Positions 1 to 23,835 of a stretch of DNA of 23,835 nucleotides are shown one piece after another. A program made the position numbers and the translations under genes. The stretch's first letter is position 1, and every line of letters begins with the position of its first letter. Source of the stretch: Promethearchaeota archaeon (GTDB lineage: Archaea; Asgardarchaeota; Lokiarchaeia; Sigyniarchaeales; SOKP01); assembly GCA_048939015.1 (NCBI GenBank), contig JBHLPW010000068.1, positions 1-23,835 on the forward strand, written 5' to 3'. The notes below the pieces were generated by a model. That model had not been told where the DNA came from and did no database searches. It was given only the letters and a program-made list of their open reading frames with translations.

Positions 1-12
1 TAACTATTCTAT

Positions 13-633
13 TTATTTAATAAAGATTTTTGGTACTTTTTTACTATCATAGGCGATAATTAATAATTTTAGGATATTTCTAAATTCATATAATTGATCG
101 AATTCCAAATCCTCACAATAGTCGATATAGCTTAATAAAGAAACAATGTTTTCACTCTTTTTTTCTATTTTTAGACTTTCAAATATAAAATCTATAATTG
201 AGTTAACTGATTTTGGATTTTTTTTAATCAGTTCTAGCATAAAATAATGAACATTATTTCTAACATCCTCAGATTCATCTCTTAAAAGTTTTGCAAGTAA
301 GGAGAAATTTTTTTCAATTAAGGTAGGTTTAGCAACCAAATAAAATCCAATAGTAATTAAAGTGTTTAACTTCAGCTTTACGTTCTTAGAGTTAAGAAAC
401 TTCTCAATCTTTTTCAATATTCTCTCATTGATGAGCTCAATCTGATTTTCTGCTATGATACTTAAAATATATGTTATTTGGACAATGTTTTCTTGTTGAT
501 CTAGTAATGCTTGAAATTCTTCTATTAATTTTCTGGCTTTATCAATTTTACTTTTTTTTAAATATTTATTTAGTTTGTCAACTTTTTCAACTATTACATT
601 ATCTTTAAAATCTTCAATATTAAACATTAACAA
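13..633 (-). CDS. HEAT/ARM-like helical repeat protein
   Basis: 206 aa of amphipathic helix pairs with HEAT-like signatures (FLNSKNVKLKLNTL, LLRDESEDVRNNV). Lies 13 nt downstream of the HAD gene on the same strand. Confidence 0.6.
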   Translation of the reverse strand: MLMFNIEDFKDNVIVEKVDKLNKYLKKSKIDKARKLIEEFQALLDQQENIVQITYILSIIAENQIELINERILKKIEKFLNSKNVKLKLNTLITIGFYLVAKPTLIEKNFSLLAKLLRDESEDVRNNVHYFMLELIKKNPKSVNSIIDFIFESLKIEKKSENIVSLLSYIDYCEDLEFDQLYEFRNILKLLIIAYDSKKVPKIFIK

Positions 634-646
634 TTTACCTAAGGTA

Positions 647-1372
647 TTAATTCAATAAGAATTTTTTGAATTGTTCAATTTCTATAATGTTCTTAACATC
701 TTTAACCATATATGTGGGATTAGCTTTTTCTAAACTTATTCTTGTCCCATGACCAGAAAGTAATGCTATACTTTTAACACCTGCATTTTTAGCACATTCA
801 ATATCTGCAGGAAGATCACCAACATAATATACTTTATCTCTGTTTATCATGTAGTTAAATTTTCTCTTAATATACATTAATGCAGTAATGATTGGATAAG
901 GACTAGGTTTTCTCATGGGAGTATCATCACGGGAAATAAAAACAGAAAAAAATCTATCTAATTCTAATTCTTTTCTAAAATACTCTAACCTTTTTCTACT
1001 TGTATTTGAGACAATTCCTAATAAAAGCCCTTTCTTTTTAAGTTGAATTAATACTTTTTCAAGGTTGGGTTTTAATCTCTCATATTTCTCATATTTTGGA
1101 TACATACGCCTAAATCTGATAAAAAATAAATTTCTCTTCCAAATATTAGAGATAAACGGTTTAAAGACTCTGTTTATGCGTTTTAAAGCCACTATTCTAT
1201 TTTTTGAATCTGATTCTTCAAAAAGTCGAGCATAATCAATGAGTCTCAACACTTCTGTATTTTGCCATTTGTAAAAATTATTTTTTAAGTGTACTAATGC
1301 CGTATATTCAAGAGCCTTCTGAGTAATAATAACTCCATCAAAATCAAACAAAATTATTAGTGGGTGAGACAT
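647..1372 (-). CDS. HAD-superfamily hydrolase (phosphoglycolate phosphatase-like)
   Basis: Motif I FDFDG, motif II SN, motif III KPSP, motif IV GDLPAD followed by AKNAG. Confidence 0.9.
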   Translation of the reverse strand: MSHPLIILFDFDGVIITQKALEYTALVHLKNNFYKWQNTEVLRLIDYARLFEESDSKNRIVALKRINRVFKPFISNIWKRNLFFIRFRRMYPKYEKYERLKPNLEKVLIQLKKKGLLLGIVSNTSRKRLEYFRKELELDRFFSVFISRDDTPMRKPSPYPIITALMYIKRKFNYMINRDKVYYVGDLPADIECAKNAGVKSIALLSGHGTRISLEKANPTYMVKDVKNIIEIEQFKKFLLN

Positions 1373-1471
1373 CAGTGTTTTTAAAAAAGCTATTTAAAAC
1401 TTAAATTTATCCAAATTTTATTTTAAAAAAAAAAGAAAATTTAAAAAAAAATAGAATAAATTCTTACAATT

Positions 1472-2131
1472 CTATGCGTCAATTTCGTCGGGTTCGACCG
1501 ATACGTGAGAAAGCAACCAATCGAGTTGTTTTTCCCTTTTATTGATGTTGAGAACAGTATTAAGAATCATAACTTCATCTGCTTTTCCTGGCATAATTGT
1601 TAAACGTCCGGCACGAAGCATAAAGAATTCAAAGACATCAGGGATATCTTTCTTAAATCGTAGACTCTTTACTGGATATCTTTCCGCCGAGCTAAACAGA
1701 CCTGATTTATGGTGAATTTCGTTCCTCTCAATTTTATAATATTCAAACCTTGTACTAATAATTACAATTCCTAAAATGAAGGCTAAAATTAATGTCATCA
1801 CCATATAAAATTCCCATGGTAAAGCTAAATCCAATTGTATTCCTGTAATATCCAATGTAAAATTCGGTAATACTAAGAAAACAACTATTAATAGAACGAT
1901 AACAATAGCTAATATCAATACAAAGAATTTAGTCGAGGAGAAATCAAAAGCAGTTACAAATATATTTATGAAAAAAACAATAAACCATACATATCCTAGT
2001 ATAGCATTAGGGGTTGTAAATGCTTGGATTAGCCATAAAACAAAGCTGGTGATAAGTAAGGGCCAGAAAAAGATAATTTTAGGGTAACTTCTTAAAAAAA
2101 TTTCATCTGGTTGTGTTTTTTTTTGAGACAT
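1472..2131 (-). CDS. Membrane protein, about 4 TM helices plus a C-terminal soluble (PH-like) domain
   Basis: Four hydrophobic segments, then a beta-rich tail (EYYKIERNEIHHKSGLF...EFFMLRAGRLTI) resembling bacterial-type PH domains. Confidence 0.6.
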   Translation of the reverse strand: MSQKKTQPDEIFLRSYPKIIFFWPLLITSFVLWLIQAFTTPNAILGYVWFIVFFINIFVTAFDFSSTKFFVLILAIVIVLLIVVFLVLPNFTLDITGIQLDLALPWEFYMVMTLILAFILGIVIISTRFEYYKIERNEIHHKSGLFSSAERYPVKSLRFKKDIPDVFEFFMLRAGRLTIMPGKADEVMILNTVLNINKREKQLDWLLSHVSVEPDEIDA

Positions 2132-2356
2132 AATAAACTTTCACTTAATATTTATTTTAATTTATAGAAGATTATAAAAATAATAGATAGATGTGTTATT
2201 TAAATATTAGTATGTTTTCAATATACCTAAAAATTCGATAGAAGGGATAAAATCTTTTTATATAATCTGTTATAGGACTAACTTTGATAATTAAAAATGT
2301 CCCAAATCAATTAAAAAAAATTTTTAACAAAGAATTGAAAATTTTATGAAAACAAC

Positions 2357-3103
2357 TTAATAGAAATTAATTGATTGAATCATTTTATAAGATAAAGTTA
2401 TTTGCTGATTTCCTTGGTCACTAATCCCCATATGGCCTGGAAGCAAGTACTTTACATCAAGATCATTTACTTTTTTAATCGAATTAATTAATGTATCTAA
2501 CGATCCTCCTGGAAAGTCAAATCTTCCGAAACTACCTCCTGTAAAAACTAAATCTCCTGGAATAAGAATTCTTTTATCTGGATCGTAATAAGAAATAGAT
2601 CCTAAGGAATGACCGGGTGTATAATGAATTTGGAATTTGTATTCAGAGGAAATTAATATTTTTTTACTATTAATCAAATCAATCACTTTTAAAGGAGTAA
2701 TTTCAACTCCAAACATTCTTGCAGAAATTCCAAGATTTCCAGGAAGGATTCGAGTTTCATCCCCTTCAGACAAGATGTTGGCAGTTTCACCATAAGCAAA
2801 GATTTCAAGTGGATCGCTCTTACTTAGTTTTACCAATGGGTAGAGTCCTAATACATGATCAACATGTTCATGAGTTAGAAAAACTTTAGTTATATTAGAG
2901 GGATTAAGATTACATTTTTCCATTCCTTTGAATAAACCATTAAGAGAGATTCCATTCCCTGCATCAAACAATGTTAATTCTTCAGTAGATGGATCTTTAA
3001 TAATATATTGATTACAATCTAGCATTTGATTTTCTGCAAAATAAAATAAATTTTTACAAATTTCTTTTCCTTTTTTTTCAGAGTCTGATCCAGGAAAAAA
3101 CAT
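2357..3103 (-). CDS. Metallo-beta-lactamase fold hydrolase (glyoxalase II-like)
   Basis: THEHVDH, TPGHS, GDLVF, GRFDFPGG and PGH motifs. GGTGA Shine-Dalgarno 7 nt upstream of the ATG. Confidence 0.9.
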   Translation of the reverse strand: MFFPGSDSEKKGKEICKNLFYFAENQMLDCNQYIIKDPSTEELTLFDAGNGISLNGLFKGMEKCNLNPSNITKVFLTHEHVDHVLGLYPLVKLSKSDPLEIFAYGETANILSEGDETRILPGNLGISARMFGVEITPLKVIDLINSKKILISSEYKFQIHYTPGHSLGSISYYDPDKRILIPGDLVFTGGSFGRFDFPGGSLDTLINSIKKVNDLDVKYLLPGHMGISDQGNQQITLSYKMIQSINFY

Positions 3104-3110
3104 AATCAGT

Positions 3111-3115
3111 TCACC
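3111..3115 (-). promoter_or_regulatory. Shine-Dalgarno (GGTGA) of the MBL hydrolase gene
   Basis: tcacc on + strand = GGTGA on - strand, with a 7-nt spacer to the ATG at 3103. Confidence 0.6.
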
Positions 3116-3214
3116 AATAAACAGCTTTTGAAAAGATAAAAAAGACTTGACTTTAATGTTTTTCTTTTTAAAAATATAAAATTATTAAATATACAAAAAA
3201 TAACTAATAATTGT

Positions 3215-3613
3215 ATGAAGAATCACCCCAATATTGAAGAATTAAAATCAAAAATAAAGCTAGGGATAAAATGTTGGCTGGAATTTGAAAATGCAAGTGT
3301 ATTGGGTTCTGGGTGGGCAGAACTACTGGAAAACATCAAGAAAAATGATGGAGGTTCTCTAACTCAGGCAGCAAAAGAATGTACTCATAAAAAAAAAGAA
3401 GGATATTCTTACAAATATGCTTGGAATATTTTGAAAAGAATTGAAAATCGAACTGGAATGAGTCCTGTAATTACTGGAAAGGGGGGTCGTGGTGGAGGGG
3501 GTTGGGTTAAGTTAAATGAGTGGGGGCTGTATCTATTAGAAACATATAAAAAATACATAAATGAAATTGAAAAAATTGAAAAGAGGCTAGGAGAAACAAA
3601 GAGGCTTAGCTAA
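3215..3613 (+). CDS. ModE-family winged HTH transcriptional regulator (N-terminal domain only)
   Basis: LGSGWAELLENI..GSLTQAAKE..YSYKYAWNILKRIE..GGRGGG..LNEWG matches the ModE wHTH pattern. No molybdate-binding TOBE domains. Confidence 0.85.
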   Translation: MKNHPNIEELKSKIKLGIKCWLEFENASVLGSGWAELLENIKKNDGGSLTQAAKECTHKKKEGYSYKYAWNILKRIENRTGMSPVITGKGGRGGGGWVKLNEWGLYLLETYKKYINEIEKIEKRLGETKRLS

Positions 3614-3703
3614 TAATTATATTTTAATTTCAATAATGATTATTTTCAATAAGCAATTTAGTTACTATATCTTTTTCATAATAATGTAATATGGGGTTTT
3701 ACG

Positions 3704-4129
3704 ATGGAAGATCGTCTAACACAATTAGGTAAAACAAAAGTTTCAGAGATTATGATAAAAGATCCATTAGTTACTTACCCAAAAGAAAAAATAAGTACCA
3801 CTGAACTTTTAATGGTCAGAAAAAATATTAGTGGTCTTCCAGTTGTTAAGGATCGTAATAATAGACAACTTATTGGTATTATTACACAAAGAGATATACG
3901 TCTAGCTAGATTTGCAATGAGTTTAAATTCTCCCAACACAACTGTAAAGGATTTAATGACACCAGATCCATTTACTGTGAATGAAGATGACACTTTAATA
4001 TATGCATTAGAGATAATGCTTAAAAATAAAATTCAACGTTTACCAGTTGTAAATGAAATTAGTGAATTAAAAGGATTAGTAATACAAAATGTGATTTTAA
4101 AAATCCTTCTACAATTTTTTCAAAAATAA
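3704..4129 (+). CDS. CBS-domain pair protein
   Basis: VSEIM..P, ISGLPVV, LIGIITQRDI, VKDLM..P, IQRLPVV. Confidence 0.92.
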   Translation: MEDRLTQLGKTKVSEIMIKDPLVTYPKEKISTTELLMVRKNISGLPVVKDRNNRQLIGIITQRDIRLARFAMSLNSPNTTVKDLMTPDPFTVNEDDTLIYALEIMLKNKIQRLPVVNEISELKGLVIQNVILKILLQFFQK

Positions 4130-4231
4130 TTAAAAGAAATCATATTTATTTAATTTATAAAAAAATTATAAAAACCAGTAATTTTAGATTATTAATAAGA
4201 AAACCAAAAAAAATAACTCAATTGAAAAAAA

Positions 4232-5746
4232 ATGGCACTACCCTTACCCGGAACACCGATAATAATTGATATTGGATCAGCATATGTTAAGATTGGATTT
4301 TCGGGAGAACCTGGACCTAGGTTTGTGTTTCCCTGCATTACTGGTACTGAAAAGTATAAATCTGTTATGGTCGATGTAAGTGCCAGAAGTATTTATGTTG
4401 GTAACGATGTATCTCGTATGCGTGGCGTTTTAAAAATAAAACATCCTGTAAACCGTGGAGAAATTATGGATTGGGAAAGCTACTACGAGATCTTAAATTA
4501 CATCTTTTATTCATTACTTAGAATAGATAATTTGTCAACCTATCCTGTATTCTATTGCGAAACTCCGTTTATGCATAGAGATACTAAAGAATACATAGCT
4601 AGACTTTTTTTTGAGACTCATCAAGTAAAAAGCTTAATAATGATGCCTACTCCTTTATTATCATTATTTAGCGTTGGATTGACAACAGGGTTAGTAATTG
4701 AAAGTGGAGATGGATTAACTTGGGTTGTTCCAATAGTCAATGGACAAATAATCCAACATGCAGTTCAAAAACTTCCTTTAGCCGGAGTAGATGTAAATCA
4801 AAACCTTAAGAGTCTCTTAATGAGAGAGGGTGTTAGCATTTCTTCTAGTGCTGCAGATGAGATAATTCAAGAAATAAAAGAGAAGAACTGTTATTTTGCT
4901 TTGGATCCTAATATCACTCCAAAAGTAGGGGAAATGTTTAAAGTACCAATGCCAGATGGTTCTACAATTAATGCTCCATCCTATATTCTTTATCAGGCTC
5001 CAGAAGTATTATTTAATCCTGCAATGTTAGGTTATGGGAATATTATGAATATACCTCAGGCAGTTATTGCAAGTATGAGAGCAATAGATAATAATTATTG
5101 GCACGATCTGTTATCTCATATCGTCTTTTCAGGAGGAAATCTTTCATATAATGGTTTCCAAGAACGATTTGAATCAGAGATAGAACCTCTCCTTCCCCAA
5201 TTAGGTAAAATACCCAAACCAGTGGCACCTCTTACGGCAGTAAAAAGTGAATTAATTAAACTACAAGCTGTTGAGATTGTAAAGAAAAAAGAAGATAATT
5301 GCCCACATTGTGGTGCTTTAGTAAATTTAGCTGATGGAAATGAGATATGTCCATCCTGTGGTGGGACATTAGTCTTACCAAAAATTGAAATTGGAACTTT
5401 AGGACAAGTAAATAAAGATATAGGCAAATGTCCTCATTGTAATAAAGATATAGTTGATAAAACATCACTTTTCTGTCCATATTGTGGAAAAGCTATTGAA
5501 GCTTTAGGAAAAGTTGATATCCCCAAAGAGATTACACAAAAAACACCTGCACAAGAATTTTCTGAATTCATGGAAACTGCTAATAAAATCATCAAATTTT
5601 TTGTACCAGATAATTTGCAATATGCAATTTTTACTGGTGCAGCCATCTTAGGAAGTTTGCCTTCTTTCCAACAAATGTTTATTACTTATGATCAATTCCA
5701 AACAAATAGAGAATCGTTATATAGAGATATTAGTGAAATTCTGTAA
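4232..5746 (+). CDS. Actin-family (actin-related) protein with an inserted double zinc ribbon
   Basis: Phosphate-1 DIGSAYVKIGFSGE, phosphate-2 ESGDGLT, IKEKNCYFALD, PDG, APEVLFNP, adenosine motif VFSGG, C-terminal GAAILGSLPSFQQMFIT. Four CPxC pairs lie in the insertion. Confidence 0.92.
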   Translation: MALPLPGTPIIIDIGSAYVKIGFSGEPGPRFVFPCITGTEKYKSVMVDVSARSIYVGNDVSRMRGVLKIKHPVNRGEIMDWESYYEILNYIFYSLLRIDNLSTYPVFYCETPFMHRDTKEYIARLFFETHQVKSLIMMPTPLLSLFSVGLTTGLVIESGDGLTWVVPIVNGQIIQHAVQKLPLAGVDVNQNLKSLLMREGVSISSSAADEIIQEIKEKNCYFALDPNITPKVGEMFKVPMPDGSTINAPSYILYQAPEVLFNPAMLGYGNIMNIPQAVIASMRAIDNNYWHDLLSHIVFSGGNLSYNGFQERFESEIEPLLPQLGKIPKPVAPLTAVKSELIKLQAVEIVKKKEDNCPHCGALVNLADGNEICPSCGGTLVLPKIEIGTLGQVNKDIGKCPHCNKDIVDKTSLFCPYCGKAIEALGKVDIPKEITQKTPAQEFSEFMETANKIIKFFVPDNLQYAIFTGAAILGSLPSFQQMFITYDQFQTNRESLYRDISEIL

Positions 5747-5899
5747 ATAAAAAAGAAGATATTTAATTTTTAAATCGTATTTCTTACATCATCACATAAA
5801 ATTGAAATTTTACAATATGTTCTTATAATCTTAAAAGAATTTTTAAAAAAAGCTATATTTTTAAAATTAAATTTTAAGTTAACAGTTAGGTATTGTTCT

Positions 5900-6997
5900 T
5901 TGAAGTACAAGTCTCAAAAATTATTTATCAGCATTCTTATATTTATTATTGCATTAAACATAATTCCTAGTGTTTTAGGAAAAACACGAGGAAATTATCT
6001 TACTAGTTTCATATTAAATAATGAAATTGATGGAGAAGGATTTTCTAACGCTATTTTCCCAAGTGAACCCGCAATATCTTTTGAAGCGACATCTCATGCT
6101 ATAGAGATTCTAGATAATTATGGAATAAATCCACATGATATTGAGACCCTAGAAGAGAACTTGGAAGATCAAATAAATGATATCTTGGATGATAATGATC
6201 CCAATTTATATGATTTATATTATTTATTGAATTCACTGAAAATGCTAGATCCTGTAATTGATTCAACCATATTGGGTGAAATTGAGACGCATCTAAATTT
6301 TACCAAACAAGCGACAGGTGGCTTTTCTTATTCAAATACTACTAAGGCAGTAAGTTTAGCTTCAACATACTTCTCTATTCGACTTCATGCATTAATAGAT
6401 AAACCCATAGAAAATATTACAATTCATAGAGATTGGGTTCTTTCGTGTTATAATAATGATGGTGGATATGGAAGTAATCAAAGTTTAAGTTCAACCTTAG
6501 TAGATACTTGTTTTGCAGTTTTTATCTTGGAGGAATTGGAAGAAATAGAATCTTTGAACAGTCCTATTAACACTTTAGGTTATATTCAATCTTTTTTTAT
6601 TATAGATTCTAAAGACCAAATTAATTATGGTGGGTATATCCCTGATGAATATTCTCAATATGCGTTATTAAGTAGCACGTATTATTCTACGAAAGCAGTT
6701 TCTTTAATTGATGATTCTAAATTATTTAAAGCAACTATAAGAAATTGGGTATTAGCACACCAAAATTTTAGAGATGGTGGATTTGTTGAAAATAATGAGA
6801 TTGATCAAGAAAAATCATCCTCAATCATATTCAGCTATTATGCTTTCGAGACATTAAAGACATTAGATTCATTATCTAGTTTACTTAGTGAAATATGGGC
6901 AGTTGAATTTGATTATTGGATTTTAATAATAATCTTAAGTTCTATTGCCATAATTATTGTTGTAGCAATCATCCTCTATAAAAGAACAAGGTTATAA
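5900..6997 (+). CDS. Type I membrane/secreted protein with prenyltransferase/squalene-cyclase-type alpha-alpha barrel repeats
   Basis: N-terminal signal-like segment, repeated GGF/GGY motifs (TGGFS, DWVLSCYNNDGGYG, YGGY, NWVLAHQNFRDGGF), C-terminal TM helix and short basic tail YKRTRL. Confidence 0.75.
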   Translation: MKYKSQKLFISILIFIIALNIIPSVLGKTRGNYLTSFILNNEIDGEGFSNAIFPSEPAISFEATSHAIEILDNYGINPHDIETLEENLEDQINDILDDNDPNLYDLYYLLNSLKMLDPVIDSTILGEIETHLNFTKQATGGFSYSNTTKAVSLASTYFSIRLHALIDKPIENITIHRDWVLSCYNNDGGYGSNQSLSSTLVDTCFAVFILEELEEIESLNSPINTLGYIQSFFIIDSKDQINYGGYIPDEYSQYALLSSTYYSTKAVSLIDDSKLFKATIRNWVLAHQNFRDGGFVENNEIDQEKSSSIIFSYYAFETLKTLDSLSSLLSEIWAVEFDYWILIIILSSIAIIIVVAIILYKRTRL

Positions 6998-7078
6998 AGT
7001 TTCAGCAATCATTTCATATTTAGATATTAATAAATTTTCTTTTTTTAATTTCAAAGTATATTATACTCTAGATTAATT

Positions 7079-7942
7079 ATGAACAACAAAATTTTAGATG
7101 GTAAAAAACTGGCAGAAAAATTAAATTCAGAATTAAAAACCCAGATTAAAAATGCTGTAAAAGAAACAGGAATTAGACCAAAACTAGCTACTATTCTTGT
7201 AGGAAACGATCCCGCTTCAAGACTCTATGTTAATATTAAAAATAGAACATGTCAACAGGTTGGTATTGATTCTATTATCGTAGAGTTAGATGAAAATATC
7301 TCAAAGGAAACACTTTTAAATGAAATTGATAAACTTAATAAAAACCCAACGGTTCATGGAATTTTACTTCAATTACCACTTCCTGATAATCTAAAAGAAT
7401 TTACTTCTGAATTTTTAGTTAAAATTTTACCAGTAAAAGATTCAGATGGATTAAATCCCTTAAATAGAGGTAAGCTCTTCGATTATAATGAAGAATTAGC
7501 GGCGTGCACTCCTAAGGGGATAATTAAATTACTGGAACATAATAAAGTTGATCTTAGAGGAAAGGATGTGGTAATAATTAATCGTTCAAATTTAGTGGGT
7601 AAACCTTTGATCTTTATGTTACTGAAAAGAAATTCGACGGTTACGATATGTCATACTTCTACTAAAGATATCGACGAATATATCAGTAAAGCAGATATCA
7701 TAATAGTAGCTGTTAAACGACCAAAATTTATTACAAAAGAAAAAATTAAGCAAGATGCAGTCATCATCGATGTTAGTACGAATCGAGTTGAAGGAAAATT
7801 ATGTGGTGATGTAGATTTTGAAGATGTTTTAGAGAAATGTCAAAAAATAACCCCTGTTCCTGGTGGAGTTGGACCAATGACAGTAGCAATGCTTTGTGAG
7901 AATACATTTATAGCGTATAAGAAACAAGTTAATTTATCCTGA
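7079..7942 (+). CDS. folD: Bifunctional methylenetetrahydrofolate dehydrogenase/cyclohydrolase
   Basis: ILDGK, VGNDPAS..YV..K, HGILLQLPLP, CTPKG, RSNLVGKP, GDVDF, TPVPGGVGPMT. Confidence 0.97.
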   Translation: MNNKILDGKKLAEKLNSELKTQIKNAVKETGIRPKLATILVGNDPASRLYVNIKNRTCQQVGIDSIIVELDENISKETLLNEIDKLNKNPTVHGILLQLPLPDNLKEFTSEFLVKILPVKDSDGLNPLNRGKLFDYNEELAACTPKGIIKLLEHNKVDLRGKDVVIINRSNLVGKPLIFMLLKRNSTVTICHTSTKDIDEYISKADIIIVAVKRPKFITKEKIKQDAVIIDVSTNRVEGKLCGDVDFEDVLEKCQKITPVPGGVGPMTVAMLCENTFIAYKKQVNLS

Positions 7943-8154
7943 GTAATTAAGTAATTTAAATGTTTTACGGATTAATATATTGTAATCTAAAAAAAAAAGA
8001 TAGTTACGATCCTCTTTTACATCAAAAAACAATTAAAAATATATTAAATAAAGGTTTTAAAAAGAATTAGAAATAAAAACTTTTGTTTTTAACATTTAAT
8101 CAAATAATTGAATAATAATATTATTTCAGATAGACTATAAATTCCTTTTTGAAA

Positions 8155-8610
8155 ATGGCTATACTAGAAGTTGGAATTAATCTTGGAATGAGAAACTTAG
8201 TTGAGATAAAATATTATACATCTTCGGATAATGTATTGGATCCAAACTTACGTGCTGGCTTTCTAACGGCCTTGGAATCTTTCACCACTGAGGTTTTCGG
8301 CGATGACATCTCAATCATTAGTTTAGCTTCTTTCAAATTAGTCTGTTATTGCGAGATGATTCAATTACCTGACGAAATTGCTGAAAATAAACAACCTTTA
8401 TTGTCATATGCCATCATTGAGAAAGGAACAGATGCCTCAATAGTAAAGGAACAATTAAGTCAAATTTTGTCTTATTTTCTCAATCGTTACCCCCTAAATG
8501 ATATATTTTCGAAAAAACCTAAATATTTTAAACAATTTGAAACTCGAATCAATGACACATTAGGCGATTTGAGACTAAAAACAGAAGATAGATTTCGATC
8601 TTTATTTTAA
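8155..8610 (+). CDS. Longin-like domain protein
   Basis: Two beta strands, then helix DPNLRAGFLTALESFTTEVFG, three strands, then helices ending F.NRY..F..RIND, which is the longin topology. ATG at 8155 preferred over TTG at 8149. Confidence 0.6.
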   Translation: MAILEVGINLGMRNLVEIKYYTSSDNVLDPNLRAGFLTALESFTTEVFGDDISIISLASFKLVCYCEMIQLPDEIAENKQPLLSYAIIEKGTDASIVKEQLSQILSYFLNRYPLNDIFSKKPKYFKQFETRINDTLGDLRLKTEDRFRSLF

Positions 8611-8629
8611 AAATAAATAGAGGTTTACT

Positions 8630-9823
8630 TTGAGTTCAAATTTACCTCCTCAAGCCAAAGCAAAATATCAAGAGTATTTAGATGCCGGTGCTTTAGAAGA
8701 TAGAATCAAGAAATTAGAAGAGTTTTTATCCCTTGTTCCTAAGCATAAAGCAACTGAAAAAATTGTCGCACTTAATAAATCTCGTTTAGCAAAAATGAAA
8801 CGAGAATTAGATGACCGGAGACAGAAACAAAAAAGCACACAAAAAATAGTTAGTCCTTTTTCGATAAAAAAAGAAGGAATTCAGGTAATTTTGGTTAGTC
8901 ATTACCAAACTCCTGGAGTTGGCAAAACTTCACTTTTGAATTTACTGACTGGAGCTGCAAAGGAGAAAATTGGTAAATATACTGCTTTACCAGAAATTGG
9001 AATTTATCAATATGAAAAAATCAGGTTTCAAATAGTTGAAATGCCCTCGATTATGGAAGGTGCCTCCGAGGGGGTTGGAAATGGTAAAGAAATACTAGCT
9101 CAAATTAGAGCTGCTGATTTATTATGCTTTTGCATAGATTTATCAAGAGATATCGATGCGCAAATACAATTATTATCAAATGAACTTTCTAAAGCAGATA
9201 TTAGAATTAATATCACACCTCCACCCATAACCATTGAAAAAACTGGAGCCAATAAGATTCAAGTCCTTTACTTAACCAAAGAGGCAAAAAAAATTAAAGA
9301 ATTAGATGAATTTACAGAGGAAATAAAAGATATTATATACGAAAATGGGATTCGTAATGCTATTGTTAAAATTTATGGTGAAATAGCCCTTGATGAAGTT
9401 ATTGATGCTTTAACTCCATCTATAGTATATAAAAAAGTAATATTATTAGGTACTAAGGGAGATCTATCTTATACTCAAGATATTTTTGAAAATATAAAAA
9501 GTAAGTATTCAGAAAAATTTCCTATAATTTTAGGTACAAGTTATCGAAAAGAGAGTATTCCTGAAGAATTTGGGGCAATTATCCTCAAATATTTAAAGAA
9601 AATTCGAATATATACTATGAGCGGTGGAATTGTTGCTGAACAACCACTAATAATGGATGTGCATCCTACAATTAAAGATGTTGCTTTAAAAGTACATCGG
9701 AGTTTTTTTGAATCTTTTGATTATGCTATTGTAATAAGAGAAGGAGAACGTCAAAAACGTAAAAAAGTCGGTTTAGATTATGAATTACAAGATAATGATA
9801 TAGTAGAAATACATATATTCTAA
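8630..9823 (+). CDS. DRG/OBG-family GTPase-like protein with C-terminal TGS domain (degenerate G motifs)
   Basis: PKHKATEK N-terminus, PGVGKTS, EGASEGVGNGKEILAQIRAADL, IRIYT, KVH..F, KVGLDYELQDNDIVEI (TGS). TTG start with GAGGT at 8620-8624. Confidence 0.88.
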   Translation: MSSNLPPQAKAKYQEYLDAGALEDRIKKLEEFLSLVPKHKATEKIVALNKSRLAKMKRELDDRRQKQKSTQKIVSPFSIKKEGIQVILVSHYQTPGVGKTSLLNLLTGAAKEKIGKYTALPEIGIYQYEKIRFQIVEMPSIMEGASEGVGNGKEILAQIRAADLLCFCIDLSRDIDAQIQLLSNELSKADIRINITPPPITIEKTGANKIQVLYLTKEAKKIKELDEFTEEIKDIIYENGIRNAIVKIYGEIALDEVIDALTPSIVYKKVILLGTKGDLSYTQDIFENIKSKYSEKFPIILGTSYRKESIPEEFGAIILKYLKKIRIYTMSGGIVAEQPLIMDVHPTIKDVALKVHRSFFESFDYAIVIREGERQKRKKVGLDYELQDNDIVEIHIF

Positions 9824-12486
9824 TATTTGATTTTTTCAATTATCTTTGGAATTTTATTAATCTCTTTTATATAATCATCATTTAAATTAGAGATACCTTC
9901 TGCGATATTTCTTATGCTTTCTAGACTATAGATTAAATTCTCTAAATAATCAATTATATCTCCTTTAAACACTAATATTTTATATTCTTCCTTTAAATAA
10001 TCAGAAATTTCTTCAATTGTCATCATTTCTTTAATACGTAGATTTACAATTAATTTTTCAAAGTTTAATCGCCCACAATCACAATAAGGATTATCTTTAC
10101 AATTGCAATTAAATATATCACTTGTTAATTTTGTTATGAAATCAATAAATTCTCGTGAAAATGTCTTTCTTTTTTTAACATAGTCAGCATTCATCAGAGA
10201 TAAGACACTGGCACTAAATAAGTTATTTGAAAAATATTTCATATTAGCATTTCTTGACAAATCTGCGACAATATTTTTTGATAAGTATATATTTCTTAGG
10301 ACTTCTAAGTCTAAAGCAATTTCTAGAGGTGTTGCTAAATTGTTTTGTAATTTTTTAATGATATCAAAACTATCATCGATACTCAAAAAAGAACTTGCAA
10401 TTGCTCTTCCTAAACGAGTTGCTTTTACTGTCAAATCTTCCTTTATCCTTATTAATTTAAAAGCTATTAATTTTTTCAAAACTGCTTCTAAGTCAAAATG
10501 ATCATTAATTAAATGGTTATAGTAATCATAGATCTTTTGTTTTGAAATCCATTGGTTAAACATTGAAAAAAAAGCATTAATCTCTGTTTGAGATTTGTCT
10601 TCATTAGGGATAAGCTCATAATCTTTAATTTTTCCATTTAATAGTTTAATTGCAATATTTTCTTCTGTATTTTTCATTTTAGGAGAATATACTTTTCCTG
10701 GTTCAACAAGAATATATGCTAGACCCTTCTCATGTTTTTTTAACCTTCCTGCTCTTCCTAACATCTGTTCAAATTCTGCAACTGTTAACCAGTTTATTCC
10801 CATCGCTAAGGATTCGAAAATTACTTGTCTTGCTGGAAGGTCTACTCCTGCAGCTAAAGCTGCAGTTGCAACCACTCCAGTAATTCTCTGAGTTTGAAAG
10901 TCTTCTTCAATAACTTTCCTCTCGTCATTAGTTAATCCAGAATGATATGCAGAAACATTAATTCCTTTATTTTGCAAATAAGATGTTAATGATTCACACT
11001 TTTTTCTTGTATTTGAAAAAATTATTGACTGACCCTTAAATCCAAATTTAGATTTTTCATAAAAAGAGTTTTTTACTAATTTTGAAATGAATTTCTGCTT
11101 CTGGGTTTCATTTATGCATATAATTAAGTGGCGTTCAACAGGAACTGGACGATTATTATATTTTATTAATTTACAGTTCAATTTTTTCGCTAATTGCTCT
11201 GGTTCTCCTAAAGTTGCACTCAAATATAAAAATTGGGCATTAAATTGTGTTTTAAGTCTTGCTATTAAACCATCTAAAATAAATCCACGATCAACATCTA
11301 TTAAAGTTTGTATTTCATCAATAATGATTGTACCTATACTTCCTAAGAATTCTTTTTTTCCACTCCTTAAAATATAGTCAATTGCTTCATAAGTTGCTAT
11401 AATAACATGAGAATTTGTCAACTCTTCGAGTTTTATCTCTTCTTTTTTACCAAACAGAGATTCTCCCACTTTTTTAATAATTTTTAAATTAGCAGATTTA
11501 TATTTTTCTTTAAATTCTTCTGTTCTTATATTTGCTAATGCAACGATTGGTACTAAATATAAAAGTTTGGAATTTCTATCCATTAAAACTCTCGAAATAC
11601 CAGCCAATTCTCCTACTAATGTTTTTCCTCCAGAAGTAGGAGCCATTATTAATTGATTACAACCTTCATCTAATAGACCTTTTTCAACTGATATTGCTTG
11701 AATTGGTAGTAAAGTAGAGAGAGATTTTTCTGTTAAGATATCTTTAAACTCAGGAGGAATTGCTAGATTTTCAATTTTTATATTAAGATATTTCTTACTT
11801 ATTGTGGTTTCTTTTTCGATATCATAAAATGTAATTTCCTTGTTATTTACTGGATTGAAATCTGCACTAAAAGCACTGAGTACTTTTTTGACATCCTTAA
11901 ATTTAAGTAACATATGCATTAGGAAATTTTTTAATTTTGGACTAATTTTTTCTTTAGAAATTATCCCTGTTAGCTTAAATCTATTCGCAATAATAGCATA
12001 GGCACACTCAGAACAAATTATTTGATTTTTTAAGGATTTAATTTGTAAATTTTCATTTAACAATGTGAATTTTTTTTTATCTAGACAAGAATCGCATATC
12101 GTTAAATTAATTATTTTGTTTGCATCATATTGAAATCTTTTTAACATCTCTTTAACTGGCAAAACATCTCGAGGATTAGTTTGGCTTGAGAACGCAATAA
12201 ATTTGTTTTTTTCTGATTTTATAAATTTTCTGAATAAATGAGGATCAACTGGTTTTTTATTTCCATCAATTTCAATTTTATTGAAATTAAGAGGTCTCAA
12301 TTTATTTTTAAAATCTAATCCAAATACAACAGTACCCTTGAAGAAAGGTTTATTTATATATGTAAATGCGAATTTTTTCTTCTTGAATGTTTTAAGATAA
12401 AAAAAATTAACATTGAACAGCAGTTCTTTTCGATGATCACGATTTCTATCTAGAACAATGAAATAAGATCTTGAAGGGATACTCAA
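9820..12486 (-). CDS. Archaea-specific Ski2-like superfamily II helicase (ASH-Ski2/COG1202-like)
   Basis: Q motif LLPIQ, Walker A APTSGGKTLVGE, DEIQ, SAT, YHSGL, TAALAAGVDLP, QMLGRAGR, N-terminal CxxC..CxxC and C-terminal CNCKDNPYCDCG. Confidence 0.9.
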   Translation of the reverse strand: MSIPSRSYFIVLDRNRDHRKELLFNVNFFYLKTFKKKKFAFTYINKPFFKGTVVFGLDFKNKLRPLNFNKIEIDGNKKPVDPHLFRKFIKSEKNKFIAFSSQTNPRDVLPVKEMLKRFQYDANKIINLTICDSCLDKKKFTLLNENLQIKSLKNQIICSECAYAIIANRFKLTGIISKEKISPKLKNFLMHMLLKFKDVKKVLSAFSADFNPVNNKEITFYDIEKETTISKKYLNIKIENLAIPPEFKDILTEKSLSTLLPIQAISVEKGLLDEGCNQLIMAPTSGGKTLVGELAGISRVLMDRNSKLLYLVPIVALANIRTEEFKEKYKSANLKIIKKVGESLFGKKEEIKLEELTNSHVIIATYEAIDYILRSGKKEFLGSIGTIIIDEIQTLIDVDRGFILDGLIARLKTQFNAQFLYLSATLGEPEQLAKKLNCKLIKYNNRPVPVERHLIICINETQKQKFISKLVKNSFYEKSKFGFKGQSIIFSNTRKKCESLTSYLQNKGINVSAYHSGLTNDERKVIEEDFQTQRITGVVATAALAAGVDLPARQVIFESLAMGINWLTVAEFEQMLGRAGRLKKHEKGLAYILVEPGKVYSPKMKNTEENIAIKLLNGKIKDYELIPNEDKSQTEINAFFSMFNQWISKQKIYDYYNHLINDHFDLEAVLKKLIAFKLIRIKEDLTVKATRLGRAIASSFLSIDDSFDIIKKLQNNLATPLEIALDLEVLRNIYLSKNIVADLSRNANMKYFSNNLFSASVLSLMNADYVKKRKTFSREFIDFITKLTSDIFNCNCKDNPYCDCGRLNFEKLIVNLRIKEMMTIEEISDYLKEEYKILVFKGDIIDYLENLIYSLESIRNIAEGISNLNDDYIKEINKIPKIIEKIKY

Positions 12487-12615
12487 TTTGAAACCATTTA
12501 TTAATAATAATTAATTGAAATGAAAACTAACAATTCAATTTTATTCTTTTTTCAAAAAACCTGAAATAATTTAATGAGAAAATGAATATTTTGACAATAA
12601 AAAAGAAATAAAAAA

Positions 12616-12777
12616 TTAAAATCCAAATACACTTTTAATTTTATCGTAGATTTCTTTTATTTGTCTAAGTTTTGTATCATCTCCCTGATTTAGGAAATGC
12701 TCTACCCATTGCGAAAGACCCTGATTCTTAATCCACTCGAGAAAATATTCTACAGATTGACGTTCTTCAGCAGACAT
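12616..12777 (-). CDS. Small protein (53 aa) resembling the N-terminal part of a SAM domain; absent from the ORF track
   Basis: ATG at 12777 to TAA at 12616 reads MSAEERQSVEYFLEWIKNQGLSQWVEHFLNQGDDTKLRQIKEIYDKIKSVFGF. The segment is more GC-rich than the flanks and is followed by T-runs on the - strand. Confidence 0.75.
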   Translation of the reverse strand: MSAEERQSVEYFLEWIKNQGLSQWVEHFLNQGDDTKLRQIKEIYDKIKSVFGF

Positions 12778-12916
12778 AAAAATTACTTTTTTGTAGTTTT
12801 TTTGTATTTTCTTTTATATAAAAATTATAAATTATTATATTTTATATTTTTATAATTCCAAATCAGTTAAATATTGTTAGAGTAATTTTTAAATAAATTT
12901 TAAATATGTGAAGAAA

Positions 12917-13873
12917 ATGTCAGTTAGGATTAAAACGCCAAATTTGGATGACATCTTTGAAAAATGGAAACAAAAAGCTGCAAGGACTGACCGAAAAAAG
13001 ATGGAAAAACAGTTCGGAACCAAAGGGGCTGTATTTTCCTTAGATGCGATAAGTGCAGCAGAATATGTTAAAGATACAATGAAAGAAGCAGCCATTTATT
13101 TTGCTGTTAAAAAATCTCTTGGACCAGCACCTAAAGGAAAAGAAGAAAATTTAGTAACAGCACCAAGAGTCGGTAGAGTACAATATTATTCCTTTAAAGG
13201 AGCAACTAAAATTGATAAAGAAAAATGGAAAGGTGACGAAAAAGTAGCCCAATTTGAGTCAATTCAAGCGGTTCCTTGCAAAACTTGTAGAGGAAGAGGA
13301 TATCTTGAAGATAAATGCAAAACTTGTAAAGGGACAGGAAAGATTGAGGAAACATTTACGGTATTAGTTGGAGAAGAACAAAATAAGGAAAAGAAAGTCT
13401 TTTCATATCCCTGTGGTGCATGTTATGGAACAGGAAACCGATCCGAACCATGCAAAGAGTGTGGTGGTCATAAAAACATGTATAAATATGAAATTCTTCC
13501 AGTTCCTTTTAAAACTGTAGTCACAGGAGTTCCAATTTTACATAGTAGCGCTCAAACCAGATATGAAAAAGAGATCGGAGATGATCTTCATAAGATGATT
13601 GAAGATGTAGAAGGAATACGGTTTAGTGAATTTAAAGAATTAGAATCGAAAGCAGAAGCTTCATTAGGGTACATGAACAAAAATATTAGTAAAACTATAG
13701 GAGCTGCGAGGAATGATTATAAAAAACATGAGAAAGATAAAGATGCTCAAATCCAATCCCAAATTTACCTATTTCCCATGATTCAAATGTTCTGTGAAAC
13801 GAAAAAGGGCTCTAAATTCGAAATCTACAGCTTAGGATCTGGAAATAAGTTTATGATCTATTCAAATTTTTAG
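12917..13873 (+). CDS. DnaJ-type CxxCxGxG zinc-finger protein without a J domain (SSUH2-like)
   Basis: CKTCRGRG, CKTCKGTG, CGACYGTG, CKECGG and no HPD motif. ATG at 12917 preferred over GTG at 12908. Confidence 0.75.
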   Translation: MSVRIKTPNLDDIFEKWKQKAARTDRKKMEKQFGTKGAVFSLDAISAAEYVKDTMKEAAIYFAVKKSLGPAPKGKEENLVTAPRVGRVQYYSFKGATKIDKEKWKGDEKVAQFESIQAVPCKTCRGRGYLEDKCKTCKGTGKIEETFTVLVGEEQNKEKKVFSYPCGACYGTGNRSEPCKECGGHKNMYKYEILPVPFKTVVTGVPILHSSAQTRYEKEIGDDLHKMIEDVEGIRFSEFKELESKAEASLGYMNKNISKTIGAARNDYKKHEKDKDAQIQSQIYLFPMIQMFCETKKGSKFEIYSLGSGNKFMIYSNF

Positions 13874-13878
13874 TTTAA

Positions 13879-13911
13879 TTTTTTTTTGATTAAAAAAATT
13901 TTTTTTTTCTA
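13879..13911 (+). terminator. Oligo-T tract, probable archaeal terminator
   Basis: T9 and T11 runs immediately after the stop codon at 13873. Confidence 0.5.
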
Positions 13912-13985
13912 TTTATTCTACAATCGTTTTTCTCCTAGTATAATTGCTGATCTAAACATTTAAAAATAATAAGATATAAACATAG

Positions 13986-14020
13986 GTTGAAACTTATATA
14001 TAAGTTGAAACTTATATATA
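13986..14020 (+). repeat. Tandem 17-bp direct repeat GTTGAAACTTATATATA (period 18) with a BRE/TATA-like core
   Basis: Identical copies at 13986-14002 and 14004-14020. The junction creates the perfect palindrome AACTTATATATAAGTT (13991-14006). Confidence 0.8.
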
Positions 14021-14034
14021 CAAAGTGAGAAATT

Positions 14035-14661
14035 ATGATTGAAGAAAGTAAAATGGTGAAAAAAAATAAGGTTTATGATAAGAAGGGTTTTATAGGTTAT
14101 TATTTACCTAATAACGTATTATCCTTATCAATTATAAGCATATTTGCGGCTTTAATTTGTGTATTGACTATTATTATCAGAATACCAATTCCTATAACTA
14201 CAGGATATATAAATATAGGTGATTTTGGTGTTATGTTATCTGGCTTATATTTTGGTCCAATTATAGGAGGTCTTGCTGGAGGTATTGGATCTGCTATTGC
14301 AGATATCATTGGGTTCCCACAATTTGCTATTCCAACCTTAATAATTAAAGGTTTGGAAGGATTCATTGTTGGGTTAATTAGCAATCCAAAGAAGAAAGTA
14401 TTAAAAATTGATTATAGAGATATTATTGCGGTAATTATCGGCGGATTTATTATGATCACTGGTTACTTTCTTGTCGAACTTCCAATATACGGAGTAGGAG
14501 CAGCTTTGTTTGAATTACCTGGAAACTTATTTCAATTCGGATTTGGAGTTATTGGATCTTTAATATTAGTAGCAGCTACTCGTAAAATTCTAACAGTAAA
14601 TTTACCATATGTTTATAATAAAATCTTTATTTCTATTGATACCGAAGAAATTGATTTCTAA
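14035..14661 (+). CDS. ECF transporter substrate-specific S component
   Basis: IPIPITTGYINIGD, FGPIIGGLAGGIGSAIAD, PTLIIKGLEG, PGNLFQ; about 6 TM helices. Confidence 0.9.
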   Translation: MIEESKMVKKNKVYDKKGFIGYYLPNNVLSLSIISIFAALICVLTIIIRIPIPITTGYINIGDFGVMLSGLYFGPIIGGLAGGIGSAIADIIGFPQFAIPTLIIKGLEGFIVGLISNPKKKVLKIDYRDIIAVIIGGFIMITGYFLVELPIYGVGAALFELPGNLFQFGFGVIGSLILVAATRKILTVNLPYVYNKIFISIDTEEIDF

Positions 14662-14666
14662 TCTGT

Positions 14667-16103
14667 TTAAAGTAATGTAATTAATACATCTAAAGCGTCT
14701 AAAACCTTCTTACCACTTTCAGTTATAAAATAAAACACATTTTTACCTTCTTTTTTTCGGGAAATTAAACCCTTAGATTCTAATTCTTTTAGATGTTGAT
14801 AAATTGCTGCTAAACTTATAGTACCCATAATCTCTTGAATTTTAGTGCCACTTATTCCTTTGATACTCGATAATGAAACTTGAGATAATATTTTCAATTT
14901 TGTAATAATGATTGATCCCTTTCCAGTCGTTTTAGTTTGAGATGAAATTGCTTCTAAGACATATGGTGCTTTTAATCCACTTCCTGTAATTATACAAATA
15001 ATCTTTTCATTAATTCCAAACATATCTTCTCGATTCAATGATTCTAATGCTGCTACTGTTAATGCAGAAGCGGGTTCAGCAAAGATTCCTTCATATCTAA
15101 TTAGTTTATCTATTGAATTCAGAATATTATCCTCAGGAATTGTAATAACTGTACCTCCGCTTTCTCTTATGCACTTAATAGCAAAGTCACTGTATAATGG
15201 CTTTTTTACTAAGATTCCTAAAGCAAGTGATTTTTCGAGATTACGATTTGGGCTGTCAATAATATCTTTTTTGAAAAATGCATCTGCAATAGGAGATAAA
15301 ACTTGAGATTGTATTCCTATTAATTTTGGGATTCTACTAATGACTTTAATATTTAATAACTCATGAAATCCTTTCCATAAACTTACCAATAATTCTCCAC
15401 TCCCCATAGGGATTAAAATCCAATTTGGATCTTCCACTTGCTTAATTAATTCGTAAGCAATGGTTTTTTGGGCTTCAAGAGTAAGTGGATTCAATTCAGC
15501 AGTACCTTGATAGAAATCTTCAATATTTTCTCTTTTTAACATATTTACAATGGCATCATCAACAGTTTTTCCCCTTACTTCTAATTTAGAGTCATATGCT
15601 ATCATTTGTGCTTTTTTACCTACATCGATTATTTCTGGAATGATATTCATACAAGTCATTCCTTCAATAGAAGTATATGCAGCCAATGAAGCACCTTGAT
15701 TACCATTCGAAGCACAAATAATTTTATCATAATCCCAACTCCTCGCATGTGAAGTTAATAATGCTGCAACACGATCCTTAAATGAATTAGTAGGATTTTG
15801 AGTTTCATCTTTGAAGTACAAGGATTTTAATCCTAATTTTTCTCCAAATTTTTTTGATCTTCGACATGGAGTTCCCCCTTCCCCTAAAGATATAATAAAA
15901 GCATCCTTAATATAAGGAACCGTAAATCTACAATCCCAAAATTTACTTAAATTCTCAATTTTAGAGAAATCCTGTTTAAGCGTTTCTTTATTAACTTCAT
16001 ACCACAATATACCATTACATTCAGGGCATTTATGCTGAATAGAGAATAATTCAAACTTTTTTTTACACTCAATACAAGTTAAAATTAGTGGTTTTCTAAT
16101 AAT
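14667..16103 (-). CDS. thrC: Threonine synthase-like PLP enzyme with N-terminal zinc ribbon and C-terminal winged HTH
   Basis: LGEGGTP, NPTNSFKDR (PLP lysine), ASNGNQGAS, PMGSG, EPASA, TGSGLK. The frame stays open upstream of the listed TTG (16007) through CIEC..CPEC to ATT at 16103. Confidence 0.85.
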   Translation of the reverse strand: MIRKPLILTCIECKKKFELFSIQHKCPECNGILWYEVNKETLKQDFSKIENLSKFWDCRFTVPYIKDAFIISLGEGGTPCRRSKKFGEKLGLKSLYFKDETQNPTNSFKDRVAALLTSHARSWDYDKIICASNGNQGASLAAYTSIEGMTCMNIIPEIIDVGKKAQMIAYDSKLEVRGKTVDDAIVNMLKRENIEDFYQGTAELNPLTLEAQKTIAYELIKQVEDPNWILIPMGSGELLVSLWKGFHELLNIKVISRIPKLIGIQSQVLSPIADAFFKKDIIDSPNRNLEKSLALGILVKKPLYSDFAIKCIRESGGTVITIPEDNILNSIDKLIRYEGIFAEPASALTVAALESLNREDMFGINEKIICIITGSGLKAPYVLEAISSQTKTTGKGSIIITKLKILSQVSLSSIKGISGTKIQEIMGTISLAAIYQHLKELESKGLISRKKEGKNVFYFITESGKKVLDALDVLITLL

Positions 16104-16210
16104 GAATTAACCTCTAAAATAGATATTATTTTTGATTTATTATTCATTTAGATTTTCTTATTATTAAGTACTTGTGAGATTATTAAGAATTTATGATTGA
16201 TCTATCTAAT

Positions 16211-16228
16211 TTTACGATCCATCGTAAA
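16211..16228. promoter_or_regulatory. Inverted repeat TTTACGAT-CC-ATCGTAAA, candidate operator
   Basis: Perfect 8-bp arms with a 2-bp spacer, directly 5' of a TTTATA TATA-like element upstream of the ZIP-ZIP-DtxR genes. Confidence 0.6.
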
Positions 16229-16282
16229 TTTTATATTAATAAAATTACTAATTAATATAAATTCTTACGGATGTGAAAATAG

Positions 16283-17038
16283 ATTCTTCTCTGGATTATA
16301 ATATTTAGTATTTTAGGAAGTATTGGTGCTATATTTCTTGCTTATATTTTTCTAAGTTTAAGGAAAATCTTACAAAAATCTCTTGTAACATGCTTGGTAG
16401 CCTATGCAACTGGTACATTATTAGCAGCAGCATCATTGGGAATGATCCCTACAGCCATATCAAAAGCAGGGGATTCAATGCAAATTGTAATGATCTTCTT
16501 TTTAGGAGGGCTTATGTTTTTTTTTATTCTTGAAAAATTAGTGATTTGGCGTCATTGTCATGATGCTGAATGTGTGGTTACAGGTGAAGCTGCTGGACCT
16601 ATTATTCTTATTGGAGATGCTTTCCATAATTTTGTAGATGGAATAGTTATTGCAGCATCTTTTTTGATAAATTTTACTTTTGGTATAGCGATTAGTCTTT
16701 CTGTTATTGCTCATGAACTTCCTCAAGAAGTAGGTGATTTAGCGATTTTAATTGATAAGAATTATTCAAAAAGAAAAGCATTTTTATATAATACTATTTC
16801 GGGGAGTACAACAATTCCTGCTGCTATAATTGGATATTTTGTCTTAGATTTGATCTCCATAGCAATTCCTTTCGTACTTGCGATTTCAGCAGCGAGTTTT
16901 CTTTATATTGCATTATCTGATTTAACACCGGAATTACATCAAAAATTAGGATTAAAACATAGTTTAAGGCAGCTGATTTTAATATTTGCAGGAATATTGA
17001 CTATGATTTTAATCTTTATGTTAAAATCCATATTATAA
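16283..17038 (+). CDS. ZIP-family (ZupT-like) divalent metal transporter, copy 1
   Basis: GDAFHNFVDG (TM4), HELPQEVGD (TM5), YIALSDLTPEL. The in-frame extension to ATT at 16283 aligns end to end with the downstream paralog. Confidence 0.92.
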   Translation: MLLWIIIFSILGSIGAIFLAYIFLSLRKILQKSLVTCLVAYATGTLLAAASLGMIPTAISKAGDSMQIVMIFFLGGLMFFFILEKLVIWRHCHDAECVVTGEAAGPIILIGDAFHNFVDGIVIAASFLINFTFGIAISLSVIAHELPQEVGDLAILIDKNYSKRKAFLYNTISGSTTIPAAIIGYFVLDLISIAIPFVLAISAASFLYIALSDLTPELHQKLGLKHSLRQLILIFAGILTMILIFMLKSIL

Positions 17039-17057
17039 TGAAAATGAGTGATAGACA

Positions 17058-17813
17058 ATGCTGATTTGGATTATTATATTTAGCATTCTTGGGAGTGTTG
17101 GAGCTATTATTATTGCTGCAATTTTTGTGTTCTTAGGTGATAAGATCCAAAAAGCGCTTATTCCTACCCTTATTGCTTTTGCTACGGGGGTTTTATTGGC
17201 TGTTGCGTTTTTAGGTTTAATTCCTGAATCAATTGAAAAAGTTGGAGAACCTCATTTAATTATGCCTTTCATTTTAGGAGGAATCCTCTTTTTCTTTATA
17301 ATGGAAAAGATTGTGATTTGGAGGAATTGTCGTGATAATACCTGTGAGGTTCATTCACATGCTTCTGGTCCAATTATCCTTCTAGGGGATTCTTTACATA
17401 ATCTTACAGACGGAATTGTAATAGCTGCGGCTTTTTTAGGTGGATTGAATCTTGGAATTGTTGCAGGATTGACGATTATAATTCATGAAATATCACATGA
17501 AACAGCAGATTTTGGTATTCTCCTGCATTCAGGGTATTCAAAGAAAAAAGCTTTTGTTTATAATATGATCTCAAGCTTTCCTACTATCCCTGCTTCGATT
17601 CTTTCATTTTTCATATTAGGTGTGCTAGAATCCATTGTCCCATTTTTTTTGGCGATATCAGCAGCAAGTTTCATATACATAGCCCTTTCTGATTTAACTC
17701 CAGATCTCCATAAACACTCAGATTTTAAATATATTATTCGTCAACTAGCAACAATTTTTATTGGAATATTATTAATGGCATTGATTTTATCAATAGGAGG
17801 ACATAATCATTAG
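17058..17813 (+). CDS. ZIP-family (ZupT-like) divalent metal transporter, copy 2
   Basis: GDSLHNLTDG, HEISHETADF, YIALSDLTPDL. Confidence 0.93.
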   Translation: MLIWIIIFSILGSVGAIIIAAIFVFLGDKIQKALIPTLIAFATGVLLAVAFLGLIPESIEKVGEPHLIMPFILGGILFFFIMEKIVIWRNCRDNTCEVHSHASGPIILLGDSLHNLTDGIVIAAAFLGGLNLGIVAGLTIIIHEISHETADFGILLHSGYSKKKAFVYNMISSFPTIPASILSFFILGVLESIVPFFLAISAASFIYIALSDLTPDLHKHSDFKYIIRQLATIFIGILLMALILSIGGHNH

Positions 17814-17849
17814 TTATTTATCTTAATTATTAAAAAATAATGTTATCAG

Positions 17850-18263
17850 ATGTTAGATATTGATTTTCAGGTTTTGAAAGAGCTGTTTAAAAACAGTGCT
17901 TTGAAGGTAGGAGATCTGGCAAAAAAACTTAATCATCCTCATTCAACAGTAGGGAGTTGTGTTAAAAGATTGGAAAACAATGGATATGTAAATTATGAAC
18001 GATATAAACCAGTTTCTCTGACAACAAAAGGAAGAGATCTCACAATTGAGTTAAAACGCCATGCACATCTTCTAGAAATGCTTTTAGTTAATGAACTCGA
18101 AATAGAAGCTGATAATGCTCATGCTGAATGCGAAAAAATCAATTTACTGTTTTCATGTAACATAATCAATAAAATTTGCGAGAGATATGACCATCCAAAA
18201 GAATGTTCTTGTGGCGAGGAGATTTTAAATTCTTCGGAGTGTTTCTGCAAAAAGAATATTTAA
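17850..18263 (+). CDS. DtxR/MntR-family metal-dependent transcriptional regulator
   Basis: wHTH (DLAKKL..STV..VKRLENNGYVNYERYKPVSLTTKG), RHAHLLE.LLV..L, AHAEC, HPKEC..G. Confidence 0.88.
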   Translation: MLDIDFQVLKELFKNSALKVGDLAKKLNHPHSTVGSCVKRLENNGYVNYERYKPVSLTTKGRDLTIELKRHAHLLEMLLVNELEIEADNAHAECEKINLLFSCNIINKICERYDHPKECSCGEEILNSSECFCKKNI

Positions 18264-18267
18264 TGTT

Positions 18268-18753
18268 TTATTTAATTATATCTTTAGAAGCATAAGCCAT
18301 TAAAATTTTACCGTAAAAATAATGGTGGCTGCTAAGGTTTGATTTATTCGTATGAATAATTTGACACTCATAACTTAAAATACAATCTTTTATAGTAGGT
18401 ACTTTTGTTTTTTTACCGGGAATTGTGTCCATTCCTAATTTTTTGAATTTATCGGTGTTTCTCCCCGAATATGAACCTGCTATATCGATTGCTTCATAAT
18501 TATTCTCATGTGGTATATTAACAGTAAATTCATTTATTCCTTCAGTTAGTAATTGATAAGTATAACGACTATATGCTACTTGTGCTCTAATAACAGGTTG
18601 ACCATCAAAATCTTCAATAGTCTTCCAATCTAATGCCATAACATTAAGTTTTCCATTTTTATCCATTGAAACCATTAAGGCTGTATTTCTCTTAAAATAC
18701 TCAATATAATCATATGGCCCAATTTCTTGTCTATTACTATCCACTTTTATCAA
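18268..18753 (-). CDS. Flavin reductase-like (DIM6/NTAB family) protein
   Basis: G.LNVM...W, SRYT, EFTVNIP, GSYSGRNTDKF, P.I.DC...YEC, HHYFYGKI. The true start is probably TTG 18753 or GTG 18744 rather than ATG 18828. Confidence 0.88.
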   Translation of the reverse strand: MIKVDSNRQEIGPYDYIEYFKRNTALMVSMDKNGKLNVMALDWKTIEDFDGQPVIRAQVAYSRYTYQLLTEGINEFTVNIPHENNYEAIDIAGSYSGRNTDKFKKLGMDTIPGKKTKVPTIKDCILSYECQIIHTNKSNLSSHHYFYGKILMAYASKDIIK

Positions 18754-18846
18754 TCTAATATTTGTACTTTGGTAAGATAAAATCGCATAAATTAAGGTTT
18801 GATTTATTTTTATATATAACTTTATCATATACTATTATAAAAATTA

Positions 18847-19104
18847 TTAATCGTCATCATCATAATCATCATCATCGTCATCATCATCATCGTCATCATC
18901 ATCATCATCGTCATCATCATCTTCGTCATCATCATCTTCAGCATCTTCAATGATTTCATACTCTTCAGCATCTTTATAACAGTTTTTACAATAAGGTCTT
19001 CCACCTACGTAAATTGCTTTTTTTTTTCGCATTTCCTTTTCGCAATTTTCACAATAAACAATATCTTCATCCTCATCATATCTTCCTATAGCGAACACCT
19101 CCAT
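18847..19104 (-). CDS. Small C4 zinc-finger (LIM-like treble clef) protein with poly-Asp tail
   Basis: CENC-x17-CKNC within a GRPYCKNCY context, followed by more than 30 almost purely acidic residues. Confidence 0.8.
   Translation of the reverse strand: MEVFAIGRYDEDEDIVYCENCEKEMRKKKAIYVGGRPYCKNCYKDAEEYEIIEDAEDDDDEDDDDDDDDDDDDDDDDDDDYDDDD
18850..18949 (-). repeat. Coding (GAT/GAC)n trinucleotide repeat encoding poly-Asp
   Basis: (TCA)n on the + strand with TCG interruptions roughly every 15-18 nt. Confidence 0.9.
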
Positions 19105-19222
19105 ATTTAATATAAGGAATCATACTTCGATAATTAAACTATTTTTTTTCTATAATTTAGATTACATTTTAAAATATTATTGAATAAGAAAAAAAAAAAT
19201 TTAAGTATTTTTTGAATAATAT

Positions 19223-20260
19223 TTAAAGAATATATGAATAAGCTTCTTTTAACCTTTTTTCAGCACCTTTAACAATATCATTAATAATATCTTCAACGTT
19301 TTCTATCGAATTAATCATGCCTATACTTTGACCTAAAAGAACTGCACCATCAATTATATTCCCATCATAAGTTATTTCATAAAATTTCTGATCTTCTAGT
19401 GCCATTGCTGGAGTTATTTTTGCTTCTAGAGCTAGTTTCTCATCTTTACTTGAAATAACTCCATGATGTAGAGAATAATTATTTTTCCAAAGTCGTATTG
19501 GACCAAGGACTCCTGTTACATATATTGTATCAGTGGATTTCGCAGAGGGTACAATGTTTTTGTAATTATCATGAAACTCACTTTCTTTTGAAGCAATAAA
19601 CCTTGAACCCATAGCAATTGCTCCCGCACCCATTGCTAATGCTGAAGCTAAACCTTCTCCACTTGCAAAACCTCCACATGCAACAATTGGTAAGTCTGGA
19701 TGCTCTCGTTTGACTTGTTGAATGAGGACTAACGTACTTATTTTTTCGTAAGATTGATGACCTCCACCTTCATATCCAGTTAATACAACGCCATCAACTC
19801 CGGCATCAATACACTTATCAGCAAGCCATAAAGCGGGAGCAACATGAAAATGTTTAATGTTAGATCCGCTTTCTTTTAATCTTATAAATGGTTTTGTTTT
19901 TGGTAATGTTTTTGGTGACCCTGCACTCGTCACAGCATAAACACATTGATCCTTTATTTTTGGATTTTCCATAATAAATCTTGATATTCCTCGACAAAGT
20001 CCGGGAGCATCTAATTGCAGTCTAGACGTCCTTATATTAAAACCAAAAGGCTTATCAGTATGTTCAACCACGAATTCCATATTATTTTTCATTTCCTCTA
20101 AACTACTCTTCCCGAAGAGATTGGTATGGCTTAATACTCCTAAACCTCCTGCTTCAGAAACTGCAACAGTTAACTCTTTTGTATAAAAAGGACCCATAGG
20201 AGCGGCGATTATCGGATGCTTAATTCCGAGCATCTCAGTTATAGTTGTTTTTAATCCCAT
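19223..20260 (-). CDS. Nitronate monooxygenase / FabK-like FMN-dependent oxidoreductase
   Basis: LGIKHPII.APM, VSEAGGLG, TDKPFGFN, GYEGGGH, GGF..G.GLASALAMGA....MGSRF.AS.ES, GQSIG.I. Confidence 0.9.
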   Translation of the reverse strand: MGLKTTITEMLGIKHPIIAAPMGPFYTKELTVAVSEAGGLGVLSHTNLFGKSSLEEMKNNMEFVVEHTDKPFGFNIRTSRLQLDAPGLCRGISRFIMENPKIKDQCVYAVTSAGSPKTLPKTKPFIRLKESGSNIKHFHVAPALWLADKCIDAGVDGVVLTGYEGGGHQSYEKISTLVLIQQVKREHPDLPIVACGGFASGEGLASALAMGAGAIAMGSRFIASKESEFHDNYKNIVPSAKSTDTIYVTGVLGPIRLWKNNYSLHHGVISSKDEKLALEAKITPAMALEDQKFYEITYDGNIIDGAVLLGQSIGMINSIENVEDIINDIVKGAEKRLKEAYSYIL

Positions 20261-20574
20261 TTGCTTATACCATTTTTAACTCGTTATAATATCTATAATA
20301 ATATGATAATATTGATAGGGAGAAAAAAGAAAAGAATATAAATTTTTTATCGTTTTAAAAATGACTTTTAGATATATTTCTCTTTAAACTAAGATGTTTT
20401 AAAACAATTTTCCCAAAAAGACCTCCGTCTATAATGTGTTCGAGATTGTTTAACTAAATATATTTAAATATAAGTTCCATTTCTGTTTTAATAAATCAAA
20501 AAATACATAAGAGTTTTCATTACCCAGAAACCTATCATTAAAAATTCTTGATCTTTTTTTAGGCGATTATTAAG

Positions 20575-21573
20575 TTGGAAGGAACGATTAGTTTAAAATT
20601 GGTTTTATTAGGAGAAGCGAATGTAGGAAAAACTTCAATTATTAATTCATATTTAGGAAAAGAATTTCCTGATCAATATTTACCCACAATTGGGAATTAT
20701 ACAGCTAAAAAGGAATATAATATAAAAGAAAAAGATATTATTGTAAATGTTACAGTATGGGATGCCGGAGGTCAAAGATCATTTAATCCCTTTAGTCGTA
20801 CTTTATATACCAATATTGATTGTGCTCTTTTAGTTTTTGATTTAACAAAGCCCAAAGAGACCTTCCTAAATCTAAAAAAGGAATTCTTAGAAAATATTAA
20901 TCAGTATTCCGAAGATGTTGTATCAGTTCTAGTTGGAAATAAAATAGATTTATTAACTAGCAATGAAAAACTTATAATAACATTAAAAGAGCTGATGAGT
21001 AAAAGAGATCATATATATTTAACTTCAGCAAAAACTGGTATAGGTATTATTCAGTGTTTTGAATTATTGATCTATACTTTTTTAAGAAAATCGGAATTAA
21101 TGGATCCAGATCTAGTTCCTAGCAATACATCAAAAGCCTTTTTAAAATTGATTGGGAAGAATGATGAAGAATTAAAGGAACAATTATGGAACTTATCTAA
21201 TATTGATACAGTTTTAGAAAAAGTGAAAATAAAGCCAAAAGTTAAAAAAGAAACCGAAGATGAGAAAGAAATCAAAGAATTGAAATACTATGATTTCCTG
21301 ATACAACAATTAGAAAAAAATGAATCTCAAAAAAATGAAGTTATGGATCAATTTTTAATTAATCTAACAGAGCTTGGAAAAACAATTAATCATATCCAAA
21401 AATCCCATTCTAAATCAGCAGAAAATTTAGTTGAAAGTTTAAAAGATCTCTTTATAACCACTAAGAAAGATTTTGAATCTAATATAGAATTAATATCAAA
21501 ATTAAACATCGAGGAATTTGAATTAGTGAAAATAATATCAAAAGTAAAAGAAGAGCAATTAGCCCAACTTTAA
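20575..21573 (+). CDS. Rab-like small GTPase with long C-terminal helical extension
   Basis: G1 GEANVGKTS, G2 PTIG, G3 WDAGGQ, G4 NKID, G5 SAK, followed by about 160 aa of charged helical sequence. Confidence 0.9.
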   Translation: MEGTISLKLVLLGEANVGKTSIINSYLGKEFPDQYLPTIGNYTAKKEYNIKEKDIIVNVTVWDAGGQRSFNPFSRTLYTNIDCALLVFDLTKPKETFLNLKKEFLENINQYSEDVVSVLVGNKIDLLTSNEKLIITLKELMSKRDHIYLTSAKTGIGIIQCFELLIYTFLRKSELMDPDLVPSNTSKAFLKLIGKNDEELKEQLWNLSNIDTVLEKVKIKPKVKKETEDEKEIKELKYYDFLIQQLEKNESQKNEVMDQFLINLTELGKTINHIQKSHSKSAENLVESLKDLFITTKKDFESNIELISKLNIEEFELVKIISKVKEEQLAQL

Positions 21574-21616
21574 TAGAACTCTTACCTAAAAAAAAAAGAA
21601 TATATAAGCGAAATGG

Positions 21617-22531
21617 ATGAATAAAATGTCAGAAGAAATTAATTTAAAAGATTATCAAAAGCTAAAGGAACAATTAAACAAACTTGATCAAAAATCTACT
21701 GAACAATTTAAAAAGATTCCACAAAATGTAAATGAACAGGTCAATAAATTAGATAAAAAATTAACGGATCAATTAAATAATTTAAACAGGAATATAAGCG
21801 ATAATATTAATTCAATCGAGAAGAAATTATCTGAACAATTCAATAAATTTGATCAAAAAATGAATGAACAGATAACACAATTAGATCAGAAAGTAGATAC
21901 ACAAGGAGATATAATTAATAGGAAAATTGAAGATTTAGTGAATACTTTTGAAGAGGAATTAAAAGAAAAATTCACTACCCTTGATAAGAAATTGGAAGAT
22001 AATTTAAAAGATATTAGGTTTGAAATATCAGAAAAATTAGAAACTACTAATTTAAAATTAAATAATCATGTAGTTAATTTTGAAAATGAAATAAACACTT
22101 TTAATAAAAATATAAAAGATCTTAAGAAAGAATTTTTTGATAGACTAAACGCTTTTAGACAAGAATTTGATACTAAAGAGGATGTACTTAGAGACATGTT
22201 CAAAAAATTCAATGAAGAAACAATAGAATATCAAAATAATCTTAAACCAGTACTAGAGGATCTTAAAAGTGAGCAGGATTTAGTTAAGATAACTGTGGAT
22301 GTACTTAAAAAGCAAATACACGAAAGTGCTAAAGAATGGATTGATGAAGAGATAAAACTGGCTTGTAAAAACAAAGAGAGAGAGATTCTAATGAATTTAT
22401 GGATCGATGAAATGAAAAGTATAATTAATAACTTAGACAATTTGAAAAAGTTACATCCAAAAGAATTAAAACTTCATATTAATGAAATTTCAAGCACAAT
22501 TGAATCCTTTAAACAAAAATTCATAAAATGA
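21617..22531 (+). CDS. Coiled-coil protein with 11-residue (hendecad) repeats
   Basis: About 13 consecutive 11-mers such as EQLNKLDQKST, EQVNKLDKKLT, EQFNKFDQKMN. Confidence 0.75.
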   Translation: MNKMSEEINLKDYQKLKEQLNKLDQKSTEQFKKIPQNVNEQVNKLDKKLTDQLNNLNRNISDNINSIEKKLSEQFNKFDQKMNEQITQLDQKVDTQGDIINRKIEDLVNTFEEELKEKFTTLDKKLEDNLKDIRFEISEKLETTNLKLNNHVVNFENEINTFNKNIKDLKKEFFDRLNAFRQEFDTKEDVLRDMFKKFNEETIEYQNNLKPVLEDLKSEQDLVKITVDVLKKQIHESAKEWIDEEIKLACKNKEREILMNLWIDEMKSIINNLDNLKKLHPKELKLHINEISSTIESFKQKFIK

Positions 22532-22598
22532 GGTTTTAAGATAATTTTTATTTGCCAATAAATCTTTTTTGAAAATAAATAATTTAGAAAAAGATTAA

Positions 22599-23573
22599 AT
22601 GGTGAAAATGTGTCCTGATATTATTTCTCTTGGTGAATTACTCGTAGAAATCATTCGAGAAAAAAAAGATACTCCACATGGAATACTTGGAGCTGTTTAT
22701 AAAGGACCATTCCCAAGCGGAGCACCAGCAATTTATATAGACACGGCGGCTCGTATGGGAAAGAATTTTAATTTTACAGCTGGATTTATTGGAGTAATTG
22801 GAAAGGATGAGTTTGGAGCTTGTATTGTTGAAAAACTAAAATTAGATGGAATTGATACGACCCATATTAGAATCATAGAAAAATTAACAACTGGAATTGC
22901 TTTCAATCAATATAATTCTGATGGATCTCGAAAGTTCATATTTGCTAAAGGTGCTGCGGGAGAAACATCTCCCGATGATGTGAAAGTAGAATTCTTCAAG
23001 GATGTAAAAAATCTCCATATTATAGGAAGTGCGCTTTCCATTAGTAAAAAGTCTCGAGAAGCATGCTATAAAGCAATCAAGATTGCTAAAAAATCTAATC
23101 CAAATGTAATAATCTCATTTGATCCAAATCTTAGACCTGAAATGTTAGATACTGCAAGTATTTTAGAAGTAAGCATGCCCGTGTTAAGTACCTCCCAAAT
23201 TTTACTTCCAAGCGGGAAGGAAGCTGAAATGTTAGCTGGAGTAAAAGGTGCCAAAAATGCTTGCCAAAAATTATTAAAAATGGGCCCTAAGATAGTTGTA
23301 TTAAAACAAGGAAAAGAGGGATGTATAATTTTTACTTCTGATGAACTTGACGGTCAAAAAGTAAAAGGATTTAAAGCAATCGAAAGAGATCCTACTGGAG
23401 CTGGAGATTCTTTTGGAGGAGCATTTATTATAGGATATTTAGCTGGTTGGGATTTAATAAAAACTGCAACCTTCGCTAATGCTGTGGGAGCACTCAAAGT
23501 CGAATTTTTTGGACCAATGACAAATACTACATATGAAAATGTAATAAAATTTATGGATGAACATGAAATATAA
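22599..23573 (+). CDS. PfkB/ribokinase-family sugar kinase
   Basis: LGELLVE, SGAPA, G.IGKDEFG, FDPNLR, KQGKEG, DPTGAGDSF, ANAVGA. Confidence 0.95.
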   Translation: MVKMCPDIISLGELLVEIIREKKDTPHGILGAVYKGPFPSGAPAIYIDTAARMGKNFNFTAGFIGVIGKDEFGACIVEKLKLDGIDTTHIRIIEKLTTGIAFNQYNSDGSRKFIFAKGAAGETSPDDVKVEFFKDVKNLHIIGSALSISKKSREACYKAIKIAKKSNPNVIISFDPNLRPEMLDTASILEVSMPVLSTSQILLPSGKEAEMLAGVKGAKNACQKLLKMGPKIVVLKQGKEGCIIFTSDELDGQKVKGFKAIERDPTGAGDSFGGAFIIGYLAGWDLIKTATFANAVGALKVEFFGPMTNTTYENVIKFMDEHEI

Positions 23574-23632
23574 AATTATTTTTGTGGTATATTTAAATGA
23601 AAAAAGAATTAGAAAATATATAATATTTAAGA

Positions 23633-23717
23633 GGGGAGAGTGAGTCTGTTCAAAACGCGAATCATAGATAAAGTATTACCGATATCGTCCAATCCGGTCA
23701 AAAGCCTCACAATCCCC
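23633..23717. ncRNA. Candidate structured non-coding RNA of unknown family
   Basis: 85-nt GC-elevated island with complementary ends GGGGA-GA-GTGAG ... CTCAC-AA-TCCCC and an internal ACCGAT...AT(C)CGGT hairpin. Strand unresolved. Confidence 0.45.
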
Positions 23718-23835
23718 ATGATATTTCATTTAGAGATTTAGGAAAATCCAATTATCCATTTAAAACATAATCATATATAAATTTATTCATTCATTTTATT
23801 CTACTGCCCTATTTTATGAAAGAAAAAATCAACAT

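What the first reader, a model, noticed from the sequence alone, without database searches (positions are those of the whole stretch)
5198..5587. Actin-family protein carrying a ~130-aa double zinc-ribbon insertion in subdomain 3
Seen: the protein is colinear with actin up to IEPLLP (about actin ITALAP, residues 317-322) and resumes at IIKFFVP..YAIFTGAAILGSL (actin IKIIAP..YSVWIGGSILASL). Between these lie CPHC..CPSC and CPHC..CPYC ribbons joined by Pro/Lys-rich linkers. Known: actin has only a few residues here, near longitudinal filament contacts and the tropomyosin-binding surface, and Arp3 has a much shorter insert at about this site. Inference: an actin-related protein with a built-in interaction module, perhaps a nucleator, cap or adaptor rather than a filament subunit.
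Basis: partly seen in the sequence, partly recalled or inferred. Interest (0 to 1): 0.8.

Follow-up and report, generated by a model that had tools for sequence, protein, structure and literature searches.

The report
Asgard actin relative with zinc ribbons
This is a real, conserved actin-like protein found in one order of Loki-type Asgard archaea; it has a two-zinc-ribbon module spliced into a filament-contact loop and lacks actin's ATP-splitting residues, so it is probably an accessory factor of the archaeal actin skeleton, and neither its function nor its unusual architecture has been described.

Summary
Observation confirmed. The ORF at 4232-5746 (+, 504 aa) is a complete actin fold. Residues 324-452 (nt 5201-5587) replace about three actin residues (324-326, the alphaK/beta15 loop of subdomain 3) with two CxxC...CxxC zinc ribbons on low-confidence tethers.

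It is not an assembly artefact. More than 120 sequence clusters from independent assemblies keep all eight cysteines. 143 of 400 Asgard genomes carry it, all in one order, nearly always as a single copy.

Primer matching identifies the Ca. Lokiarchaeum ossiferum orthologue as GenBank UYP44711.1. A 2022 paper treed it as an "ARP" and measured it by RT-qPCR, but I found no description of the insert.

Actin Q137 is Thr/Ser throughout the clade. H161 is Trp in this family. The nucleotide-binding loops are kept. The protein diverges about three times faster than lokiactin.

Best reading, at moderate confidence: a substoichiometric, hydrolysis-impaired Arp that engages lokiactin, most likely as a barbed-end terminal subunit, and uses the ribbons as a protein-protein adaptor. 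Self-polymerisation or a monomeric scaffold role are not excluded.

This scan has found and followed up the same family at least six times on other genomes. New here are the primer-based identification, an insert-less paralogue that arose by secondary loss, rate comparisons with the other actin paralogues, and charge data against nucleic-acid binding.

The parts
4232..5746 (+). Whole gene for the actin-related protein with zinc-ribbon insert (504 aa plus stop), P0001
   Evidence: ORF list and translation. Pfam Actin plus DZR. More than 120 orthologous clusters at 62-90% identity.
4232..5200 (+). Actin core, N-terminal part (residues 1-323): subdomains 1, 2, 4 and most of 3, with the nucleotide-binding loops
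   Evidence: Pfam 9-325. PDB alignment 6-323. AF2 pLDDT is mostly above 90. VIA-align gives Z 47.4, rmsd 1.8 A over 364 residues to F-actin 8oid_A. D13, G15, S16, K20, G159, G161, G301 and G302 are invariant.
4649..4651 (+). Codon of Thr140, at the position of actin's catalytic Gln137
   Evidence: Thr in 115 and Ser in 5 of 120 family clusters. No Gln in any of 13 order-wide orthologues. Position assigned by the alignment to numbered actin.
4721..4723 (+). Codon of Trp164, at the position of actin His161
   Evidence: Trp in 120 of 120 clusters. It is H, S, T, N or F in the distant orthologues of the same order.
5201..5296 (+). Insert, tether 1 (residues 324-355): a conserved exit motif LGxIPKP, a predicted helix at 334-345, and a Lys-rich stretch
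   Evidence: L324 and G325 are invariant or nearly so, and I327 and P328 are at 90% or more. pLDDT is 90 for block 321-330, then about 50. Mean net charge is +3.8. Mean column identity is 0.69-0.73.
5297..5368 (+). Zinc ribbon 1 (residues 356-379; Cys357, 360, 373, 376)
   Evidence: Pfam Zn_ribbon_3/DZR. The Cys are invariant in 120/120. The ribbon is present in every orthologue of the order. pLDDT 76-83.
5369..5425 (+). Tether 2 between the ribbons (residues 380-398), beginning with the conserved L-P-E motif
   Evidence: L382, P383 and E384 are at 90% or more. The rest is variable (0.54). pLDDT is below 50 for 385-396.
5426..5494 (+). Zinc ribbon 2 (residues 399-421; Cys400, 403, 415, 418)
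   Evidence: Pfam Zn_Ribbon_1/DUF7575. The Cys are invariant in 120/120. The ribbon is absent from L004 (L. ossiferum), L008 and P0126. pLDDT about 79.
5495..5587 (+). Tether 3, the acidic tail (residues 422-452), containing the conserved E442-F443 motif
   Evidence: F443 is invariant and E442 is at 90% or more. A similar [AS]-x-E-[FLY] is visible in distant orthologues. pLDDT is below 50. Mean charge is -2.7.
5588..5743 (+). Actin core, C-terminal part (residues 453-504): strand beta15 and the subdomain 3/1 helices
   Evidence: PDB alignment of query 453-492 to actin 353-392 / 322-362. pLDDT 87-96.
5900..6997 (+). Downstream neighbour: a 365-aa protein with a signal peptide, a prenyltransferase-like alpha/alpha-toroid ectodomain, a C-terminal membrane anchor and a cytoplasmic tail of about 6 residues. 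A syntenic partner whose functional link is unproven.
   Evidence: Pfam PF00432, E 1e-11. Adjacent to the orthologue in 10 of 12 loci across the order, at 25-54% identity. FolD and the upstream 132-aa gene are equally syntenic.

Best explanation
The gene encodes an order-specific Asgard (Lokiarchaeia) actin-related protein. It keeps a complete, nucleotide-binding actin fold but has lost actin's hydrolysis residues. It carries a zinc-ribbon module (two ribbons here, one in some lineages) on flexible tethers, inserted exactly in the subdomain-3 loop that contacts the next subunit toward the barbed end in F-actin.

Shown: the architecture, its conservation, the single origin of the insert, the restriction to one order, the replaced catalytic residues, the fast evolution compared with lokiactin, and transcription of the L. 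ossiferum orthologue (from a paper).

Inferred: it works as a low-abundance accessory subunit of the lokiactin cytoskeleton. It docks onto lokiactin through its actin-like pointed face (D-loop, subdomains 2 and 4) and plug, most likely as the terminal subunit at a barbed end. Its own barbed face (altered W-loop, diverged subdomain-3 loops, 129-aa insert) does not readily accept a further subunit. It stays ATP-bound. The near-neutral zinc ribbons act as a protein-protein adaptor that ties that filament end to a partner not yet identified.
For: A full actin fold with an intact P-loop set.

The Q137 position is Thr/Ser in all 120 clusters and in all 13 order-wide orthologues, and H161 is replaced.

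The insert replaces actin residues 324-326. By established F-actin structural knowledge these residues belong to the 322-325 / 243-245 longitudinal contact and lie next to the tropomyosin-binding K326 and K328.

Barbed-face residues have diverged. The W-loop Y-E-G-Y reads V-N-G-Q and R147 is Leu. The subdomain-3 contact set is 21-32% identical to lokiactin or actin, against 33-34% overall, and it is the least conserved set within the clade (0.50 against 0.66). The D-loop is 50% identical to the genome's own lokiactin and keeps V-M-V.

The clade is monophyletic on a long stem (SH-aLRT 100).

Over the same genome pairs it is 36-54% identical where lokiactin is 78-81%. That is the behaviour of an accessory factor, not of a polymer constrained on every face.

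It is single-copy in 142 of the 143 genomes that carry it. A MAG rated 100% complete (G025) had no match, so it may be dispensable.

The only insert-less clade member found, P0272, is a nested duplicate on a very long branch, which suggests the conserved function needs the insert.

The ribbons are near neutral, and the insert is strongly acidic in the L. ossiferum-type orthologues. This fits protein binding better than nucleic-acid or lipid binding.

The RT-qPCR primers for UYP44711.1 match the orthologue exactly, and that paper reports lokiactin transcripts several-fold higher than those of the other homologues (PMC9834061).
Against: No binding, capping or polymerisation data exist.

The contact-set differences rest on 12-24 residues each and are modest. 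The hydrophobic cleft (0.74) and the plug are conserved within the clade, which a filament subunit would also need.

The D-loop motif is not conserved between this family and the L. ossiferum-type orthologues.

The tethers (about 33 and 31 residues) are long enough to let the ribbons loop out of a filament, so the insert need not block the barbed face.

The best structural matches are F-actin chains, but these tie with G-actin within 1 Z unit.

No partner for the ribbons is known.
Confidence: 0.4

Rival explanations
1. It is a genuine filament subunit, forming its own polymer or co-polymerising with lokiactin. The long tethers route the zinc ribbons to the filament surface, decorating it with docking sites. 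Loss of hydrolysis makes these filaments static.
For: A complete four-subdomain fold whose best structural matches are F-actin chains (Z 47). The D-loop, hydrophobic cleft and plug are conserved within the clade. The tethers are long and predicted to be flexible. By established knowledge, K326 and K328 next to the insertion site are exposed on the filament surface.
Against: It evolves about three times faster than lokiactin. The lateral and subdomain-3 contact sets are the least conserved. The W-loop tyrosines that receive a D-loop are replaced. The orthologue's transcript is several-fold below lokiactin's (PMC9834061). A MAG rated 100% complete had no match.
Confidence: 0.25
2. It is a monomeric, ATP-locked scaffold unrelated to filaments, like the nuclear Arps (Arp4, Arp8) that serve as structural subunits of larger complexes. 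The zinc ribbons and the barbed-end groove hold partner proteins.
For: The catalytic residues are lost but the nucleotide loops are kept. It evolves fast and is lineage-specific. There is precedent for Arp inserts and extensions with complex-specific roles (PMC4947185).
Against: The pointed-face D-loop resembles lokiactin's more than the protein average does. No candidate complex is encoded nearby: the neighbours are a CBS protein, a surface protein and FolD.
Confidence: 0.2
3. It links the actin system to nucleic acid, for example ParM-like DNA segregation or RNA binding, through the zinc ribbons.
For: Many archaeal zinc ribbons bind nucleic acids. The weak best PDB sequence matches of the insert are Nop10, eL43 and eS27 ribbons (E 0.05-1, not significant).
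Against: The ribbons carry mean net charges of -0.9 and +0.8. The whole insert is -7 to -17 in the L. ossiferum-type orthologues. No DNA-related neighbour is conserved.
Confidence: 0.05
4. The insert is an assembly or annotation artefact, or a decaying or mobile insertion with no function.
For: None found.
Against: The same architecture occurs in more than 120 clusters from NCBI, JGI, ENA and Logan assemblies, with all eight Cys invariant. It occurs in 143 genomes including closed single-contig ones. The frame is uninterrupted. Column identity in the insert is 0.46-0.79 against 0.84 in the core. There are no intein-like termini, judged by reading the sequence.
Confidence: 0.01

Closest known systems
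Ca. Lokiarchaeum ossiferum actin homologue GenBank UYP44711.1 (Rodrigues-Oliveira et al., Nature 2022, PMC9834061)
   Same: It is the orthologue. Both published RT-qPCR primers for it match the ORF in L004 (G016, a 6,035,313-bp single contig) exactly. It shares the insertion site, ribbon 1, the missing Gln137, and the synteny with the surface-protein gene and FolD. It sits in the same clade.
   Different: It is only 40-42% identical. It has one ribbon instead of two, a strongly acidic insert (-17) and His at the H161 position. The paper treats it only as one of three 'ARPs' in a tree and as a qPCR target. I found no mention of zinc or of the insert.
Lokiactin, the conserved Asgard actin (own copy L001:1405-2619; best solved relative PDB 9wc4 'HC1 actin')
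   Same: The same fold and nucleotide-binding loops. The D-loop is 50% identical. The best PDB sequence hit has E 1e-68.
   Different: Overall identity is 34%. Lokiactin keeps Q137 and H161 and the W-loop F-E-G-F, has no insert, is found across the Asgard phylum, and is 78-81% conserved across the order. The zinc-ribbon clade is separated from it by a long, fully supported branch.
Eukaryotic Arps whose inserts or extensions give them complex-specific roles (Arp3 inserts and C-terminal tail; Arp5 and Arp8 insertions)
   Same: The principle is the same: an actin core is retained and function is added through loops or tails near the barbed-end groove. Arp3's tail regulates its barbed-end groove (PMC4947185). 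From memory (Liu et al., J Biol Chem 2013, not read here), Arp3 has an alphaK/beta15 insert at the same loop.
   Different: No orthology is shown. No eukaryotic Arp is known to me to carry zinc ribbons. Arp2 and Arp3 keep the catalytic Gln and His. ARPC subunits were not sought here.
Dynactin Arp11 (Arp10), a non-polymerising Arp that terminates the Arp1 filament
   Same: The proposed logic is the same: an actin-fold protein keeps one filament face, has lost the other, and caps a short filament while recruiting other subunits. This is established knowledge and was not tested here.
   Different: Arp11 caps the pointed end, whereas the inference here is the barbed end. It has no zinc ribbons, and there is no evidence of common descent.
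Pfam DZR (PF12773), Zn_ribbon_3 and DUF7575 double zinc ribbons
   Same: Four CxxC knuckles with 11-12 residue spacers, scoring above the curated cut-offs. Similar modules sit on the cytoplasmic tails of other proteins in the same genome (L019, L018).
   Different: Here the module is inserted inside another domain rather than at a terminus. No function is established for DZR modules in general.

Membership tests
Actin family (Pfam PF00022, actin/ASKHA fold) | Profile match above the curated threshold | tested here: met
   227 bits against a cut-off of 27, E 4e-67.
Actin family (Pfam PF00022, actin/ASKHA fold) | Four-subdomain actin fold | tested here: met
   AF2 model m31bd31af1531 (pLDDT 83.9) aligns to F-actin 8oid_A with Z 47.4, rmsd 1.8 A over 364 residues.
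Actin family (Pfam PF00022, actin/ASKHA fold) | Nucleotide-binding phosphate and adenosine loops (actin D11, G13, S14, K18, D154, G156, D157, G158, G301, G302) | tested here: met
   D13, G15, S16, K20, G159, G161, G301 and G302 are invariant, and E157 and D160 are near-invariant. Nucleotide binding itself was not measured.
Bona fide actin / lokiactin | Catalytic Gln137 and His161 | tested here: not met
   Thr140 (T 115, S 5 of 120) and Trp164 (120 of 120). The genome's own lokiactin keeps Q and H.
Bona fide actin / lokiactin | Placement inside the lokiactin/actin clade and actin-like sequence constraint | tested here: not met
   A separate, fully supported clade. 33-34% identical to actin and lokiactin. 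36-54% identical across the order against 78-81% for lokiactin. The tree is unrooted and has no MreB or crenactin outgroup.
Eukaryotic Arp2/3-type nucleator (Arp3) | Orthology to Arp2 or Arp3 and the presence of ARPC1-5 partner subunits | not tested
   No named eukaryotic Arp sequences were available for the tree, and ARPC homologues were not searched for.
Double zinc ribbon (Pfam PF12773 DZR) | Two CxxC-x(n)-CxxC knuckle pairs with a profile score above the cut-off | tested here: met
   34.4 bits in the whole protein and 38.5 in the insert alone, against a cut-off of 27.3. All eight Cys are invariant.
Double zinc ribbon (Pfam PF12773 DZR) | Zinc actually bound | not testable with these tools
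   Needs metal analysis of purified protein.
Barbed-end capping factor (functional class) | Binds filament barbed ends and blocks elongation | not testable with these tools
   There is only indirect sequence evidence.

The most novel reading that the evidence does not exclude
A prokaryotic filament-end Arp: a hydrolysis-dead actin paralogue that terminates lokiactin filaments at their barbed ends and, through its inserted zinc ribbons, anchors those ends to a membrane or surface complex. The candidate partner is the syntenic envelope protein or a cytoplasmic-tail zinc-ribbon protein. This would be a dedicated actin end-anchoring device that evolved in Asgard archaea independently of eukaryotic CapZ, formins and Arp11, and it would bear on how their protrusions are built.
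Probability: 0.25. Interest if true: 0.8.

Novelty: new variant of a known kind. Interest (0 to 1): 0.6.

Why it matters
[quoted passage not shown] The only characterised regulators so far are profilins and gelsolins. This family is a second, lineage-specific layer: an actin paralogue turned into a non-hydrolysing factor that carries an adaptor module. It shows that "Arp-like" specialisation through domain insertion happened in archaea as well. It is present in the cultivated species (L. ossiferum, and a 4.36-Mb closed genome of the same family), so the hypothesis can be tested directly. It also offers natural variants for structure-function work: two ribbons, one ribbon, and an insert-less duplicate.

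Tried and rejected
1. Complex prediction of this protein with the genome's own lokiactin was not folded because of a tool rule on eukaryote-like chains. The job was counted and gave no information either way.

3. The first AF2 run used a shallow family-only alignment and gave pLDDT 64.6. It was discarded in favour of the run with a diverse alignment.

4. The protein-atlas search on the insert gave no usable hit. phmmer of the insert against the PDB gave only non-significant generic ribbon matches (best E 0.05, Nop10).

5. An exact look-up of the L004 orthologue in the protein collection did not find it. It was identified through the published primers instead.

6. I considered a functional link to the downstream surface-protein gene. 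Adjacency holds in 10 of 12 loci, but FolD and the upstream 132-aa gene are equally syntenic, the intergenic gaps are 41-312 bp, and the surface protein's cytoplasmic tail is only about 6 residues. I treat this as a lead, not as evidence.

7. A WH2-like reading of the helix at 334-350 plus the KKK stretch was considered. The motif is not conserved in distant orthologues, so I dropped it.

8. An intein or mobile-insert reading was rejected: no splice-junction residues, and conservation is high.

9. Co-distribution with the third actin paralogue (par2) was checked. Par2 occurs in families f1 and f3 only, and one complete MAG has par2 but not this gene, so there is no obligate pairing.

10. Six literature searches found no description of an actin with a zinc-ribbon insert.
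Full report
OBSERVATION

The window has an uninterrupted ORF at 4232-5746 on the + strand, 504 aa long (P0001). Pfam finds Actin (PF00022) over residues 9-325 at E 4e-67. Between residues 356 and 421 it finds DZR, Zn_ribbon_3 and Zn_Ribbon_1, all above their curated cut-offs.

phmmer against the PDB puts residues 6-323 on residues 29-350 of 9wc4_A ('HC1 actin', E 1e-68) and residues 453-492 on 353-392. About 129 residues therefore stand where actin has two or three.

I numbered a canonical actin from the representative library by its DNGSG, IQAVLSLY, DSGDGV and KIKIIAPPERKY landmarks (P0145:125-499). Against it, the insert lies between actin S323 and I327, the alphaK/beta15 loop of subdomain 3. 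The finding's coordinates 5198-5587 are residues 323-452.

IT IS REAL AND CONSERVED

A word-indexed search of 5.8 billion proteins returned more than 120 clusters of 502-510 aa at 62-90% identity. They come from NCBI, JGI, ENA and Logan assemblies, and all carry Actin plus zinc-ribbon Pfam hits.

In an alignment of these clusters:
- All eight Cys (357, 360, 373, 376, 400, 403, 415, 418) are invariant.
- Mean column identity is 0.84 in the core, 0.79 and 0.72 in the two ribbons, and 0.46-0.73 in the tethers.

The whole insert is therefore under purifying selection, though less so in the second tether and the tail. The ESM Atlas also holds a 79-member Promethearchaeota cluster with this architecture.

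DISTRIBUTION

Among 400 genomes of the phylum, 143 have a match at E <= 1e-75. All of them lie in one order: families f1 127/134, f2 1/1, f3 10/14 and f4 4/4. None of the 246 genomes outside that order has a match, including 7 from other orders of the same class.

Every carrier has one copy, except G074. One MAG rated 100% complete (G025) had no match.

The order includes a 6,035,313-bp single-contig genome, G016. Both RT-qPCR primers published for the Ca. L. ossiferum actin homologue UYP44711.1 match its orthologue exactly (primers from PMC9834061). So the L. ossiferum orthologue is UYP44711.1. That paper places it among 'ARPs' in a tree and reports lokiactin transcripts several-fold higher than those of the other homologues. 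It is the only held paper that names the accession.

Six literature searches found no description of an actin with a zinc-ribbon insert.

EVOLUTION OF THE INSERT

In a maximum-likelihood tree of 59 actin-family proteins, with the insert columns dropped, the 19 zinc-ribbon proteins form one clade. It has SH-aLRT support of 100 and sits on a long stem, apart from the genome's own lokiactin and its third paralogue. The tree is unrooted and contains no named eukaryotic Arps.

Ribbon 1 is present in every orthologue. Ribbon 2 is missing from L. ossiferum (L004) and from the L008/P0126 lineage. The L. ossiferum-type proteins have a longer, strongly acidic tail.

One genome, G074, has a second copy (P0272, L016:2818-3972:-) in which about ten residues stand in place of the insert. 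It is a singleton in the 5.8-billion-protein collection. It is nested inside this family with support of 99 and sits on a very long branch of 0.94. This is a duplicate that lost the insert and then diverged fast.

WHAT THE CORE SAYS

The nucleotide-binding loops are invariant.

The two residues that position the hydrolytic water in actin are replaced:
- The Q137 position is Thr in 115 and Ser in 5 of 120 clusters, and it is never Gln anywhere in the order.
- The H161 position is Trp in all 120 clusters. It is H, S, T, N or F in the distant orthologues.

The genome's own lokiactin keeps both residues.

With a diverse alignment, AlphaFold2 gives a confident core (pLDDT above 90), ribbons at 76-83, and tethers below 50. 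The core superposes on F-actin at Z 47.4 and 1.8 A over 364 residues, tying with many actin entries.

I compared the residue sets that make filament contacts in F-actin. The sets come from established structural knowledge and hold only 12-24 residues each, so this evidence is weak.
- The D-loop is 50% identical to the genome's own lokiactin and keeps V-M-V.
- The subdomain-2 and subdomain-4 pointed-face set is 38-43% identical.
- The barbed-end cleft is 38-42% identical, but its W-loop Y-E-G-Y reads V-N-G-Q and R147 is Leu.
- The subdomain-3 barbed-face set is 21-32% identical and is the least conserved set within the clade (0.50 against 0.66 overall).
- The lateral contacts are also below average.

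Across the same genome pairs this protein is 36-54% identical, the third paralogue 49-63%, and lokiactin 78-81%.

WHAT THE INSERT SAYS

The ribbons are near neutral, with mean charges of -0.9 and +0.8. The first tether is basic (+3.8) and the tail is acidic. In the L. ossiferum-type orthologues the whole insert carries -7 to -17. This argues against a conserved nucleic-acid or acidic-lipid binding role and for protein-protein contacts.

The insert has no significant sequence match to any solved structure.

In the same genome, similar ribbons sit on the cytoplasmic C-terminus of a 497-aa membrane protein and at the end of a 228-aa protein next to a JAB/MPN gene. They seem to be a common cytoplasmic module in this organism.

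CONTEXT

Across the order, the conserved block is: a 132-aa gene with no Pfam hit, a CBS-pair gene (in this family only), this gene, a 365-aa surface protein, and FolD. The surface protein has a signal peptide, a prenyltransferase-like toroid and a C-terminal anchor.

The surface-protein gene is adjacent in 10 of 12 loci, down to 25% identity. FolD is just as syntenic, the intergenic gaps are 41-312 bp, and the surface protein's cytoplasmic tail is about six residues. I treat the link as a lead only.

INTERPRETATION

The secure part is this: an order-specific Asgard actin-related protein that binds nucleotide, is impaired in hydrolysis, and carries a zinc-ribbon adaptor module at a barbed-face loop.

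The mechanistic part is inferred. I rank the readings as follows:
- 0.4: a low-abundance accessory subunit that docks on lokiactin with its pointed face, terminates or anchors barbed ends, and recruits a partner through the ribbons.
- 0.25: a true co-polymerising or self-polymerising subunit with surface-exposed ribbons.
- 0.2: a monomeric scaffold like the nuclear Arps.
- 0.05: a nucleic-acid link.

An artefact is excluded.

RELATION TO EARLIER NOTES OF THIS SCAN

The same family has been followed up at least six times on other genomes, with similar verdicts. Here I re-tested independently the order-wide distribution, the lost catalytic residues, the one-or-two-ribbon variation, the neighbour synteny and the L. 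ossiferum orthology.

New here are:
- the primer-based identification of UYP44711.1;
- the insert-less nested paralogue;
- the rate comparison among the three actin paralogues;
- the charge analysis;
- a more cautious reading of the 'only one filament face kept' and 'tied to the surface protein' ideas.

VERDICT

This is a real feature and a new variant of a known kind: an actin-related protein with an inserted double zinc ribbon. Its architecture is undescribed in the literature I could search. It is of moderate to high interest for the biology of the Asgard cytoskeleton, and it can be tested in cultivated species.

Noticed in passing
L016:2818-3972 (-), genome G074 contig C37: An insert-less paralogue of the zinc-ribbon Arp (P0272, 385 aa, 48% identical). 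About 10 residues stand in place of the 129-aa insert. It is nested inside the family (support 99) on a long branch of 0.94, and it is a singleton in the 5.8-billion-protein collection.
   Followed up: yes
P0227 (433 aa, from the representative library): A lokiactin-like protein (47% identical to the genome's own lokiactin) with a single CxxC...CxxC zinc ribbon fused at its C-terminus. This looks like an independent actin-plus-ribbon fusion, again on the barbed-end side of the fold.
   Followed up: partly
L002:1489-2610 (+), own genome contig C104: A third actin paralogue (373 aa), which also lacks Gln137 and His161 at the aligned positions. Clear orthologues (E < 1e-110) occur only in families f1 (116/134) and f3 (13/14) of the same order, so it is another order-specific Arp. 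It shows no obligate co-occurrence with the zinc-ribbon Arp.
   Followed up: partly
G025 (same family, rated 100% complete): No match to the zinc-ribbon Arp at E <= 1e-75, although the third paralogue and lokiactin are present. This may be a genuine loss, which would imply the gene is dispensable.
   Followed up: no
window 3215-3613 (+): A 132-aa protein with no Pfam hit, conserved just upstream of the Arp gene across the whole order (32-74% identity). By eye it has a Gly-rich stretch (GKGGRGGGGW) and resembles a small winged-helix regulator. This reading was not checked.
   Followed up: partly
window 16394-17038 and 17058-17813 (+): Two adjacent ORFs that each match only the C-terminal half of the ZIP zinc-transporter profile (PF02535). 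They could be a tandem pair of short ZIP-like proteins or a split gene.
   Followed up: no
window 20575-21573 (+): A 332-aa Ras/Roc/Arf-type small GTPase with a C-terminal extension of about 165 residues, a typical Asgard eukaryotic-signature protein.
   Followed up: no
window 14667-16007 (-): A PLP-dependent enzyme (PALP) with weak PadR/HxlR-like winged-helix matches at its C-terminus, below the curated cut-off for PadR. This may be an enzyme-regulator fusion.
   Followed up: no
L019:1495-2988 (-), own genome contig C72: A 497-aa membrane protein with an N-terminal RGG/Gly-Arg repeat, a Tyr/Trp/Pro-rich stretch, two membrane spans and a cytoplasmic C-terminal double zinc ribbon. It is the closest in-genome relative of the Arp's ribbon module (E 0.003).
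   Followed up: partly
L018:940-1626 (+) and 1844-2542 (+), own genome contig C85: A 228-aa protein ending in a CPHC...CPYC ribbon lies directly upstream of a JAB/MPN-type (deubiquitinase-like, by motif) gene. The second ORF contains a short masked stretch (XXXX).
   Followed up: no

Follow-up and report, generated by a model that had tools for sequence, protein, structure and literature searches.

A tailed Ras-type GTPase and a hendecad coiled-coil protein encoded side by side in one family of Lokiarchaeia

In the 23,835-nucleotide stretch of archaeal DNA analysed here (the window), a small GTPase with a long helical tail is encoded directly upstream of a protein that is largely a coiled coil built on an 11-residue (hendecad) repeat. 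The anatomy of the two proteins, the linkage of their genes, their loss together and the modularity of the tail are direct observations, and because the switch and the rod are kept or lost together they very probably constitute one switch-and-scaffold unit. A functional link between the two genes is highly likely, and direct binding of the GTPase to its partner is probable. For the whole mechanism that we favour, in which a soluble GTP switch would be held by an adaptor on an oligomeric rod of variable length and its nucleotide state would control assembly or loading, we estimate a probability of roughly 0.45.

The window comes from a 4.86-Mb genome whose close relatives are Promethearchaeota (Lokiarchaeia) MAGs such as Loki_b32. 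The features of the gene pair are as follows.

20575-21573, + strand: tailed GTPase gene, 332 aa, with a TTG start common to most orthologues
20575..21084, + strand: Ras-superfamily (RasL-type) G domain, residues 1-170, predicted from the Pfam Ras match and motifs
21085..21219, + strand: tail subdomain 1, approximately residues 171-215, with AlphaFold helices 185-193, 197-201 and 210-216 after helix 5
21220..21267, + strand: flexible Lys/Glu-rich linker, residues 216-231, pLDDT below 50 and the least conserved segment (0.25)
21256..21573, + strand: tail helical hairpin, AlphaFold helices 228-277 and 282-331, with a conserved turn, no Cys and no transmembrane segment
21613..21628, + strand: probable ribosome-binding site and probable start (ATG 21626) of the partner gene, inferred from orthologue starts and the Atlas record
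21617-22531, + strand: coiled-coil partner gene, 304 aa as called, 43 nt after the GTPase gene
21644..22204, + strand: hendecad coiled-coil stalk, residues ~10-196, from period, self-similarity and indels
22166..22531, + strand: conserved C-terminal part (head), residues ~184-304, with a helical hairpin end and invariant Trp and Pro

The earlier note had described two genes 43 nt apart; their coordinates are confirmed, and both open reading frames lie on the same strand. The true start of the partner is probably the second ATG, at 21626, because orthologues begin there behind a GGTGA-type ribosome-binding site; this would give a protein of 301 aa and a gap of 52 nt. GGTGA lies 5-6 nt ahead of ATG, ATA, ATT or ATC in partner orthologues, at the position aligned with the second ATG, and the Atlas record of the partner begins at residue 4 of the called frame. 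The usual start behind GGTGA in the orthologues is ATA, ATT or ATC (31 of 50 scored), and genome-wide, near ORF starts, GGTGA with a spacing of 5-6 nt is followed by ATA or ATT 35 times and by ATG 17 times. Non-AUG (AUH) initiation may, on these counts, be common in this family, and if so would cause gene callers to truncate proteins. A scan for sigma-70 promoters and terminators, a model that is wrong for archaea, gave results at chance level.

Several other genes of the window carry features worth recording. An actin-family domain (residues 9-325, Pfam E 4e-67) is fused to C-terminal zinc ribbons at 4232-5746 (+), and a highly conserved 321-aa protein at 12908-13873 (+), 83% in relatives, has a DnaJ-type Cys-rich zinc-finger region with no J domain match. 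A PLP-dependent enzyme (PALP) with a fused C-terminal winged-helix domain lies at 14667-16007 (-). At 16394-18263 (+) two ZIP metal transporter genes stand in tandem ahead of a DtxR-type repressor gene, where the relatives examined have one ZIP gene. An 85-aa ORF at 18847-19104 (-), conserved in at least one relative, combines two CxxC pairs with a long poly-Asp tail.

The G domain of the tailed GTPase has the sequence hallmarks of a GTP switch. Pfam Ras matches residues 8-167 with 105.9 bits against a cut-off of 21.6 (E 2e-30), and the motifs lie at G13-T20 (G1), T38 (G2), D63-G66 followed by Q67 (G3), N122-D125 (G4) and S151-K153 (G5). Among 66 orthologues G1-G5 are invariant or nearly so, the catalytic Gln of switch II (Gln67 here) is kept in 63, and a Cys is found in the last six residues of none, which bears out the original description of a complete G1-G5 domain without a C-terminal Cys prenylation motif. 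Judged from its sequence, the protein is a Ras-superfamily switch of the RasL type for which GTP binding and hydrolysis are predicted. The best solved matches of the G domain are Rab7 and other Rabs, by sequence and by fold, and the best Foldseek and VIA matches of the GTPase are Rab/Ras proteins (Z 19.2, rmsd 2.5 over 167 residues). The term 'Rab-like' used in the earlier note thus holds for the fold, but it fails for the RabF motifs: scored against the RabF consensus of the literature, mean matches over 78 rows were 2.0/5 for F1, 2.3/5 for F2, 1.0/6 for F3, 0.7/5 for F4 and 3.2/6 for F5. Because agreement with these motifs is poor, and poorest for F3 and F4, we class the GTPase as RasL-type and not as a Rab. 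A eukaryotic-type Rab was rejected on the same motifs, on the missing prenylation Cys and on a tail that is structured, not hypervariable; in a published tree no Asgard sequence is sister to Rabs.

The genome encodes approximately 80 small-GTPase domains. In a tree with its GTPases the tailed ones form their own clade (support 100/99), and switches I and II are unlike those of the other small-GTPase domains. Mean identity in the subfamily is 0.71 in switch I and 0.78 in switch II, against 0.49 for the whole G domain. Because the switch regions are the most conserved and are subfamily-specific, these sequences point to a dedicated binding partner for them.

The tail occurs on only one of the genome's small-GTPase domains. 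The helical extension of about 160 aa described at first reading is borne out by the AlphaFold model, where residues ~170-332 are helical with a mean pLDDT of 80, the low-confidence linker excepted. Searches of Pfam, PDB sequences and Atlas features gave no significant family for the tail, and whole-model fold searches of the GTPase covered essentially the G domain alone. Subdomain 1 stays with the G domain in two genomes (G086 and G087) that have lost the partner gene, and is also found in the stand-alone tail protein of locus L138; the hairpin is the candidate partner-binding element. The tail hairpin and the hairpin of the partner can be aligned turn to turn with a probability of 0.8%, and no paralogy is claimed. 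A supposed stand-alone tail, P0071, proved to be a gene broken inside the G domain. In genus g23 an extra stand-alone hairpin ORF of ~80 aa lies between GTPase and partner (L049:3451-3687 + and L051:~3520-3740 +), and in some GTPases a further long Lys/Pro-rich stretch follows, with a small Trp-containing domain at its end (L027:2455-3747 -, L062:2522-3712 +, L152:5445-7390 -). A structure search of the ESM Atlas returned a Thorarchaeota cluster of 366-aa Ras-family proteins that aligns with residues 1-314 of the model (TM 0.52, 216 aligned) and is possibly another type of tailed GTPase.

An analogy with dynamin and septin GTPases had been drawn in the earlier note, and it is not supported: in both sequence and fold the G domain comes nearest to Rab/Ras, as an ordinary Ras-type switch does, and no dynamin- or septin-type G domain family was matched in Pfam at E up to 0.1. 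Pfam Roc also matches the G domain, and Roco structures align with the GTPase over that domain only; a Roco (Roc-COR) assignment was rejected since the full-length protein gave no COR match and COR was not among the families listed for 40 tails. It is highly improbable that the GTPase self-oligomerizes through its tail in a septin-, dynamin- or Roc-COR-like manner with the partner as an accessory filament component. A long hairpin on a flexible linker could self-associate, and the Roc match is in keeping with such a scheme, but the tail itself has no match to the COR, septin or dynamin families, is encoded on its own in a distant relative, and has its hairpin dropped along with the partner.

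The AlphaFold model of the full-length partner monomer is a single long helix with a terminal hairpin. Across residues 10-190 the hydrophobic period is 3.65, a value reached by 0 of 2000 shuffles, and power is 6.1 at 3.67 versus 0.2 at 3.5. Self-similarity peaks at lags of 11, 22, 33 and 44, and differences in stalk length are multiples of 11 in all 25 of the sequences scored. Each hendecad has three hydrophobic positions spaced 4-4-3 and one Asn/Gln position, giving a narrow stripe flanked by Lys on one side and Asp/Glu on the other. The all-helical repeat protein of 304 aa that had been proposed is accordingly upheld as helical and hendecad, but the repeat is confined to residues ~10-196 and the length is probably 301 aa. 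Across the family, open frames of the partner range from ~170 to 350 aa. Its final ~120 aa contain no repeat and form the most conserved part, with an identity of 0.60 in residues 251-304; a short N-terminal motif is likewise conserved in many members. No significant Pfam, PDB sequence or Foldseek match was found for the head, which has 68 clusters among 1.84 billion representatives, and Atlas feature matches of the partner to FAM81B (0.83) and SF-assemblin (0.79) fell under the usable level and were set aside. Partners of genus g28 (L053, L059, L066, L068) have Pro-punctuated repeats of other spacing, with ~24 residues between prolines in L059, and the hendecad stalk is therefore not universal in the family.

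Pfam Apolipoprotein matches the partner (E 9e-15), and with the 11/22-residue periodicity this could suggest an apolipoprotein-like lipid binder made of amphipathic 11-mers whose loading onto lipid the GTPase regulates. We regard this as very unlikely. The match scores 55.3 bits against a curated gathering cut-off of 90, and the regular Pro punctuation is absent from the window's partner. Class A lipid-binding helices have Lys on both flanks, whereas the narrow stripe seen here, with Lys on one flank and acidic residues on the other, departs from that pattern and would be more readily explained by a parallel coiled coil than by a helix that binds lipid.

The case that the two proteins belong together rests on the genomic pattern. 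Among 71 loci read in 12 genera of a single Lokiarchaeia family, 69 have the tailed GTPase or its tail directly upstream of the partner, and the two exceptions are cut off by contig ends; the genomes are kin and background synteny is appreciable, so that these counts describe a pattern and not independent trials. Flanking genes vary from genus to genus. Of all other neighbours, the one retained most widely is seen in 10 of 13 groups and in most cases is encoded on the opposite strand, and a PfkB gene and a nitronate-monooxygenase-like gene stand beside the pair only in part of genus g1. Conserved synteny across genomes, the check that the earlier note had put forward, is thus found while the flanks change.

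The presence and absence of the genes tell a similar story. By head profile the partner, nearly always single-copy, is present in 103 of 134 family genomes and in 12 of 13 genera. Both genes occur in 102 genomes, neither in 22 (nine of which are at least 90% complete), one genome has the partner with a tail fragment at a contig edge, and nine have the GTPase only. Six of these nine are explained by a contig edge or assembly gap, and in another, G153, an in-frame deletion has fused both genes (L151:3362-3829 -), so that the first 114 profile positions of the GTPase run straight into the final 41 residues of the partner. In the remaining two, G086 and G087, contigs and GTPase motifs are intact and the hairpin and the partner are both lost; the two are congeners and probably record one loss event. 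Two complete, divergent copies of the module occur in G093 (L041 and L062) in differing contexts, for which paralogy, transfer or bin contamination are possible.

Outside the family, no convincing match to the partner was found in other Asgard families among 400 genomes, in searches that scored the top candidates per genome and may miss distant forms. Of the weak matches, the two inspected were dismissed: the one in G046 lies within an unrelated enzyme-like ORF, and P0068 is unrelated too; G042 and G307 also gave weak matches. The single-contig genomes G044 and G055 gave no match to the module. Absent from near-complete genomes and found in only one family among the 400 Asgard genomes, the module is therefore dispensable and not demonstrably ancestral. 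In the loci read we recognized no ESCRT genes, and found no cargo or third partner of the module.

A separate line of evidence is provided by two distant partners recovered in a search of 1.84 billion representatives. In GCA_054386635.1 the gene order is a GTPase of 174 aa, a protein of 181 aa and the partner, and a second contig carries the end of the same middle gene followed by the partner. The 181-aa product of GCA_054386635.1 matches the tail profile with 24 bits (E 3.5e-9 among three sequences), and in an unrooted tree with 58 paralogues of the window's genome the GTPase of GCA_054386635.1 is sister to the tailed clade (100/97). Identity to the distant partner is no more than 15-19% across the conserved part and the flanks differ, yet the gene order is kept; a search with one such partner, P0064, matched only itself. 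Because GTPase, tail and partner occur there as three genes, the tail is an independent adaptor unit: as judged from these sequences, an adaptor domain fused to the GTPase here and separately encoded in a distant relative. Synteny, co-loss, loss of the hairpin with the partner and the split form together support the proposal that this is a two-gene module whose GTPase tail works with the partner.

These patterns also bear on the simplest alternative, that the genes are unlinked in function and are neighbours through inherited gene order. All genomes with the fused form come from a single family, and certain unrelated neighbours are likewise retained, in 7 to 10 of 13 groups, as such inheritance would have it. 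No other neighbour is constant, however; the genes are jointly absent from many genomes, the hairpin disappears with the partner, and the order is retained in a relative with a strongly diverged partner and other flanks. This explanation is largely refuted, and we leave it only a slight chance.

We submitted two copies of partner residues 162-304 with the full GTPase, GTP and Mg as a single complex prediction job. The score was 0.47, compared with 0.19 for the best of three controls; runs agreed in at least 85% of contacts and partner pLDDT was at least 76. In a calibration whose counts apply only roughly here, 58 of 80 solved complexes attained the mark, as did 2 of 110 mismatched pairs; of these, only seven solved complexes but both mismatched pairs scored 0.60 or under. 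The model is weakly in favour of the direct co-assembly of GTPase tail and partner that the earlier note had suggested, but it returned no interface, and for that reason a contact between hairpin and head is suggested by the gene-loss patterns by themselves.

The same score is compatible with an unlikely, different role for the partner, that of a dedicated GTPase regulator (a coiled-coil GEF, as Sec2/Rabin8 is, or an allosteric GAP, as IFT81/74 is for RabL2) whose stalk mainly oligomerizes the head and builds no larger scaffold. Genes are paired one to one, switch II is unlike that of the genome's other GTPases and the catalytic Gln is kept, all of which a regulator would account for; a coiled coil of 70 residues suffices to bind RabL2-GTP and speed its hydrolysis (PMC10505919). 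Such a role leaves a stalk of up to ~200 residues unexplained, and the motif-intact GTPase outlives the partner in G086 and G087. Regulation by the partner and the scaffold mechanism that we prefer are not mutually exclusive.

Neither protein has a recognizable membrane anchor as judged by transmembrane segments, lipidation Cys and lipid-binding Pfam domains at cut-off. In the GTPase, helix 5 of the G domain makes up the sole hydrophobic window and is not a transmembrane segment, and the best 19-residue hydropathy of the partner, 0.33, likewise indicates none. A tether or membrane-shaping role, as entertained in the earlier note, is unsupported for this reason, and we found no positive evidence for it. 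A GTP-controlled role of the rod in bridging or shaping membranes, perhaps together with a 484-aa membrane-anchored coiled coil, is distinctly unlikely. Rod length and variable stalk are tether-like, and the last partner helix is moderately amphipathic (moment 0.49, net +1), so that peripheral membrane binding is conceivable. Against this, the 66 GTPases lack a C-terminal Cys, and the Asgard Rab-like proteins studied so far show no membrane targeting (PMC10933270).

The 484-aa coiled coil, a tail-anchored rod, ends in a hydrophobic C-terminal hairpin and is encoded at the start of contig C35 (L159:429-1895 +). It is very conserved (89% to the copy in G005), and of the 161 genomes of the class 135 have it. 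Within genus g1 many genomes carry it at most ~3 kb downstream of the pair, the proximity that a tether would favour, but it is absent from the 4-kb flanks in the other 11 genera, is present in other families of the order, and occurs in genomes without the module (G084, G092 and G143). We rejected it as a core part of the module, since it is widespread in the order and module-independent and adjoins the pair only in part of one genus.

In the mechanism that we prefer, the module would consist of a Ras-type GTP switch, a helical adaptor and a homo-oligomeric hendecad rod with a conserved head. The partner would form a parallel oligomeric coiled coil serving as spacer or scaffold, ~40 nm long here at 1.5 Å per residue, with its specific function located in the C-terminal head. 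Subdomain 1 of the tail would pack against the G domain; the hairpin, carried by the flexible linker, would dock on the C-terminal part of the partner, so that the GTPase is held on the rod. The subfamily-specific switch regions would then read out GTP or GDP and bind the rod head or a third protein. In this way the GTP cycle may control assembly or loading of a soluble scaffold, as in the case of unprenylated Rab-like GTPases on IFT81/74.

Asgard genomes have dozens of Ras-like GTPases, and pairing these with regulators or effectors on the basis of gene layout is described as difficult (PMC10933270). For one Asgard Ras-like GTPase, a specific partner is named here by gene order, co-loss and the split form. 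We put forward, as a tentative and rather doubtful generalization, that a Ras-like GTPase controls the assembly of a length-tunable hendecad scaffold or filament through a dedicated adaptor, and that this is the first genetically matched Asgard small GTPase/coiled-coil effector pair, paralleling the logic of eukaryotic Rabs and their effectors at a stage before lipid anchoring. Because both proteins look soluble, the question of Asgard GTPases and coiled-coil effectors becomes directly testable in vitro. Since the module has so far turned up only in one family and in one further, unplaced lineage, it illustrates the capabilities of Asgard GTPases and not what the eukaryotic ancestor contained. 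No description of the GTPase-tail/coiled-coil pair was found in the open-access literature, the part of the literature searched, which agrees with its proposal as an undescribed Asgard system.

Asgard RasL or 'Rab-like' GTPases have been described before (Surkont and Pereira-Leal, 2016, PMC4915359; Thor-Rab, Tran et al., 2024, PMC10933270; the RasL clade, bioRxiv 10.1101/2024.02.28.582541). They have short C-termini, are unprenylated and have well-conserved RabF motifs, and GTPase genes of MK-D1 generally lie outside operons with roadblock, longin or TRAPPC3 genes (PMC4915359, PMC10933270). The tailed GTPase resembles them in its Rab-closest Ras fold, its G1-G5 motifs, its lack of a prenylation Cys and its many paralogues per genome; unlike them, it is extended by an adaptor of 160 aa and accompanied by a fixed partner gene, and its RabF3/F4 motifs diverge.

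The nearest working analogy, by inference, would be the docking of RabL2, IFT22 and IFT27 on the IFT81-IFT74 coiled coil, which involves nucleotide-dependent and nucleotide-independent contacts and in which the coiled coil is both effector and allosteric GAP for RabL2 (PMC10505919). We detected no sequence homology to IFT81-IFT74; the archaeal rod is a single hendecad protein, its GTPase carries its own adaptor, and there is no context of cilium or microtubule transport. Like eukaryotic Rabs with golgin or EEA1-type tethers, the module pairs a small GTPase with a long coiled coil that has a conserved terminal domain, but it has no prenylation, transmembrane segment or lipid-binding domain, its GTPase is not a Rab by motif, and its stalk is hendecad where golgin/EEA1-type stalks are heptad.

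Extension of a small G domain by a C-terminal interaction domain has precedents in Arl13B, with a coiled-coil tail, and in the Rag GTPases, with a roadblock domain. A fold search of the GTPase returned both (Arl13B 4m9q, Z 15.0; Rag 8yl2, Z 16.3), in each case over the G domain only, and the module differs from them in an all-alpha tail that is not a roadblock and in a G domain of Ras/Rab type, not Arf or Rag. The partner, a long coiled coil with a terminal helical hairpin, in turn resembles in outline the stalk-plus-steadiness-box proteins of ESCRT-I (Vps23/Vps37) and the Asgard CC-SB proteins (PMC11188069); in sequence searches Vps23_core, Mod_r and Vps28 were not among the families listed for 78 partner members. 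Compared with all of these systems, the architecture is, as far as its sequences indicate, the known logic of a GTPase and a coiled coil carried out with two domains of no known family.
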